The notes below the pieces were generated by a model, which worked only from the letters and a program-made list of their open reading frames with translations, did not search any database and had not been told where the DNA came from. DNA of 64,000 bases from an uncultured candidatus Brocadiaceae bacterium (GTDB lineage Bacteria > Planctomycetota > Brocadiia > SM23-32): contig CAZFSS010000001.1 in NCBI GenBank assembly GCA_964521715.1, positions 26,802 through 90,801 of the forward strand, read 5' to 3'. The stretch's first letter is position 1; every line of letters starts with the position of its first letter. This document shows, one piece after another, positions 1-64,000 of this stretch. Position numbers and translations under genes: made by a program.

Positions 1-777
1 ATGCCGCAAGGCGAGCTGTCCGCGTTTGGCGATTACCTGAGCAAGGACTACGTGCTGGTGCTCGTCTGGATAGGTTCGCGCGAGGAGGTCATGAAGAAGT
101 TCCCGGGCTACGGGACGGCCTGGGACATGGCGCGGTGGCCGTGCGTGCACGTCCGGTTCCCAACGGAGCGCCCGTTCTACCCGCTTCGGCCGACGTCGTC
201 TTACGGAAGTGCCGAGATGAGGATACGCCTGTTCCTGATCGGCTACTTCGATGTCGCGAACAAAGAGTCATTAGGTCACGAAGCGGGTGTCCGCTACTAC
301 CGGCACGGGAGTCGCCTCGAAGGCGCGCCCAAGGGCTTCCCGCAAGGGACATCGGGCGGTCACATGCCATACACGCGCGTCTGGTTCCAGACGGCGGCGA
401 GGAATCTCACCGAGGACCTCTGGTTCTTGCCGGTCAAGGTGCCGAGCATGGCCTACGGCGCAGCCATCGACTCCATCCTCTCGCGCGAGTACGCCCCGTG
501 GTCCTGGCTCTACCCCTGGGCGCTCTGCCTGGCCGGGCTGTCCTATGTCTCGGCCGGGCTTGCGTCCCTGGTCGTCTACCGGTCGTGGAGGCGCAAGGCC
601 CTGATGGGCCTTTGGAACATGCTGACCCTCGTGGGCCTGGCCATCGCCGTGTTCACCCGGCCTGCCGCCGACAACCGGGAGCGCAACCTTCGGGCCCTGT
701 TCTTCCTCGCCTTCGGCTGCGCCTTCCTGCTTCTGAGCTGCTTGTTCGAGCAGGTGCTCCTCCGGCCGCTGGGCTGA
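1..777 (+). CDS. hypothetical membrane protein (5' partial, runs off window edge)
   Basis: Long protein-like ORF from position 1; C-terminal hydrophobic segments (LYPWALCLAGLSYVSAGLASLVV, MLTLVGLAIAVF, LFFLAFGCAFLLLSCLF); no family recognised. Confidence 0.5.
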   Translation: MPQGELSAFGDYLSKDYVLVLVWIGSREEVMKKFPGYGTAWDMARWPCVHVRFPTERPFYPLRPTSSYGSAEMRIRLFLIGYFDVANKESLGHEAGVRYYRHGSRLEGAPKGFPQGTSGGHMPYTRVWFQTAARNLTEDLWFLPVKVPSMAYGAAIDSILSREYAPWSWLYPWALCLAGLSYVSAGLASLVVYRSWRRKALMGLWNMLTLVGLAIAVFTRPAADNRERNLRALFFLAFGCAFLLLSCLFEQVLLRPLG

Positions 778-826
778 GCGTTCGACCCGGGAGGCAAGGG
801 AGCCGGTTTAGTCGAAAGGACACGCC

Positions 827-1327
827 ATGGAGTTCTTCGAAGTGATTGAGCGGAGGGCCAGCGTGCGGGCCTTCAAGAAGTGCGAGGTGCCGGAAGAGGA
901 CCTGATGCGGATCCTGGACGCCGGGCGACGCGCGCCGTCGGGCTACAACCGGCAGCCCTGGGAGTTCATCCTTGTGCGCCACGAGGAGACGCTCGGGGCG
1001 CTCGGGACGATACAGGGCTGCATCGGGCAGGCGTCCGTCGCCATCGCAGTGGTGATGGACGAGGAGGCCAGCCAGTATTGGAAAGAGGATGCGGCGGCCG
1101 CCATCGAGAACATGCTCCTAGCCGCCGTGGCGCTTGGCTACGCGTCCCTCTGGGTCGAGGGCTACGTGCTGCGGCACGAGGCCTACGGCAAGGAGGTGCT
1201 CGGCGTGCCGGACGACAGGCGCCTGCTGGCCATATTGCCCATAGGCGAAGCGGCGGTGGAGCCCTCCCAGGCAGGCAAGAAGCCTCTTGCCGAGATCTTG
1301 TACCGGGACCGTTACGGCCAGCGGTGA
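827..1327 (+). CDS. nitroreductase family protein
   Basis: ATG start; motifs RASVRAF..., SGYNRQPWEFILV, AIENMLLAAVALGY typical of the NADH oxidase/nitroreductase fold. Confidence 0.85.
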   Translation: MEFFEVIERRASVRAFKKCEVPEEDLMRILDAGRRAPSGYNRQPWEFILVRHEETLGALGTIQGCIGQASVAIAVVMDEEASQYWKEDAAAAIENMLLAAVALGYASLWVEGYVLRHEAYGKEVLGVPDDRRLLAILPIGEAAVEPSQAGKKPLAEILYRDRYGQR

Positions 1328-1479
1328 GCGGCGGGCGCTCGGGTCGCCGCACCGGCATGAGCTTTGCGACGCTGCCACGCACGTGGCCGTGTCCAGGTTT
1401 GACTTCGTCATGCCGTGCGGCGTAGCATGGCGGGCCGCTGCGGCGGCGCGTGCCGATCGCTTCTCTGGAGGAGCGGCAG

Positions 1480-1785
1480 ATGGAGCTCACGCGGGAAGAG
1501 CGCGAGTTGCTGGAGTCCTATCTCAAGATGAACGCGGATTACAGGGGCTGGATCGTCGGCGCGGTCGTGGGCGCGGCGATCTGCGCCGGGGCTCTGGTGG
1601 CGGCGTTCCTCAGGCTCCTGAACGTCCAGCCGGTCTACCTGCTGCTGGCCCTTATAGTCGGCATGGTTGTGGTCGAGCTCGCCCTGACTCGCCGCGACAA
1701 CACGTGCCTCGCGGGGATCCTCCAGAAGTACGACACGGAGGTCCGCCGGTTGAAGTATCCCGAGGAGGACGAGGAAACCGTCTGA
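1480..1785 (+). CDS. small membrane protein (hypothetical)
   Basis: ATG preceded by ggaggagcggcag (GGAGGAG Shine-Dalgarno, 6-nt spacing); two predicted TM helices; the track ORF begins at an upstream GTG (1450). Confidence 0.5.
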   Translation: MELTREERELLESYLKMNADYRGWIVGAVVGAAICAGALVAAFLRLLNVQPVYLLLALIVGMVVVELALTRRDNTCLAGILQKYDTEVRRLKYPEEDEETV

Positions 1786-1793
1786 GCCCGCCG

Positions 1794-4226
1794 TCAGAGC
1801 AGCCCCATCCTCTTGCGCAGCGCCCATTCCGCCGCCAGCGCCGCCACGAGCAGCGCCAGCAGGTAAGGCGTGTCCCACAGCGGCTTGAGCGGGCCGGGCT
1901 CGACGACCGTGCGGCTCCGGTCCGGGATGCTGCGGATGAACCGGGCGAACTCCGACGGCCTCACGTAGCGCCCGCCCGTCATGTGCGCCAGCCTCTGCAT
2001 GACGTCGCGCGCCGTGCGCGGATCATCGAACTCGACGTTCGGCCGCTTCACTTCGAAAGATTGCGTGATGCGCAAGCCGTCCGGCGCCGAGTAGGCCAGC
2101 TCGAACCGGCCGAACTGCTGCGGGTAGAGGACGCCGCCGTAGCCGCCCGGCGTCGCCTGGATCGGCTGCAGGCGGACCGGCTCTTCGTCCTCGCCATCGC
2201 GGCGGACGCTCAGCTCGACCGTGCCGGCCTGCACCGGCCTGAACTCGGCGTCCAGCAGACGGGCGCGGATTCGGACGGCCTGGCCGAGCTCGTAGGCCGA
2301 GCTGTCGAGCTCGATGCGCGCGCGCTTCTCCAGCCCGGTCGGCCGGCCGGACGCGCAGTAGCGCAGGGCCTGCAGCCAGAACCGGTCGTAATGGCCGATG
2401 CCGCGCCGGCGCCAACGCCACGTCTCCGGGCTGCCGCAGTAGAAGACGCGCCCGAGGCCGTAGCTGTGAACCGCCGCCAGGGGAATGCCCTGTGCCGCCG
2501 CCATGCCGGCGCGCCGGTCCGCGCAGCGCAGCAGCACGGTGGCGCCCGACTTCGCAGTGCGGGCCGGCAGGACCCAATACAGCCCCGGCATGGACTGCCA
2601 GAACGCGACGGCGTCGACGCCGCCCGCCGGACCGGTGATCGGATGGCCTGCGGCCTCCTCGTCCAGCGCCACGGCTCGGCTTTCCGTAGCGTAACCCGCT
2701 CCGCCGATCAGGGCCTGGTTCGCGGCGGCGTCCACGACGACCGGCAGCAAGTCCCGCAGGCGCCCGAGGGCAGGATCGGCCAGCAACTCTGGAGCATGCA
2801 TCGGTCCGGCCGAGAAGGCGAGGCCGAGCCCCTGGCTGTCCACGGCTTCCGCCAGCATGCCGATCCAGTCCGCCGCGAAATCGTCGGGCGCGGGGTCGCA
2901 GGCAAGAACGACGTCGTAGGCGAGCAGCTCCTCCCGCTGACGGGGGAGGGCGACTCCGCCTTCGGGCCCCGTCGCCCCGTACAGGCGCACCGTCGCCTCG
3001 AAGGCCGGATCGCGCTCGATCAGGGCCCTGAGGAACCGGTACTCGTGGGAGGGCTCGCCGGCCACGAGGAGCACGCGGATCTTCTCGTCCGCCACGGTGA
3101 CCTCCGTGGACGCGCTGTTGTCGTCGGTTCGCGCTTCGCCTTCGAGCGGCTCGGCTCGGGCCGTGTACGTGAACCTGCCCGCGGCCTCGGGCACGTGACT
3201 CAGGTCCACCTCCTGGCGGGCGCCTCCTGCCGCCAGCTCGACGGACCGTTCCAGGGCCTGCTGCTCCTCCTTGGTCTCGCCGTCCGTCGCCGTCAGCGTG
3301 ACGCGGACGGTCTGTCCTTCGTACCCCTGTGACCTGACGAAGGCCCGCATCTCGAGCGGCAGCCCCTTCAGGGCTCTGGCAGCGGCGGCAAGCTCGACGA
3401 CGGCGACGTTCCGCGGCATCTCGGGGCTGCCCAGGCCCACGAAATGCACCGGCACGCCGAGCTCTGCGGCGTCGACGGCCAGCGAGGCCAGATCGCCTCC
3501 CTCCGTGTCACGCCCGTCCGTCAGGACGACGATCCCGGCCGTCCGGTCCGGGTCGGGCTGCCTGAGCGCCCAGGTCAGGGCGCCGACCAGGTCGGTGCGA
3601 AGGCCCGTGGGGGCCCACTCGGGCGGCATGGCTCCTTCCGCGGCCGGACCGCCCGCTGCGGTTGCCTTCGCGGGCGCCGGGGGGAGTCCCAGCACCGACT
3701 GCACGTTCTCTGCGAACGTGGCCAGCTCCACCTGGTTCCTGCGGTCGCGGTCCTCTAGGATGCCCGAGGCCTGCAGGAGGCCGCGCAGGACTTCGTGCCT
3801 GGTGAGGTCCGCCAGCCGCTCCGGCCCTCCGAGGCCGAGCGCTGCCGCCCAGTCGGCCTTCAGTTCGCCCGGAAGCTGCGGATCGCGGATAGACATGCTG
3901 GCAGAGCGATCGGCCAGGATAAGCAGTCGCCCGGCCAGAAGGCGCTCGGCGTCGTGCGCAAGGGAGGGCTCCAGGAGGATGATGGCCGCCGCGGCCAGGC
4001 ACAGCAGGCGCAGGCCGCAGCATGCCCAGCGAAAGCGGGCGTCATGCGCCGGTCGTTCCCGGCGGTACAGGATCGCGACGAAGGCGACAATGCCGGCGGC
4101 GATGGCGAGTGCCACCAATGCCGCCGTCCCAGCGGGCATGCCCAGCCACTCGACGCGGGTGCGCAGGTGCTCGGCGGCGGCCGGGGGCCCCGCGGCTGCG
4201 AGCAGTAGGGACGGCGCCCAGTTCAT
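1794..4226 (-). CDS. BatA-like (aerotolerance-regulator N-terminal) / VWA-domain membrane protein
   Basis: ATG at 4224-4226 (MNWAPSLLLAAAG...); N-terminal TM region, VWA-like segment (ILADRSASMS ... VVLTDGRDTEG ... VHFVGLG), C-terminal TM helix; start overlaps the upstream gene stop (ATGA). Confidence 0.75.
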   Translation of the reverse strand: MNWAPSLLLAAAGPPAAAEHLRTRVEWLGMPAGTAALVALAIAAGIVAFVAILYRRERPAHDARFRWACCGLRLLCLAAAAIILLEPSLAHDAERLLAGRLLILADRSASMSIRDPQLPGELKADWAAALGLGGPERLADLTRHEVLRGLLQASGILEDRDRRNQVELATFAENVQSVLGLPPAPAKATAAGGPAAEGAMPPEWAPTGLRTDLVGALTWALRQPDPDRTAGIVVLTDGRDTEGGDLASLAVDAAELGVPVHFVGLGSPEMPRNVAVVELAAAARALKGLPLEMRAFVRSQGYEGQTVRVTLTATDGETKEEQQALERSVELAAGGARQEVDLSHVPEAAGRFTYTARAEPLEGEARTDDNSASTEVTVADEKIRVLLVAGEPSHEYRFLRALIERDPAFEATVRLYGATGPEGGVALPRQREELLAYDVVLACDPAPDDFAADWIGMLAEAVDSQGLGLAFSAGPMHAPELLADPALGRLRDLLPVVVDAAANQALIGGAGYATESRAVALDEEAAGHPITGPAGGVDAVAFWQSMPGLYWVLPARTAKSGATVLLRCADRRAGMAAAQGIPLAAVHSYGLGRVFYCGSPETWRWRRRGIGHYDRFWLQALRYCASGRPTGLEKRARIELDSSAYELGQAVRIRARLLDAEFRPVQAGTVELSVRRDGEDEEPVRLQPIQATPGGYGGVLYPQQFGRFELAYSAPDGLRITQSFEVKRPNVEFDDPRTARDVMQRLAHMTGGRYVRPSEFARFIRSIPDRSRTVVEPGPLKPLWDTPYLLALLVAALAAEWALRKRMGLL

Positions 4227-6454
4227 GGCTCCCTCCCCGTGCGTCGCGCTCCGGCGTCGAGCGGCCTGCCCGGGCGCCCGAAGGTCCAGGCGAGCAGGCT
4301 GTCCAGCAGGAGGACGACGATCGCCGCGGCGGCAAGAGCCGGCCAGTACCGGCGGCCGCCGATCGCGCCCCCGAACGCCGACTCCAGCAGATCGTCGCTG
4401 AACTGGAGGACCGTCAGCATCCCGCCGGCCGCGGCAGCCCGCACGACGGCCGGGTCGGTCCTGGCGAGCAGGCGCTCCCGGTCGGGGACGTTGACGGCGA
4501 AGAGGGCTTCCTGGCGTGCGCCGTCCTCGCCCGTCAGCTCGAGCTGCCATATGCCCGCCCGCGTCAGGGGCTCGCTGACGAACCAGAGCCCCTCCCTGTG
4601 CTCGATCGAGCCCGCGCGAAGCGTGGCTCCCCCGGCGGTGACCGGACCGCCGGCTCCCTCCGCATGGCGCAGCATGGCCTCCGGGCGGAAGCGCGAGGGG
4701 TCCAGCGGGTACTCGATGCGGGAACCCCCGGCCAGGTTGACCTCGGGCCTGCCGGCGGCCGCTGCGCTCTCGACCAGCCGATGCATCAGGGCAACGTACG
4801 TCACGCGCCCGGCCTCGGAGCGCGGCCAGTCCGTCCAGGCATCATCGGCGCTGCTGGCGAACAGCACCACCGATCCCCGTCCGGCCCGTCCAGCCAGGAT
4901 TGCGGGCGAGGACCGAGCATCGCCCAAACGCGCGAGCACCTTCGTGTCGCCGAGCGGCTGGACGGAGAAGAAGCGGGTGACGCGCACCAGGCCGAAGAGC
5001 GTCTGCCAGTCCGCGAACGGCGCGAGCAGCGGATCGGAGACGTCCAGTTCGGCCAGGTGCGCGGCCTCGGCCGGCTCCAGGTCGAATCGAGTTTCGATGC
5101 GGCATGGCAGCAGCCCGTCCTGCGCCCTGAAGAGCGTGGCGTTCCATGCCTCGGCGTCCACTTGATCGCCGAGAAAGACGACGAGGCGACCGCCGGATTC
5201 GACGTAGCGGGCAAGCGGTTCCTGCCAGGCGGCAGGCGAACGGACGTTGCACAGGAAGACGGCGGCGTATCGCCGCAGGTCGTCCGGCCGCGTCAAGCCG
5301 GCGGGGCTGAGTTCCGGCCTGATTCCCACGGGCGCCGCGTGCTCCGGCCGGAGCGCGCGCCTGAGGTAGTAGGCCGCCCCGTCCGGCCTGTCCGGTCGCG
5401 CGTCGCCCGCGGCGATGAGCACGGGCACCTCCCGGACCGCGTCGAGGGCGACGAACCGCCGGTCGTCGGGAGGAAAAGAGTCCGCATCGGACAGCGCCAC
5501 CTCGAGCGCGTGGGGGCCGGGCGACTCCAGGTAGACTTCCAGCGGCACCTCGCGTCGCTCCCCGGCCGGCACCGCTGGAGTCGCGACCGGCGGAAGCGCC
5601 TCTCCGTCCAGCCGGACGTCCATCCGTGATGCCGGCAGCCCGTCCGCGCCGTCGTTCTGAATGACGCCTTGCAGGACCGACGCGCTCTGCGCGTACGCCA
5701 ACTGGTCGGCGCCGGCCACGTCCGTGACCCCCGCGTTGTTGGTCCCCGGGGTACCGAAGTCGATGATGACGACGGAGCCGCGCTCTTGGAGCGCCTCGAG
5801 GCCCCGCCGGGCGTCGGGTCGCAGTTGGTGCTCTCCCCAGTCTGCCGCGCGCAGGTCGGTCAGCACGAGGAACGCCGTCTTGCCGGCGCCGGCTGCGGCC
5901 GCTGCGGCCAGCGTGGCAAGGGCGTCGCCGGGCTCGAAGACGAGGGCGCCCGGCCGCAGTCCGTCTAGCTCGTTTGCCACCCGGTCGAGGTCCCCCGCGA
6001 GCAAACGAGACGCCGCGAAGAAGGGCTCGCCCTCGCTCGCCACGTACCCGGCGAACGCGACGTCGCGACCCGCGACCTGACGGGCCGCCGCGAGCGTGAA
6101 ATCCTTTGCCCTATCGAAGGCGCTGATGCCGGCCTCTTGCTGCGCCATGCTTGCGGAGTCATCCAGCAGCACGACCACGCGGGACCCCGATTCCATCAAC
6201 GCGGACAGGGGCCGGGCCGAGCGCGGGCGGGCGAACACGAGAACGAGCAGGATAACGGCGCTCACCCGCAGCAGCAGCACCAGCAGATTCTGCCACTGGA
6301 TGCGCCGGCGGCTCTGCCTTTCGGCGCGGACCAGGTGTTCCATCGCCGCCCACGGGACGCGGCGATAGCGCCGCCTGTTGAGGATGTGGATCAGGACGGG
6401 GACGGCGGCGGCCGGCAGGGCCCAGAGGAACTCCGGGCGGGCGAAGTCAACCAT
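4223..6454 (-). CDS. BatA N-terminal domain + von Willebrand factor A domain protein
   Basis: N-terminus MVDFARPEFLWALPAAAVPVLIHILNRRRYRR matches the BatA N-terminal motif; VWA motifs VVVLLDDSASM and TAFLVLTDLRAADW; C-terminal TM helix. Confidence 0.8.
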   Translation of the reverse strand: MVDFARPEFLWALPAAAVPVLIHILNRRRYRRVPWAAMEHLVRAERQSRRRIQWQNLLVLLLRVSAVILLVLVFARPRSARPLSALMESGSRVVVLLDDSASMAQQEAGISAFDRAKDFTLAAARQVAGRDVAFAGYVASEGEPFFAASRLLAGDLDRVANELDGLRPGALVFEPGDALATLAAAAAAGAGKTAFLVLTDLRAADWGEHQLRPDARRGLEALQERGSVVIIDFGTPGTNNAGVTDVAGADQLAYAQSASVLQGVIQNDGADGLPASRMDVRLDGEALPPVATPAVPAGERREVPLEVYLESPGPHALEVALSDADSFPPDDRRFVALDAVREVPVLIAAGDARPDRPDGAAYYLRRALRPEHAAPVGIRPELSPAGLTRPDDLRRYAAVFLCNVRSPAAWQEPLARYVESGGRLVVFLGDQVDAEAWNATLFRAQDGLLPCRIETRFDLEPAEAAHLAELDVSDPLLAPFADWQTLFGLVRVTRFFSVQPLGDTKVLARLGDARSSPAILAGRAGRGSVVLFASSADDAWTDWPRSEAGRVTYVALMHRLVESAAAAGRPEVNLAGGSRIEYPLDPSRFRPEAMLRHAEGAGGPVTAGGATLRAGSIEHREGLWFVSEPLTRAGIWQLELTGEDGARQEALFAVNVPDRERLLARTDPAVVRAAAAGGMLTVLQFSDDLLESAFGGAIGGRRYWPALAAAAIVVLLLDSLLAWTFGRPGRPLDAGARRTGREP

Positions 6455-7559
6455 GGGGGCCGCCTCCGCACGCGCGTTCCACGGCGGCGTCGAGCAGGGG
6501 GGCGACGCGGTCCCACCCGAACCGGCGCATCTCGGCGCTCAGGTCCACGGATCTCGCCTCGCCCGGACGCTCGATCCAGCGGACGAGCCGGGCCTTCAAG
6601 CCGTCCCTGTCCCCGTAGAGGCACGCATCGTGCCGGCCAGCCGGCAGCAGCTCCGGATAGCTCAGATCGTCCGGCAGAAGAGGCGCGCAGCCCGCATAGA
6701 CGGCTTCCACCACCGAGATGCCGAAGAACTCCTGCACGGCGGTCGACACGACGACGTCGCTTTCCAGCAGGAGCCGGCAGTACTCGGCGCGGGACTGCAC
6801 GTAGCCGAAACTCCTGATGCGGGGCGCAAGGCGCCGACGGGCCTCCTCGAAGATCGCCGGCGCCGTGCGGAACGTCTGGCCCGTGACGACGAGCCGGAAC
6901 TCGCGGCCCTCGTCCTGGAGTTCCATCATCAGGTCGAAGAACGTCTCGGCCCCCTTGTCGTACTCCCACCGGTGGTTCCACAGGATGCAGAGCGGGCCGT
7001 CCGGCGCTTTGGCCGAGCCGCGCTGGGCGTCGATGGACGCGAGGTCCACGCCCACGGGCACGACTTCCGAACGCTGCCTGATCCGCTCCGCCGCCCAGTC
7101 CGGCGCGTAATCCGGCATGCGTGCCAGCAGATGCCCCGCCGCCGCGAGGAAGCTCTCCATGTGGTAGCGCGAGTTGAAGAGCACGCGGTCGGCGGCCAGG
7201 CACGTCGTGATGTTCGTGAAGCCGAACTGATAGTCTCGCTCGTCCTCGCTCGGCAGGGGATAGGTGAGCTGGTTCTCGTGGAAGTAGGCCACACAGGGCA
7301 CGCCGCCCAGCAGTTCCGCCCGCGTGCCGAGGAGGGCGGCCAGGTCAAGGTAGTCGCTGACCAGCAGCGCGTCGAACGTGCCGCGCCGTTCGCTCAGGAG
7401 CTCCCCCATGGCCAGCGCCGCGCCCCGCATCCGCCACTTCCATTTGCGCGCCGGCATCGTGAGCAGATCGAGCCTGTGGCGGCTGTGCCCGCGATAGCCG
7501 TCCAGGAATGCCTGATGCGAGCCGCCGTAGTAGGGCTCCAGGGCGAGGACGCGCAGCAT
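6447..7559 (-). CDS. DUF3524-type glycosyltransferase (GT4-like)
   Basis: N-terminus MLRVLALEPYYGGSHQAFLDG is characteristic of DUF3524/GT1 proteins; C-terminal GT-B motifs (EFFGISVVEAVYAGCAPLLP); 8-bp overlap with the downstream BatA gene. Confidence 0.75.
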   Translation of the reverse strand: MLRVLALEPYYGGSHQAFLDGYRGHSRHRLDLLTMPARKWKWRMRGAALAMGELLSERRGTFDALLVSDYLDLAALLGTRAELLGGVPCVAYFHENQLTYPLPSEDERDYQFGFTNITTCLAADRVLFNSRYHMESFLAAAGHLLARMPDYAPDWAAERIRQRSEVVPVGVDLASIDAQRGSAKAPDGPLCILWNHRWEYDKGAETFFDLMMELQDEGREFRLVVTGQTFRTAPAIFEEARRRLAPRIRSFGYVQSRAEYCRLLLESDVVVSTAVQEFFGISVVEAVYAGCAPLLPDDLSYPELLPAGRHDACLYGDRDGLKARLVRWIERPGEARSVDLSAEMRRFGWDRVAPLLDAAVERACGGGPHG

Positions 7560-8060
7560 GGGGGCCCTTCGCTTCCATGAGGGAGTAGGCCAGTGGCAAG
7601 CCGCCTGAGCGCATTCTAAGCATCGCCGTCCGCCTGCGCAAGGCAGCGGGGGATGGGCCCGATCTGCTCCGTGAGCGAGTGCTGCTCGACCTCGCCCACG
7701 CCTGTCCTTCGGAGCTTGAGCGGAGTGGGATCGCCGCGGGCGCTCTTCGGCCCCTGGAGCGGAAAGGGGTTCGGCGGTTGGACCCCGGCGGTCCGGGAGC
7801 GCGAGCAGCAGATCCTGGCCGAGGCCCTCGGCCTCGAGCGCGGGGCTATGGCCGAGATCGAGGCGGCGCTGGAGGCCTCAGGCGCGGAGATACCTTAACC
7901 GCCGGCTCGAAGCGCCTGAGGCGTGGCTGCCGGGCGGTTGAACAGGCCTTGACAATAGGCCGTCTTAAGTATAGACTCCCGCGCGGTTGACACCGCAGAG
8001 CCTCACAGGTTGTTCCCGTGGGCCAGCGACGGGCTGACCCTTGACCGGCGAAAGGAGGGG

Positions 8061-9251
8061 ATGGAGATGTCCAGGTGCGGATGGAGGGTGTTGGTTGGCG
8101 TAGCGGTGGCCGCACTCGCAGGGACGGCTGTGCCCGCCAGGGCTAGCGTCGTGCTGCTGGACGAGTACTGGTCGCCCGAGATCATGGTGAACGACGTGAA
8201 GATGACGGAGGTCGACACCGAGGCGACCGGCGACCCCACACAGGCCGTGGCTGGCTACTTCAGCGCGAAGCTGGAGAACACGACCGGCGCACCTAACGTG
8301 CGTTTCCGCAACGCGGCCACCGTGCGGCCAGCCGACCTGCCGCCGGATGACACGGAGGCCAGGCTCTGGTACCGAACCGACAAGTGGAACGGCAAGATGG
8401 CGCTGGAGGTCTGGCTCTACGTTCCGTCGGCCGGCCGGCCCGTGCAGATGCTGACGGCCGAGCTTGACGGAGGCGGCGAGGCCGGCCGGCTGATCGCCGA
8501 CGACCGCTGGCACCTCGCGAAGGGGCTCCTCAAGAAGGGCACGGAGTATGACGTGGCCGCTGCAGAGACAGTGCCGACTGCCGCCTTCATCTGGCTGCGC
8601 CCGAGGGAGGGCTGGGACATCGCCCACACGACCTACGTCGACCGCATCGAGGCCGTCGTCGTCAGTGGGCCGGTGAAGGACAAGCCCATGCCGGCGCCCG
8701 CCCGCCGCGTCAGGCCCCTGCCGGGCGCCCAGATCAACGCGCCCGGGCTGGTCCTGATCGAGGGCGAGAACATTGCCAAGGACCCGTTCCCTCCCGGCAG
8801 CGCCTACCTGCCGGACTACGCCGACGAGCAGAGGCTGCTGAGCAACGGCGCGTGGCTTCAGTCAGCGGAGGTGCCCGGCGCGGTGGCCGCATGGCAGTTC
8901 AGCGTCGCCGACGCCGGCCGCTACGCGCTGTGGGCGCGCGGGTTCTGGTTCCGCGGCGGGTTCCGCTGGCGCGTGGACGGGGGCGAGTGGCAGACGTCCG
9001 GCCCGGACCGGAAGATCGTGAACGCGGTCCATTACCGGGACATCGATGCCGAGGCCTGGGGCCTGCCGGCGATCACCGTCGGCTGGACGCCGCTCGGGCA
9101 GGTCACGCTGCCTGAGGGCGAACACACGCTGGAAATCGAATGCACGGAGGACGCGCTCGGCTTCGCCTTCGACTGCTGGGTGCTGGCGCGGGACGCGTTC
9201 GCCGCGCCTGGTCCGGCAGCCGCGCCGTCGGGCGAAGCACAAGCGCCGTGA
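8061..9251 (+). CDS. secreted protein with C-terminal carbohydrate-binding-like beta-sandwich domain
   Basis: ATG after aaaggagggg RBS; signal peptide MEMSRCGWRVLVGVAVAALAGTAVPARA; Trp/Gly-rich C-terminal region (AWQFSVADAGRYALWARGFWFRGGFRWRVDGGEWQ) resembling CBM-type domains. Confidence 0.6.
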   Translation: MEMSRCGWRVLVGVAVAALAGTAVPARASVVLLDEYWSPEIMVNDVKMTEVDTEATGDPTQAVAGYFSAKLENTTGAPNVRFRNAATVRPADLPPDDTEARLWYRTDKWNGKMALEVWLYVPSAGRPVQMLTAELDGGGEAGRLIADDRWHLAKGLLKKGTEYDVAAAETVPTAAFIWLRPREGWDIAHTTYVDRIEAVVVSGPVKDKPMPAPARRVRPLPGAQINAPGLVLIEGENIAKDPFPPGSAYLPDYADEQRLLSNGAWLQSAEVPGAVAAWQFSVADAGRYALWARGFWFRGGFRWRVDGGEWQTSGPDRKIVNAVHYRDIDAEAWGLPAITVGWTPLGQVTLPEGEHTLEIECTEDALGFAFDCWVLARDAFAAPGPAAAPSGEAQAP

Positions 9252-9459
9252 CGCGCAGGCAGCAGCGGCCCGGTCGTGACCAAGGACGCGGGAGGCCAGG
9301 TGACGTGGAGTTCCGCAGGCGGGTCGCAGTAGGTGCCGCAGGTCCCGATCTCGCCGCAGCGTTTTGCGCGCCGTTGACGCTTCCGCCGCCCGGCGGTAAT
9401 CTCGGAGCCTCTCTGTGGACCGGGCTCATTCCCCTTCCGTGCGAGCAGGCGAGGGCCAC

Positions 9460-10656
9460 ATGGCAGCGATCCAAGTCAGCCCGAACGGGCGTTACTTCGT
9501 GGACGATCAGGGGGAGCCTTTCTTCTGGCTGGGCGATACCCAGTGGGAGTTGTTCCGTGCCTTCACGCCCGAAGACGCCAGGACCGTGCTGGAACGCAGG
9601 AGGCAGCAGGGGTTCACGGCCATACAGATCATGATCACCGGCGTAGGCGAGGGGAAGCTGCCGAACGTGGCAGGCGAGCGGCCGTGGCTCGGGGACGATC
9701 CGTCCTCCCCCAACGAGGCCTATTTCCGCAACGTCGACCGCGTGGTCGAAGCGGCATGTGAGCTGGGCCTGATCCTGGTCCCGGGCGTGTTCCACCAGTT
9801 GCAGCGTGCCTCGATAACCACAGCCAACGCCAGGCGGTACGCCGGATGGGTGGCAGAGCGCTACGCTGAAGTGCCCAACATCGTGTGGACGATGTACCCT
9901 GCGGCCCAGGACGAGTTCATCCCCGTCCTTCGCGAGCTGGCGGCGGGCCTGCAGGAAGGGGATGGCGGCACTCATCCCATCACCGTGCATCCCGATCCCT
10001 CGCCTGCGTCCTCGAGCTTCATCCACGATGAGGAGTGGCTGGACTTCAACATGATCCAGCCGTGGCAGCGGCCCGACCTGGTCTACAGCATGGTGAGGGC
10101 GGACTACGCGCGCACGCCGGTCAAGCCCGTCGTCATGGCGGAAGCATCTTACGAAGGCGTCCGCCACGGAAGGGTTAACACCCCTCTGCTGATCCGCCAG
10201 CAGGCGTATTGGTCCTATCTGGCGGGGGGCCACCACACCTACGGCAACGGGGGCAACTGCGACTCGCCCGGCACCTGGCGGTCCTGGATCGACTCCCCGG
10301 GAGCGCGCCACGTCGGCGTTTGCCGGCAGGTGCTGATGGGATTGAGCGAGTGGTGGGGCCTCATCCCGGATCAGTCGGTCTTCGCCGCCGGAGAAGGCAG
10401 CGGGGCGACGGTCAACATGGCGGCGCGTTCTCCGACAGGCGAGTGGGCGCTCGTCTACCTGAGCAGCAGCACGACGGTGTCGGTCCGGCTGGAGCGGGTC
10501 GCTGCCGGAGCCCCGATCGCCGCGTCGTGGATCGACCCCACGACCGGCGCAAGGACGGGAATCGGCGGCGTCCCGAGCACGGGGGTCGCGCCCTTCTCGA
10601 CTCCGAGCGGATGGGAGGACGCCCTGCTGTTATTTGAGCGACTGCCTGGCGGTTGA
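9460..10656 (+). CDS. DUF4038 domain protein (GH140-like glycoside hydrolase family)
   Basis: Motif GEPFFWLGDTQWELF near the N-terminus is the DUF4038 hallmark; TIM-barrel-like hydrolase; ATG at 9460 with gagggccac upstream (the track ORF starts at 9415). Confidence 0.8.
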   Translation: MAAIQVSPNGRYFVDDQGEPFFWLGDTQWELFRAFTPEDARTVLERRRQQGFTAIQIMITGVGEGKLPNVAGERPWLGDDPSSPNEAYFRNVDRVVEAACELGLILVPGVFHQLQRASITTANARRYAGWVAERYAEVPNIVWTMYPAAQDEFIPVLRELAAGLQEGDGGTHPITVHPDPSPASSSFIHDEEWLDFNMIQPWQRPDLVYSMVRADYARTPVKPVVMAEASYEGVRHGRVNTPLLIRQQAYWSYLAGGHHTYGNGGNCDSPGTWRSWIDSPGARHVGVCRQVLMGLSEWWGLIPDQSVFAAGEGSGATVNMAARSPTGEWALVYLSSSTTVSVRLERVAAGAPIAASWIDPTTGARTGIGGVPSTGVAPFSTPSGWEDALLLFERLPGG

Positions 10657-12054
10657 GCCGGAGACGGTCGGCAGCCTCTTCGCCGCGTCGTCGAGGACCA
10701 GCACCCAGTCGTCCTGCTCGCCGCAGGAAGGCGGGGTGAACTCCTGCACGCCCGTGTTCGCGTACTCGCCGATGCGGTCCCAGCCGCCCGTGCGCGGATC
10801 GTACCAGTGAGCGACGACCCGGCCGCCGGAGATCCTGTCCAGGCGGGCGCTGAACGGGTTCCCGAACGGAGAGTACGCAAGGGCGAAGCTGCCATCCTCG
10901 GCACGGGCGGACTGGACGTGATCCTCCAGGGGCCCCTGGATTGACGCGACGATGCCCTGATCCGGAACCATGCGGTGCCAGGGCCGCAACTCCAGGAGCC
11001 TGCGCATGTAGCCGATGCCGAAGGCGCCCGCGCAGTCCATGGCCTCGCGCCAGTTCATGCTGGGCGACAGATCCCCCTGGAGGTACGAGTAGTCAACGGA
11101 TGAGAGCCGGGGATTATCGGCCTCGTAGAATTGCCACATCTCCCACGCGCCGTACCCGTTGCCGGCGGCGCCGGCCAGCATGTTCCAGTAGGCCGCTTCC
11201 CGGACCTGGTGTGCGTCTATGCGCTTCTTGCCCGCCGTCCAGGAGAAGATGGGCGGATGGTTCTCATAGCGGGTCTCCATGTCCAGCGTGGGCTTGGCGG
11301 GCGTGAGGTTGTAGTCGTGCGTGATGAACTCGTAGTTGAGGGTGCCCCACGCGTGGCTGGACTGGATCGCGTTGAAGTCGAGCCAGTCGGCCTCGTGGAA
11401 CCAGAACGAAGAGGAATACCCGACCACGCCCGGCGCGGGGCCGGGCCCGTGGTAGGAGACAAGGTGGGCGCCCGCGCTTCCCTCCTTGAGGCCCCCGGCA
11501 ATGGCGGCCCACACCGCCTCGTATCCGGCGGGCGACCGGTCGCCGCCAAGGAACCAGACGACGGCGTTCTGCCTGTAGCGACTGCCCAGGAACCTGCCGA
11601 AGGCGGATGCGTTGGACTCGGTCAGGACCTGCTCGTCGAGGCCGCCCTTGCGCACATGCTCGCCGGAGTTGGTCACGATGCCCATCACCAGGCCGAGCTC
11701 GTTCGCGCGGCTGACGATGTAGTCCACGTTCTCGAAGAACGCCTCGTTCGGCCGGGCGGGGTCGCCGTCCACGAGCGTAAGGTCGCCGTAAAGGTTCGGC
11801 GCCTTCAGGCCGCGCAGCATGTAGGCCTGGATGACCGTAAAGCCCTTGGCCGCGCGGTTCGTCAGGTACGCGTCCACTTCCTCATGGTTCAGGCGCTTGA
11901 ACAACTGCCAGCCGGTATCGGCGAGATAGAGGAACGGCCTGCCACTGTCGGTGACGAAGTGCCGGCCGTTGGAGCTGACTCTCAGCCGCATGCCTTTGAC
12001 CGAACCGGACGCCGGGAAGAGGGGACTCCCAGGCTTCTCCAAGGGCGTTGACAT
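10630..12054 (-). CDS. DUF4038 domain protein (GH140-like), paralog of 9460..10656
   Basis: Motif GRPFLYLADTGWQLF; strong RBS (caggaggaaccgtcATG); 3' end overlaps the convergent paralog by 27 bp. Confidence 0.8.
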   Translation of the reverse strand: MSTPLEKPGSPLFPASGSVKGMRLRVSSNGRHFVTDSGRPFLYLADTGWQLFKRLNHEEVDAYLTNRAAKGFTVIQAYMLRGLKAPNLYGDLTLVDGDPARPNEAFFENVDYIVSRANELGLVMGIVTNSGEHVRKGGLDEQVLTESNASAFGRFLGSRYRQNAVVWFLGGDRSPAGYEAVWAAIAGGLKEGSAGAHLVSYHGPGPAPGVVGYSSSFWFHEADWLDFNAIQSSHAWGTLNYEFITHDYNLTPAKPTLDMETRYENHPPIFSWTAGKKRIDAHQVREAAYWNMLAGAAGNGYGAWEMWQFYEADNPRLSSVDYSYLQGDLSPSMNWREAMDCAGAFGIGYMRRLLELRPWHRMVPDQGIVASIQGPLEDHVQSARAEDGSFALAYSPFGNPFSARLDRISGGRVVAHWYDPRTGGWDRIGEYANTGVQEFTPPSCGEQDDWVLVLDDAAKRLPTVSGSTARQSLK

Positions 12055-12099
12055 GACGGTTCCTCCTGATGTGATCTGCGCTCTCCAGAGCAGGCGGGC

Positions 12100-13050
12100 T
12101 CAAACGGCCCACTTCGGATCAGGCCGAAGGCGGGCCAGCTCGCCGGCCAGACCCTCGCAGGCCCGCACGTAGTGCGCGTCGCCAAAGACCCGCACGTGCA
12201 GCAGCATCGTATTGAGCCAGTAGACGCGGCAGCGCACGTCGAACCCGTCGCGAAGGGCGTGGCAGCGGGCGTACTCGCGGAAGAAGGGCGCCCCCGCCGT
12301 GTTGAACACCAGCAGGTAGGCCAGCTCGTACTCGACGTCGCAGCAGTCGGCGCCGCCGTCCACGAAGCCGCTGATCCGCGCCCCGCCCGGGCCCGCCGGC
12401 TCGACGATGATGTTCGTTGCCCAGAGGTCGCCGTGGACGAGCGTCGGCTCGCCGGACTCGGGCAGCCATTGGTCCAGGTGCTCCAGCACGTCCGTTATGG
12501 CGGTCCGGGCTTGGGCGGTGAGGCGCCCCGCCACCGAGTCGAACTCCCTGCGGATCCGCGGGCCGAAACGGTCGAGCCATCGCGGTGTGCCCCGGTCCTC
12601 CGGCTCCAGGGCGCTGCCGTAGGTGGCGCGGCGGTGCTCGTGCAAGTCCGCCAGTATGCCGGCCATCTCGCGCTCGACCGCCGCCCGCTCGCCGGCCGCG
12701 AGCCGGGCGTGCCCCAGGTTGGTGCCGGGCAGGCGCTCCATCAGCAGGCAACTGCCGCGAAAGATACGCCCGGACGTGTCAGCGCCGTACGGCTCAGGCA
12801 CAGGGAAGCCGGTGTTGGCCCGATACCACCGCAGCACGCGGCATTCCCACTCGAAGCCGGCGTGTCCCGGCTCGGAAGAGAGCTTCGCGACGATCTTGCG
12901 CGGCTCTCCGTCGGTGGTCAGCTCCAGCACGCTGTTGACCATCCCGCCGTGGAGCCGGTCTATGGCCGTCACGGTGAGGGGGCGGCCGACGAGGGCGCGG
13001 ACAAGCTCCGTGGCGGACTCCCGGGATATCGTGGTGGTGTCGAAGACCAT
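12100..13050 (-). CDS. fructosamine/ketosamine-3-kinase family protein (aminoglycoside phosphotransferase fold)
   Basis: Motifs LHGGMVNSV, PTLVHGDLWATNIIV and FVDGGADCCD typical of the fructosamine kinase / APH family. Confidence 0.8.
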   Translation of the reverse strand: MVFDTTTISRESATELVRALVGRPLTVTAIDRLHGGMVNSVLELTTDGEPRKIVAKLSSEPGHAGFEWECRVLRWYRANTGFPVPEPYGADTSGRIFRGSCLLMERLPGTNLGHARLAAGERAAVEREMAGILADLHEHRRATYGSALEPEDRGTPRWLDRFGPRIRREFDSVAGRLTAQARTAITDVLEHLDQWLPESGEPTLVHGDLWATNIIVEPAGPGGARISGFVDGGADCCDVEYELAYLLVFNTAGAPFFREYARCHALRDGFDVRCRVYWLNTMLLHVRVFGDAHYVRACEGLAGELARLRPDPKWAV

Positions 13051-13193
13051 GCTGCCGTTCCGGTCGGCGCTGTCAGAGCCAGTGGCGGGCCGGAGTCTAC
13101 ACGGCCTGGGGCGCAGTGCGCAAGTCGAGGCCCCGGAAGAGCGTCCACGTGGTGCACAATGTTTCCCATAAAGCCCGCATGTCGGCCCCGAAT

Positions 13194-13222
13194 TTGACTG
13201 CTGCTTACCTTTTCCATATAAT
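13194..13222 (+). promoter_or_regulatory. sigma-70 type promoter (TTGACT-17-TATAAT)
   Basis: Consensus -35 TTGACT and perfect -10 TATAAT with 17-nt spacer, about 70 nt upstream of the 13293 start; coordinates read from the sequence, +/-2. Confidence 0.55.
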
Positions 13223-13292
13223 GCGTAGCTCGCGTGGGTAAGCTCTTTGAGTTCCCAATCGCAATCTGGAGGCGCGGCGAGGGTAACGGGAG

Positions 13293-13823
13293 ATGGCGGC
13301 GCGGAACAGGGGCTCGCGTAAGGCAGACGCCGGCGCGGGGTCCCGCCCCCAGGGGGACGGCGGCACCGAAGTGCGGGACATCGGGTGGGGTCTGACGGCT
13401 GAGGAAGAGGAGGACTTCTTCCTGCGTAGGGTTCTCTTCTCTGTTCTCGTCGTCGTGGTGGTGTGTATAGGCTTCTGGTTCCTGGTGACCACCGTGCGGA
13501 GCGCTCCCGGGCAGACGCCGGCGCTTATCGCGCCGGCCGCCTATCTGCCGGAGCAGGGGCGCTACACGATCAGGCTGCTGACCTTCCCGGCCGCCAGGGA
13601 GGACGAGGCCAGGCGCCTGGCGGAGGCGCAGGCCGTCAGGGAGCTGGCGGGGCAGGAGGAGTTCCGTTGTCTGCCACTCGGCGACGGGCAGATGGCCCTC
13701 TGCGTCGGGAGTTTTGAGAGCGAGAGCTCGCCCGAGATGGACGAGCTGTTGCGCAGGTTCCGGAGTTTCACTGCGCAGGATAGGAAGCTGTTTGGAGACG
13801 CCGCGGTCCACCGCGTGCCGTAG
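13293..13823 (+). CDS. membrane-anchored protein with SPOR-like C-terminal domain (hypothetical)
   Basis: Charged N-terminus, one TM helix (VLFSVLVVVVVCIGFWFLV), C-terminal segment YTIRLLTFPAAREDEARRLAEAQAV...GQMALCVGSFES resembling a SPOR peptidoglycan-binding repeat. Confidence 0.5.
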   Translation: MAARNRGSRKADAGAGSRPQGDGGTEVRDIGWGLTAEEEEDFFLRRVLFSVLVVVVVCIGFWFLVTTVRSAPGQTPALIAPAAYLPEQGRYTIRLLTFPAAREDEARRLAEAQAVRELAGQEEFRCLPLGDGQMALCVGSFESESSPEMDELLRRFRSFTAQDRKLFGDAAVHRVP

Positions 13824-13874
13824 CCGTCCTCCTGGCTTTGCATCAGATCACCGCACATACAGGGAAGAAACACC

Positions 13875-14129
13875 ATGTCAATGCACAAGAGCTTGAAACG
13901 GAAGGACCACCTGACCAGGCGGCGCAACGTCCTGACCCGAGCCGAGCGCATCGAGCGGCTCAAGAAGGACGAGAAGTGGAACCCGGAGCAGGACTCCGTG
14001 TTCGGCCTGCCGAAGATCCTGCCGGAGGTGGTCGAGGCCCCCAGTGCGCGACGGCCTGCCGAGGAGAAAGCGGAAGGCGCCGCGGGAGCCAAGAGCGCCG
14101 CGCCCGAAGGCGAGCAAGCCGAGGAGTAG
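13875..14129 (+). CDS. small basic protein (PVC-superphylum type)
   Basis: 84-aa Lys/Arg-rich protein MSMHKSLKRKDHLTRRRNVLTRAERIERLKKDEKW; ATG preceded by agggaagaaacacc; resembles the conserved small basic protein of Planctomycetes/Verrucomicrobia (from memory, not verified). Confidence 0.55.
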   Translation: MSMHKSLKRKDHLTRRRNVLTRAERIERLKKDEKWNPEQDSVFGLPKILPEVVEAPSARRPAEEKAEGAAGAKSAAPEGEQAEE

Positions 14130-14175
14130 TCCGTCCCCCGACCGCCGATCCCGACCTGCTGCCAGGAGAGACCCC

Positions 14176-15282
14176 GTGGACGCTTCCGCACTTATCGCAG
14201 CGCGGATGGGCCGGATAGACTCGTCGGGCATCCGCAAGGTCTTCGATCTGGCCAAGACGCTCAAGAATCCCATCAACCTGAGCATCGGCCAGCCCGACTT
14301 CGACGTGCCCGCGCCGGTCAAGGCCAGCGCCATCCGTGCCATTGAGTCGGGCCAGAACAAGTACACCGTTACTCAGGGCATACAGGAACTGCGGGACGCG
14401 GTCCTTGAGTTCGAGCGGCGCGCGACGGGCATCCGGCATGACAGCGTCCTGATAACCAGCGGCGTCAGCGGGGCGATGCTGCTGGCGTTCATGGCGTTGA
14501 TCGACCCCGGCGACAGGGTCGCCATCCCCGATCCCTACTTCGTGATGTACAAGCACCTGTGCCGGCTGCTGGGCGGCGTGCCGCTCTACGTGGACACCTA
14601 TCCCGACTTCGGGCTTACGGCCGAGCGGCTCGACGCGGCCGGGGCCGCCGAGGCCAAGCTCCTGATGGTCAACAGCCCGTGCAACCCGACGGGCCGCGTG
14701 CTGTCCGAGGGCGAGCTGCGCGGCGTGGCGGACTGGGCGCGGCGCAACGAGGTCTTCGTCGTCAGCGATGAGATCTACCGGGCCTTCTGCTACGACGGGG
14801 AATGCCCGAGCATCGCCGGCATGACGGACGACGTGCTGCTTATGAACGGGTTCAGCAAGACGGCGGCCATGACGGGCTGGCGCCTCGGGTACGCGGTCGG
14901 GCCCGGCCCCATCATCGAGGAGATGGTGAAGCTGCAGCAGTTCAGCTTCGTGTGCGCTCCCTCGATTGCGCAGCATGCCGGCGTCGTCGCGCTGGGGCTC
15001 TCGACGGAGGACTACGTGCGCGCGTACAGGGCCAAGCGCGATCTGGTCTACCAGGGGCTGCAGGGGAAGTTCGACCTTCAGGAGCCTCAGGGGGCCTTCT
15101 ACGCCTTCGTAAGGGCGCCGGGGGGCGACGGCGACGGATTCTGCCAGAGGGCCATCGGGCGCAGCGTGCTCGTCATCCCGGGCAGCGTGTTCAGCGAGAG
15201 GGCGACGCACTTCCGGCTCTCGTTCGCCGCAGAGGACGCGGTGATCCAGGAGGGGGTCCGGGCGCTCTGCTCGCTCGTCTGA
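14176..15282 (+). CDS. pyridoxal-phosphate-dependent aminotransferase (class I/II, aspartate aminotransferase-like)
   Basis: Motifs NLSIGQPDF, NSPCNPTG, LMNGFSKTAAMTGWRLGY (Lys in SKT is the PLP lysine); GTG start at 14176 after ggagag RBS (ATG alternative at 14206). Confidence 0.85.
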   Translation: MDASALIAARMGRIDSSGIRKVFDLAKTLKNPINLSIGQPDFDVPAPVKASAIRAIESGQNKYTVTQGIQELRDAVLEFERRATGIRHDSVLITSGVSGAMLLAFMALIDPGDRVAIPDPYFVMYKHLCRLLGGVPLYVDTYPDFGLTAERLDAAGAAEAKLLMVNSPCNPTGRVLSEGELRGVADWARRNEVFVVSDEIYRAFCYDGECPSIAGMTDDVLLMNGFSKTAAMTGWRLGYAVGPGPIIEEMVKLQQFSFVCAPSIAQHAGVVALGLSTEDYVRAYRAKRDLVYQGLQGKFDLQEPQGAFYAFVRAPGGDGDGFCQRAIGRSVLVIPGSVFSERATHFRLSFAAEDAVIQEGVRALCSLV

Positions 15283-15297
15283 GGGGGCGCTGAAGGC

Positions 15298-16728
15298 CTA
15301 CCTGACGCCGTACTTATCCAGCTTGCGGTACAGCGTGGCGCGGCTGACGCCGAGCTTGCGGGCGGCCTTGCTGATATCCCCGTCGCACTTCTTGACGGCC
15401 GCCAGGATGGCGCGCTTCTCCAATTCGGCGATGGGGACCACTTCGTCGGTTTCCTCCGGTTCGGCGGGGGGGGCTTGCAGCGCCTGTTTGATGCACGCCA
15501 GGGCCTCTTCGACCGCCAGGGGGGGCGTCTTGCGCTTGGCGGCTTCCTCCCGGATGCGCTCGGGAAACAGGTCGGCGGTCACCCTGTCGCTGGTGGCCAG
15601 AAGCACGATCCGTTCGATCGTGTTGGCCAGCTCGCGCACGTTGCCCGGCCAGGGATGGCAGAGCAGCACGCGCACGGCTTCCGGTGAGAAGTCCCAGAAG
15701 TACTTGTTGTACTTCTCGCGCATCAGGATCAGGAAGTGCTGGGCCAGCACGGGGATGTCCTCGGGCCTCTCCCGGAGGGGCGGGATGAAGATGGGCACGA
15801 TGTTGAGGCGGTAGTAAAGGTCGTCGCGCAGCCGGCCCTTCTCGACCTCTGCCAGCGGGTCCTTGTTCGTGGCGGCTATGACGCGCGCGTTCACTTCGAT
15901 GTCCTCGGTGCCGCCGACGCGCGTGAAGATCTGGTTCTGCAGGAAGCGGAGCAGCTTCGACTGCAACCCCAGGTCCATCTCGCAGATCTCGTCCAGGAAC
16001 AACGTGCCCCGGTGCGCCCGCTCGCAGCAGCCGATGTGCTGGCGGTCGGCGCTGGTGAAGGCGCCCTTCTCGTGCCCGAACAGCTCGCTTTCCAGCAAGT
16101 CCTTGGGGATGGCGGCGCAGTTGACGGTCACGAACGCGCCGTCCACCCGGCTGCTCAGTTGATGGATGGCGCGGGCGACCAGTTCCTTGCCCGTGCCGCT
16201 TTCGCCCCAGACCAGGACCGTGGCGTCCGTGTTGGAGATGCTCTTGATCCGTGCGTAAATCTCGTGCATTGAGGGGCTTACGCCCACCAGGTCGCCGAGC
16301 GCGCCGCGTTCGTACACCGCAGTCAGCCGCTTGACCTGGACGACGAGGCGGTGCTTCTGCGCCGCATCGAGCAGAGCCCGGGCCAACTGGTTGTCCCCAT
16401 CGCCGACGTCCACGAAGTCCTCCGCCCCTTTCTTCATGCACTCGACGATGGTCCGCGCAGCCGGCTCTTTCCCCACGACGATCATGGGCAGGTCGGGGTA
16501 CTCCTCGCGGAAGCGTTCCAGGCAGCCGTCCTTGCCGGTGGAGCACTTCGCGTCGACCACCACGACGTCGGGCACTTCCTTGGTCATCTGGCGCAGGAGG
16601 GCCTCGCAGTCCTTGCACGATACGTTCTGGACGGAGGAGCCGTCTATCTCCGGCGGAACGAGCTTGGCCACGGCGCTGTTTCCGACCGTGTAGACGCGAA
16701 GCCCGGGCTGGATTTCCTGTTCGGCCAT
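15298..16728 (-). CDS. sigma-54-dependent transcriptional activator (NtrC/Fis family) with atypical N-terminal receiver-like domain
   Basis: AAA+ sigma-54 interaction motifs VLVWGESGTGKELVARAIH, GAFTSA, ESELFGHEKGAF, and C-terminal Fis-type HTH (ISKAARKLGVSRATLYRKL); N-terminal ~130 aa lacks the canonical receiver acidic pocket. Confidence 0.9.
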   Translation of the reverse strand: MAEQEIQPGLRVYTVGNSAVAKLVPPEIDGSSVQNVSCKDCEALLRQMTKEVPDVVVVDAKCSTGKDGCLERFREEYPDLPMIVVGKEPAARTIVECMKKGAEDFVDVGDGDNQLARALLDAAQKHRLVVQVKRLTAVYERGALGDLVGVSPSMHEIYARIKSISNTDATVLVWGESGTGKELVARAIHQLSSRVDGAFVTVNCAAIPKDLLESELFGHEKGAFTSADRQHIGCCERAHRGTLFLDEICEMDLGLQSKLLRFLQNQIFTRVGGTEDIEVNARVIAATNKDPLAEVEKGRLRDDLYYRLNIVPIFIPPLRERPEDIPVLAQHFLILMREKYNKYFWDFSPEAVRVLLCHPWPGNVRELANTIERIVLLATSDRVTADLFPERIREEAAKRKTPPLAVEEALACIKQALQAPPAEPEETDEVVPIAELEKRAILAAVKKCDGDISKAARKLGVSRATLYRKLDKYGVR

Positions 16729-16729
16729 T

Positions 16730-17110
16730 TCAGTCTGCCCCTTGCAGCGCGGCCTGAACGCGCTCCAGGGCTCGGCTGGGGCTGAAGGGCTTGGTCATGT
16801 ACTCGTCCGCGCCTGCGGCCAGGCCTTGCTCGCGATCGGCCTGCTGGCCCTTGGCGGTGAGTATGATCACGTACGTGCGGGCCAGGTCATCCCTCGACTT
16901 GATCCTGCGGCACACGTCGTAACCGTCCAGTTCGGGCATCATGATGTCCAGGAAGACGAGGTCCGGACGTTCCTGCTGGATCACGTCAAGCGCTTCGACT
17001 CCGCTGCGCGCCTCCAGGACGCCGTAGCCGGCCTTCTTCAGGACAAACCCGAGGGAACGGAGAATGTGCGGTTCGTCGTCGACGATGAGGACCTTCTTTG
17101 CGTCCGGCAT
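16730..17110 (-). CDS. response regulator receiver protein (single-domain, CheY-like)
   Basis: KKVLIVDDEPHILRSL...DLVFLDIMMPELDGYDV...ILTAKG...EYMTKPF: complete receiver signature (DD, D, T, K). Confidence 0.9.
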   Translation of the reverse strand: MPDAKKVLIVDDEPHILRSLGFVLKKAGYGVLEARSGVEALDVIQQERPDLVFLDIMMPELDGYDVCRRIKSRDDLARTYVIILTAKGQQADREQGLAAGADEYMTKPFSPSRALERVQAALQGAD

Positions 17111-17157
17111 GCCGCCCGTCCCGACCGGCCATAGAGGAGTGGCGACCCTCTGGCGCG

Positions 17158-17595
17158 TCAGCCGCCCTCTCGCTCCTTTATGGACTGGATAGCTTGTTCT
17201 TCGGTTTCGTTTACGTCGAAGACGCGAGTCAACCGGGTCAGCTCGAAGATGGAGCGACAGAAGGCGGGCACTTCGGCCAGGCGCAGTTCGCCGCCCTCTG
17301 CCGCCGCCCTCCGAAGGCAGCTCACGAGCGCTCCCAGGCCCGCGCTGTCGATGAAGTCCATCTTCTCCAGGTTCAGTATCAGGTTCTTTGCGCCGCCCTC
17401 GATCAGGCCGTGCAGTTCGGACTTGATCTCAGACGCCGACAGGGCGTCGAAACGCCCCTCAATGTCAACCACCGTGATGCCGTCATGCTGGCGGGTATCG
17501 CTGATCACTGGTGCAGATCCTCCGACTCGCCTGGTAAGGGAAGCGCAACCCGCTGCACCGTAATGATAAGGGCCGCCGCGCTGGTTGTCAATCAC
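17158..17595 (-). CDS. STAS-domain anti-sigma-factor antagonist (SpoIIAA-like)
   Basis: ITVVDIEGRFDALSASEIKSELHGLI...MDFIDSAGLGALVS matches the STAS/SpoIIAA fold; an internal GTG at 17506-17508 would give a more typical 116-aa product. Confidence 0.75.
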   Translation of the reverse strand: MIDNQRGGPYHYGAAGCASLTRRVGGSAPVISDTRQHDGITVVDIEGRFDALSASEIKSELHGLIEGGAKNLILNLEKMDFIDSAGLGALVSCLRRAAAEGGELRLAEVPAFCRSIFELTRLTRVFDVNETEEQAIQSIKEREGG

Positions 17596-18140
17596 CGTGC
17601 GGTTGGGGCGTGTCCTGCCGGTCGCACCGGCGCGCGTTCAGCAGGTCCAGATAGGCGCCCTCTACCAGGTCGTCCTTCCCGATCCCCATCGCCTGCATGA
17701 GCTTGCGCGCAACGGCGGCCCCCTCCTCCGGAGACTGGTCCTCGCGCACGACGACTTCGATCTCCACGAAGCAGCCCAGTCCCTCGACCTCGTCCAGGTG
17801 CACGCGCGTCTGGCCGACCATGTGGAGCGTCCTTTGCTTGCGGACCGCCCCGATGACGCCCAGGGCGCGGCGCAGCACTTCTTTGAGCGCTTCTGGAGCC
17901 TCCGTCCCGGCCAGCCAGTACGTGGACTGCCTGGGGCCCGGGGAGTCCGGTCGTTCGTAGAAGATGAGCTGCCCGCGGCCCTCGTCCTCCAGGCGCAGCT
18001 TCAGCCTGCCCGTCGGCACGCGGAAGAAGATGTCTTCGTGCTTCAGCAGGATGCCCGGCCCGCCGCTCAACTGCTCGGCCCGCTCGCGGACGGCCTCCAG
18101 GTCGCGGACGGACGCCTTCACCTCGACGTTTCGCGGCATG
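17588..18140 (-). CDS. CYTH-domain protein (class IV adenylate cyclase / CyaB-like)
   Basis: ATG at 18138-18140; MPRNVEVKASV...HEDIFFRVPTGRLKLRLEDEGRGQLIFYER...CFVEIEVV matches the CYTH (CyaB/thiamine triphosphatase) triphosphate tunnel fold; overlaps the STAS gene start. Confidence 0.75.
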
Positions 18141-18289
18141 CCGACGGCCTCCCTTGGTTGCTGTGCTTTATTCTTCGGCTGCGCCGTGGTAATGTCAACG
18201 GCCCGGCCGGTTGCCGACAATGGAGTAGGGGCGCTTCGCGAAGCGCTCCTGCGCCGCTCCTGGCCTGCAAGCATGGAGGCGCAGTGGAG

Positions 18290-19180
18290 ATGAGCGAGAC
18301 GGTGCCGTTGCTTCTGGACACGGACATCGGTTCGGACATTGACGACGCCATATGTTTGACCTACCTGCTGGCCGAGCCGCGGTGCGAGCTGCTGGGGGTG
18401 ACGACCGTGACGGGACAGCCGCGCGAGCGCGCCATGCTGGCGGACGCCGTCTGCCGGGCCGCCGGCCGCCGCGACGTGCCCATCATGAGTGGCTGCGACC
18501 GGCCGATCCTCTACCAGCAGAAGCAGCCGAAGGCGCCCCAGGCCGAAGTGCTGCCGGACTGGGACCACCGCGAGGACTTCGAGCAGTACGAGGCGGTGGA
18601 TTTCCTCCGGCGGACCATCCGTGCGCGGCCCGGCGAGGTGACGCTGCTGACCATCGGCCCGCTCACCAACGCCGGCCTGCTCTTCGCCGTGGACCCCGAG
18701 GCGGCCGGAATGCTGAAGCGACTGGTGATGATGGGCGGCTACTACTTCGAGCCGGGCGCGAACGAGTGGAATACCTCGGGCGATCCGATCGCCAGCGCCC
18801 TGGTCTTTGACGCGGACGTGCCGGAGCTCGTGGCCTTCGGGCTCGACGTGACGCTGAGGTGCAAGCTCTCCGCCGACGAGTGCCGCCGGCGTTTCCGGGG
18901 CGGGCCGTTCGACGTGGTACACCAGATGGCCGAAGTGTGGTACCGCCGCGCGGAGCACATTACGTTTCACGATCCGCTGGCCGCCGCCTGCGTCTTCGAG
19001 CCCGATCTCTGCACGTACCGGACCGGCCGCGTCACCATGGACCTCACGAAGGGGGCCACGTACGGGGTCACGCTGTTCGAGGAGGAGCCCGACGGGCCGC
19101 ACCGCGTGGCCAGGGACGTCGACGCCGCGCGGTTCTTCGATCATTACTTCAGCGTGACGGCCGTGTTCAGAGACGCGTAG
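18290..19180 (+). CDS. nucleoside hydrolase (inosine/uridine-preferring, IU-NH family)
   Basis: N-terminal fingerprint LLLDTDIGSDIDDAICLTYLL (DxDxxxDD) of IU nucleoside hydrolases; ATG at 18290 after ggag; only this 3' part of the 531-aa track ORF is coding. Confidence 0.9.
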   Translation: MSETVPLLLDTDIGSDIDDAICLTYLLAEPRCELLGVTTVTGQPRERAMLADAVCRAAGRRDVPIMSGCDRPILYQQKQPKAPQAEVLPDWDHREDFEQYEAVDFLRRTIRARPGEVTLLTIGPLTNAGLLFAVDPEAAGMLKRLVMMGGYYFEPGANEWNTSGDPIASALVFDADVPELVAFGLDVTLRCKLSADECRRRFRGGPFDVVHQMAEVWYRRAEHITFHDPLAAACVFEPDLCTYRTGRVTMDLTKGATYGVTLFEEEPDGPHRVARDVDAARFFDHYFSVTAVFRDA

Positions 19181-19314
19181 GCGCGTCCCGCCATGCTGGC
19201 AAGTGCGATCCGCTTTCGTAGGGGCACGGCGCGCCGTGCCCCTACCTCACGGAGCCAAAGGCGGCCTGCCCGGAAGCTCGGTGTTGAAGTTCCAGCGGGA
19301 ACCTGGCATTGCGT

Positions 19315-20424
19315 TCAGGTGCGCCTGCCGACGGCCCCGAGGACGGCGGCAGTGAAGGCCGTCGAGCCCTCGGTCATGTCCATTTCCGTCTGGAGCGCGT
19401 AGGCCGGGCACGCCGCAGGGAAGCCATCCCGCGCCGCCAGGGCTTCCACCTTGACGGCGTCCTTCTCGGTGGTCACGATGCGGTCGCAGCCATGCGCGTG
19501 CGCCTGCCGCAGCAGCCTCTCGATCTGCCGCGCGCTGTAACGTTCGTGGTCCGAGAACACGCGGAAGAGGGCCGGATTGCAGCCCGCCCGCCGGAGCGTC
19601 AGGCGGAATCCCTCGGGGTTGCCGATCCCGCAGAAAGCGCCCCACCGGCCCTCCGCGAGGGCATCCGGGGGCAGCGCCCTGTCGGGCGCGCGCCCCAGCG
19701 GCCGGAGCCCCTCGACCATCGTCTTGCAGAGCGCGACCGGCACGCCCGGGGCGGCTTGATTCAGCCTCCTCTTGACCTCCTGGACGTGCTCGGGGGCGAC
19801 GAGCTCCGTCCGCGTCATGACGAGGAAGTCGGCCCGCTTCAGCCCCCCCAGCGGCTCCCGCAGCAGGCCCCGCGGCAGCAGACGGCCCGCCCCGAACGGC
19901 CAGACGGCGTCAATGAGGACGACGTCCAGGTCCCGGGCGAGGCGCCGGTGCTGGAAGCCGTCATCCAGTATCAGCACGTCGGCGCCGTGCTCGCGGACGG
20001 CCGTCTCGGCGCCCTTCAGCCTGTCGGGGTTCACGACCACGGGCACGCCGTCCGCCAGCCGGGACAGCATGGCGTTCTCGTCGTCGAGCCCGAGCCCCTC
20101 GTGCCGTCCGTAGCCCCGGGACAGGATGGCCGGCCGCAGCCTGTGGATGACCATCAGCCGGGCCAGCCACGCGGCGAAGGGCGTCTTGCCCGTGCCGCCG
20201 GCCGTTATGTTGCCCACGCTCACGACGGGCGCGGCGGCCCGATGCGTCTTGAGCCAGCCGGCGCGGTAGAGGCCGTTCCTCGCCCTTACGCCGAGCCCGT
20301 AAGCGCAGGCCGCTATGCCCAGGGACACGCGGGCGGCGGCAAGCAGCGGACCCCGCCGGCGGGGGGAGATCACTGCTCTGTGGAACCGGAAAAGGCCTGC
20401 GCCCATCCTGTGCGCCCCCTCCAT
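19315..20424 (-). CDS. lpxK: tetraacyldisaccharide 4'-kinase
   Basis: P-loop VGNITAGGTGKTP and overall LpxK architecture; ATG at 20422-20424. Confidence 0.85.
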   Translation of the reverse strand: MEGAHRMGAGLFRFHRAVISPRRRGPLLAAARVSLGIAACAYGLGVRARNGLYRAGWLKTHRAAAPVVSVGNITAGGTGKTPFAAWLARLMVIHRLRPAILSRGYGRHEGLGLDDENAMLSRLADGVPVVVNPDRLKGAETAVREHGADVLILDDGFQHRRLARDLDVVLIDAVWPFGAGRLLPRGLLREPLGGLKRADFLVMTRTELVAPEHVQEVKRRLNQAAPGVPVALCKTMVEGLRPLGRAPDRALPPDALAEGRWGAFCGIGNPEGFRLTLRRAGCNPALFRVFSDHERYSARQIERLLRQAHAHGCDRIVTTEKDAVKVEALAARDGFPAACPAYALQTEMDMTEGSTAFTAAVLGAVGRRT

Positions 20425-20476
20425 GACCAGCCCGCCGCGTGACCGGGCCGAACGCCGGGCGTCCCGGCGGCGTCTC

Positions 20477-20504
20477 TTGCATGACTGCACTGTTTGCATA
20501 CAAT
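20477..20504 (+). promoter_or_regulatory. sigma-70 type promoter (TTGCAT-16-TACAAT)
   Basis: ttgcat gactgcactgtttgca tacaat, about 60 nt upstream of the 20567 start; coordinates +/-2. Confidence 0.45.
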
Positions 20505-20566
20505 ACAGCAGGCGTGCTCCTGCGGCAAGACCAGGGGCAGCCGAACCTCTGGCGGAGGACACGACG

Positions 20567-21583
20567 ATGATCAGGGTCGGAATCATAGGGCTGGGGGGCA
20601 TGGGCAACATGCATCTGGGCTGCTACGCCGCGGTCCAGGGCGCCGAGGTCGTGGCCGTGGCGGACATACGGGAGGAGAGGCTCCACGCCGGCCAGACCTC
20701 CCAGCAGATCAACATCGGCGCGGGCGGCGGCAGGCTCGATCCCGAGAAGCAGAAGCTCACCACGAACGCCGACGAGCTCATTGACGATCCGGACATCGAC
20801 ATGCTGGACATCTGCCTGCCGACGTTCCTGCACGCCGAGCACTGCAAGAAAGGGCTGCAAGCCGGCAAGCACGTCCTATGCGAGAAGCCGATGGCGCTCA
20901 CGCACCGCGAGTGCGAAGACGTGCTGAAGGTGGTCCAGGACGCCCCCGGCAAGCTGATGATCGCCCATTGCGTGCGGTTCTTCCCGGCCTACGAGTACCT
21001 GAACGAGGCGATCGAGTCCGGTCGGTTCGGCCGGCTGCTTGAGCTGTCCATGTGGCGGGGGGGCTCGCCGCCGCGCTGGTCGTGGGAGAACTGGCTCCTG
21101 AACCACGTGCGCAGCGGCGGCGGCATGCTGGACCTGCACGTGCACGACGCGGACTTCGTCCACCACGTGCTGGGCAGGCCGCGCGCCGTCTGCTCCACGG
21201 GAGCCGTGGGACCCAGCGGGGGCTACGACGCAGTGGACACCCAGTACGTCTACGAGGACAAGATGGCCGTGCGCGCCGGGGCCAACCTGGCGCTGCCGAC
21301 CGGCTTCGGCTTCGAGGCACACTTCCTGGCGGCCTTTGAGAAGGGGTGCCTGCGGTTCAGCACCGCCGAGCACGACGGGCTGATGGAGATCACCGACGAG
21401 GGCACCAGTCATCCCGGCCTGCCCGAGAAGAACGGCTACCAGGAGGAGATCGCCTACTTCGTGAGATGCATCCAGAACGACGAGGTCCCGGCCGTCGTTA
21501 CGCCCGAGTCAAGCGCCTTCTCCGTCAGGCTGATCGAGGCGGAGAGGGAATCCATCGAGACGGGCCGCTCCGTGGCGCTCTGA
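20567..21583 (+). CDS. Gfo/Idh/MocA family oxidoreductase
   Basis: Rossmann N-terminus MIRVGIIGLGGMGNMH, motif EKPMAL; GGAGG RBS 8 nt upstream. Confidence 0.9.
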   Translation: MIRVGIIGLGGMGNMHLGCYAAVQGAEVVAVADIREERLHAGQTSQQINIGAGGGRLDPEKQKLTTNADELIDDPDIDMLDICLPTFLHAEHCKKGLQAGKHVLCEKPMALTHRECEDVLKVVQDAPGKLMIAHCVRFFPAYEYLNEAIESGRFGRLLELSMWRGGSPPRWSWENWLLNHVRSGGGMLDLHVHDADFVHHVLGRPRAVCSTGAVGPSGGYDAVDTQYVYEDKMAVRAGANLALPTGFGFEAHFLAAFEKGCLRFSTAEHDGLMEITDEGTSHPGLPEKNGYQEEIAYFVRCIQNDEVPAVVTPESSAFSVRLIEAERESIETGRSVAL

Positions 21584-21601
21584 CGCGGCCCCCGTCCCCG
21601 C

Positions 21602-21835
21602 CACGGCCATCCACCACGGAGACACTGAGAACACGGAGAACGGCAACACCAGGATAAACCACTACGACACGACGAGCACAACGCAGTAATACAGGCTGTA
21701 ACGCCGTGCTCGTTGTGCCGTTGTGGTTGGCTCTCTCTGGTGCGCCGTGTTTCTGCTGTTTGTCGTTCGCCGAGGTCCCTGCCGTCTCTGCCGTTCTCGG
21801 TGCTCTCCGTGTCTCCGTGGTGAGATGTTGTCAGG
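21602..21835. repeat. copy 1 of a ~230-bp imperfect direct repeat flanking the R-M islet
   Basis: Aligns with 24373..24657 (shared cacggcca...cactgaga(c)acggag..aacggcaac..aaccactacgacacgacga.cacaacg.agtaat.caggctgtaacgccgtgctcgttgtgccgttgtggtt...ccgtctctgccgttctc.gtg.tctccgtggtg.gatgttgt); contains internal inverted repeats; coordinates approximate. Confidence 0.7.
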
Positions 21836-22151
21836 CTTCGGCCGCGCGCGCCAGGTTGAGCTCCAGCAGCTTCTCCAGTATCTCCTCGTCCGTGGTGTCG
21901 GGCTTCCAGGCCGGGTCGCCCGTCGTCGCCGCGTAGGCCGCGCAGACGGCCCCGTCCAGCTTCGCGTGTGCGTTGCGCAGCCAGGTGGGCGTCTCGTTGT
22001 AGAGGTTGGTGAGGGTCCGCTTCTTGAGGGCCTTCGCGAACGGCGGGTCCGGGACGGTGCGGGGATAGCGGACCGTGCCGATGCCGTTCTGGTCCGCGTC
22101 ATAGACGTACCGGGCCCAGGGGCCGTCTACGGAGCCGGGGAATTGGAGCAC
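21831..22151 (-). pseudogene. C-terminal remnant of a Type IIL/IIG (MmeI-like) or BREX PglX-like DNA methyltransferase
   Basis: 106-aa ORF with the characteristic C-terminal motif of these large methyltransferases: NLYNETPTWLRNAHAKLDGAVCAAYA...TDEEILEKLLELNLARA; far too short to be complete. Confidence 0.6.
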
Positions 22152-22223
22152 TTCCGCGACGGTCCACTCGGGCGGGTTGAGCCAGCGCTCGCGCAGCTCG
22201 TTCAGTTCCCGTGCGGCGAGTGT

Positions 22224-22857
22224 CTACGGCCCAATGCCGATGATGACGAGTGGGACGGGAGGGTTGTTGCGCCCGTGGCGCATTATGTTGTAGACCTCCC
22301 CCTCGAAGTACGCGATGCCGGTGGACATCAGGCGGCCGCCCTCGGGATCGCTCATCATCGCTTTCACCGGGAGAATCTCTATGCCGACGTCGATGATGCC
22401 GCCGGCGTAGAATAGCAGATGCTTGACGAACAGGTCGTAGGCGACAAACGCGTACTTGCCGAACTGTACCTCGATGGCGATTTGGTCCTTGACGAAGTCG
22501 GTCTGTTTATACGACAGGATCGGCTTCGTTACGCCGTGCTCCTCAAGGAACCTCTTCTGGTCGTCAAGGGACAGGTTCACAACTTGCTCTAACAGCTTGC
22601 GGTCAGTCGTCACGTAGTACTCGTACCGGACGCCCTGCCAGCCAGCGGCCTCGGGCCCGACTTGCGAAGCCGGCGTTCAACATGTGCGGGCTGTACAGCC
22701 TCTTCCCCTTCATCGTTTTCTCTTCGCTTACCTTCGTGCGGCACTGGTCGGCGTGTACCTGCGCGATCACGCAGTTGATTTCCCCGTAGAGACTCCGATG
22801 GTGTACGAGAAGGAACTCCTCGCCGTTCAGGTGCGAGTATACTTCGACTATCCTCAC
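22224..22857 (-). pseudogene. BglII/BstYI-family type II restriction endonuclease, split by a frameshift
   Basis: The 84-aa ORF (22603..22857, MRIVEVYSHLNGEEF...) and 129-aa ORF (22224..22613) are in different frames. The C-terminal part (KPILSYKQTDFVKDQIAIEVQFGKYAFVAYDLFVKHL...IDVGIEIL) aligns with the BglII catalytic core (DFLGTDIDFGKRDTLVEVQFSNYPFLL). Combined length of about 213 aa matches BglII (223 aa). Confidence 0.65.
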
Positions 22858-22899
22858 TGTTGGGGTCCCTCCCCGGCGGCCTGGCTTCGTCTATGATGT

Positions 22900-23793
22900 T
22901 TATGTGTCGAACAGAGAAGACGTCCGCGTGTTGCTGGCGGGCTCTTTCGGCTTGTATATGGGCTTATTCATCGGCCGAACGCGAAGTCTGCCCGCAGCCG
23001 CGGCCCTTATGCGTTCCTCCGCGATGTCGATGTACTCCTTCACTATCTCCGCACCGTGGCCGCTGCGCGCATGGCGCACAGCCGCAACGATCGTCGTCCC
23101 GACCCCAGCAAACGGATCGAAGACGGCATCCCCCGGACGAGTCATGGACAGCACGAGCCGCTCTACGAGGCCCACGGGGAACTGGCACGGATGCGCAGTC
23201 TTCTCCACATGGTTGCTCTTGACGTTCGGAATGTCCCACACGTCGCCGGGGTTCTTCCCCCGCGGGTCGCAGGAGTACTCGCCTGCCTTCGAGCCCTTGA
23301 AGTACTTCTTGCCAGGGTACTTCTGCGGGACGCGCACGGGGTCGAGATCGAAGAAGTAATCGTCGGTCTTCGTGTACCACACGATGGTCTCGTACCGGCC
23401 GGAGAAGCGGTTCTTGCAGTGCAGTCCGTGACCGAAGCGCCACACAATGCGGTTGCGCATCTTCAGACCTAAGTCCGCGAAGACCGGGTACAGCAGGGAG
23501 TCCACCGGGACGATCGCGCCGTTCTTCACATAGTTGCCGACCTGCCAGCACAGGCTGCCGTTCGGGCGCAGCACGCGCACGCACTCCGAGATGACCTGGC
23601 GCTGCTGGTCGGCGTAGCTGTCGGGGTCGATCCTGCTCTCGTACTCTTTGCCGATGTTGTACGGGGGCGAAGTAACCACAAGCTGGATGCACTCCGTCGG
23701 CATGGTGGAGAGCATCTCCAGGCAGTCCCCGTGGTACAGAGTGACAACGTTGTCGACGTGGAACGACTGAGCTATCTCGACTTGCCTGAGCAT
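22900..23793 (-). CDS. beta-class DNA methyltransferase (N4-cytosine/N6-adenine, M.BglII-like)
   Basis: Motif IV TSPPY N-terminal to motif I DPFAGVGTT (beta-class order); LYHGDCLEML N-terminus; ATG at 23791-23793 with GGAGG RBS 7 nt upstream; appears full length. Confidence 0.85.
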   Translation of the reverse strand: MLRQVEIAQSFHVDNVVTLYHGDCLEMLSTMPTECIQLVVTSPPYNIGKEYESRIDPDSYADQQRQVISECVRVLRPNGSLCWQVGNYVKNGAIVPVDSLLYPVFADLGLKMRNRIVWRFGHGLHCKNRFSGRYETIVWYTKTDDYFFDLDPVRVPQKYPGKKYFKGSKAGEYSCDPRGKNPGDVWDIPNVKSNHVEKTAHPCQFPVGLVERLVLSMTRPGDAVFDPFAGVGTTIVAAVRHARSGHGAEIVKEYIDIAEERIRAAAAGRLRVRPMNKPIYKPKEPASNTRTSSLFDT

Positions 23794-24371
23794 TCCGGCA
23801 CCTCCGAGCGCTCGGCGTTCTGCAAACGGATCGGCGTCCATTCTACCGTTCCCGTCGGCGAAAGCAACCTGCCCAACGCCGGCGCAGGCCAGGATGCTGA
23901 GCGCGGATCGGGCAGCTTGGAGAGGCGTATCTCGTGGACCTCGACGGGCGTGGCGGTGAAGTTCGTGCGGACGATGATGCGGTCCATGTCGGACACGACG
24001 AGGAGGGGCGGGTTCTCGAGGTCCTCGCGGTACTGGAGGAGCTGATCGTAGGCGGCGTCGAGGTCCTTGTGCTTGCCCTTGTGTTCCCAGGCGAAGAAGC
24101 CCTTCTTCCATACGTCGGCCCAGTCGTCGCCGCCGCCGTGCTTGGCGGCCCCCTTCTCGAAGGTGAACTACTCGCCGGTCGGGTCGGCCTCGGCGGGCTT
24201 GGGGTGGTCGACGAGCTCGCAGAGGTCGAGGAAGTGCTGCTGGGAGGCGGAGCGCTCCGAGAGATCGGCGGTGCCCCACTTCTGGATGAACCGGACGGCG
24301 TCCATGCGGATTGTGCCCTCCTCACTCCGGGCAACCCCGTGAAAGGTAACAGAACCGGCGGCCGGGGTCAA
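23772..24371 (-). pseudogene. N-terminal remnant of the same Type IIL / PglX-like DNA methyltransferase, with in-frame TAG
   Basis: Conserved N-terminal signature of MmeI/PglX-like enzymes: FIQKWGTADLSERSASQQHFLDLCELVDHPKPAEADPTGE*FTFEKGAAKHGGGDDWADVWKKGFFAWEHKGKHKDLDAAYDQLLQYREDLENPPLLVVSDMDRIIVRTNFT. The TAG at 24168-24170 replaces the Trp codon found in intact homologs; the reading frame ends at 23772. Confidence 0.6.
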
Positions 24372-24372
24372 T

Positions 24373-24657
24373 CACGGCCAGGACGGCACACCACTGAGAC
24401 ACGGAGGACACGGAGAACGGCAACGATGGGGTTAACCACTACGACACGACGAACACAACGAAGTAATGCAGGCTGTAACGCCGTGCTCGTTGTGCCGTTG
24501 TGGTTAGCTCATTCTGGTGGGCCGTCTCTCTGTTGTTCGTCGTTGCCCCAGGTATCTTCCGTCTCTGCCGTTCTCCGTGTGCTCCGTCCGGCCTTCGTAG
24601 CCGAAGCCACTTCGGCGGAGTAGGCTGTCTCCGTGGTGGGATGTTGTTGGGGGGGAC
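24373..24657. repeat. copy 2 of the ~230-bp direct repeat (carries an extra ~40-bp hairpin-containing insertion)
   Basis: Aligns with 21602..21835; extra segment ccggccttcgtagccgaagccacttcggcggagtaggctg containing the hairpin gccgaag-ccac-cttcggc; the repeat abuts the mutS stop codon (24657-24659); coordinates approximate. Confidence 0.7.
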
Positions 24658-27308
24658 TAACGGCTTTCGCGGTTCTGCTTGAGCCGCTCGATGATGTCGT
24701 TGAGCTTGTTGAGCGCTTCCAGCGGCGTCATGCCGCTCGTGTCGAGCGCGAGGAGCTCGTCCCTGACCTCCGCGTCGAGCGGCTTGAACAGCGGCATCTG
24801 GAGGTGGCGGGGCTCGGGGCCGCCAGCCCTCCTGTCGGCGGTCGACGGCTGCCTGGGGGCGAAGCGCGGCTCGTCGTTGGGCCCGACGGCGTTCTCCTCC
24901 AGGTGCTGAAGGATGTCCCGCGAGCGCTCGAGCACTTCGGCCGGCACTCCCGCCAGCCTGGCCACGTGGATGCCGTAGCTGCGGTCCGTTGCGCCAGGGA
25001 CGACGCGGTGCAGGAAGACGACCTCGTTCTGCCACTCGCGCACGGCCACGTTCAGGTTGCGCACGCCCTCGCAGACCTGTGCGAGTTGGGCCAGCTCGTG
25101 GTAGTGGGTGGCGAAGAGCGTTCTGGCGCCGATGCGATCGTGGACGTATTCGCCGGTGGCCCAGGCGATGCTGACGCCGTCGAAGGTGCTCGTGCCGCGG
25201 CCGACCTCGTCGAGGATGATGAGGCTGCGGTCGGTGGCGCTGTTGAGGATGTTGGCGACCTCGATCATCTCGACCATGAAGGTGCTCTGGCCCCGGCGCT
25301 GCTCGTCGCTGGCGCCGACGCGGGTGAAGATGCGGTCGACCAGGCCGACGGTCGCCTCGGCCGCCGGCACGAAGGAGCCAATCTGGGCCATCAGGACGAT
25401 GAGGGCCGTCTGCCGGATGTAGACGCTCTTGCCGGACATGTTCGGGCCGGTGATGACGAGAAGGCGCACCTGCTCGCCGTCCATCTCGATGTCGTTGGGC
25501 ACGAACTGCTCGTCCAGGATCCGCTCCAGCACGGGATGGCGCCCGTCCCTGATGCGCAGCGTGCGGTCCGCGGTCAGCGTGGGACGGACGTAGCCGTTCT
25601 CGTCCGCAACCGTCGCCAGCGAGACGAGCACGTCCAGGGCGGCCAGGGCTTCCGCCGTCCTCTGGAGCCTTTCGGTGTGCGAGCTGACTTGCTGGCGGAC
25701 CTGCTGGAACAGCTCGTATTCCAGCTCCTTGGCCCGCTCGCCCGCGCCCAGCACGGCGGACTCGCGATCCTTCAGCTCGGGCGTGATGTAGCGCTCGGCG
25801 TTCTTCAGCGTCTGCTTGCGGATGTAGTGCGCGGGCACCTTGTCCCGGTGGGTGTTGGTCACCTCGATGTAGTAGCCGAACACCTTGTTGAAGCCGACCT
25901 TGAGCGAGGGGATGCCGGTCCGTTCGGCCTCCTTTGCCTGGAGGTCGGCGATCCAGGTGCGGCCCTGGCGCCCGGTGCCGCGGAGCTCGTCGAGCTCCGG
26001 GTTGAATCCGTCCCGGATGATGCCGCCTTCCGTGATGACGGCGGGCGGGTCCGCCTTGATGGCGGAGGCGATCAGCCCTTCGACTTCGGGGATGGGGTCA
26101 ATGGCGGCGACCAGGTCCGCCAGCATCTGCGAGCCGACGCCGGCCGACTGCTCCTTCAGCTTGGGCAGGCGCGACAGGGATCGCCCCAGGGCGACCAGGT
26201 CCCGGGCGCCGGCGCGGGCGCAGTAGATCTTCGTCGTCAGCCGCTCGATGTCGTAAATGCTTTTGAGCTCGTTGCTTAGCGCATGGCGGCGAGGGCGGTT
26301 GCCGTGCAGTTCGGCCACGGCGTCCAGGCGCCGCTCGATCTCGTCGGCCTGGCGCAGGGGCGTAAGGAGCCAGCGCCTCAGGAGCCGCGCGCCCATCGGC
26401 GTGGACGTCCTGTCCAGCATTTGCAGGAGGCTGCCCTCCTGGCCGGCGCCGCGTATGGTATGGATGAGCTCCAGGCTGCGTTGCGTCGTGCTGTCGAGGA
26501 TCAGGTAACGCTCGCTGGCGAAGGGCTCTATCTTGCGGATGTGCCCGAGCGTGGTCTTCTGGGTCTCCTGCAGGTAGCAGAGCAGGGCGCCCGCGGCCCC
26601 GAGCGCCGGGCCCATGCCTTCGCATCCGAAGCCGTCCAGGCTGCGCGTGCCGAAGTGCCCGTTCAGCCGCCGCCGCCCGTCTTCCTGGTTGAACTCCCAC
26701 GGCGGGCGGCGCGTGATGAGGCAGCCCTCCGGCAGGCGCGCCCGGGGGGAGAGGCCGTCGCCCTCGTCCTCGCGCTCGACGCGGGGCAGGAGGCACTCAG
26801 CGGGCGAGACGCGCTGCAGGCTGTCGCCGACCGCCTCGGGGGGCACTTCTTCAACCTCGAACTTGCCGGTCGAAAGGTCGACCCAGGCCAGTCCGGCCCT
26901 GGCGTCGCCGAGCGCGACGGCCGCCAGGAAGTTATTCGAGCGGCTGTCCAGCAGGTGATCTTCGGTCAGCGTGCCGGCGGTGATAACGCGCGTGACGTCC
27001 CGCTCCACGAGCCCGGTGGCCTCCGCCGGATCCTGCACCTGCTCGCAGATGGCGACGCGGTGTCCGGCCCGGATCAGGCGCTTGATGTAGTTCTCGGCTG
27101 CGTGGTGAGGGAAGCCGGCCATGGGCACGGCGTTCTCGCCTTTCTCGCGGCTGGTCAGGGCCAGGCCGAGGTCGCGCGCGCAGACCTGCGCGTCGTCGAA
27201 GAACACCTCGTAGAAATCCCCCATGCGGAAGAGCAGGATGGCGTCCTGGTGCCTTTTCTTGAAGGCCAGGTACTGCTTCATCACGGGTGTATGGGCCGGT
27301 TTCGCCAT
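24657..27308 (-). CDS. mutS: DNA mismatch repair protein MutS
   Basis: N-terminal TPVMKQYLAFKKRH...LLFRMGDFYE, Walker A GPNMSGKS, ST..DE; full-length (~884 aa) MutS1; ATG at 27306-27308 preferred over the upstream TTG track start. Confidence 0.95.
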   Translation of the reverse strand: MAKPAHTPVMKQYLAFKKRHQDAILLFRMGDFYEVFFDDAQVCARDLGLALTSREKGENAVPMAGFPHHAAENYIKRLIRAGHRVAICEQVQDPAEATGLVERDVTRVITAGTLTEDHLLDSRSNNFLAAVALGDARAGLAWVDLSTGKFEVEEVPPEAVGDSLQRVSPAECLLPRVEREDEGDGLSPRARLPEGCLITRRPPWEFNQEDGRRRLNGHFGTRSLDGFGCEGMGPALGAAGALLCYLQETQKTTLGHIRKIEPFASERYLILDSTTQRSLELIHTIRGAGQEGSLLQMLDRTSTPMGARLLRRWLLTPLRQADEIERRLDAVAELHGNRPRRHALSNELKSIYDIERLTTKIYCARAGARDLVALGRSLSRLPKLKEQSAGVGSQMLADLVAAIDPIPEVEGLIASAIKADPPAVITEGGIIRDGFNPELDELRGTGRQGRTWIADLQAKEAERTGIPSLKVGFNKVFGYYIEVTNTHRDKVPAHYIRKQTLKNAERYITPELKDRESAVLGAGERAKELEYELFQQVRQQVSSHTERLQRTAEALAALDVLVSLATVADENGYVRPTLTADRTLRIRDGRHPVLERILDEQFVPNDIEMDGEQVRLLVITGPNMSGKSVYIRQTALIVLMAQIGSFVPAAEATVGLVDRIFTRVGASDEQRRGQSTFMVEMIEVANILNSATDRSLIILDEVGRGTSTFDGVSIAWATGEYVHDRIGARTLFATHYHELAQLAQVCEGVRNLNVAVREWQNEVVFLHRVVPGATDRSYGIHVARLAGVPAEVLERSRDILQHLEENAVGPNDEPRFAPRQPSTADRRAGGPEPRHLQMPLFKPLDAEVRDELLALDTSGMTPLEALNKLNDIIERLKQNRESR

Positions 27309-27514
27309 GTAAGGAGGGCCCGCCGAGGTGAATTCCGGGGACGCCGGCTGCAAAGATATAGGGAGCTTCTCACCTTGTCAATCGGCCCGCTCGCGAGCTG
27401 TCCCCGACCGGCGGGGGACGGGGCCCGGCAGGACGGTTGGAAAGCCGCCTGTGGCCGTGTTAGCATGCGGTCCGGACGCGGGACAGGTGAGACAGGCGGC
27501 CGGAGGCGGCTGGA

Positions 27515-27991
27515 TTGAGTCCGAGACGATGCCCGCAATGCGGCGCCGAGTGCGAGGGCAGGGCGCGCTTCTGCACGGCCTGCGGCGCCAGGCTTGCCGC
27601 AGGGCTTGCGGAACGGCTGAGGGTCGAGTACGAGGAGCAGGAGGAGCCCAGCGGCCCTGTGCTGCTGCTCTACTGGTTCCTGGACCTCTTTCCGGGCCTA
27701 ATGAGGCCCAAGGTGCTCATCCTCTCGATACTGGCGGTGCCCGTGGCGGCGGCGGTCGGTGTGCTGGGCCTGTTCATCACCGGCCTTGGGGCGGTGATCG
27801 CGGGCATGCTCATCGCCGGTTTCGCCCTGGTGATCTACTCCACGGCGGTGGCCTGGATGATCTACGGCGACCTGGCGGCGCCGTCCGAGGCGCTGGCCGA
27901 TTTCGACGGCAAGAGGTGGGTCGCCTTCCTGCTGCTGGCATTGGCGCCCATAGCGATCGGCCTGGCCCTGATTGGGGGCGGGGGGCCGTAG
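27515..27991 (+). CDS. zinc-ribbon membrane protein (hypothetical)
   Basis: N-terminal CPQCGAECEGRARFCTACG zinc ribbon followed by three TM helices; TTG start 8 nt downstream of a GGAGG; no in-frame ATG nearby. Confidence 0.5.
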   Translation: MSPRRCPQCGAECEGRARFCTACGARLAAGLAERLRVEYEEQEEPSGPVLLLYWFLDLFPGLMRPKVLILSILAVPVAAAVGVLGLFITGLGAVIAGMLIAGFALVIYSTAVAWMIYGDLAAPSEALADFDGKRWVAFLLLALAPIAIGLALIGGGGP

Positions 27992-28020
27992 GGCGCCGAA
28001 TGCTGACTCGCCGAATGTCG

Positions 28021-28049
28021 TTGACATGCGGGCGCCCGTGGCTTATACT
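28021..28049 (+). promoter_or_regulatory. sigma-70 type promoter of rplM-rpsI (TTGACA-17-TATACT)
   Basis: ttgaca tgcgggcgcccgtggct tatact about 60 nt upstream of rplM; coordinates +/-2. Confidence 0.5.
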
Positions 28050-28109
28050 TGGCCTTTTGCCTGCTACGGGGGCGCGGGTCTGGTTGTTGTTCCCTGCGGG
28101 TCATGTGCG

Positions 28110-28544
28110 ATGAAGACGCCATCTGCCAGAAAAGAAGACTTCGAGAACAACCGTCGCTGGTACCATGTCGATGCGAGCGGCAAGGTGCTGGGCCGCCTGG
28201 CCACGCGCGTGGCGACGGTCCTGATGGGCAAGGACAGGCCCGACTTCACCCGGCACGTGGACACCGGCGCATTCGTCGTGGTCACCAACGCGGAGAAGGT
28301 GGCGCTGACGGGCTCAAAGCGGTCCCAGAAGGTCTACAGGCACTACTCGGGCTATCCGGGCGGTCTGAAGGAGAGGTCCGTCGGCGAGCTGCTGGAGAGG
28401 CGGCCCGACTTCGTCGTGCGCGAGTCCGTCAGACGGATGCTGCCGAAGAGCAAGCTCGGCGCGAAGATGCTCAAGAAGCTCAAGGTCTACGCCGGACCGG
28501 CGCATCCGCATACGTACCACAAGCCGGAGGAGCTGGAGGTCTGA
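28110..28544 (+). CDS. rplM: 50S ribosomal protein L13
   Basis: WYHVDASGKVLGRLATRVA...KVYAG closely matches L13 family sequences. Confidence 0.95.
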   Translation: MKTPSARKEDFENNRRWYHVDASGKVLGRLATRVATVLMGKDRPDFTRHVDTGAFVVVTNAEKVALTGSKRSQKVYRHYSGYPGGLKERSVGELLERRPDFVVRESVRRMLPKSKLGAKMLKKLKVYAGPAHPHTYHKPEELEV

Positions 28545-28607
28545 GGCCCGGAGTGCCGCTTTGTCGTTCCGGGCAGCCTGCCGTCGAAGCCGAGAAAGAC
28601 AAGGGCT

Positions 28608-29000
28608 ATGCCGGGCATTTATGACTGGGGAACGGGACGCAGGAAGAGCGCCGTGGCCGCCGTGCGGATCAAGCCGGGCACGGGCGTCATCAAAGTCAAC
28701 GGCAAGGACATGGAGGGGTACTTCACGCGCGAGGACCATCAGCACACCATCCGCGAGCCCCTGCGCGTGACGCACAACCAGGGACGTTACGACATCTTCG
28801 TGCGCGTCCGGGGCGGCGGGATCACCGGCCAGGCCGGCGCCGTCCGCCTCGGCGTGGCGCGCGCCCTCCTTAAGAGCGATTCGTCCCTGCACGGCTCGCT
28901 GAGGGAGGAGGGGCTGCTGACGCGCGACAGCCGACGCGTCGAACGCAAGAAGTACGGCTTGCGCGGCGCGCGCCGTGCCCCGCAGTACAGCAAGCGCTGA
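28608..29000 (+). CDS. rpsI: 30S ribosomal protein S9
   Basis: GTGRRKSAVAAVRIKPGTG...RVERKKYGLRGARRAPQYSKR is the S9 signature C-terminus. Confidence 0.95.
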   Translation: MPGIYDWGTGRRKSAVAAVRIKPGTGVIKVNGKDMEGYFTREDHQHTIREPLRVTHNQGRYDIFVRVRGGGITGQAGAVRLGVARALLKSDSSLHGSLREEGLLTRDSRRVERKKYGLRGARRAPQYSKR

Positions 29001-29093
29001 ACGCCGCGAGGGTCCCGACTGCCGAATGAAACGGGCGCCCGGCGAGATGTCTCCCGCCGGACGCCCATGGCTTTGTACGGCTCGGCCTGCGGC

Positions 29094-29846
29094 CTATTCG
29101 GCCTCCAGTTCCGCGACGAGTTCGGGGGGCAGGCTGAAGTTCGAGTGGACGTTCGTCACGTCCTCGTTGTCTTCCAGTTCCTCCATCAGCTTGAGGGCTT
29201 TGAGGCCGTCATCGCGCGAGAGGTCGACGTAGGACTTCGGCACCATCGTCACCTGGGCCGATTCCCACTTCACGTTTGCGGCGCTCAGGGCGACCTTGAC
29301 GCGCTGGAGCTGCCTGACGTCGCAGCTCAGTTCATAGAGGTCCCCCTCCCTCTGGAAGTCATCGGCCCCCGCCTCGATTGCGATGTCGAACAGCTCGTCC
29401 TCGCTCCTGTCGTTGAGAGGCAGGAGGACCAGACCCTTCGTCTCGAAGCTCCAGGCGACGCAGCCGCTGGCGCCGAGCTCGCCGCCGTGGCTGCTGAGTA
29501 TCTTGCGCACTTCGGAGGTGGTGCGGTTGCGATTGTCGGTCAGCACGTCCACCATGACGGCCGCTCCGCCCGCGCCGTAGCCTTCGTAGCGCACGCCCTC
29601 CAGCTTGGTTCCTTCCAGCTCGCCAACCCCCTTCAGGATCGCCCGTTCGACCGTGTCCTTGGGCATGTTGGCGGCCCTGGCCTCCTCGATGGCGTACTTG
29701 AGCTCCAGGTTGAGGTCCGGGTCCTTGCCTGCCCTTCTGGCGGCGCTCATGATCTGTTTGGCGACCCGGCTGAAGACCTTGCCGCGCCTCTTGTCTTCCT
29801 TGGCCTTCTTGTGCTTTATGGTAGCCCAGTGTGAATGCCCCGACAT
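29094..29846 (-). CDS. YebC/PmpR family DNA-binding transcriptional regulator
   Basis: MSGHSHWATIKHKKAKEDKRRGKVFSRVAKQI is the canonical YebC N-terminus. Confidence 0.95.
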   Translation of the reverse strand: MSGHSHWATIKHKKAKEDKRRGKVFSRVAKQIMSAARRAGKDPDLNLELKYAIEEARAANMPKDTVERAILKGVGELEGTKLEGVRYEGYGAGGAAVMVDVLTDNRNRTTSEVRKILSSHGGELGASGCVAWSFETKGLVLLPLNDRSEDELFDIAIEAGADDFQREGDLYELSCDVRQLQRVKVALSAANVKWESAQVTMVPKSYVDLSRDDGLKALKLMEELEDNEDVTNVHSNFSLPPELVAELEAE

Positions 29847-30260
29847 GTTCCGCCCTTTCTATTGGCGAGTCGCTGCGACGGGTTGGGACGGACGGATGGG
29901 GGTCGAGCGGCTATGGGCCGTACGGTGGGGGCTTCTTCTTGCGCAGCACGGGCGGGAGCATAATCCCTGGACCCGTGACGGGCCGGTCCGTGACGTTCAC
30001 CGGTGGGCTTCCTTCCGATACGGTATTGCCAGCAGCATTATACAGCACGGATTGCCCGGCGCAAAGTGCGCGGCGGACGCCGGCGCCGCCCGCCCTGCCC
30101 GGGCGGCTTGTTCGCCCCTGCGGCCGGGGCGTATAATCCGCCCGTGGCCGCCCCACCCGAGCCCAGCCATGCCGCTTGAGGAATGCCAGAGGAAGCTGGC
30201 GAGGCGTGAACGCCCGCCGGATGCGGGCGCCGAGACGAAGCCGATAACGAGGGGTCCGAG

Positions 30261-30635
30261 ATGAGAGCCTTGCGGGCCGTGGTCGCACGCACCGGCCGGG
30301 CGCTCCTGGAGCGCGTAGAGGTCGCCGAAGTCGGCTGGCAGCGCGTCAGGGGGCTGATGCTCCGCAAGGAGCTTGCTGCGGGCGAGGGGCTCCTGATCCC
30401 GGGCTGCGGCAGCGTCCACATGTTCTTCATGCGGTTCCCGATCGACCTCGTCTACCTGGACCGTGAGGATCGGGTGGTGAAGATCGTGGACGGCATCAAG
30501 CCGTGGCGGCTTTCGGCGTGTCTGGGTGCGCGCTCGGTCCTGGAGATCGCGGCCGGCCGTGCCCGTGAGGTGGGGCTGCAGGTGGGGGACAGCCTGCGCT
30601 TCGAACGCCGCGCGGCTTCGTCCGACCGAGGTTGA
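30261..30635 (+). CDS. DUF192 domain protein
   Basis: GLMLRKELAAGEGLLIPGCGSVHMFFMRFPIDLVYLD matches the DUF192 (ACR, COG1430) pattern. Confidence 0.7.
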   Translation: MRALRAVVARTGRALLERVEVAEVGWQRVRGLMLRKELAAGEGLLIPGCGSVHMFFMRFPIDLVYLDREDRVVKIVDGIKPWRLSACLGARSVLEIAAGRAREVGLQVGDSLRFERRAASSDRG

Positions 30636-30680
30636 AGCCAGCAGGGAACGCGCCCGCCGGACTCCCGTGCCTCCCGGACT

Positions 30681-31745
30681 TCAGCCCTGGCCCTTTGACC
30701 AGTTCTCGGGCCTGAGGCCGCGGACTGCGGCGCCCGCCTGCCACATTTCGGAGTTTTTCATTTGGTCCAGTTCGGCCCGCAGCTTCTCGGCGTAGTCCGG
30801 AGCGCTATTGGCGTCGAGGACGATCTGGGTCTCGGTGCCGTCCTGGACTCTCTTGTAGAGCTCGTTGAAGACCGGCTCGACGGCCTTGCGGAACTTGTGC
30901 CGCCAGTCGAGGGCCCCGCGCTGCGCCGTCGTGCTGCAGTTGGCGTACATCCAGTCCATGCCGTTCTGCGCGATGAGGGGGATCAAGCTCTGCGTGGCCT
31001 CTTCGACCGTCTCGTTGAACGCCTCGCTGGGCGTGTGGCCGCGCTTGCGCAGCAGGTTGTACTGGGCCTCCATGATGCCGGCCAGGGCGCCCATCAGCAC
31101 GCCTCGCTCTCCCGTCAGGTCGCTCCAGACTTCCTTCTCGAACGTGGTGCGGAACAGGTAGCCGGACCCGACGGCGATGCCGATGGCCAGGCAGCGCTCT
31201 TGGGCGCGCCCCGTGGCGTCCTGGAAGACGGCGTAGCTGGAGTTGATGCCGCTGCCTTTGAGGAAGTTCTGTCGCACCGACCGGCCCGCGCCCTTCGGGG
31301 CGACCAGGATGACGTCCACGTCCTCGGGCGGCTCCACCCCGGTACGGTCCCGGTAGACGATGGAGAAGCCGTGGGAGAAGTAGAGGGCGTCGCCGGCCTT
31401 CAGGCACGGCTTCACCCTCGGCCAGCAGATCATCTGCGCCGCGTCGCTGACGAGGTACTGGACGATCGTTCCCTTCTCGGCAGCCTCCTCGATGGGGAAG
31501 AGCGTCTCGTCCGGCTCCCAGCCGTCGGCCAGGGCGCGGTCCCAGTCCCTCTTGAACTCGGGCGCCTGGCCGATGATGACGCTGAAGCCGTTGTCGCGCA
31601 TGTTCAGCGATTGCGCCGGGCCCTGGACGCCGTAGCCGATGACGCAGATGACCTCATCGTCGAGGACCTCGTGGGCCCTCTCCATCGTGAACTCCTCGCG
31701 TGTCACGACATCTTCGACGACGCCTCCGAAGTCGATCTTGGCCAT
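30681..31745 (-). CDS. ilvC: ketol-acid reductoisomerase
   Basis: ICVIGYGVQGPAQSLNMRDNG Rossmann motif and the C-terminal knotted domain typical of class I KARI. Confidence 0.95.
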   Translation of the reverse strand: MAKIDFGGVVEDVVTREEFTMERAHEVLDDEVICVIGYGVQGPAQSLNMRDNGFSVIIGQAPEFKRDWDRALADGWEPDETLFPIEEAAEKGTIVQYLVSDAAQMICWPRVKPCLKAGDALYFSHGFSIVYRDRTGVEPPEDVDVILVAPKGAGRSVRQNFLKGSGINSSYAVFQDATGRAQERCLAIGIAVGSGYLFRTTFEKEVWSDLTGERGVLMGALAGIMEAQYNLLRKRGHTPSEAFNETVEEATQSLIPLIAQNGMDWMYANCSTTAQRGALDWRHKFRKAVEPVFNELYKRVQDGTETQIVLDANSAPDYAEKLRAELDQMKNSEMWQAGAAVRGLRPENWSKGQG

Positions 31746-31982
31746 TGTCTCGCTCCCTCGGCAAGAGGCACGGGTTTGGGCGGAAGTCCTGGTCAGGCCA
31801 CACCCCCGCTGCGGCCGCCCGACGCGGTTTAGGCCGCGCGACGCGGTTTCGGCCGCGCAGCGCCGCTGCGGCCGCGGAAGGCCATTCTGTCCCGCCGGCG
31901 CCGGTTTTTCAAGGGCATCCCTTCGTTGCGGCTCCCGCGCGGATGTGCTCTAATCGGGGGACCACTCTCTGGAGGGGCCCGC

Positions 31983-33197
31983 ATGCCGAAGCGTAGGCGC
32001 AGCCCGGCAGCTGCACACACGATAGGCTACTTCGACTGCTTCAGTGGCATCAGCGGCGACATGTGCCTGGGGGCAATCGTCGACGCCGGCGTGCCGCTCC
32101 AGACGATACGGGACGCGCTGGCGGGCCTGCCGGTCTCTGGCTACTCGCTGGAGGCCGAGCCCGTCGTCCGGGGCGGCATCGCCGCCACGCAGGTGCAGGT
32201 GAAGCTGGACGATCACGAGCATCATCCCCATCGCGGCCTGGCCGACGTGCTGGACATCGTCCAAGGCGGCGCCCTGCCGGACGACGTGGCCGAGCGGAGC
32301 GCGGCCGTTTTCCGCAACCTGGCTGAAGCCGAAGCGAAGGTCCACGGCACGGACGTCGACAGCGTTCATTTCCACGAGGTCGGGGCCGTCGACGCCATCT
32401 GCGACGTCGTGGGCACGGTCGTCGGCCTGCGGGAGCTCGGGGTGGGGGCGCTGAAGTTCTCCACCGTCATGTTGGGCGGCGGCACGGCGCGGTCAGCCCA
32501 CGGCTTCCTGCCCGTGCCGGCCCCAGCCACGGCGGAGCTGCTCAAAGGGCTGCCCTCGGCGGGAGGCCCGGTCGACTTCGAGCTCACTACGCCGACCGGC
32601 GCGGCCATACTGAAGGCCCTGGGCGAGCCGTCGCCTCGATGGCCCCGGATGACGATCGACGCCGTGGGATACGGCGCGGGAAGCCGCGAGATCGGGGCGC
32701 TGCCCAACGTGCTGCGGCTGGCGCTCGGCACTGCCGAGCCGGCGGAGGGGACGGAAGCCGACTGCATCTGGGTGCTCGACACAAACCTGGATGACATGAC
32801 GGGCGAGGAGATCGGCTATTGCACCGAGAAGCTGATGGCCGCCGGCGCGCTGGACGTCTTCACGGCGCCGGTGCAGATGAAGAAGAACCGCCCGGGCGTG
32901 CTGCTCACCGTCCTTTGCGCGCCCGAGGCGCTGGCGGCCATGGAGGGCCTCCTGTGGAGGCACACTTCGACGCTCGGCGTGCGCCGTTGCCTGTGGCAGC
33001 GCTCCAAGCTGCGCCGGGAGACCGTGACAGTGCAGACGGCCTGGGGAGACGTGAGGGTCAAGGTCGCCTACCTGGGGGACGAGGCCGTCCGCCGTGAGCC
33101 GGAGTACGAGGATTGCCGGGCCCTGGCCGATGCCCACGGCGTCCCGCTGCGGGAGGTGAGCCGGGCGGCGGTCGCGGCGGCCGATGGCGGGACCTGA
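31983..33197 (+). CDS. larC: nickel-pincer cofactor biosynthesis protein LarC (DUF111)
   Basis: N-terminal GYFDCFSGISGDMCLGA, FHEVGAVDAICDVVG; typical ~400-aa LarC. Confidence 0.85.
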   Translation: MPKRRRSPAAAHTIGYFDCFSGISGDMCLGAIVDAGVPLQTIRDALAGLPVSGYSLEAEPVVRGGIAATQVQVKLDDHEHHPHRGLADVLDIVQGGALPDDVAERSAAVFRNLAEAEAKVHGTDVDSVHFHEVGAVDAICDVVGTVVGLRELGVGALKFSTVMLGGGTARSAHGFLPVPAPATAELLKGLPSAGGPVDFELTTPTGAAILKALGEPSPRWPRMTIDAVGYGAGSREIGALPNVLRLALGTAEPAEGTEADCIWVLDTNLDDMTGEEIGYCTEKLMAAGALDVFTAPVQMKKNRPGVLLTVLCAPEALAAMEGLLWRHTSTLGVRRCLWQRSKLRRETVTVQTAWGDVRVKVAYLGDEAVRREPEYEDCRALADAHGVPLREVSRAAVAAADGGT

Positions 33198-33299
33198 TCC
33201 CGGCCGCGCGGCGAGGCCTATGGCGACGCGCCCGGTGCCTTCCCGCCGTTCAATGCTGGGCTCCTGGCCGTTGCGGGCAAGGGCGAGCAGCCGGCGGAG

Positions 33300-34352
33300 C
33301 TACTGCCGCGCGCGCCGGCCGTAGAGCGCGGTCAGCACTCCCAGACAGAGGCCGCCCAGCCCCAGCCCGTAGACGTAGAGCAGGCCCCGGCTGATCAGGG
33401 CTACTGCGGCCGCTGCGTGCGCTTCCAGGCCGAAGGCCGCGCACAGGCCGATCATGGTCGTCTCCGCGAATCCCATCCCTCCCGGCACGAACGAGATGTC
33501 CGCCACGAAATCGGAGATCGTCACTATGACCAGCACCTTCAGGAAGCTCACGTTGACGCCGAGGGCGGCGAACAACACGAAATGCGCCATGTAGAAGAGC
33601 AGCCACGAAGCGCCCGAGATGAGGATGATCTTGGCGAGGGCCTTCGGGCTGCCGGCCGCGCGGGCCATCGGCGTGAGCACGTTGTCGAGCTTGCGGATGA
33701 CGTAGATCTCGAAGTGCTCGTAGTGGGGAAACAACCGGCGCAGGGACGTCAGCGTAGTGCTGTTGTACAGGGCCGGCAAGGCGCGGGCCAGCAGCCGCGA
33801 CTTGAGCCGGGCCTTCTTCTGGACGATCAGGCCGCCGGTCACGGCCCCGACGGCCAGCAAGAGGATTCCGCCGAGCGCTGCCTTGATGCCTATCGCCAGG
33901 GGGACTGAGAACAGGATGAAGACCAGTGACCCCAGAAGGAACACCATGAAGACGGCGCTGTTGCCGAGCTTGTCCACCAGCACCGTGCCCAGGTGTACGG
34001 TCTTCTCTCCTCCAAAGGCCCTGCTCATGTAGAAGGCCCGGATGGGTTCGCCGCCGACGCGGGCGCCGGGGGTAACCACGTTGCCGAAGACGCCGGCCAT
34101 GTAGATCGGCCAGAGCGCGACGATGCTCTTGCGGTCTTCCGGCTTCATCAACTGCTGCCACCGGAACGTCCAGAGCACGAAGACAGTCAGATGCAGTGAG
34201 GCCGCCGCCAGGATCGCCCGCGGGCTGACGCGCCGCATGGCCTCGATGATCCTGCCGAACCCGATGTGGGTGAGGACGACCCAGAGGAGGCCCACCACCG
34301 CGAGCACGGCCAACGCGTTTATGCCCGTCCAGAGGAAGGTGCGTCTGCCCAT
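33300..34352 (-). CDS. flippase-like domain / lysylphosphatidylglycerol synthase TM-region family membrane protein
   Basis: About 8 TM helices with the UPF0104-family arrangement; ATG at 34350-34352 (AGGA 9 nt upstream) or 34359-34361; the long GC-rich upstream part of the 558-aa track ORF is not coding. Confidence 0.7.
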   Translation of the reverse strand: MGRRTFLWTGINALAVLAVVGLLWVVLTHIGFGRIIEAMRRVSPRAILAAASLHLTVFVLWTFRWQQLMKPEDRKSIVALWPIYMAGVFGNVVTPGARVGGEPIRAFYMSRAFGGEKTVHLGTVLVDKLGNSAVFMVFLLGSLVFILFSVPLAIGIKAALGGILLLAVGAVTGGLIVQKKARLKSRLLARALPALYNSTTLTSLRRLFPHYEHFEIYVIRKLDNVLTPMARAAGSPKALAKIILISGASWLLFYMAHFVLFAALGVNVSFLKVLVIVTISDFVADISFVPGGMGFAETTMIGLCAAFGLEAHAAAAVALISRGLLYVYGLGLGGLCLGVLTALYGRRARQ

Positions 34353-34363
34353 GCTGTGCATTC

Positions 34364-35074
34364 CTAGCGCTGGAGTCTGGCCAGGGCGGCGGCGTGGTAG
34401 ACGGCCGCCCATGTGAGCTGCAGATTGTCCCTCGGCCTGATGCTGCTTTGGGCGCCCTCGTAGGTGTAGGGGACGGTGACCTCGGCGATCCGGAAGTCGC
34501 GCCCTCGCTCCGCGGCCAGCCTCCCGAACAGGAGCATGGACGTGTGCTCGAGCGTGTAGCGCCCGCGGGTCGCCAGGTGCCGGGCCAGGTATCCGGCGAC
34601 CTCCCGCGTGTAGACGCGGTAGCCGCTCTGCACGTCGTGGATCCGGACGGCCACGAGCTGGTAGGGCGCGTTGGCGAGGGCGTTGGCCAGGCGCCTGATG
34701 GCCGGCATGTCGCCGCGCCACCGGTGTCCGATCGCCAGGTCGTAGTCGCCGACGAGGCAGCACATGGCGGGCAGGTGAGCGGGATCGTCCTGCATGTCGG
34801 CGTCGAGCACGGCGATCTTCTCGGCGTCGGCGTGGCGAAGGATTGCCTCCAGCCCGTGCTTGACCGCCGCCTGCTTGCCCTGGTTGACGGCGTGGTGGAC
34901 GGCTTCGGCGGCCCCGTCGGCCGCCAGGGCGTCCAGGATCTCTCCCGTGGCGTCCCTGGAGCAGTCGTTCACGCACACAACGCGACCGACGCCGACCGAA
35001 AGCGCGGCCCGGACGGCCTCCGCCACGTTGCGTTCCTCGTTGTAGGCGGGGAAGACGACGCCCACGCGCCGCAT
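34364..35074 (-). CDS. family 2 glycosyltransferase (polyprenol-phosphate sugar synthase-like)
   Basis: VGVVFPAYNEERNV...VVCVNDCSRD...AVLDADMQDDP (DxD) GT-A motifs; start at 35072-35074 with GAGG RBS; stop adjacent to the downstream flippase-like gene. Confidence 0.8.
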   Translation of the reverse strand: MRRVGVVFPAYNEERNVAEAVRAALSVGVGRVVCVNDCSRDATGEILDALAADGAAEAVHHAVNQGKQAAVKHGLEAILRHADAEKIAVLDADMQDDPAHLPAMCCLVGDYDLAIGHRWRGDMPAIRRLANALANAPYQLVAVRIHDVQSGYRVYTREVAGYLARHLATRGRYTLEHTSMLLFGRLAAERGRDFRIAEVTVPYTYEGAQSSIRPRDNLQLTWAAVYHAAALARLQR

Positions 35075-35143
35075 GTTATCCTCATGCCCTTGCTGCCTGA
35101 CACGCTCTACGATTATGCGCATGCCGCCTCCGTGCCGTTCGGG

Positions 35144-36310
35144 TCAGGAGCAGTCCAGCACGGCCCGGGCCGCCTGGACCGCGCCCGTTCGCACTTTCGC
35201 TCCCTCGGCCTTCAGTATCTCCTCCAGCGCGCCGAGCAGGAGAAACACGTTCTCTTCGGTGCTGGAGTGGCCCATCAGGCCGATGCGCCAGACGCGCCCG
35301 GCCAGGGGGCCGAGCCCGCCGCCGATCTCAATCTTGTGTCCCTCGAGCAGGGCGCGTCGCACGGCCTTGTCCTCAGCGCCCTCGGGGATGAACACGGCGT
35401 TGAGCATCGTCAGCCGGTAGGGCTCGGCGACGAGCATCTCGAGCCCCATGGCCTCCAGCCCGGCGACGAGCGCCTCATGGTTGCGGCGGTGGCGCCGGAA
35501 GCGGGCGTCCAGGCCTTCCTCCAGCACCACTTTGAGGGCCTGGTTCAGGGCATAGATCATCGAGATCGGCGCCGTGTGATGGTACGTCCGCTCGGAGCCC
35601 CAGTACTTCTTGACCATGCTCATGTCGAGATACCAGCTCGGGACTTTCTCCTTCCGGGCGTCGAGGACCTCCAGCGCGCGCTGGCTAAACGAAACCGGCG
35701 CCAGGCCGGGCGGGCAGCTCAGGCATTTCTGCGTGCCGCTGTAGATGGCCTCGATCCCCCACCCGTCGGTGTCCACGTCGCATCCTCCCAGGGAGGTGAC
35801 CGCGTCGACGAGCAGGAGGCCCCCGGCGTCATGGACGATGCGGCTCACGTCTTGCAGCGGCTGAAGCACCCCGGTCGAGGTCTCGGCGTGCACGATGGCG
35901 ACCACCTTCGGGTCGCAGCGGCGGACCGCGTCCTCGATTGCGGCCGGATCGAGCGGTTCGCCCCATTCCGCTTCCACCGTATGCAGCTCGCCGTGCAGCC
36001 GCTCCACGATGTCGGCCATGCGGGTGCCGAAGACGCCGTTGACGCAGACCAGGACGCGGTCACCGGGCTCGATGAGGTTGCACAGGCACGCTTCCATGCC
36101 GGCGCTGCCGGTGCCGGAGACCGGCAGCGTCAGGCGGTTGCTCGTCTTCATGACGCGGCGCAGGAGGTCCTGCGTTTCGTCCATGATGGCCAGGAAGTCC
36201 GGATCCAGGTGGCCGAGAAGCGGCCGGGACATCGCTTCCAGCACGCTCGGGTGGCAGTTGCTCGGCCCGGGGCCCATCAGTACTCTGCGCAGCCGATTCG
36301 GGCTGGTCAT
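35144..36310 (-). CDS. class V aminotransferase (alanine--glyoxylate / serine--pyruvate aminotransferase family)
   Basis: LMGPGPSN N-terminus, SGTQKCLSCPPGLA PLP-lysine motif; ATG at 36308-36310. Confidence 0.85.
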   Translation of the reverse strand: MTSPNRLRRVLMGPGPSNCHPSVLEAMSRPLLGHLDPDFLAIMDETQDLLRRVMKTSNRLTLPVSGTGSAGMEACLCNLIEPGDRVLVCVNGVFGTRMADIVERLHGELHTVEAEWGEPLDPAAIEDAVRRCDPKVVAIVHAETSTGVLQPLQDVSRIVHDAGGLLLVDAVTSLGGCDVDTDGWGIEAIYSGTQKCLSCPPGLAPVSFSQRALEVLDARKEKVPSWYLDMSMVKKYWGSERTYHHTAPISMIYALNQALKVVLEEGLDARFRRHRRNHEALVAGLEAMGLEMLVAEPYRLTMLNAVFIPEGAEDKAVRRALLEGHKIEIGGGLGPLAGRVWRIGLMGHSSTEENVFLLLGALEEILKAEGAKVRTGAVQAARAVLDCS

Positions 36311-36344
36311 TGCACGGCCTCTCGGATGGAAGAGATGCGCCGGC

Positions 36345-37235
36345 TCACGGAGCGGGCTGATCCCGCTCGGCGTCCTGGGCATCGTAGACCTTGTTCGTGC
36401 CGCGGGGCAGGTCGGCCACGTCGAAGGGCGGCTCGAACTCGTCGACGAGCCGCACGTTCCGTTCGACTTCCTCCGGCCATCGCATTCCGACGTTCGCCAC
36501 GTGCACGCGCGAATCCGCCAGCACGTACTTCAGGCATGCCTCGTAGAGATCGCAGCCGGACTCGAGCTCGGGCAGCAGTCTGCGCGCCAGGTGTTGGAGG
36601 ATGCCGGAAGTGAGCGGCCGCATCAACGTCACGCCCAGGTCCATCTCCCGGGCCTTGTCGAGCGCGTGATGGGCGGCCGACTGGTAGATCAAGTTGTAGC
36701 GCAACTGCACGACGTCCAGCAGGCCCGTGTCCATCAGCGCGAGCAGGCTGAACGGCTCCTCCGTGGTGGCGCCGATGAAGCGGACCTTCCCCTGCTTGCG
36801 CAGCTCCATGAGGGCATCCATCGGGCCGTCCTCGAGGACCCGGCGCGTGACCTCGTCTGTGTAGACGCCGCCGTGAAACTGGATCAGGTCGAGTCGCTCG
36901 CACCCGAGGCGGCGCAGCGAGTCGTGGACGCTCTTGACCGTGCCCTCCCGGTCCAGGCCCAGGACGACCTTCGTGGCGATGAACAGTTCATCGCGCTGTC
37001 CGGTGACGGCCTCCCCGATGATGCTCTCGCTGTGCCCGTCGCCGTAGGCGGCCGCCGTGTCGATGTAGTTGATACCCAGCTCGACGGCGCGCCTGACCGT
37101 GCGCCGGGCCGCGGCGCGTCCTTCGTCGGTGTAGGGATCCCATCCCCTCGCCAGGTTCCTGGCGCAGATCGGGTAGCCGCCGAACCCTATCCGCGATACC
37201 TTTGCGCCCGTTCTGCCGAGCGTGACGTATTTCAT
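36345..37235 (-). CDS. aldo/keto reductase
   Basis: GRTGAKVSRIGFGG, INYIDTAAAYG, LDLIQFH motifs of the AKR superfamily. Confidence 0.85.
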   Translation of the reverse strand: MKYVTLGRTGAKVSRIGFGGYPICARNLARGWDPYTDEGRAAARRTVRRAVELGINYIDTAAAYGDGHSESIIGEAVTGQRDELFIATKVVLGLDREGTVKSVHDSLRRLGCERLDLIQFHGGVYTDEVTRRVLEDGPMDALMELRKQGKVRFIGATTEEPFSLLALMDTGLLDVVQLRYNLIYQSAAHHALDKAREMDLGVTLMRPLTSGILQHLARRLLPELESGCDLYEACLKYVLADSRVHVANVGMRWPEEVERNVRLVDEFEPPFDVADLPRGTNKVYDAQDAERDQPAP

Positions 37236-37299
37236 GGCCCATTCTCCCGCAGCAGGATTCTAGCAGCCGGAGCCCCCGCTGCAAAACGCACGGGCGGCG

Positions 37300-37329
37300 T
37301 TGCCCGGCGGGAGGGCGTGTTCCTATAAT
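37300..37329 (+). promoter_or_regulatory. sigma-70 type promoter of rtcA (TTGCCC-18-TATAAT)
   Basis: ttgccc ggcgggagggcgtgttcc tataat, about 30 nt upstream of the 37358 ATG; coordinates +/-2. Confidence 0.45.
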
Positions 37330-37357
37330 GCGTCCGCTCTCAGTGGGAGGGGATCGC

Positions 37358-38404
37358 ATGGGGCCGGTCGAGATCGACGGCAGCTACCTGGAAGGGGGAG
37401 GGCAGATCCTGCGCACGGCCATCGGCCTGGCCGCCGCCACGGCCACTCCCTGCCGCGTGTTCAACATCCGCAAGGGCAGGCGCGAACTGGGCCTGGCCGC
37501 GCAGCATCTGAGCGGGGTCGGCGGCGTGGCGCAGCTCTGCGCGGCCCGGGTGGAGGGCGCACGGATCGGCTCCCAGGAACTGGAGTTCGTCCCCGGCCCG
37601 CTCGATCCGCCCGAGACCATCTCGGTGAACGTGGGCACGGCGGGCTCCGTCGCCCTTGTCCTCCAGGGGATGATGATCCCGCTCGCCGTCGCCGGACGCC
37701 GCGTTGAGGTGGTCGTGAGCGGCGGCACGCACGTCAAATGGTCGCCCACCGTCGACTACTTCCAGCGCGTGTTCTGCTACTGGCTGGGCCGAATGGGCGT
37801 CCGGATCGAGGTGCTGGCGGCCGAGCCCGGCTTCTACCCCAAGGGCGCGGGCCGCGTGCGCGTCCGGACCAACCCGGGGACGCTCACGCCGCTCGTGCTG
37901 ACGGAGCGCGGCGAGCTGCAGCGCGTCCACGCGCGCAGCATCGCCGCCAGAGAGCTGGCCGGGGCGCGAGTCGCCGAGAGGCAACTGGAGGGGGCGGCCG
38001 AACTCGTCCCGGTGGACGCCCCCGACTTCGACTACGTGCAGTCAGCCTCCATCGGCAGCGCCATCCAACTGACGGCGGAGTACGCGGGCTGCCGCCTGGG
38101 GGCGTCGTCGCTGGGCGAGCGAGGCAAGCGCGCCGAAAAGGTGGGCCGGGAGGCGGCGCAGCTCCTGGAACGCGCTATGGACGGCGGCGCCTGCCTGGAC
38201 GAGCACATGGCCGACCAGGTCCTGCCCTACCTGGCGCTGGCCGGGGGAGCGTCCTGCGTGAGCACGGCCGGCGTTACGGACCACTGCCGCACGAACGTGT
38301 GGGTGATCGAGCAGTTCCTGCCCGTCCGATTCGACGTGGACGAGGGGGGCGGCCGCATCTCGTGCGCGGCCGCATCTCGTGCGCCCCTTGAGCCCGGGGA
38401 CTGA
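37358..38404 (+). CDS. rtcA: RNA 3'-terminal phosphate cyclase
   Basis: IDGSYLEGGGQILRTAIGLAA... typical RtcA N-terminus; ATG after gggaggggatcgc RBS. Confidence 0.85.
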   Translation: MGPVEIDGSYLEGGGQILRTAIGLAAATATPCRVFNIRKGRRELGLAAQHLSGVGGVAQLCAARVEGARIGSQELEFVPGPLDPPETISVNVGTAGSVALVLQGMMIPLAVAGRRVEVVVSGGTHVKWSPTVDYFQRVFCYWLGRMGVRIEVLAAEPGFYPKGAGRVRVRTNPGTLTPLVLTERGELQRVHARSIAARELAGARVAERQLEGAAELVPVDAPDFDYVQSASIGSAIQLTAEYAGCRLGASSLGERGKRAEKVGREAAQLLERAMDGGACLDEHMADQVLPYLALAGGASCVSTAGVTDHCRTNVWVIEQFLPVRFDVDEGGGRISCAAASRAPLEPGD

Positions 38405-38405
38405 C

Positions 38406-39191
38406 TCAGAGCCTGTCGGCGATCAGCTTCCAGTTCTCCTGCTGCCACCGGTAGAAGTCCGCCCGCTTGAGCTTCGCGGCGGCCGCCTCGTCCACGATGG
38501 CCACGGTGTCCGGATGCAACTGGAGGGCCGAGGCGGTGATGGCGCTCGTGAGCGGGCCCTCGATGGCGGCCCTGACGGCGTCCGCCTTGTTGGCCCCGCT
38601 GGCGAGCAGAAGGCACTTGCGTGCCTCCAGGATGCTGCCAATTCCCATGGTCACGGCGAAGCGGGGCACCTCGTCCGGGCTGTCGAAGAAGCGCGAGTTG
38701 TCCTCGATGGTCTCTCGGGTCAGCGCGGTCACGTGAGTGCGGGAGCCCAGCGAGGTGCCTGGCTCGTTGAAGGCGACGTGGCCGTCGCGTCCTACGCCCA
38801 GCACCTGGAGGTCGATGCCGCCGGCCTCGTCTATCATGTTCTCGTACTCGGCGCAGCAGCGGCGCAGGCTCTCGGCCATGCCGTCGGGCACGTGCGTGTT
38901 CTCGGGTCTGATGTTGATGTGGTTGAACAGCTTCTCGTTCATGAAGTAGCGGTAGCTCTGGGGGTGATCCGGCCCCAGGCCGACGTACTCGTCCAGGTTG
39001 AACGAGACGACGGGCGAGAAGTCGACGCCGTTTCTTCTGTGCGCCTTGATCAGGCTCCGGTAGAGGCCCTCGGGCGTGCTGCCCGTGGCCAGGCCGAGCA
39101 CCAGGTCCGGCTTCTCCCTCATGGCGCGGACGATGATGTCGGCGGCGCGCTCACTCATTTCCTCGTAGTCCTTGACGATGATGACGTCCAT
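38406..39191 (-). CDS. nagB: glucosamine-6-phosphate deaminase
   Basis: VLGLATGSTP...FNLDEYVGL...GVGRDGHVAFNEPG...FAVTMGIG are NagB signature motifs. Confidence 0.9.
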   Translation of the reverse strand: MDVIIVKDYEEMSERAADIIVRAMREKPDLVLGLATGSTPEGLYRSLIKAHRRNGVDFSPVVSFNLDEYVGLGPDHPQSYRYFMNEKLFNHINIRPENTHVPDGMAESLRRCCAEYENMIDEAGGIDLQVLGVGRDGHVAFNEPGTSLGSRTHVTALTRETIEDNSRFFDSPDEVPRFAVTMGIGSILEARKCLLLASGANKADAVRAAIEGPLTSAITASALQLHPDTVAIVDEAAAAKLKRADFYRWQQENWKLIADRL

Positions 39192-39293
39192 TTGCTCTCC
39201 CTGGCTGCGGTGAAATGGCGGCGCGTCCGGGGCGAGGAGCTCGAAGCAGCACGCGGGCGGCAGGCGTTGACGCGCCGTCGGCCCGTGCGGGTG

Positions 39294-39548
39294 TTACTCG
39301 CCTTGCTCCTCGACGACGCGCGCGATGAAGTCGACGGCCGTCCCCACGGTCTGGACCTGCAGGGCGGCCTCCTCGTCCATCTCGATTTCGAACTCCTCCT
39401 CGAAGGCGGCGACGAGTTCGACGCTCTGGATGGACTCAGCTCCCAGATCCTGAACGAACCGCGAGTCGGGCGTAATGTCCTCGACGTTCACGCCCAGCAC
39501 TTCGCTGACTACCTCGCGGACCCTCTCCAGTATCTCCTCTTTTTCCAT
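39294..39548 (-). CDS. acyl carrier protein
   Basis: 84 aa, acidic, DLGAESIQSVELVAAFEEEF with the phosphopantetheine-attachment Ser (DLGAES). Confidence 0.85.
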   Translation of the reverse strand: MEKEEILERVREVVSEVLGVNVEDITPDSRFVQDLGAESIQSVELVAAFEEEFEIEMDEEAALQVQTVGTAVDFIARVVEEQGE

Positions 39549-39572
39549 GCTGGACCTCTTGCAGAGGATGCG

Positions 39573-40850
39573 TCAGCGGAACGCCTTCCGTCTTTCCCTC
39601 TTGACGATCTCCATCTTCTGGGGGCGGGTGAGCTCCTCGGTGTACTCGATCAGCTTGACCGCCGCGTCAGTCAGCTCGACGCCGCGCCGGTCCATTGCCG
39701 CCCGGGCCGTGTCCAGGCTCGCCGTCAGCCCAATTCCCTTGCCGATCCTGCCTTCCAGGAACCAGCAGAAGGAGGGGACGTACTTCGGCAGGATCCTGGA
39801 GCCGCCGACAAGATTGCACATTATGCCCACGACCGATCCCGTGTTCAAGAGCGTGCCGATGCTGGTTTTGGTGTGATCCCCGATGAAGGAGCCCACCTTC
39901 ATCGAGCCCGTGTCGGTCGGCTGCCCGTTCAGGTAGACGGTCACGTTGCCGTAGTCGTTTTTCAGGTCGCTGTTGGTCGTCAACGCGCCGAGGTTGACCC
40001 ATTCGCCCACGTAGCTGTGCCCCAGAAAGCCCGTGTGGTACTTGTTCGCATAGCCGTGGATGATGCTCTCCTCCACCTCCCCGCCGACGCGGCACACAGG
40101 CCCCAGAGAGGTGCCCTCGCGAATGAGCGCCTCGAACAGATGCGTCCGCGCCCCAATGAAGGCGGGGCCGTGTATGCTCGAATGGGCGTGCACGACGGCG
40201 CCCTCGTCGATGACGACCGGACCCTTGCGGCAGTCGATGAAGGCACAGGGCTCGACTTCGGCTCCCCTGCCCACGTGGAGGTCGGACGTGGCGCCCCAGA
40301 CGCCGGCGCCCTCGTCGACGTGGCCCTCGGTGGCGGCGCCGTAGGCGGCCGCGAAGTCCGCCTCGATCTCGTCGGCGTTCCGCCCGACGAGGTCCCAGGG
40401 GTACCCTATGAGGACGTCGTCGCAGGTCTCCGTGCCCAGTTCGTTCGCGGCCAGGGCGGCCAACTCGCGCGCGGAGCGGGCGGACAGCCTGGCCACAACG
40501 TCCCTGTCCAGGTAGGCCCAGACGACCGCGCCCTCCGCCGTGCCCGCCACCCTGCGCTCGGCCGCGTAGGAGTCCGCCGGCCCCTTCAGGATCGCACCCG
40601 CGTTGACCAGCAGGACGTCATCGTCGGCGGCCAGGCGCTCCTCGGCATTGACGGCGTCAGCGCCGCAGGTCTCCCTGGCGACGGCATCCAGGACGTCCCG
40701 CGTCTCCAGGTGGAGCTTGCATCCCGGGAACTTCATCTGCACCTTCTCGCGAAGGCTGAATGCCCCGCAACGCAGCTCGAAGACCGGCCGCAAGTAGGTG
40801 AGGGGATAGAGGCGGTCGAAGCCTTCGTCTTCGAAAAGGATGATCTTCAT
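39573..40850 (-). CDS. nucleotidyltransferase-like N-terminal domain + left-handed beta-helix (hexapeptide) protein, GlmU-like
   Basis: N-terminal MKIILFEDEGFDRLYPLTYLRPVFEL and C-terminal hexapeptide repeats (IGDHTKTSIGTLLNTGSVVGIMCNLVGG); 4-bp overlap with ackA stop. Confidence 0.65.
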   Translation of the reverse strand: MKIILFEDEGFDRLYPLTYLRPVFELRCGAFSLREKVQMKFPGCKLHLETRDVLDAVARETCGADAVNAEERLAADDDVLLVNAGAILKGPADSYAAERRVAGTAEGAVVWAYLDRDVVARLSARSARELAALAANELGTETCDDVLIGYPWDLVGRNADEIEADFAAAYGAATEGHVDEGAGVWGATSDLHVGRGAEVEPCAFIDCRKGPVVIDEGAVVHAHSSIHGPAFIGARTHLFEALIREGTSLGPVCRVGGEVEESIIHGYANKYHTGFLGHSYVGEWVNLGALTTNSDLKNDYGNVTVYLNGQPTDTGSMKVGSFIGDHTKTSIGTLLNTGSVVGIMCNLVGGSRILPKYVPSFCWFLEGRIGKGIGLTASLDTARAAMDRRGVELTDAAVKLIEYTEELTRPQKMEIVKRERRKAFR

Positions 40851-42052
40851 TGCGGGTCTTGCCTCGCGGCGATCTCGTAGGTCTCGATGGCTATCTGGAG
40901 CTCTTCGTTCGTCGGGACGACCAGGACGGCGGTCCGCGAGCCTTCGGCGCTGATCACGGCCTCGCGCCCGACTGCCTCGGCGTTCCTGCTCTTATCCAAT
41001 ACGACGCCCAGGTCCTGAAGGCCGATGCAGATGCGGCGACGCAGTTCGGCGCAGTTCTCGCCGATGCCGGCCGTGAAGACCACGCCGTCCACGCGGCCCA
41101 GCACGGCGAAGTAGGCGCCTATGTACTTGCGCGCCCGGTAGGCAAAGACGTCCAGGGCGATGTCCGCCTGCGCGTTGCCCGCGGAGGCCGCCTCGAGTAT
41201 CTCGCGCACATCGTTGCTCACGCCGCTGAGGCCGAGCAAGCCGCTCCGCCGGTTGAGCAAGTCGTAGACCTCGGTCGGACTCAAGCTCAGCCACTGCGCC
41301 AGGAAGTAGAAGAGCCCGGGGTCCACGTCCCCGCTGCGGGTCCCCATCACCAGGCCCTGAAGCGGCGTCATGCCCATGCTGGTGTCCACGGAGCGGCCGT
41401 TCCTCACGGCTGTGGCCGAGCAGCCGTTGCCCAGGTGGAGGGTCACGGCGTTTATCCTGCCGGGCGGTATGCCCAGGATGTCGGCGGCGCGCGAGGTCAC
41501 GTAACGGTGCGACGTGCCGTGGAATCCGTAGACCCTCACGTGGCGCTCCCTGTAGAGGGAGTAGGGGAGGGCGTAGAGGTAGGCCTCGGGGGCCATGGAC
41601 GTGTGGAAGGCCGTGTCGAAGACGGCCACCTGCGGCCTGTCCGGCAGCATGCGGAGGGCGGCCTCTATGCCCGCCAAGTTCGGAGGATTGTGCAAGGGGG
41701 CGAGAACTGCGTTGTCGCGGATCAGCCGGAGCGTCTCCTCGTCCACCAGCGCACTGTCCGACATCTCCCCGCCGTGCACGACCCGATGCCCGACGGCGCC
41801 GATCTCGTCCGCGCCGCTCAGAATCCGCAGCCTCGCGTCCAGGAAGCGATCCATCAGTATCCGCAGGGCTTCGCCGTGCTCGTCCGCGTGGCAGGCCTCC
41901 TCAACGTCCGTCCGGCCGGCGGAGAAGGACATGACGGCGTCCCCCTCGCCGATCTTCTCGACCAGGCCGTTCGCCAGGGCGCGCCTCTGCGGCATCTCGA
42001 ACAGGGTGCACTTCAGCGAAGAGCTGCCCGCGTTGATGACCAGTACCTTCAT
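40847..42052 (-). CDS. ackA: acetate kinase
   Basis: MKVLVINAGSSSLKCTLFEM..., HLGNGCS, VFTAGIGEN are acetate kinase signatures. Confidence 0.95.
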   Translation of the reverse strand: MKVLVINAGSSSLKCTLFEMPQRRALANGLVEKIGEGDAVMSFSAGRTDVEEACHADEHGEALRILMDRFLDARLRILSGADEIGAVGHRVVHGGEMSDSALVDEETLRLIRDNAVLAPLHNPPNLAGIEAALRMLPDRPQVAVFDTAFHTSMAPEAYLYALPYSLYRERHVRVYGFHGTSHRYVTSRAADILGIPPGRINAVTLHLGNGCSATAVRNGRSVDTSMGMTPLQGLVMGTRSGDVDPGLFYFLAQWLSLSPTEVYDLLNRRSGLLGLSGVSNDVREILEAASAGNAQADIALDVFAYRARKYIGAYFAVLGRVDGVVFTAGIGENCAELRRRICIGLQDLGVVLDKSRNAEAVGREAVISAEGSRTAVLVVPTNEELQIAIETYEIAARQDPQ

Positions 42053-42055
42053 GGC

Positions 42056-43027
42056 TCAGACCTGCAGCGCCGTCACGGCGGTCAGGGCTACTACGTCCTC
42101 CACGCTGGCGCCGCGGGACAGGTCGTTGACCGGCTTGGCGAAGCCCTGAAGGATCGGTCCTATGGCGTGCGCGCCGCCTGTGTACTGGACGGCTTTGTAG
42201 GCGATGTTGCCCGAGTTCAGGTCGGGGAAGATCAGGACGTTGGCCTGGCCCGCCACTTCGCTTTTGCCCTTCAGCTTGAGGCGAGCCACTTCCGGCACGA
42301 GGGCCGCGTCGAACTGCATGTCTCCCTCCACGAAGCCTTCTTTCAGCCTGGCGCGGGCCAGCTCGACGGCACGGCGGACCAGGTCGACCTTGGGATGGCT
42401 CACGCCTCCCCCGGTGGAGAAGGAGAGCATAGCGATGCGGGGAACCTGGCGCAAGAAGACGCGGGCCGTCTCAGCGCTGGCCAGCGCGGTGTCCGCCAGG
42501 TCCTCGGCATCGGGCTCGACGTTGACCGCGCAGTCGGCGAACACGAGTGGCACGTCCCGCCGGTCGCCCAGGCGGGGCAGCACCATGATGAAGGAACTGG
42601 ATGGCCTGCGGATCCCCTCTCGGAGGCCGACGACCAGTTGCGCCGCCTGGATGACGCTGCCGGTCAGGTGAGCGATGCCCGCTACCATGCCGTCGGCGCA
42701 ACCCAGGGCCACCATCATCGCGCCGTGGATCAGCGGCCTGCGGACCATCCGTGCCGCAAGCTTCTCGCTCACGTGACGCCGGCCTGCGTAGTGCAGCGCG
42801 AAGCGCTCGAGCCGCTCGGGGTCCTCGATCGGCAGGGCCCTGACGCCCGGACTCAGGCGCTCCGGCAGGTCAGCCGAAGGTCCGATGAGCAAGGGGTCCG
42901 CGATGCCTTCTTCGGCCACGTGCTCGGCGGCCTGGCGGATGCGGGGATCGGCGGGCTCGGGATAGACAATCGTGCGACGCACCTTCGTCGCTCTGGACTT
43001 GAGTTCTTCCACGAACTGCGAACTCAT
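42056..43027 (-). CDS. pta: phosphate acetyltransferase
   Basis: TIVYPEPADPRIRQAA...IFPDLNSGNIAYK...SRGASVEDVVALTAV matches the Pta catalytic domain; ATG at 43025-43027. Confidence 0.9.
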   Translation of the reverse strand: MSSQFVEELKSRATKVRRTIVYPEPADPRIRQAAEHVAEEGIADPLLIGPSADLPERLSPGVRALPIEDPERLERFALHYAGRRHVSEKLAARMVRRPLIHGAMMVALGCADGMVAGIAHLTGSVIQAAQLVVGLREGIRRPSSSFIMVLPRLGDRRDVPLVFADCAVNVEPDAEDLADTALASAETARVFLRQVPRIAMLSFSTGGGVSHPKVDLVRRAVELARARLKEGFVEGDMQFDAALVPEVARLKLKGKSEVAGQANVLIFPDLNSGNIAYKAVQYTGGAHAIGPILQGFAKPVNDLSRGASVEDVVALTAVTALQV

Positions 43028-43358
43028 GGGCTTCCCTCGAGACATGGCGCGCCTGGGACCGTCCAACGGGGGTCAGGTGCGCCGAGGACCGAAAGGGCCT
43101 GGAAAAAGAGACGTCCTGAAGCCGGGCGCGAGCCGCCCCGCTCCGAGGAGTCCCCCCCCGGGGGATGGGCTGCCGACTGAAAGCCGATGGCTCCGCTCGC
43201 TATGGGCCCGCAGAGCCTAAAGCCGACAGATACGCCTCAGGGACTGAGGGCAGAGGAAGGAAACAAAGCCGTGCAGGCCGCGACTGCCGCCAGAGCCAGA
43301 CACAAGCATACCGCCCTGGGTGACGGAGCATGAGACGGCATATAGGCAGGGCGAGCCC

Positions 43359-43595
43359 TCAGTGGGCAAGCCGCCCGGACCGGTACGGCGTCACGCTTTC
43401 CTCGTAGATCATGCTGGGTTCGTCCAGGCCGAGCGCCCAGTCCATGTCGTCCACGATGCCGTCCAGGTCTCTGTTCACAACGTAGTCGCGTTGACGGGTG
43501 CGCTCCGCCGAGAACGCGTTGGAACAACCGGTCGACAACGCCATGCCTGCGATGACCAACACGCCCACGAACCAGCCAAGCAAACGGTTCCTCAT
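43359..43595 (-). CDS. small lipoprotein (hypothetical)
   Basis: 78 aa; signal peptide with lipobox MRNRLLGWFVGVLVIAGMALSTGC; GGGAG RBS 9 nt upstream. Confidence 0.55.
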   Translation of the reverse strand: MRNRLLGWFVGVLVIAGMALSTGCSNAFSAERTRQRDYVVNRDLDGIVDDMDWALGLDEPSMIYEESVTPYRSGRLAH

Positions 43596-43862
43596 CAGCG
43601 TCTTCTCCCTTCCGATCGCGCCGCACCTGGCGCGGCGACGCCCGCCGCATGCGGCCAGCCGGAGCAAGGGTGCGTGCCAGAGAACGCTCCCCTCGCAGGC
43701 ACAAGCCGCTCCTCGGGCCGCGGACGCGTACCAGGGACACACCAGCGCGGCCCTCATCCGCACCCAACCGCCCGCCACAGCGACAGGCGGACAGCACGTG
43801 GGAAGAGTACTCTCACGCACGTGCCAGCCCCGTCCGGCACGCAACTTCGCAGCACGGCCCTG

Positions 43863-44144
43863 CTACTTGCCGCCGGTGGCTGCTTCTTGAGCTTTGCGGG
43901 CTTCCTCAATGGCCTTCTGCCGCTCAGCTGCCGCTTGCGTCTGCGCTGTCTGCTGCTCCTGGCGCGCCGTTTCCGGCACAGCGGCCTGCTGTTGCTGCTG
44001 CTGCGGGGCCTTGGCTGCCGCTGCGCCCGCCGCACCGGTGGCCGGCACAACGGGTGCAGGCGCCGGCTTCTTGCCGCCCGAAAACAGGATGATCACCACT
44101 ACGATCACTACGACCACTATTACGGCTATCAGCCCCTTCTTCAT
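43863..44144 (-). CDS. membrane-anchored low-complexity (Ala/Gln-rich) protein (hypothetical)
   Basis: N-terminal TM helix (LIAVIVVVVIVVVIILF) then PAPAPVVPATGAAGAAAAKAPQQQQQQ... ; GGAGGGAG RBS. Confidence 0.45.
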   Translation of the reverse strand: MKKGLIAVIVVVVIVVVIILFSGGKKPAPAPVVPATGAAGAAAAKAPQQQQQQAAVPETARQEQQTAQTQAAAERQKAIEEARKAQEAATGGK

Positions 44145-44446
44145 CTACTCCCTCCGGACAAGAACGTGCCTTGCGTCGAGAAACAACCTCAAGCCTCAGT
44201 GACTCGCCGCACCGCGGGACGCGGCAGCGGTACAGAACCCATAAGCGCTAAGTGCCTCGCCTCCCTTCGCCGGTAATCCCATGCCGGGCCCAGGCCCTGA
44301 AGCCACAATGGAATCTGATCCCAACGTGGGCCGCATTATAACCGCAGGAAATCTCGCCTTCAAGTCCTAACGGCCCCCTCTGCAAAGCCCGTCGGGAGCC
44401 CCACGCCCGGCGGCGAGCGCTCCCAGGATGGGGGGCAGCCGGGGCT

Positions 44447-44474
44447 TGACTGCGACCGAAGAAGGATTACAATG
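44447..44474 (+). promoter_or_regulatory. sigma-70 type promoter of mtnP (TTGACT-16-TACAAT)
   Basis: cttgact gcgaccgaagaaggat tacaat, about 85 nt upstream of the 44558 ATG; coordinates +/-2. Confidence 0.5.
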
Positions 44475-44557
44475 CGCCTGCGACGCCTTCCGAGCCTCCA
44501 CCGCGTGCGGCTTCTCCCGCGATTCGTTGGTGCGTCCCGCATTTGAGGGCAGCGCAG

Positions 44558-45418
44558 ATGGACACTCCGCTGGGCATCGTCGGGGGCAGTGGCCTCTACC
44601 GAATGGAGGGGCTCGAGGTCGAGCAGGAGGCGGAGGTCCGGACGCCCTTCGGCGAACCGTCGGACCGTTACGTGCTGGGCCGGCTGGACGGGCGGCCCGT
44701 CGCGTTCCTGGCCAGGCACGGGCGCGGGCATACCCTCATGCCCGGCGAGGTGAATTACCGGGCCAACGTCTACGGCTTCAAGAAGCTGGGAGTCCAGCGC
44801 CTGGTGGCCGTCTCTGCCGTCGGCAGCATGAGGGAGGAAATCCATCCGCTGCACATCGTGTTGCCCGATCAGTTCATTGATCGGACGCGCGGGCGGGCGG
44901 ACACATTCTTCGGCCGCGGCGTCGTGGCCCACGTTTCCTTCGCGCAGCCGGTCTGCCCCGAGCTGCATGGCGCGCTCCTGCGGGCGGCGGAATCCTCCGG
45001 CGCCACCGTCTGGCCGGGGGGGACGTACGTCTGCATCGAGGGGCCGGCCTTCTCCACGCGGGCCGAATCCCGACTCTACCGTTCCTGGGAAGTCAGCGTG
45101 ATCGGCATGACGAACCTGCCCGAGGCAAAGCTTGCCCGCGAGGCGGAGATGTGTTACGCTACGCTCGCCCTCGTGACAGACTTCGATTGCTGGCACGAAG
45201 CCGAGGAGGAGGTCTCCGTGGAGATGCTGCTGGATAACCTGCAGAGCAACGCCGGCACGGCCCGGCAGATCCTGAGGGCGCTCGTGCAGACGGTTCCTCC
45301 CGAACGCGCCTGCCCCTGTCGGGACGCCCTCCGAGACGCCATCGTTACCTCGCGCGAACACATCCCGGCGGAGACCAGAAGTAGACTGGACATCATCATT
45401 GGAAGATACGTAAAATAG
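44558..45418 (+). CDS. mtnP: S-methyl-5'-thioadenosine phosphorylase
   Basis: LGIVGGSGLY, MTNLPEAKLAREAEMCYATLALVTDFDCW typical of MTAP/PNP family II. Confidence 0.9.
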   Translation: MDTPLGIVGGSGLYRMEGLEVEQEAEVRTPFGEPSDRYVLGRLDGRPVAFLARHGRGHTLMPGEVNYRANVYGFKKLGVQRLVAVSAVGSMREEIHPLHIVLPDQFIDRTRGRADTFFGRGVVAHVSFAQPVCPELHGALLRAAESSGATVWPGGTYVCIEGPAFSTRAESRLYRSWEVSVIGMTNLPEAKLAREAEMCYATLALVTDFDCWHEAEEEVSVEMLLDNLQSNAGTARQILRALVQTVPPERACPCRDALRDAIVTSREHIPAETRSRLDIIIGRYVK

Positions 45419-45461
45419 CGCACGGATAGACTCCGACCGGTTCTGTGGGAGACTCGGGGAC

Positions 45462-46004
45462 ATGGCAGAGGAAATCGTCATAAAGTGCCAGAAGTGCGGA
45501 CAGAAGCTGAAGCTGACCGACAGCCGTTATATCGGGCGCAAGGGGCGGTGCCCGAAATGCGGGTCCGTGATCCGGTTCCAGAAGAGCGGCGAGGGCAAAG
45601 CGGACGGCAGCGAGCAGCAGGTCGTGGAGGTGGACGAAGTCGCCACCCGCAAGGACGCCCTGCTGAGGATACAGAAGCAGAATCAGGTGGCTGTCGTCAG
45701 CTTCTCGACCTCCCGGATACTGGATCAGACGAACGTCCAGCAGCTCGGCGAGGAGCTCGACGCCCTCGTGGACGAGCACAAGCTCGACAAGATCGTGCTG
45801 AACTTCGCCGGCGTCACCTACATGAGCAGCGCCGTCATGGGCAAGCTGGTCAGCCTCCTGAAGAAGGTCAAGACCGCCGGCGGCCGGTTGAAGCTCTGCA
45901 GTATCGAAGACAGCATCTATGAGATCTTCGAGATCATGCGGTTCGACAAGATGTTCGACATCGCGCAGAATGAAGACGACGCGGTGATCGACCTGATGGA
46001 CTGA
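45462..46004 (+). CDS. zinc-ribbon + STAS domain protein (anti-sigma-factor antagonist-like)
   Basis: N-terminal CQKCGQKLKL...CPKCGSVIRF zinc ribbon; C-terminal STAS-like fold (VAVVSFSTSRILDQTNVQQLGEELDALV...KIVLNFAGVTYMSSAVMGKLVSL). Confidence 0.75.
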   Translation: MAEEIVIKCQKCGQKLKLTDSRYIGRKGRCPKCGSVIRFQKSGEGKADGSEQQVVEVDEVATRKDALLRIQKQNQVAVVSFSTSRILDQTNVQQLGEELDALVDEHKLDKIVLNFAGVTYMSSAVMGKLVSLLKKVKTAGGRLKLCSIEDSIYEIFEIMRFDKMFDIAQNEDDAVIDLMD

Positions 46005-46009
46005 GTCGC

Positions 46010-46939
46010 ATGGTTCCCGATCGGGTCCCGCCCGGCAGCGACGGGTATAAGACATTCGGGTGGCAAGGCATCAACCTGACGGTCCCCCCGGCGTGGGAGC
46101 TTGTCTTCACTCAGGGCGGGCACCAGAGCGGCTACTTCAGACTCGCCGACGAGGACAGGACGCGTCTGGAGGTGCGCTGGGACGCCTCGCGAGAGGCCCT
46201 GCCGCCTGCCGACACGGTGAGCGCCTACCTGGACAAGCTCGCGAAGAAAGCCCGCAAGCGGGGAGATGAGTTCTCCTGCCAGCGCAGCCTGAAGCTGGCC
46301 TCGCCGCCTCAGAAGGAGGTCGAGTGCTATCGCTGGGCGGCCGACGGGCAGGGCATCGGGATGATGAGCCGATGCGCCGCCTGCGGCCGGGCCGTGCATC
46401 TGCAACTGCTGGGCGTGGCGGACGAATCGCTCAGAGGCCTGGCCCGGACCGTGTTCGGGTCTCTGAAGGACCACCCGGACGGGGACTGGCACCTGTGGCG
46501 CTTCTTCGACGTGGAATTCAGGAGCCCCGTGGGTCTCCGCTTGTTGAGGCCCAACCTGCAAGCGGGCTGCATTCGCATGCTGTTCGGGCAGGGGCGGACG
46601 AGGCTCGAGTTCATCCGGGTCAGCCTGGCCCAGGTCGTGTTGGGGGGCGAGGGCCTGGCGGAGTGGTTCCCCCGCTTCTACGCCAAGGCTTTGAAGCGCC
46701 GTTCCTACTCGATTCGCGGCACCGACGTGAAAGGGCACCCGGGCATCATCGTGGAGGGGCGCCCGTGGCTGCTGGTCAACCCGCTGCGGCTTGTCGGGCG
46801 TGGCCGGGCCGTCCGTGTCGCCGTCTGGCACTGCCAGGACTCGAACAGGCTCCTCGCCTGCTGCTTCGACGGGCCCGAGGCGGACGCCGGCGTCCTGTCG
46901 GATGCCGTGGACGGCTTTCGGTGCTGCGAAGGCGCCTGA
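46010..46939 (+). CDS. hypothetical protein (no family recognised; Cys-containing)
   Basis: 309-aa ORF starting 6 nt after the STAS gene stop, protein-like composition, internal CAACGR and CC motifs; function unknown. Confidence 0.55.
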   Translation: MVPDRVPPGSDGYKTFGWQGINLTVPPAWELVFTQGGHQSGYFRLADEDRTRLEVRWDASREALPPADTVSAYLDKLAKKARKRGDEFSCQRSLKLASPPQKEVECYRWAADGQGIGMMSRCAACGRAVHLQLLGVADESLRGLARTVFGSLKDHPDGDWHLWRFFDVEFRSPVGLRLLRPNLQAGCIRMLFGQGRTRLEFIRVSLAQVVLGGEGLAEWFPRFYAKALKRRSYSIRGTDVKGHPGIIVEGRPWLLVNPLRLVGRGRAVRVAVWHCQDSNRLLACCFDGPEADAGVLSDAVDGFRCCEGA

Positions 46940-46958
46940 GGAGTGCGATCGCCACGCA

Positions 46959-47360
46959 ATGAGACTGTTCGGCGGCAAAAGGCAGAAGGGCCCCGAACTG
47001 GACCGGGACCAGTCCCTCTCGGCGAAGCCCTTCCTGAACCGGCGGGTCAAGGTGGAGAGGACCGATGACGGGACCGTCATCCTCCAGGTCCCTCGCCGCA
47101 ATACGGCGATGATGAGGACCGTCTCGCGGTTCTTCCGGATCCCTCCTTACAGGCAGGTGGCACTTGACGAGCTCGGCACCTTCGTAATAGAACTTTGCGA
47201 TGGAACGCATGCCGTGCGGGATATAGTTGATAAGTTCGCGGAAAGGTTTAGACTGAACCGCCGAGAGGCGGAGGTTTCGACAAGTGCTTTCCTGCGGACC
47301 CTCGCCGGGCGTTCGATAGTCGGCCTGCTCATCGAGGAGACCGACCGGTCCGGGCGTTAG
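46959..47360 (+). CDS. PqqD-family protein (RiPP-recognition-element-like)
   Basis: LQVPRRNTAMMRTVSRFFRIPPYRQVALDELGTFVIELCDGTHAVRDIVDKFAERFRLNRREAEVSTSAFLRTLAGRSIV matches the PqqD pattern (LxxxGxxIWxLxDGxxTxxEIxxxL...DVxxFLxxL). Confidence 0.7.
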   Translation: MRLFGGKRQKGPELDRDQSLSAKPFLNRRVKVERTDDGTVILQVPRRNTAMMRTVSRFFRIPPYRQVALDELGTFVIELCDGTHAVRDIVDKFAERFRLNRREAEVSTSAFLRTLAGRSIVGLLIEETDRSGR

Positions 47361-47388
47361 CCTGTCCGGGGCGGCAGTGGGCTTCTGA

Positions 47389-48813
47389 TTGCGGAGGATG
47401 TCCGTGGCAGACAAGCATGGCGTGGCGCCACGTGGACGGCACGGGATCGGAAGACAGATCGTGCTGCCTCTGAGCAAGGCCTTCGAGATCGCCTGGAAGG
47501 GCATAAGGATCCGCATCTGGCGTTCGCTCATCACGATGAGCGGCATCATCCTGGCCATCGCCTTCCTGATGTCGGTCTGGACCACAAGCGTGTTCACGCG
47601 GGCGCTGCGCAGCGTTAAGCCGACCGACCCGATGTACGCGCTGGTGCAGGACTCTCTGGAGGCGGAAGCCATCGCCAGCGGCGGAGTCAGCATACGCTGC
47701 GCCGTGGTGGAGAGGGAGAACGAGGCGGTCACGGTTGAACGCGTTACTCCGGCGGCGAGCATCCGCGGTTTCCTGGATGCTGTGGAGGCGTTCCGCGCCG
47801 TATCCGTCCCGTTGGACGCCCAAGCGATCGGGGAATTGCTCGCCGGAGACGAAGCGCCCGGCGCGGTGATCCTTGCGGGGCTGCCGGACGCGGCCTCCGC
47901 CCTCGCCGTGAAGAACGCCCTCGGGAGCTACGTCGAGCAAGGCGGCTTCCTCCTGGTCTACGGCACCGAAGGGCTTCAGGCGCCGCCGTCGGCCGGGGAG
48001 AACGCCCTGGCCGAGCTGCTGCCGGGCGTGCCTGCGGGCGGGACCTTCTCGACGGAGGGAGCCCAGATCCGGCCCGGCGAACTCCTGGCGCAGGTGCTGT
48101 GGCAGAACCATCCCCGGGCTACCTTTGTGCAGACCTCCGGCAAGCCGGGCGCGGAGGCCCTCGCGACGGCGGACGGACGGGCCCTGGGCTGGCGGCAAGA
48201 CGTGGGTAAGGGCTCCGTGGCGTGGTACGCCGTGGCCGATGTTTCCGCTGCTGACCCGGACGTCGTGTCCTGGTTCCTGCGGGGTCAGATGGCGGAGGCC
48301 ACGGCAGAACCGGGCGGCAGGAGCGGTCCGCTGGTGCGGCTGCTGGCAAGAGGCGCCGGAAAGGCCGGTGAGCAGCGAGACATGCGAGGCGTCTGGCTGG
48401 TCACTCTGAGCCTCATGGTCTGCGTCGTCGGCATCACCAACGCCATGCTGATGAGCGTGACCGAGCGCTTCCGGGAGATCGGGACGATGAAGTGCCTGGG
48501 CGCGCTCGATAGGTTCGTCGTCAAGCTGTTCCTGATAGAGTCGTCGCTGCAGGGCGTGGCCGGCTCGTTGCTCGGAGCCGTGATCGGGTTCATGCTGTCC
48601 TTCGGCCGCGCGCTGTTCACCTTCCACGTCAAGGACGTGCAGACGGGGGAGGGCTACTGGCTCGCCCTGCGGTACTTCCCCGGCCTCGGCCTGCTGGGCT
48701 GGGGGGCGGTGGCCATGGGCACGGGGATCGTGCTGAGCGTGGTCGCCGCCATTTACCCCGCCATACGGGCTGCCCGGATGGAGCCCGTGCAGGCCATGCG
48801 CGCTGAGGCGTAG
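47389..48813 (+). CDS. ABC transporter permease (FtsX/MacB-type, large periplasmic domain)
   Basis: N-terminal TM helix, ~250-aa extracytoplasmic domain, C-terminal FtsX-type 3-TM bundle (GITNAMLMSVTERFREIGTMKCLGA); TTG track start, ATG alternative at 47398. Confidence 0.85.
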   Translation: MRRMSVADKHGVAPRGRHGIGRQIVLPLSKAFEIAWKGIRIRIWRSLITMSGIILAIAFLMSVWTTSVFTRALRSVKPTDPMYALVQDSLEAEAIASGGVSIRCAVVERENEAVTVERVTPAASIRGFLDAVEAFRAVSVPLDAQAIGELLAGDEAPGAVILAGLPDAASALAVKNALGSYVEQGGFLLVYGTEGLQAPPSAGENALAELLPGVPAGGTFSTEGAQIRPGELLAQVLWQNHPRATFVQTSGKPGAEALATADGRALGWRQDVGKGSVAWYAVADVSAADPDVVSWFLRGQMAEATAEPGGRSGPLVRLLARGAGKAGEQRDMRGVWLVTLSLMVCVVGITNAMLMSVTERFREIGTMKCLGALDRFVVKLFLIESSLQGVAGSLLGAVIGFMLSFGRALFTFHVKDVQTGEGYWLALRYFPGLGLLGWGAVAMGTGIVLSVVAAIYPAIRAARMEPVQAMRAEA

Positions 48814-48867
48814 GTGCTGCCGGAGCGGGACGCCGGCCGTGTCGGGAAATGAGAGGAGGGGTAAACC

Positions 48868-49677
48868 TTGGCGGAAGCAACGGCTGTGGAAACCGGCGTG
48901 GGCCAGCAGATCGTGGTCCGCACCAAGGACGTCAAGAAGGTCTACAAGATGGGCAAAGTCGAGGTCCACGCCCTCAAAGGCGTAACGCTGGAGGTCTCGA
49001 TCGGCGAATACATCAGCATCATGGGCCCGAGCGGGAGCGGCAAGACGACCCTGTTCAACATGATCGGCGCCCTTGACAAGCCGAGCAGCGGCCAGGTCTA
49101 CATCGACGAGGTGGACGTGGCCCAGCTGGACGCCTATGAACTGGCCTGGCTGCGCTGCCGCAAGATCGGCTACATCTTCCAGACCTTCAACCTCATCCCC
49201 GTCATGTCCGCCCTGGAGAACGTGACGCTGCCCATGACGTTCGCCGGACTGACCACCGACGAGGCGCGCGACAAGGGCATGGACCTCCTGGACCAGGTGG
49301 GGCTGGCCGAGCGCTACGACCACAAGCCGTTCGAGCTTTCCGGCGGCCAGCAGCAGCGCGTCGCCATCGCCCGCGCAATGGCCAACTCCCCCAGCATCAT
49401 CCTGGCCGACGAGCCGACCGGCAACCTCGACCTGGCCACCGGCAAGGAGATCATCCAGCTGCTGGGCGAGATGAACAAGAAGCAGCACGTGACCATCATC
49501 ACCGCCACGCACGACATCAAGATGCTCAGCGCCTCCGACCGCATCATCTGGGTGCGGGACGGCACACTCGCGAAGATCGAACGCCGCGAGGACCTGGACA
49601 TCCAGGTGGGCTCCATCGGAGGCGACGCCGAAGGCGGCGTAGAGGCCAGCCTCCGCGGCGCGCTGGAGGAGGATTGA
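48868..49677 (+). CDS. ABC transporter ATP-binding protein (MacB/LolD type)
   Basis: Walker [10 protein letters not shown], signature [14 protein letters not shown], Walker [13 protein letters not shown]-loop. Confidence 0.95.
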
Positions 49678-49744
49678 GCCGGGCGCAGCCGCCCCTTTGA
49701 GCGTGAGCCACGCGTCCTGCGGCCCGCCCGGAGCCGGACGGGCT

Positions 49745-50932
49745 TCAGTAGATCCTGCTCAGCTCCGCCCCCGGATAGTAGTACCGCAGGATCTCCCACC
49801 AATCCCTGCCGGCCGCCGCCAGCCCGCGTGCGCCCCACTGGCACAGGCCGACGCCGTGACCGTGACCGTGTCCCTTGAAGAGGAACCGGCCGTCGCCTGC
49901 CTCCACGGTGAAGCGGGCGCTCTTGAGCAGGTTCGAGCCCACGCTGGACCGGAAGGCGTTCGCGCTGACCCGCAACGTGCCGTTGACCTCAACGTAGCGC
50001 GCGTACCCGTCCCCTTCGACGCCCACGGGCGATATCGTGCGCACGGGCTCTGCGTCGTCGCGACCGAGCGCCTGGGAGATCCGGTAGCCCGGGATTTCCG
50101 CGCGCCATTCGTAGGTGGGGCTCTGCCGGCACCACTCGCACGGTACCCCCTGCAAAGGAGGAATGGGGTCCATGGCGAACGCCTTGTCGACTGCGGCCGT
50201 GTGCCCTCCGCACGTGCTGTGGAAGTAGGCAGGCAGTGCCTTCGACCCGTAGGTGAGCACCACTCCGGCCGTCAGCCCCACGGCCAGGTCGGCGGAGGCG
50301 TTCTCCTCGGCGCTGCCGCCGTAGGCCATGTCGTACGGGCTCAGATAGCCCTTGTCCTGCAGGGCGTAGAGCATGAAGGTCCTGGCCGCCACGGCCTGGG
50401 CCATGAGGGCGTCGAGCGGCCAGGTTCGGTACACCTCGGTGCCGACGACGCTGCGCAGGTAGTCGTCCGGCCTGACGAGGTCCACCGCGACGATGCGGCC
50501 GTCAGAGCCGGCTTCGACGGCGAGCACGCCCCTGTACTTGCGCCCGCCGAGCCTGAACGGGCCGGAGGAAGGCTGCAGTTCCAGCTTGGCCCAGGGCTGC
50601 TGCTCGTCGTCCAGCACCAGATGCCCCTCCGCAACGGCCAACCGCCACGGCCCGATGCCGCCGGTCAGGGCCTCCCGCGTCCCGTCGGCCACGCCGTACC
50701 AGGTGCCGCCCTCGGCGCACCCCGCGAGCAGCTCCCCGTCCGATCTGGCCAGTTGGGCTCGCATGAGGGGCGGCTCGGCCACGGCCGGCGGAGCCGGCGG
50801 GTATGCGAGCGGCCACTGCGGCCTGGCCGGCCGGCAGGAGAGAAGCAACAGCGCCGGGCCCGCCACCATCAGGACAAGGAGCAGTGCCCCGCCCACACCG
50901 CATGCGGCCTTTAGATGGGTCCGCTTCCTCAC
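49745..50932 (-). CDS. SpoIID/LytB domain protein
   Basis: Signal/TM N-terminus; SpoIID-type motifs ([42 protein letters not shown]). Confidence 0.85.
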
Positions 50933-50975
50933 GGCCTCCTCGCTCGGGTTGCGCTGGCGCTCATGCCTCGCCGGG

Positions 50976-51557
50976 TCAGCCTTTCTCCATCGGGCCAGGG
51001 CCCTGGTAGACGTGGCGCGTCGTGTCCCTGAATCTCTCCCACTCGCTGAAGACGCAGCCGCAGTAGCTCTGCAGGTAGAGCCTCATCTCCCCGGCCCGGC
51101 GGTGGCTCTCCTCGGCCAGCGGCCGCCAGTCGAGGTACAGGAACGGGACCCCCGCCAGGTCGGCGCATTGCTCGCCAATGCTCCGGGCCAGGTCATGGTA
51201 CTGGTGATGGCTGGCCAGCAGCGTTGTGGTAAACGCGCTGAACCCGCGCCGGGCCGCCTCCTGCGCCGTGCGCTTCAGGCGGAAGCGGTAGCAGTCCGCG
51301 CAGCGTTCCCGGCGTTCAACGCCGGACCAGCGCACGGACCTCAGGTACTCTTCCAGCCCGTAGTCCTCCTCGCAGAGGACACCGATCGGCAGGCGCTCCT
51401 GCAGCACCTTCAGGGCCTTCTTGCGCCGGCGGAACTCGATCAACGGGTGGATGTTGGGGTTGTAGAAATGCCCGGTCACGTCGTGCCCCAGGTCCACCAG
51501 ATTCTCATACGGGCCGATGGCGCAGGGAGCGCAGCAGATGTGCAGGAGGATTCGCAT
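50976..51557 (-). CDS. queH: epoxyqueuosine reductase QueH (DUF208)
   Basis: MRILLHICCAPCAIGP N-terminus with conserved Cys cluster, plus CADCYRFRL and CGCVFS. Confidence 0.9.
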   Translation of the reverse strand: MRILLHICCAPCAIGPYENLVDLGHDVTGHFYNPNIHPLIEFRRRKKALKVLQERLPIGVLCEEDYGLEEYLRSVRWSGVERRERCADCYRFRLKRTAQEAARRGFSAFTTTLLASHHQYHDLARSIGEQCADLAGVPFLYLDWRPLAEESHRRAGEMRLYLQSYCGCVFSEWERFRDTTRHVYQGPGPMEKG

Positions 51558-51594
51558 GGCGTGCTGGGGCGCGGACCGGGCGCGCGGAGGAGCT

Positions 51595-52644
51595 TCAGAA
51601 CAGGGCGCCTTGTCCCTCGCCGTCCTGTCCCTCGCCCAGGTGTTCGCGGACCATCTTTGCCCCGTCGGCGGTGAGGACGCGTCCGCGCGCCGTCCGCTCC
51701 ATCAGGCCCTCCCTGATCAGGAAGGGCTCGTAGACGTCCTCAATGGTGTCTTCCTCTTCGCCGACGACGGCGGCTATGGTCTTGAGGCCGACGGCCTGAC
51801 CGGCGTTGCGGGCCAGCACCAGGAGGATCCTGCGGTCCATCTCGGCGAGGCCCATCTGGTCGACTCCCAGTCGGGCGAGTCCCTCCAGGGCCAGTTCGCA
51901 CGTGACCGCGGAGCGGCCCTGTGCCTGGGCCACGTCCCGGATCCGTCGCAGGAGGCGATTGGCGACCCGAGGGGTGCCGCGGGCGCGCCGGGCGATCAGC
52001 GTCGCCGCCTCTTCGTCAATGCCTATGTTGAGGACGCGGGCGCTGTTCTTCAGGATGCAGGTGAGCTCGTCCGGCGTGTAGAAGTCGAGTCTCTCCATTA
52101 TCTGGAACCGGCCCCGCAGAGGCGGGGAGAGCAGGCCTTCCCGCGTCGTCGCGCCGATCAAGGTGAAGGGCTTCAGGTCCATCCTGACCGAGCGGCTGTG
52201 AGGCCCGGAGTCGATCATGATCGAGATGAAGAAGTCCTCCATCGCCGTGTAGAGGAACTCCTCGACGCGCACGTCGAGACGATGTATCTCGTCGATGAAG
52301 AGGATGTCGCCCGCCTGCCGGTTCGTCAGCAGGCCGACCAGGTCGCGCGCCTTGGTGAGCGCGGGCCCGCTGGTCGGCTTGATGTCCACTTGGAGCTCAT
52401 TGGCGATGATGTAGGCCAGGGTCGTCTTGCCCAGGCCGGGCGGCCCGCTGAAGAGGATGTGGTCCAGGGCCTCGCCCCGCATTCTGGCTCCCTGGATCCA
52501 CGTCTTCAGGTTCTCGATGGTCTTGGGCCGGCCCACGAAGTCCCTGAACGAACGAGGCCGCAGCATGCCGTCCAGCGCGCGCTCGTCGTCCTGGGGAAAC
52601 CCCGAGTATACGCTCCGGTCTCTCGTGGCAGCCATTTGCCGCAC
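51595..52644 (-). CDS. ruvB: Holliday junction branch migration DNA helicase RuvB
   Basis: LFSGPPGLGKTTLA Walker A, DEIHRL Walker B, winged-helix C-terminus. Confidence 0.95.
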   Translation of the reverse strand: MRQMAATRDRSVYSGFPQDDERALDGMLRPRSFRDFVGRPKTIENLKTWIQGARMRGEALDHILFSGPPGLGKTTLAYIIANELQVDIKPTSGPALTKARDLVGLLTNRQAGDILFIDEIHRLDVRVEEFLYTAMEDFFISIMIDSGPHSRSVRMDLKPFTLIGATTREGLLSPPLRGRFQIMERLDFYTPDELTCILKNSARVLNIGIDEEAATLIARRARGTPRVANRLLRRIRDVAQAQGRSAVTCELALEGLARLGVDQMGLAEMDRRILLVLARNAGQAVGLKTIAAVVGEEEDTIEDVYEPFLIREGLMERTARGRVLTADGAKMVREHLGEGQDGEGQGALF

Positions 52645-52665
52645 GTCGCTGCGAGATCAATGCTC

Positions 52666-53247
52666 TCAATGGGAGAGCGCTTCTTCAACCAGGCTCTGTC
52701 TGTCCGCATCGGCGCCGAGCTTCTTCACGGCCGCCTTCACGGCCCTCTCGGCCGCCGCCCGCGATTCGCCCAGGGCGATCAGAGCTGCGACGGCGTCGCG
52801 GGCGACCTGGCCGGCCGGCCCCTCCCAGGGCTCGACGGCCAGTCCCTCGACGGGCCCCTGAAGCTCGGCCACCAGCCTCCTGGCCGTCTTGGCTCCGATG
52901 CCCTTCACCATGCTCTTGAGCGCGTCGACGTCCTCGTCCAGGACGTAGCGCTTGAGCTGCCCGGGCGTGCATCCGCTCAGGATCCGCATGGCCACCATCG
53001 GCCCGATCTGGCTGACGCCCAGCAGCATGTGGAAGAGCTGGCGTTCGACCTCGGTGGCGAACCCGTACAGCCGCAGCTCGTCCTCGCGCACGTGCAGGCA
53101 GGTCAGGAGCCGGACCTCTTGGCCGACCTTGGGGAGGGACTCATAGGTGGCCAGAGAAACGTGCAGGCGCAAACCGACCCCGGCCGTCCGAACGATGGCG
53201 ACGCCAGGGCTCTTGGAGGCAAGCTCGCCCTGGAGGAAGTCGATCAT
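52666..53247 (-). CDS. ruvA: Holliday junction DNA helicase RuvA
   Basis: MIDFLQGEL...LYGF N-terminal OB domain, HhH motifs, C-terminal RuvB-interaction domain. Confidence 0.9.
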   Translation of the reverse strand: MIDFLQGELASKSPGVAIVRTAGVGLRLHVSLATYESLPKVGQEVRLLTCLHVREDELRLYGFATEVERQLFHMLLGVSQIGPMVAMRILSGCTPGQLKRYVLDEDVDALKSMVKGIGAKTARRLVAELQGPVEGLAVEPWEGPAGQVARDAVAALIALGESRAAAERAVKAAVKKLGADADRQSLVEEALSH

Positions 53248-53253
53248 CCCGAA

Positions 53254-54507
53254 TCAGTCGCTCTTGAGGGAGAGCCCCAGCGCGCCCAGTTTGGTCTCGA
53301 TCTCCTTCAGGCTGGTCGCGCCGAAGTTAGGGACGCCCAGCAAGTGCTTCCTGGTCAGTTGGATCAACTGGCCGACCGTCGTCACTCCCAACCGTTCCAT
53401 ACACTTGCGGGACCGGGTCGAGAGCTCAAGCTCCTCGACCGACATGTTCAGCCTTTCCTGGACCGGTATGTCCTCGCCGGCCTCGAGCGCGCTGATCGCG
53501 CGGCCCGTCCTGGCGCCTGTGGCCTCGTAGCGGGCCAACAGATCCTGCACTTCGTGCTCGTTGAGCATGTTGTCCCGCACGGCGGGGCCGGGCATCGAGG
53601 CGCCGATCTCTCCCAGGCCTCCCTCGGGCAGGCCGAATATCTCGTCCATCGTCCTCAGGCGCTGCGGCTTGCTCACGTCGACGTACATCGTCAATGACGA
53701 CTCGGCGTCCTTCAGGTACAACTGCGCCTGCTTGTGCGTCGGCTCGATGGCCAGCACACGCTTGTAGCAGTTGATCGCCTCCTCGTATTCTCCGTGGTCT
53801 TCGTAGAGGACGCCCAGGTTGATCAGCGCGCCCACGTACGTGGGCTGGAGCCTGACGCAGCGCTCGTAGAGCCCCCTGGCGCGGTCGTCTTCGCCGTTCA
53901 GGTCGCAGTTCAGCGCCAGGCGGAACAGGCTGCGGGTATGCTTCGGGTCCTTGGTCAGAGCCGCCTCGAAGAACTCGATGGCCTGGCCGTACTCCCCCTC
54001 GGTCTCGGCCACGCGGCCCCTCGCGTAGAGGACGTCGGCCGACGCCCCCCCATCGTCGGGCAGGCCCTTCAGCAGCTTCTCCGCCGGTTCGTAGTCGCGC
54101 AGGTTGCAGTGGGCCTCGATCATCAGGACGTCGGTTTCCCGGTCGTCCTCGCTGAGTCGGCCCTTGTCCAGGTACTCGATGGCTTCCCGTTCCCGGCCCA
54201 TCTTCAGGTATGCGCGACCGAGGAAATGGGAAGCCGTCTTGCGCGTACGGATCTTCTCGAGCTCCCGCGCTGCGGCGCCGTAGTCGCCCCTCGCGAAGTG
54301 CAGTATGCCGACCTTCTCCAGCACGTCGCGCTGCTGGTCCTCGGAAGCTCCTTCGAGCTGCGCTTGCACGTCTCTGATCCGGCTGTCGGTGAAGTCGACG
54401 TTCGAGTAGCTCTCGTAGATGCGCTGAACCAGCTCATCGAAGTTCGTGCGGTCGAGCACTCCGGCCAGCAGCTCGTCCAACTTCTGCTTCGTGGCAGCAG
54501 TCGTCAT
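53254..54507 (-). CDS. TPR-repeat protein with C-terminal RNA polymerase alpha-subunit CTD-like domain
   Basis: Multiple TPR repeats (AIEYLDKG..., YARGRVAETEGEYGQAIEFFEAAL, YVGALINLGVLYEDHGEYEEAINCYKRVLAI); the last ~65 aa (MSVEELELSTRSRKCMERLGVTTVGQLIQLTRKHLLGVPNFGATSLKEIETKL) match the RpoA alpha-CTD helix-hairpin-helix. Confidence 0.75.
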   Translation of the reverse strand: MTTAATKQKLDELLAGVLDRTNFDELVQRIYESYSNVDFTDSRIRDVQAQLEGASEDQQRDVLEKVGILHFARGDYGAAARELEKIRTRKTASHFLGRAYLKMGREREAIEYLDKGRLSEDDRETDVLMIEAHCNLRDYEPAEKLLKGLPDDGGASADVLYARGRVAETEGEYGQAIEFFEAALTKDPKHTRSLFRLALNCDLNGEDDRARGLYERCVRLQPTYVGALINLGVLYEDHGEYEEAINCYKRVLAIEPTHKQAQLYLKDAESSLTMYVDVSKPQRLRTMDEIFGLPEGGLGEIGASMPGPAVRDNMLNEHEVQDLLARYEATGARTGRAISALEAGEDIPVQERLNMSVEELELSTRSRKCMERLGVTTVGQLIQLTRKHLLGVPNFGATSLKEIETKLGALGLSLKSD

Positions 54508-54600
54508 AATGGTCCTTTAGCAAATGACTTAGGGCATGGAAGGAGGGCCATACAAGCGACATGCGACAGCACGCGCTTTTGTCTCAGGGTACCAGAAAGT

Positions 54601-54629
54601 TTGACCAGTGTCAAGCTATCTGGTATGCT
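54601..54629 (+). promoter_or_regulatory. sigma-70 type promoter of kdsA-nadD (TTGACC-17-TATGCT)
   Basis: ttgacc agtgtcaagctatctgg tatgct about 60 nt upstream of the kdsA ATG; coordinates +/-2. Confidence 0.45.
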
Positions 54630-54691
54630 GCTTGCTCTGGGGGCGCGACTGCTGCAAGGACCATGGTGGGCTCGGAAGGAAAGCCCGTCCG

Positions 54692-55516
54692 ATGGGAAGA
54701 GTCAACATAACGGACTCCGTCGCCGTCGGCGATGGCCTGCCCCTGTTCGTGGTGGCCGGGCCCTGCGTCATCGAGAGCAGGCAGTTGTGCATCGACATTG
54801 CGGGCCGCATGAAGGAGGCCTGCGACGAGCTGGAGCTGCCCTACGTCTTCAAGGCGTCCTTCGACAAGGCCAATCGGACCAGCATCGCGTCCTTCCGCGG
54901 CGTGGGGCTCGAGGAGGGGCTGCGCATCCTGGGCCAGGTGAAGGAGCAGGTGCATGTGCCCGTCCTGACGGACATCCACACGCCCGACCAGGCCGCGCCC
55001 GTCGCGCAGGTCGTCGACGTGCTCCAGATCCCCGCCTTCCTGTGCCGGCAGACAGACCTGCTGGTGGCCGCCGCCCGCACGGGCGCCGCGATCAACATCA
55101 AGAAGGGCCAGTTCATGGCTCCGGATGAGATGAAGCGCGCGGCGGAGAAGGTCACCCTGATGGGCAACGACCGCGTGATGCTGTGCGAGCGGGGCACGTG
55201 CTTCGGTTACCACGACTTGGTGGTGGACATGCGTTCCATCGTGCGCATGAAGTCCATCGGGCACCCGGTCCTGTTCGATGCCACGCATTCGACGCAGCGG
55301 CCGGGAGGCCTCGGCTTCCAGAGCGACGGGGAGCGGCAGATGATCCCCGCGTTGGCCCAGGCGGCCGTGGCCGTCGGCGTCGACGGCGTGTTCCTGGAAG
55401 TCCATCCCGACCCAGACACGGCCCTCTCCGACGGCGCCAGCATGCTGCACATCAATGCGGCTCCGGCCTTGCTGGCGCAGTTGAAGGCCATCTCGACTCT
55501 TCCGGGAATAAGGTGA
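54692..55516 (+). CDS. kdsA: 3-deoxy-8-phosphooctulonate synthase
   Basis: FVVAGPCVIES, FKASFDKANRTS, QIPAFLCRQTDLL KDO8P synthase motifs. Confidence 0.95.
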   Translation: MGRVNITDSVAVGDGLPLFVVAGPCVIESRQLCIDIAGRMKEACDELELPYVFKASFDKANRTSIASFRGVGLEEGLRILGQVKEQVHVPVLTDIHTPDQAAPVAQVVDVLQIPAFLCRQTDLLVAAARTGAAINIKKGQFMAPDEMKRAAEKVTLMGNDRVMLCERGTCFGYHDLVVDMRSIVRMKSIGHPVLFDATHSTQRPGGLGFQSDGERQMIPALAQAAVAVGVDGVFLEVHPDPDTALSDGASMLHINAAPALLAQLKAISTLPGIR

Positions 55517-56136
55517 TGGCCGGAACGGGCATCTTCGGGGGTTCGTTCAATCCCGTCCACGTCGGGCACCTGATCCTGGCCGAACGGGCCCGTTCGGAAC
55601 GTTCCCTGGACGAGGTCCTCTTCGTGCCCGCCCCGCGGCCCCCGCACAAGTCGGATCGCCCGCTGATTGCGGCCCGGCATCGCATGCGCATGGTGGAGCT
55701 GGCCATCGAGGGCAACCCGGCCTTCACGGCTCTGCCGCTCGAGATAGAACGCGAGGGGCCGTCCTACACGCTCACTACGGTCAGGCAGCTTCGCCAGGAG
55801 AAGGGCGGGGCGGATCTGTACCTCGTTCTTGGGGGGGACAGCCTGCACGACATCCCGACCTGGTGGCGCGCCGAGGAGCTGGTCCGAGAAGTGGACATCA
55901 TCGCCTTCGACCGGCCCGGCAGCACGGTCGAGGCAGCGCTTTCAAGGCTGACGGGCGTCTTCGGCGAGGCATGGGCGGAGCGGGTCCGCGAACTGAAGGT
56001 CGAGGCTCCCCTGCTGGACATGTCCGCCACGGACGTTCGCTGCCGGGTTGGCGAGGGCAAGTCCGTCCGCTACCTGGTGCCCGACGCGGTGCACCGCTAC
56101 ATCATCGACAACGGCCTCTACCGCAGCGCCCGATGA
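55516..56136 (+). CDS. nadD: nicotinate-nucleotide adenylyltransferase
   Basis: GIFGGSFNPVHVGHL (HxGH) and ISATDVR motifs; ATG overlaps the kdsA stop (TGATG). Confidence 0.9.
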   Translation: MAGTGIFGGSFNPVHVGHLILAERARSERSLDEVLFVPAPRPPHKSDRPLIAARHRMRMVELAIEGNPAFTALPLEIEREGPSYTLTTVRQLRQEKGGADLYLVLGGDSLHDIPTWWRAEELVREVDIIAFDRPGSTVEAALSRLTGVFGEAWAERVRELKVEAPLLDMSATDVRCRVGEGKSVRYLVPDAVHRYIIDNGLYRSAR

Positions 56137-56167
56137 GCCGTTGGGGCCGGTCGGCGCGCGGCGGCAT

Positions 56168-57208
56168 TCACTCGGGCTCGACGTCCTCCGTGTCTTCCAG
56201 GTCGCGGCCGGCTATGCGGCGCAGGTCCTGCCTTCGCTTGCGCCGGCTCGGGCTGCGCCTTGCCTTGGCGATCTGCTGCGTTGGCTCCTCGACGTCGGTC
56301 TCCCGCGGCACCCGCTGCTCCTCGGTTGTCTCGACGATTCTGACGTACCTGCCGTAGTGGGCCGGCGGCAGTTCGCCCGTTTCGACCGCTTCTTTGACGG
56401 CACAACCGGGCTCGTGCATGTGGAGGCAATCGGGCATGCGGCAATCCGCGGACAGCTCCCATATGCGGGGGAAGAACTGCGCCACGTCCCGCTTCTCGAT
56501 CTCCCACAGCGTGAACTCGCGTATGCCGGGCGTGTCCACGACGTAGCCGCCGAAGTCCAGGGCCAGCAGCGAGACGCTGCTGGTCGTGTGCCGCCCCTTC
56601 GCCATGACCGGTCCGGTCTTGAGCCTCAGGCCGGGCTGGATGGCATTGATCAGAGCCGATTTGCCGACGCCGCTGTGGCCGGCCAGAACCGTGCTCTTGT
56701 TGCGGAGGACGTTTATCAGGGCCCCCAGGCCCGTGCGCTTCGTGGCGCTGGTCAGGAGCACCTCGTAGCCCATCTCGCGGTAGAGCTCTGCGGCGTCCAG
56801 GTAATCCGATTCGTCCTTTGCCAGGTCGGTCTTGTTGATGCAGACGACCGGCTCGATGCCGCCGGCCTCGCCGGCGATGACGTAGCGGTCGATGATGCCG
56901 GGAGTCAGCGACGGCCTGCGGACGGAGGCGACGATGAGGATCTGGTCGACGTTGGCCACGATGACGTGTTCGATCCTGGGATCGCGGGGCGATCGGCGGG
57001 AAAGCTTGGTGCGGCGGGGAAGCACCTCCCCGATGATGCCCTCGCCCTCCTCGGTGGGCGCGAAGACAACGCCGTCGCCGACGGCCAGCGGCTTCGATTC
57101 CCCCGTGTCGCTCCCTACCAGACGCCCGCGGACCTTGCACTCGTAGGTCCTGCCGCCCGCGTTCACCTCGCACAGCACCGCTTGTATCTTCGTGACGGTC
57201 CCTTGCAT
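56168..57208 (-). CDS. rsgA: ribosome small-subunit-dependent GTPase A
   Basis: OB fold N-terminus, circularly permuted GTPase motifs (CINKTDL ... LAGHSGVGKSALINA ... DTPG), C-terminal zinc-finger Cys/His (CRMPDCLHMHEPGC). Confidence 0.9.
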   Translation of the reverse strand: MQGTVTKIQAVLCEVNAGGRTYECKVRGRLVGSDTGESKPLAVGDGVVFAPTEEGEGIIGEVLPRRTKLSRRSPRDPRIEHVIVANVDQILIVASVRRPSLTPGIIDRYVIAGEAGGIEPVVCINKTDLAKDESDYLDAAELYREMGYEVLLTSATKRTGLGALINVLRNKSTVLAGHSGVGKSALINAIQPGLRLKTGPVMAKGRHTTSSVSLLALDFGGYVVDTPGIREFTLWEIEKRDVAQFFPRIWELSADCRMPDCLHMHEPGCAVKEAVETGELPPAHYGRYVRIVETTEEQRVPRETDVEEPTQQIAKARRSPSRRKRRQDLRRIAGRDLEDTEDVEPE

Positions 57209-57216
57209 ACGCTCCT

Positions 57217-58260
57217 TCAGTCGGCGCCGGTGCGGCGACTCCCCAGTTCGGTGAACAGATGATCGAGCGCTAGGCGGCGGTTGGCGTTGTTGCCGACTGC
57301 CTCGATGGCGTCGAGCACGAGATCGGCCTGCTCGAGGAAGCCGTCGGGCCCGGCGTCGGCCGCCGCCTTCCGGATTGCGTCCCGCCCGGCCCTGTTGAGG
57401 AGGGGCGGCTCACCTTTGGGGTCAGCCGCCGTCACGGCGAGGTCGCGGTAGTAGAGGAGCGCGCACTCAAGCAGCTCCTGGAGCTCGACGCGGCTTGCAG
57501 CGGCGGAGCCGCCGGCCTGCCTGGCCAGGCCGTCCAGCCAGTCGGAGAGGCGGAAGTTGTCCTCGACGGAGACTGCCCGGAGCTGCTCGATCAACTCCTT
57601 GTTGAACGCGTGCAGCCCCCCCCGGCGGAGCTGCTCGGCCAGGCCGGGGCTGCCCCAGGCGCGGCCGGCCAGCCAATGCGCGTCTTCCGGCGCCGCGCCG
57701 TCCGCCTCGAGGCGGGCGCCCAGGACCTCGGGCCTGAGGTTCCGGAGCCTGACGACGCGGCAGCGGCTGATGACCGTCTCCGGGATCGGGCGGAGGCTCG
57801 ACGCGATGAGCAGGAACACGCAGCCCCCCGGCGGCTCTTCCAGCGTCTTCAGGAAGCAGTTCGCCGCCTCGATGGACAGGCGTTCGGCGTCGCGGATGAC
57901 GAAGACGCGTCGCGAGGCGGTCACCGGCTTCAGGGCGGCCACGCGCTGCATCTCGCGCACCGCGTCGATCGGGATGAGCTGCCTGCTCTCGGGCACGGCC
58001 TCCTCCCGGTAGTCGGGGTGTCCGCCGGCGCCCATAAGCCGGCAGCTCCGGCAGGCCCCGCACGCGGCGTCCGGCTGCGGAGGCTCGTCGCACAGAAGGA
58101 TGCGGGCGAGCTCCCGCGCCATTGCCAAGCGTCCGGTGCCAGCAGAGCCTACGAAGAGAAGGGCGTGCGGCAGCCTGTCGCTCCTGAGCGCCGCACGGAT
58201 CAGGCGCGCCGCGGTCTCCTGTCCCGGGATGTCATCAAGCGACATGGTGCCCTCGGTCAC
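57217..58260 (-). CDS. holB: DNA polymerase III subunit delta'
   Basis: HALLFVGSAGTGRLAMAREL, zinc-module CGACRSC, LIASS(L)RPIPETVISRC. Confidence 0.85.
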   Translation of the reverse strand: MTEGTMSLDDIPGQETAARLIRAALRSDRLPHALLFVGSAGTGRLAMARELARILLCDEPPQPDAACGACRSCRLMGAGGHPDYREEAVPESRQLIPIDAVREMQRVAALKPVTASRRVFVIRDAERLSIEAANCFLKTLEEPPGGCVFLLIASSLRPIPETVISRCRVVRLRNLRPEVLGARLEADGAAPEDAHWLAGRAWGSPGLAEQLRRGGLHAFNKELIEQLRAVSVEDNFRLSDWLDGLARQAGGSAAASRVELQELLECALLYYRDLAVTAADPKGEPPLLNRAGRDAIRKAAADAGPDGFLEQADLVLDAIEAVGNNANRRLALDHLFTELGSRRTGAD

Positions 58261-58496
58261 TCCTCCACGATGGCGAGCACTTCGCTGACTTTGACCTTGT
58301 CCCCTTCCATGGCGAGGATGCTCTTCAGCGTTCCGCTGACCGGGGCGGGCACGGTGAACGCCGCCTTGTCCGTCAGCATCTCCACCATGTCCTGTCCCTG
58401 TTGCAGCGCTTCGCCTTCCTCCACGTACCAGAAGGAGACCTCGGCCTCGTCGGGGGCGTCGTCGCCCAGGGATGGCAGCCTGACCTCGAATGCCAT
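58257..58496 (-). CDS. lipoyl/biotin attachment domain protein (stand-alone)
   Basis: 79 aa; VEMLTDKAAFTVPAPVSG: the lipoyl-lysine hairpin (TDKA) of E2/H-protein-like lipoyl domains. Confidence 0.75.
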   Translation of the reverse strand: MAFEVRLPSLGDDAPDEAEVSFWYVEEGEALQQGQDMVEMLTDKAAFTVPAPVSGTLKSILAMEGDKVKVSEVLAIVEE

Positions 58497-58497
58497 G

Positions 58498-59400
58498 TCA
58501 TCCTCCGGTTGCGTTTCCTGATCCCGCGCCGGCCCGGCCCAGCAGGGCGGCGGCCACGGCCTCGGCGTGGTAGCTGCTTCGCACGAAGGGGCCGCTGGCG
58601 ACCGCTGCGAACCCCATCTCCAGCGCCCGGGCCTTCAGCCCATCGAAGCGCTCGGGCGGCACGAACTCCACGACGGGATGGTGCGCCTGAGAGGGCGCCA
58701 GATACTGCCCCAGCGTCAGGACGCGGCAGCCTGCCTCCAGCAGGTCGGCCAACGCAGCGGCCAGCTCGTCCTCCGTCTCGCCGAGGCCGAGCATCAGTCC
58801 GCTCTTGACGACGGGGGGCGGGCAGGATTGCGCCGCCTGGGCAAGGACGGCCAGCGACCGGCCGTAGTCCGCCTGCGGCCTGACCTCCGGATACAGCCTG
58901 GGGACAGTCTCCACGTTGTGGTTGAAGACCTCCGGCCCGGCCTTCAGGACGCGCTCCACGTCATTGGGATTGCCCCTGAAGTCGGGCACCAGGACCTCCA
59001 CGGCCGCCGTCGCGGCCTCGTGAACGGCCCGGACCGTCCGCGCGAACTGCTCGCTTCCGCCATCCGGCAGGTCGTCGCGGGTCACGCTCGTGATAACGAC
59101 GTGCCGCAATGCCATGCGGCGCACCGCCTCGGCGATGCGGGCCGGTTCATCGGCGTCGGGGGGCCGGGGGATGCCGCTCGAAACGGCGCAGAACGTGCAG
59201 CCCCTCGTGCACACCGAGCCCAGTATCATGAATGTGGCGGTCCCTCGGGCGAAGCATTCCCCGATGTTCGGGCAGTGCGCCTCCTGGCAGATTGTGTGCA
59301 GGTCGAGCTCCTTCAGCAATGCCAGGACCGGTTCGGTGCTGCCGCGGGGGGGCAGGCGCCTCTTCAGCCAGGGGGCCAGTCTCTTGCCGGTTGCCTTCAT
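58498..59400 (-). CDS. lipA: lipoyl synthase
   Basis: CPNIGECF auxiliary cluster and CTRGCTFC radical-SAM CxxxCxxC motif; ATG at 59398-59400. Confidence 0.95.
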   Translation of the reverse strand: MKATGKRLAPWLKRRLPPRGSTEPVLALLKELDLHTICQEAHCPNIGECFARGTATFMILGSVCTRGCTFCAVSSGIPRPPDADEPARIAEAVRRMALRHVVITSVTRDDLPDGGSEQFARTVRAVHEAATAAVEVLVPDFRGNPNDVERVLKAGPEVFNHNVETVPRLYPEVRPQADYGRSLAVLAQAAQSCPPPVVKSGLMLGLGETEDELAAALADLLEAGCRVLTLGQYLAPSQAHHPVVEFVPPERFDGLKARALEMGFAAVASGPFVRSSYHAEAVAAALLGRAGAGSGNATGG

Positions 59401-60089
59401 GCCGTCGCCACCGTCTGCGCAGCCGCCTTCGCAAGGGACATCTCGAAGTGCTCGGCGAAGTATCGCGCCGCCCGCTCGGCCACGTCTTCCAGGGCAGGTG
59501 CTGATCCCAGCTCGCGCTCCAGGGACGTGATCTCGGCCCGGCGCAGCCCGCACGGGACGATCAGGTCGAACCTGGACAGGTCGGTCGAGACGTTCAGGGC
59601 CACGCCGTGGTAGCTGACCCAGCGACGCACCGCGATGCCGATCGACGCGATCTTCCTGTTTTCCACCCAGACGCCCGTATGCGGGGAGTCGGCGTGAGCG
59701 GGCACGCCGTAGCTGCGGCAGAGCCTGACCAGCCAGCCCTCCAGGTCGCGCAGGTAGCGATGCAGGTCGCAGCCGCGCGGCTTCAGGTGGACGATGGGAT
59801 AGACCACCAACTGGCCGGGGCCGTGGAAGGTGACCTCCCCGCCGCGGTTCGTCTCGGCCACCGAGACGCCGAGCTCCGCCAGCCGCGACTCGCCCGCCAG
59901 CACGTCGGAACGCCGGCCTCGGCGGCCGAGCGTGATCGTCGCAGGGTGTTCGATGCAGAGCAGGTAGTTGGCTGCGCCCTCGGAGGCGATGCAGGCGTCC
60001 CGCAGTCGCTCCTGAAGCTGTACCGCTTCCTGGTAGCCCAAATGGAGCAGGTCAGTGCGGAACAGCCTCGGTCGTTCGGCGGCTGCCAT
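59397..60089 (-). CDS. lipB: octanoyltransferase
   Basis: ITLGRRG, RGGEVTFHGPGQLVVYPI, catalytic Cys/Lys region (KIASIGIAV) typical of LipB. Confidence 0.9.
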   Translation of the reverse strand: MAAAERPRLFRTDLLHLGYQEAVQLQERLRDACIASEGAANYLLCIEHPATITLGRRGRRSDVLAGESRLAELGVSVAETNRGGEVTFHGPGQLVVYPIVHLKPRGCDLHRYLRDLEGWLVRLCRSYGVPAHADSPHTGVWVENRKIASIGIAVRRWVSYHGVALNVSTDLSRFDLIVPCGLRRAEITSLERELGSAPALEDVAERAARYFAEHFEMSLAKAAAQTVATA

Positions 60090-60094
60090 CGCGG

Positions 60095-61493
60095 TCAACC
60101 CCTCCAGTTGACGGGCAGGCCGATGAGCCCTTCGGCGGCCTCCCGAAGCGCCTCGGGCAGCGTCGGATGGGCGTGAATCGTGTCGGCCAGCTCCTCGGCG
60201 GTGCACTCCAACTGCATGGCCAGGGCTGCCTCTCCGATCAAGGAGCTCGCCTCGGGCCCGCAGATGTGCACGCCCAGCAGCTCTCCGGTCCTCGCGTCGG
60301 CCAGCATCTTGACGAAGCCGTCCGTCTCGCCCAGGATGTGGGCCCTGCCCAGGGCGCGCAGGGGGAACCTCTTCACGCTCACCTCCGTGACGGCGCGCCG
60401 CGCTTCGTCCTCGGTCAGGCCCACCGTCGCGACCTCCGGCAACGTGAAGACGCAGGCCGGCACGACGCGGCGGTCCATCGCCGCCGTGAGCGAGCCGGTG
60501 GCGTGCGTGGCCGCTACGATGCCTTCCCGGCTGCCCACATGGGCCAGCATGAGGTGGCCGACCACGTCGCCCGCGGCGTAGATGTGGGGCTGCGCGGTCT
60601 GCATGTGTTCGTTGACGACCAACTGGCCCTCTCCGGCCGGCTCGAGGCCCGCCCGCTCGACCTCCAGCCCGGTGCAGTCTGCCCGGCGGCCGACGCAGAC
60701 GAGCATGCGCCGCGCCGCCACCTCATCTCCACCGGTCAGCTTCGCTCGCACGCCCCCTTTGTCCTTGTTGACGCTCTCCAGCCGGACGCCCGTGAGCATG
60801 GAGACGCCGAGCTTCTTCAGGCTCTTCGCTACCTCACGGCCGCAGTCCTCGTCCATCCCGGGCAGGATGCGGTCCATGGCTTCGATGACCACCACCTCGA
60901 CGCCGAAGGCGGCGAAGATCCCGGCGAATTCGATCCCGATGTAGCCGCCGCCGACGATGACGACGGACTCGGGAAGCTCGTTCGAGAGGACGGCGTCCGC
61001 GCTGTCCATCACGATCTCGTGGTCGAACGGGACTTCCGGAAGCTCGACAGGCCTGGAGCCCGTGGCGATGATGACGTTGCGGGCGGTTACGTCGCGCTCG
61101 CCTTCCTGGCCCTCCACGTGGAGCGTATGGGGGTCCTTGAATCGGGCGACGGCCTGGATCAGCTCCACGCCATTGCCGCCCAGCAGGGCCCTGACGCCGC
61201 CGCGCAGCCTCGCCACGATGGCGTCGCGCCGCGCTGCCACGGCGGCGTAGTTCAGCTCGCATCCCCCGACGTTGAGGCCGTACTCGGCGGCACGCTCGAG
61301 CTGTCGCAGCATGTGGGCCGAGTGCGACAACGCCTTGGTGGGGATGCAGCCTACGTTCGTGCAGACGCCGCCGAGTTCGGACTTCTCGACGATGCATGTT
61401 CGCGCCCCGAGCTGGGCCGCGCGTATCGCGGCCACGTACCCGGCCGGCCCGGCGCCGATGACGGCCATGTCGAAGTCGTAACTGTCGCTCATC
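60095..61493 (-). CDS. lpdA: dihydrolipoyl dehydrogenase
   Basis: FAD motif VIGAGPAGY, redox-active disulfide GGVCTNVGCIPTK, C-terminal HAHPTLPE. Confidence 0.95.
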
Positions 61494-61708
61494 ATTTCCC
61501 TGTTGACTGCGGGCGGGTCCTGAGAGGTCCACGAGGGATGCAGCAGGGACTCCCGCCAGGGCTCCATTGTAATGCGTGGGGACGGCCAGTCAAAGGCGTC
61601 GCGCCACCCGGGCGACCATGACGGCTAGGGTGGCAGGGCTCGGCCGTGCCGCTGGTTCTGCCCTCGTTCCGCACCGGCGGACGTGAACGCGCCCTGGCGC
61701 AGGGACCC

Positions 61709-63172
61709 TCAGGAGCAACGGCCGGGGAGAAGGCCGCCGTTGAGCTTTTCGAGCGTCTCGGCGTGCTGCCCGCGTTCCGTCTCGCGCAGGCGCCGGGCGT
61801 AGGTCTCCAGCCTGCCGCGGGTGTGGAACGGGCCGCCTTCGTCCATGACGGTCCAGAGCGGGTCGATCCGGCTCGTTGACGTTGCCATCATGTCCGCGTG
61901 CCACTTTTCCAGGAGCGCCAGGCCCCTGTCCGCGATGTCCTGGCGCTCCTTGGCCAGGTTATGGGTCTCGTGGGGATCCTCCTCCAGGTTGAAGGCCATG
62001 ACCTGGGGGAAGTCCTTCATGCCGGTGTGGTAGGTCCGGATGACGATCCACGGGCCGAACCGGACGCTGCGCTGGCAGCTCCAGGCGCACTGGCTGACGA
62101 CCAGGCACTCGCGGCCGCGATCCCGCCCGTCCAGGGCGGCGGCGAAGCTCCGGCCGTCCCATCGCGCCGGACACTGCCCGCCCAGCAGCTCCATCATGGT
62201 GGGCGGCAGGTCCAGATTGTAATGCAGCCCGTCGTCGGCGCGTCTGCCTTCCTTGCCCGGCCAGCGGATGATGAGGGGTACGCGGCTGGTGATGTGGTCG
62301 GCCGTGTGGTGGTCCCCGTAGATGTTCAGCTCTCCCTGGTTCTCCCCGTGGTCGGAGCTGATGATGACGGCGGTGTCGTCCAGAACGCCCTTGCGCTCGA
62401 GGGCCTCCAGTATCCGGCCGAAGTGGTCGTCCGCGTAGCGGACGCCGACGTCGTAGCCGTCGATCCAGCGCCGGAAGTCCTGAAGGTTGCGGATCTGGGC
62501 CGGCTGGCGCGGCAGGTCGCGGTCGGACCCGAAGCCCCACGGTTCGTGGGCGCTGTGGGGGCCGAAACCGTTGTAATGCCGTTCGATCAGTTCATCGCTG
62601 ATCCAGCCGGGGATTGGCTCTCCTTCGAACGGATTGCCGTACTCCTCCGGCGTGCGGTAGGGCGTGTGGGGGTCCCAGACGTTCACGTGCAGGAACCAGT
62701 TGTCCTCCCCGCCGTGCCGCTCTATCCAGTCCAGTGCGATGGGGACGACCTCGTCGGCACGCTCCATGCCGCCTTTGCCCGGGTTGTGCATCTCGCGCCA
62801 GCCGTGGTAGAACCACCACGCCGAGTGCCGCTCGGCAAAGGGGCTGACGCTGACGGGGTAGAGGCCACAGTGCCGCATCGCCATCGGCCATGAGTGCCAC
62901 TCCTGCGGGAGCCTGAACCCGCGCTCGTGCCCGACGATGTAGGGGTCAGCCGCGCTGCCGCCGTGGCCCACCACGCCCGTGTGGATGCCGAACCGGCCCA
63001 GGAACAACGCCGCGCGCGAGGGCAGGCACGGCGCGTCCGTCGCGTAGCAGTTCGTGAAGACGGTCCCTTGGCGCGCGACGCGGTCGATGTTCGGCGACGT
63101 GTTGCGCTCATACCCATAGCAGCCGAGGTGATCCGGCCTGAGCGTGTCGATGTCGTAGTACAGGACGCGCAT
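61709..63172 (-). CDS. sulfatase (formylglycine-dependent arylsulfatase family)
   Basis: Sulfatase signature CLPSRAALFLGR (C-x-P-S-R), metal-binding DxD and HH motifs. Confidence 0.9.
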   Translation of the reverse strand: MRVLYYDIDTLRPDHLGCYGYERNTSPNIDRVARQGTVFTNCYATDAPCLPSRAALFLGRFGIHTGVVGHGGSAADPYIVGHERGFRLPQEWHSWPMAMRHCGLYPVSVSPFAERHSAWWFYHGWREMHNPGKGGMERADEVVPIALDWIERHGGEDNWFLHVNVWDPHTPYRTPEEYGNPFEGEPIPGWISDELIERHYNGFGPHSAHEPWGFGSDRDLPRQPAQIRNLQDFRRWIDGYDVGVRYADDHFGRILEALERKGVLDDTAVIISSDHGENQGELNIYGDHHTADHITSRVPLIIRWPGKEGRRADDGLHYNLDLPPTMMELLGGQCPARWDGRSFAAALDGRDRGRECLVVSQCAWSCQRSVRFGPWIVIRTYHTGMKDFPQVMAFNLEEDPHETHNLAKERQDIADRGLALLEKWHADMMATSTSRIDPLWTVMDEGGPFHTRGRLETYARRLRETERGQHAETLEKLNGGLLPGRCS

Positions 63173-63351
63173 TCGGGCCTCCGATGCGTTTGGCGGAACG
63201 GCGCGCTGCGTTAGCGCGGCCGCCCGACACGGCGGAGGTCCGGATTGTAAGCGTGCGTCCCCGGAGTGTCAATCGGCCGGCGATTGCGTCGGCCGCCGCC
63301 CGCCCGTAACATCAGCTTCTTCCCACGCCGCGCATGGAGGGAGGGACGCCC

Positions 63352-63765
63352 ATGAAGGCGCACACGGAGTACTTCACGTTCAATACCCGGCGGCATCGGG
63401 AGTACATCAACGTCACCGACCGCGTCGCGGACGTCGTCGCGGCCAGCGGAGTTCAGGACGGGATGGCGCTGGTCTCGGCGATGCACATCACGGCCGGCGT
63501 CTACGTCAACGACGCGGAGTCCGGACTTATCCAGGACATTGACGATTGGCTCCAGAAACTCGCGCCTGAGGGTCCGGACTACCGCCACCACCGGACGGGC
63601 GAGGTCAACGGCGACGCCCACCTGAAGAACCTGCTCATCGGGCACGAGGTGATCGTGCCGGTCACGGGCGGGAAGATGGACCTGGGGCCGTGGCAGCAGA
63701 TCTACTACGCCGAGTTCGACGGCCAGCGCCCCAAGCGCCTCATTGTGAAGGTGATGGGGGAGTAG
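63352..63765 (+). CDS. secondary thiamine-phosphate synthase enzyme YjbQ (UPF0047)
   Basis: [19 protein letters not shown]..., [26 protein letters not shown] match the YjbQ family; ATG after ggagggagggacgccc RBS. Confidence 0.85.
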
Positions 63766-64000
63766 GGGCCGCCTCGCCCTCCCCGGCGGGCTTCTCCTTC
63801 AGCGTGGCAAGGTGCTCGGCCACCGAGACGACCTTGTCCGGTAGGTTCGGCACGCGCGCCACGATCCGCAGCGCGGCGTCTGACACCTGTTCTATCGCCA
63901 CTTCCTTCAGTGACGCCGAATCGCCGGCCGCGTCGGCGAACTGCTGGAGCTTCTGCCGCAGCTCCCCGGCCGACTCGGCGTCGGCGCACGCCACGAAGAG
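63740..64000 (-). CDS. hypothetical protein, 5' partial (continues beyond window end)
   Basis: Protein-like C-terminal 84 codons (…[40 protein letters not shown]…); overlaps the yjbQ 3' end by about 26 bp; weak support. Confidence 0.3.

Follow-up and report, generated by a model that had tools for sequence, protein, structure and literature searches.

TPR proteins carrying RNA polymerase alpha-CTD modules form a family confined to Planctomycetota: a reduced, single-module member directly upstream of ruvA

The window (the whole 64-kb stretch of DNA that was analysed) contains an open-reading frame whose product is a cytoplasmic modular protein, made of a TPR solenoid, a tether and a module of the type found at the C-terminus of RpoA, the alpha subunit of RNA polymerase (RNAP) (Table 1). 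The fusion of a TPR protein with an alpha-CTD-like domain, read earlier from the sequence alone, is borne out: the domain is an alpha-CTD homologue, placed on a TPR scaffold by way of a flexible tether. The Pfam matches listed for the protein are TPR-type families and PF03118.

Table 1. Features of the TPR/alpha-CTD gene, its product and the genes downstream of it (positions in the window).
Feature	Position	Strand	Basis or remark
TPR/alpha-CTD gene, complete CDS, 417 aa + stop	53254..54507	(-)	ORF list
N-terminal extension of three helices, residues 1-54; least conserved ordered part	54346..54507	(-)	AF2
TPR solenoid, residues ~55-275	53683..54345	(-)	six TPR-like helix pairs + capping helix
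Hinge helix + flexible tether, residues 276-345	53473..53682	(-)	pLDDT
Module 1 remnant helix, residues 317-330 (EHEVQDLLARYEAT)	53518..53559	(-)	alignment A1
Alpha-CTD-type (HhH)2 module, residues 346-417 = family module 2	53257..53472	(-)	PF03118, hhalign
ruvA	52666..53247	(-)	Pfam RuvA_N + HHH_5; directly downstream, 6 nt past stop codon
ruvB	51595..52644	(-)	Pfam RuvB_N, AAA_lid_4, RuvB_C; second gene downstream; synteny
queH (epoxyqueuosine reductase)	50976..51557	(-)	Pfam QueH E=8.5e-54; third gene downstream; synteny (L001-L012 and others)
SpoIID-domain gene	49745..50932	(-)	Pfam SpoIID E=6e-14; after queH

The junction with the ATG of ruvA reads TGAttcgggATG, and no terminator was seen between the two genes in the promoter/terminator scan, whose single promoter-like site lies on the strand of kdsA. 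Scanning the 64-kb window for Rfam families and tRNAs found nothing. Co-transcription and translational coupling of the TPR/alpha-CTD gene with ruvA are probable. The divergent neighbours are kdsA and nadD, and the order kdsA-nadD (divergent), TPR/alpha-CTD gene, ruvA, ruvB, queH, spoIID is common to the window and thirteen related loci (L001-L013). The sequence-only reading had placed the gene at the head of a ruvA-ruvB-queH string. In the set of the 80 best genome loci, out of up to 572, the family gene is followed immediately by ruvA in 28, of which 20 have a gap of at most 15 nt; these 28 loci span Brocadiia-like, anammox and other deep lineages. In the Gemmatales, Pirellulales, Planctomycetales and Isosphaerales ruvAB is not adjacent and tgt-secDF or other genes lie downstream, the order in Gemmataceae being the family gene, then tgt and secDF. 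The gene in the window shares with its relatives a position at the head of a cluster of ruvAB, a queuosine gene (queH or tgt) or secDF. The genes ruvAB, secDF and those for queuosine make up a housekeeping cluster of old standing whose members are not known to be functionally linked, so that the adjacency to ruvAB may be historical.

The N-terminal extension is predicted to form helices at residues 2-15, 23-30 and 34-49 (AF2), and only one of its 55 columns reaches 90% conservation in the alignment of two-module relatives (A3, P0008 numbering). The solenoid is built from multiple helix-turn-helix repeats of 34 residues, as is characteristic of TPR proteins. Conservation across the family is highest in its C-terminal half (residues ~156-273), which includes the motifs ‘NLGVLYED’ and ‘LYLKDAESSL.M’, both invariant or nearly so (alignment A1). 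The tether of ~70 residues is largely of low confidence, with pLDDT below 50 at residues 292-336 (AF2), while the alpha-CTD module has a pLDDT of ~90; the predicted model as a whole, in which the domains are confident and the linkers have pLDDT below 50, has a pTM of 0.62-0.63.

The alpha-CTD acts as the ‘antenna’ of RNA polymerase for UP elements and activator signals and is normally viewed as a part of RpoA. The C-terminal module of the window protein matches PF03118 (RNA_pol_A_CTD) with 67.4 bits, the Pfam cutoff being 23.8 (E=9.3e-19), its hhalign comparison with the E. coli alpha-CTD gives 99.3%, and in a PDB profile search at E<=1e-3 all 54 of 54 matches are RpoA. An HHpred-type comparison had been proposed together with the initial assignment, and on the hhalign value and the exclusively RpoA matches in the PDB the assignment stands. 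A generic HhH domain was considered and rejected: since the profile finds RpoA only, and not RuvA, the module is specifically an alpha-CTD.

The module shares 43% identity over 58 residues with the E. coli RpoA alpha-CTD (residues 249-329; PDB 1COO/1LB2) and keeps the equivalents of R265, N294, G296, S299, E302, C269, D259 and E261; tethering through a flexible linker is also common to both proteins. Unlike RpoA, the window protein lacks the alpha N-terminal domain, the place of which is taken by the TPR solenoid, its family usually carries two tandem modules per chain, and the gene lies outside the ribosomal-protein operon. No match to the RpoA N-terminal domains PF01000 and PF01193 was found in the window protein (Pfam), and the rpoA models of NCBIfam, which have cutoffs of 228-523 bits, reach 36-61 bits, with the match limited to residues 344-417. 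As the N-terminal assembly domain is absent, the protein is not an RNAP alpha subunit and cannot assemble as alpha does.

The protein belongs to a Planctomycetota family of TPR proteins with two alpha-CTD modules, which is confined to this phylum, nearly universal within it and single-copy. Up to 572 species genomes carry the family, about 8000 protein clusters match it, and two homologue searches gave 7975 and 7987 strong matches among 8000 scored candidates each. Of up to 572 genome loci, the 80 best belong to MAGs of Planctomycetota; the one exception is a contig labelled Alcaligenaceae, which is probably mis-binned. A survey of the fusion across Planctomycetota, suggested with the first reading of the gene, reveals a large family seen only in that phylum. 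Identity to full-length homologues goes up to 80% (E=2.5e-214), and the window protein aligns collinearly with P0001-P0085 at 100% coverage and 45-80% identity. The family is named by database pipelines and is characterised in no paper found; a literature search for proteins combining TPR with an alpha-CTD or PF03118 found no description of it. One apparent literature match, a paper on Francisella MtvS, proved irrelevant.

Two alpha-CTD modules are present in 76 of the 80 best loci (out of up to 572), and comparison of the sequences indicates that the two-module form is the ancestral and usual state of the family. The window protein departs from it, having one module and a remnant helix of module 1, which aligns with ‘..EIEQLLARY.LELG’, the stretch that closes module 1 in relatives with both modules (alignment A1). 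Judged from this alignment, it is a derived, reduced member of the family that lost module 1 by internal deletion. An assembly or frameshift artefact was rejected as the source of the single-module form, the identical 417-aa protein being found in four independent assemblies (ERR4334733-36) and related single-module clades being known as well. Loss of module 1 occurred at least three times, with module 2 retained each time, and the anammox-type loci L034, L056 and L068 have a degenerate module 2 instead. An intact module is never missing altogether, a pattern suggestive of a common activity in which the modules are partly redundant. No region is better conserved in the single-module clade than the alpha-CTD, and its 72 codons in the window and in L001 differ by 14 synonymous-only codon differences and 9 amino-acid changes; module 2 of the window lineage is kept under purifying selection.

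The numbering of the window protein exceeds that of E. coli RpoA by 100, so that the key residues of its module are R365, K368, N394, G396, T398, S399 and E402. The contact of the alpha-CTD with DNA is mediated by the 265 determinant, comprising residues 265, 268, 294, 296, 298, 299 and 302 (PMC10853779). Five of these seven are identical in the window protein (R365, N394, G396, S399 and E402), and the other two are changed, N268 to K368 and K298 to T398. Family-wide, R265 is conserved in 76/76 copies of each module type (152/152 modules), N294, G296, S299 and E302 are nearly invariant in both types, K298 is replaced by Thr in 73/76 and 71/76 modules, N268 is Lys in module 2, and module 1 has an acidic residue at 297. 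The net charge at DNA-face positions is ~+2, compared with +5 or +6 for the E. coli and B. subtilis domains, so that the positive charge is roughly halved. Of the 287 determinant (residues 285-289, 315, 317 and 318), the contact for CAP-type activators, two of eight positions are kept, T385 and L389, and its positions are variable across the family. The 261 determinant contacts sigma4 in E. coli (PMC1874639). Module 1 has D259 in 61/76 and E261 in 74/76 copies, E261 is replaced by Asn in 50/76 copies of module 2, and the window module has E359 and E361. Overall, 15-21 of the ~58 columns of the modules show at least 90% conservation.

With five of seven positions of the 265 determinant, two of eight of the 287 determinant and about half of the charge, behaviour like that of the RpoA alpha-CTD cannot be assumed. 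Conservation of R265 is no proof of DNA binding, since in RNAP this residue serves activator contacts too. Thr298 is a deliberate departure, because alpha-CTD arrays outside RpoA mostly retain Lys or Arg at this position, and it could mean that the modules now bind protein instead of DNA. Such tandem arrays (metagenomic P0121, P0123, P0130 and P0134) resemble the TPR family in being multi-copy PF03118 proteins outside RpoA; they differ in having 3-10 modules without TPR, some being fused to sigma70 region 4 or SNF2/ResIII helicases, and in modules that mostly retain the RpoA-like N268 and K/R298.

Data on relatives in cultured species, from one proteome and the one genome-wide screen available, bear on abundance and essentiality. 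The protein VTS00398.1 of Tuwongella (T.) immobilis consists of TPR and two PF03118 modules and its gene adjoins tgt. In the soluble fraction it has an LFQ of ~8e8, with ~2e9 for RpoB (140 kDa) (PMC8567305), which puts it at about the level of RNAP beta per unit mass, LFQ over molecular weight being a crude proxy. Its S3/S1 partition is 0.51 and that of RpoB 0.52, with similar values for DnaN and many cytoplasmic proteins (PMC8567305). In Planctopirus (P.) limnophila, Plim_0602 was scored essential in that screen, and its phyletic pattern covers 42 of 45 Planctomycetes and no other organism, with 4655 surveyed. By its name, its inferred length of ~451 aa, this pattern and a nearby SpoIID gene, Plim_0602 is a probable orthologue. 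Homologue searches with Gemmataceae- and ‘Planctomycetaceae’-labelled members gave MAG proteins only, the gene order Plim_0600-0603 with a Clp-type ATPase occurs in 0 of the 80 best loci (out of up to 572), and the essential-genome supplements for V. spinosum make no mention of a Plim_0602 orthologue. The essentiality score could also reflect a polar effect on the adjacent essential gene Plim_0603. RuvA, RuvB and RuvC were all scored essential in P. limnophila; they are non-essential in E. coli.

We tentatively favour, at somewhat below an even chance, a role as a DNA-anchored TPR adaptor that acts genome-wide. The alpha-CTD-type module would sit on DNA in the manner of the RpoA alpha-CTD, in the minor groove and along the backbone, making its contacts through the invariant core of R365, N394, G396, S399 and E402, and the family-specific T398 and K368 may alter affinity or specificity. 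The conserved C-terminal TPR repeats would hold a conserved protein partner, and the long tether, like the alpha linker of RNAP, would allow the two ends to act far from each other. The use of PF03118 modules in other proteins related to DNA and transcription is in line with this reading. In the window lineage the protein would be made together with RuvA and RuvB. The RNAP-beta-like abundance and the essential probable orthologue point to a general transcription or nucleoid factor rather than a gene-specific regulator.

The architecture has parallels in other systems. The RNPP regulators (PlcR, NprR, Rap/PrgX) have an N-terminal HTH followed by TPR and serve gene-specific, non-essential quorum sensing in Firmicutes. 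The logic shared with these and other TPR-sensor regulators is that of a TPR platform for a partner or ligand combined, within a single cytoplasmic chain, with a small domain for DNA binding, but in the planctomycete family the order is reversed, the DNA-type domain is an alpha-CTD/(HhH)2 rather than an HTH, and the protein is phylum-wide, abundant and probably essential. No HTH family is among its listed Pfam matches and no sequence relationship with RNPP regulators was detected. Small HhH domains serve as flexible DNA or partner contacts also in RuvA domain II, NusA AR1/AR2 and ComEA. CarD and RbpA of Actinobacteria and GrgA of Chlamydiae, a sister PVC phylum, are lineage-specific essential general factors that bind both RNAP and DNA; they offer an analogy for the candidate role, in restriction to one phylum, housekeeping-level expression, essentiality and contact modules, but no homology.

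Several other explanations have to be weighed against the DNA-anchored adaptor. The modules might bind not DNA but the partners of the RNAP alpha-CTD, namely sigma region 4 through the 261 determinant and activators, in which case the protein would either accompany the holoenzyme, as an additional general factor resembling a subunit, or rival the RNAP alpha-CTD in binding activators. Weakened DNA binding, for which K298T, the acidic residue 297 of module 1 and the halved charge of the DNA face argue, is in line with this, as are the 261-determinant positions kept in module 1 and in the window protein, the level and equal S3/S1 partition of the T. immobilis protein relative to RpoB, and the two modules per protein, which mirror the two alpha-CTDs of RNAP. 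However, the 287 determinant is not conserved, E261 has become Asn in most module 2 copies, the residues kept most strictly are the DNA-contact set, and the co-fractionation is weak given the ratios shared by DnaN and many cytoplasmic proteins; we consider this explanation unlikely. A further proposal, rather improbable as a whole, is that of an essential accessory protein, roughly stoichiometric with RNAP, which carries extra alpha-CTD modules in trans, uses its TPR platform or a 261-type surface to dock on RNAP or sigma, adds promoter-DNA or activator contacts tuned by T298, and possibly couples transcription to RuvAB fork repair.

An accessory role in RuvAB branch migration or fork repair, where the (HhH)2 module would bind branched or duplex DNA and the TPR recruit or regulate RuvA or RuvB, would account for the gene heading the ruvA-ruvB operon. 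The tight, terminator-free junction and its recurrence in 28 of 80 loci speak for it, together with the essential scores of RuvA, RuvB, RuvC and Plim_0602 in P. limnophila and the HhH-type DNA binding common to the alpha-CTD and RuvA domain II. We nevertheless regard it as quite unlikely, since ruvAB is elsewhere in four orders, the abundance in T. immobilis is far above the expectation for a Holliday-junction accessory and the module profile recovers RpoA rather than RuvA. Highly doubtful is the view that the alpha-CTD is vestigial or purely structural, attached to a TPR protein of general chaperone or assembly function and devoid of activity on DNA or in transcription: an intact module is retained in every case, the modules are strongly conserved, up to the surface residue R265 in all copies, and the alpha-CTD is the best-kept region of the single-module clade. 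It was also suggested that a genuine rpoA lacking its CTD would point to a split gene; in such a case the TPR protein would supply the alpha-CTD in trans. A genuine rpoA is indeed absent from the window, where a phmmer search with the module against all six-frame ORFs matched the TPR/alpha-CTD gene only and gave neither a second alpha-CTD nor rpoA. Yet in P. limnophila rpoA (Plim_0499) lies in the ribosomal-protein cluster between rpsK and rplQ, and its insertion index of 0.0039604 equals 4/1010, corresponding to a full-length alpha of ~336 aa. The modules moreover have the diverged T298 signature, are usually paired on a TPR protein and belong to a stable separate gene across the phylum. With the alpha N-terminal domain missing from the window protein and with two-module relatives, a split gene is exceedingly improbable.

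The finding places a textbook RpoA domain, usually duplicated, on a separate TPR protein in a single phylum, and one of the Planctopirus ‘essential genes of unknown function’ probably belongs to the family. In practical terms, rpoA and PF03118 marker counts are inflated in planctomycete genomes and MAGs. The reuse of PF03118 modules elsewhere, fused to sigma70 region 4 or SNF2/ResIII helicases and in arrays of up to 10, indicates a wider, undescribed use of the alpha-CTD. Should binding of the protein to DNA or RNAP hold, a phylum known for its unusual cell biology would have in it a general factor of its own for transcription or chromosome biology, and if the RNAP-accessory proposal held, a phylum-specific general transcription factor or a fifth core-associated subunit.

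The window gene encodes a 417-residue protein whose translation contains the peptide cited in the sequence-only reading, which had taken the C-terminal region for a domain like that of the RNA polymerase (RNAP) alpha subunit RpoA (alpha-CTD) and the N-terminal region for TPR repeats. Both assignments are borne out. Pfam identifies TPR_2 (E=1e-27), whose canonical repeats fall at about residues 157-262, and RNA_pol_A_CTD (PF03118) at residues 350-407 (E=9.3e-19; 67.4 bits, gathering cutoff 23.8), while the NCBIfam rpoA equivalog models match residues 344-417 only and score far under their full-length cutoffs. Comparison with PDB sequences by phmmer gives the B. subtilis alpha-CTD chains 3GFK_B and 1Z3E_B at ~2e-11, and BLASTP against the reference domain, E. 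coli RpoA 249-329 (identical to 1LB2_B and 1COO), gives E=6e-15 with 43% identity over 58 ungapped residues. A profile of 25 family-module sequences (alignment A2) is matched to the same reference by hhalign with 99.3% probability (E=6.8e-21). Comparison of this profile with alpha-CTD structures such as 1COO, as had been proposed, is positive (1COO_A, 4.7e-21), and all 54 of its matches at E<=1e-3 among PDB sequences are RNAP alpha subunits, so that the domain is specifically an alpha-CTD and a plain helix-hairpin-helix is ruled out. Although its PF03118 domain and its TPRs are both genuine, the protein falls outside the RpoA family: it has no alpha N-terminal domain, and the genomic context is wrong for rpoA.

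The AlphaFold2 model, computed from a 40-sequence family alignment (mean pLDDT 83.6, pTM 0.63), contains TPR-like helix pairs and a confident alpha-CTD joined by a tether; a model of P0008, a relative with two modules, reached pLDDT 89.2 and pTM 0.62. No hydrophobic signal-like stretch is seen in the N-terminal sequence of the window protein. The whole protein is acidic (pI 5.1), as opposed to its basic alpha-CTD (pI 8.1).

Coordinates of the gene, its surroundings, related loci and protein segments
Feature	Position	Strand	Description
Nine-gene block	window 49745-58260		holB(-), rsgA(-), nadD-like(+), kdsA(+), TPR/alpha-CTD(-), ruvA(-), ruvB(-), queH(-), spoIID(-)
TPR/alpha-CTD gene	window 53254-54507	-	417 aa, ATG start
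Antisense ORF	window 51517-53697	+	726 aa
Antisense ORF	window 53734-55128	+	464 aa
Anammox-type family locus	L034:6779-8179		low-GC
Anammox-type family locus	L056:1-1224		low-GC
Anammox-type family locus	L068:3946-5328		low-GC
Three N-terminal helices	window protein 1-54		AlphaFold2 model
Six TPR-like helix pairs and cap helix	window protein 55-275		AlphaFold2, pLDDT>90
Hinge helix	window protein 279-291		AlphaFold2 model
Low-confidence tether	window protein 292-336		AlphaFold2, pLDDT<50
alpha-CTD, five helices, confident	window protein ~346-417		AlphaFold2, pLDDT ~90
TPR domain	P0008 1-271		predicted model
Hinge helix	P0008, after TPR domain		predicted model
Module 1	P0008 293-350		predicted model
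Disordered linker, ~10 residues	P0008, between modules		predicted model
Module 2	P0008 363-430		predicted model

Full-length relatives found with the window protein have 380-480 residues and all combine TPRs with PF03118. In most of them the TPR block is followed by a tandem pair of alpha-CTD modules (alignment A1); the window protein is one of a small number without module 1. Scanning one genome for each GTDB species gave 599 pattern matches, 572 of them confirmed by tblastn. The best 80 of these 572 loci lie in Planctomycetota MAGs (Brocadiia-like, Gemmataceae, Pirellulaceae, Planctomycetaceae, Isosphaeraceae, Phycisphaerae and Thermogutta), bar one contig labelled Alcaligenaceae, which is probably mis-binned; 76 of the 80 encode two modules. 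Two further homologue searches gave strong matches for 7975 and 7987 of 8000 scored candidates each. Judged by sequence, the family is a TPR protein with two alpha-CTDs found only in Planctomycetota, and the window protein is a reduced member.

A trace of the reduction is seen in residues 317-330 (EHEVQDLLARYEAT), which match up in the alignment with the final helix of module 1 of relatives that have both modules; the single-module form thus arose through an internal deletion. Four independent assemblies (ERR4334733-36) yielded the identical 417-residue protein and the same flanking genes, which rules out an artefact. When the TPR region is used for a neighbour-joining tree, the 23 single-module proteins among 116 separate into no fewer than three groups, all of which have kept module 2. 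In the three anammox-type Brocadiaceae loci module 1 is intact, whereas module 2 lacks the second hairpin ('GIKQNY' in place of 'NFG.TS'), a mirror image of the deletion of module 1 in the window lineage. As at least one good module is retained in every case, we read the two modules as sharing a partly redundant activity.

The residues with known roles in alpha-CTD (window residue = E. coli RpoA residue + 100) are unevenly preserved. The DNA-binding 265 determinant comprises residues 265, 268, 294, 296, 298, 299 and 302, and the 287 determinant residues 285-289, 315, 317 and 318 (PMC10853779); the 261 determinant contacts sigma region 4 (PMC1874639). The window module keeps five of seven residues of the 265 determinant (R365, N394, G396, S399 and E402), with N268 changed to K368 and K298 to T398, and two of eight of the 287 determinant; E359 and E361 are the equivalents of D259 and E261. 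Among 76 two-module members R265 is invariant in both modules (76/76 each), N294, G296, S299 and E302 are near-invariant, and K298 is replaced by Thr in 73 first and 71 second modules. Module 1 is acidic at position 297 and has Asn268 (63/76) and Glu261 (74/76), where module 2 has Lys268 (63/76) and Asn261 (50/76). The net charge of the DNA face is about +2 in the family; E. coli has +5 and B. subtilis +6. Columns at least 90% conserved in the two-module alignment A3 (P0008 numbering) are concentrated in the C-terminal TPR half (27/101), module 1 (21/58) and module 2 (15/59), the most constrained regions; the hinge and linker are unconstrained.

The gene does head a ruvA-ruvB-queH string, as noted from sequence; a SpoIID-domain gene follows on the same strand, kdsA and the nadD-like gene lie divergently upstream, and Pfam verified each of these neighbours. 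The stop codon of the TPR/alpha-CTD gene and the ruvA ATG are 6 nt apart (TGAttcgggATG), and a scan found no terminator-like site in the gap. The nine-gene block is collinear in the family loci L001-L011, with protein identities of 44-87%. Among the best 80 loci ruvA lies directly 3' of the family gene in 28, deep lineages included, at -8 to 128 nt (<=15 nt in 20 of 28). In Gemmatales and other orders the locus lacks ruvAB, tgt and then secDF lie downstream, and an RlmKL-type methyltransferase gene lies divergently upstream; in L021 and L042 queH and then spoIID follow directly. The gene thus heads an old ruvAB/queuosine/secDF housekeeping cluster that has survived in different parts from one lineage to another. 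Long antisense ORFs opposite ruvB, ruvA and the window gene, without homology support in cross-locus clustering, are spurious frames typical of 68% GC DNA. The 64-kb window is free of tRNA and tmRNA genes and of Rfam families at the gathering threshold. The nearest genome is the MAG CAYUDW01, labelled 'uncultured Brocadiaceae', and another relative is 'Planctomycetes bacterium SM23_32'. A GC content of 65-73%, as in the window, is unexpected for anammox Brocadiaceae, so the Brocadiaceae label is probably loose.

No paper discussing the family was found, and two supplementary tables contain members. VTS00398.1 of Tuwongella immobilis (GMBLW1_18560, 'rpoA_1' by Prokka) is a 50.0-kDa, predicted cytoplasmic protein with the Pfam list PF13174; PF03118; PF03118; PF07719; PF13432; PF13181, and is directly followed by tgt_1, as in Gemmataceae loci (PMC8567305). 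Its LFQ intensities were 7.9-8.7e8 (Tris-soluble), 3-6e7 (Triton) and 4.1-4.2e8 (SDS), those of RpoB (139.7 kDa) 2.0-2.1e9, 2.4-3.6e8 and 1.0-1.1e9, and in the soluble fraction DnaN gave 1.6-2.9e8 and GroES 1.3-1.5e9 (PMC8567305). This shows an abundant cytoplasmic protein, comparable with RpoB per unit mass by this crude measure. The name and size of Plim_0602 of Planctopirus limnophila, its phyletic distribution and a neighbouring gene make it very probably a family member; it is listed for 42 of 45 Planctomycetes but for no other PVC genome and for none of the other organisms among the 4655 (PMC10632474). The SpoIID/LytB gene Plim_0600, two genes away (PMC10632474), recalls spoIID in the window cluster. 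TraDIS scored Plim_0602 as essential, with neighbours at ~0.14 (PMC10632474); a polar effect on the adjoining essential Plim_0603 may account for this.

Exhaustive phmmer comparison of an 81-residue module with 1.84 billion representative proteins gave 8282 matches at E<=1e-3 and 800 at E<=1e-10. Metagenomic proteins among the top matches (P0121-P0265) have 3-10 tandem PF03118 modules (e.g. P0121, P0123, P0126 = L085:6001-7359, P0130, P0134 and P0176), in some cases fused to sigma-70 region 4 (P0125, P0134, P0150, P0152, P0176 and P0229), SNF2/Helicase_C (P0130), ResIII (P0143) or HARE-HTH (P0176). Unlike the TPR family, their modules mostly have RpoA-like N268 and K/R298. They appear to form a class of alpha-CTD repeat proteins that is so far undescribed.

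We tentatively favor, at somewhat less than even confidence, a TPR adaptor that is anchored to DNA and acts generally across the genome. In support of this, conservation among surface residues is strictest in the alpha-CTD core that contacts DNA, the modules resemble redundant beads strung on flexible linkers, proteins outside the family combine PF03118 modules with sigma region 4 or with helicases, and the family protein is abundant and probably essential. The chief reservation concerns K298T, a change specific to the family, and the lowered positive charge: both would suit modules that act as a protein-binding mimic or decoy, as would the conserved D259/E261 of module 1 and the RNAP-like abundance. 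Such a function is a live but rather unlikely alternative. A vestigial alpha-CTD is improbable: the domain is the best-conserved region of the single-module clade, and over its 72 codons the window and L001 genes show 14 synonymous-only differences and 9 amino-acid changes. More improbable still is a split rpoA. The genuine P. limnophila rpoA, Plim_0499, lies in the ribosomal cluster and is essential with an index of 0.0039604 (PMC10632474), which equals 4/1010 and thus indicates a full-length alpha of ~336 residues.

An accessory role for RuvAB draws on the tight and old junction with ruvA and on RuvABC co-essentiality. RuvA, RuvB and RuvC are non-essential in E. coli. In P. limnophila all three (Plim_2446, Plim_2430 and Plim_2444) were scored essential (PMC10632474, supplementary file 3) and their genes lie far from Plim_0602, an essentiality that is intriguing given the ancestral co-operonic position of the TPR/alpha-CTD gene. 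This role fits poorly with high abundance and the linkage is lost in most orders, so it seems doubtful, slightly more so than the decoy function. The adaptor would resemble in its logic the RNPP regulators, which join TPRs to a DNA-binding domain, and in its possible role the lineage-specific general transcription factors CarD, RbpA and GrgA; the window protein is homologous to none of these.

Because database pipelines have given the family domain-based names, the fusion in itself is no discovery. The two-module ancestry, T298 signature, repeated module loss, ancestral ruvAB link and tie to an abundant and probably essential gene appear undescribed in the searchable literature. Misannotation in name columns is systematic across the family, T. 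immobilis GMBLW1_18560 included (PMC8567305), and will inflate counts of rpoA and of PF03118 as single-copy markers in Planctomycetota genomes and MAGs.
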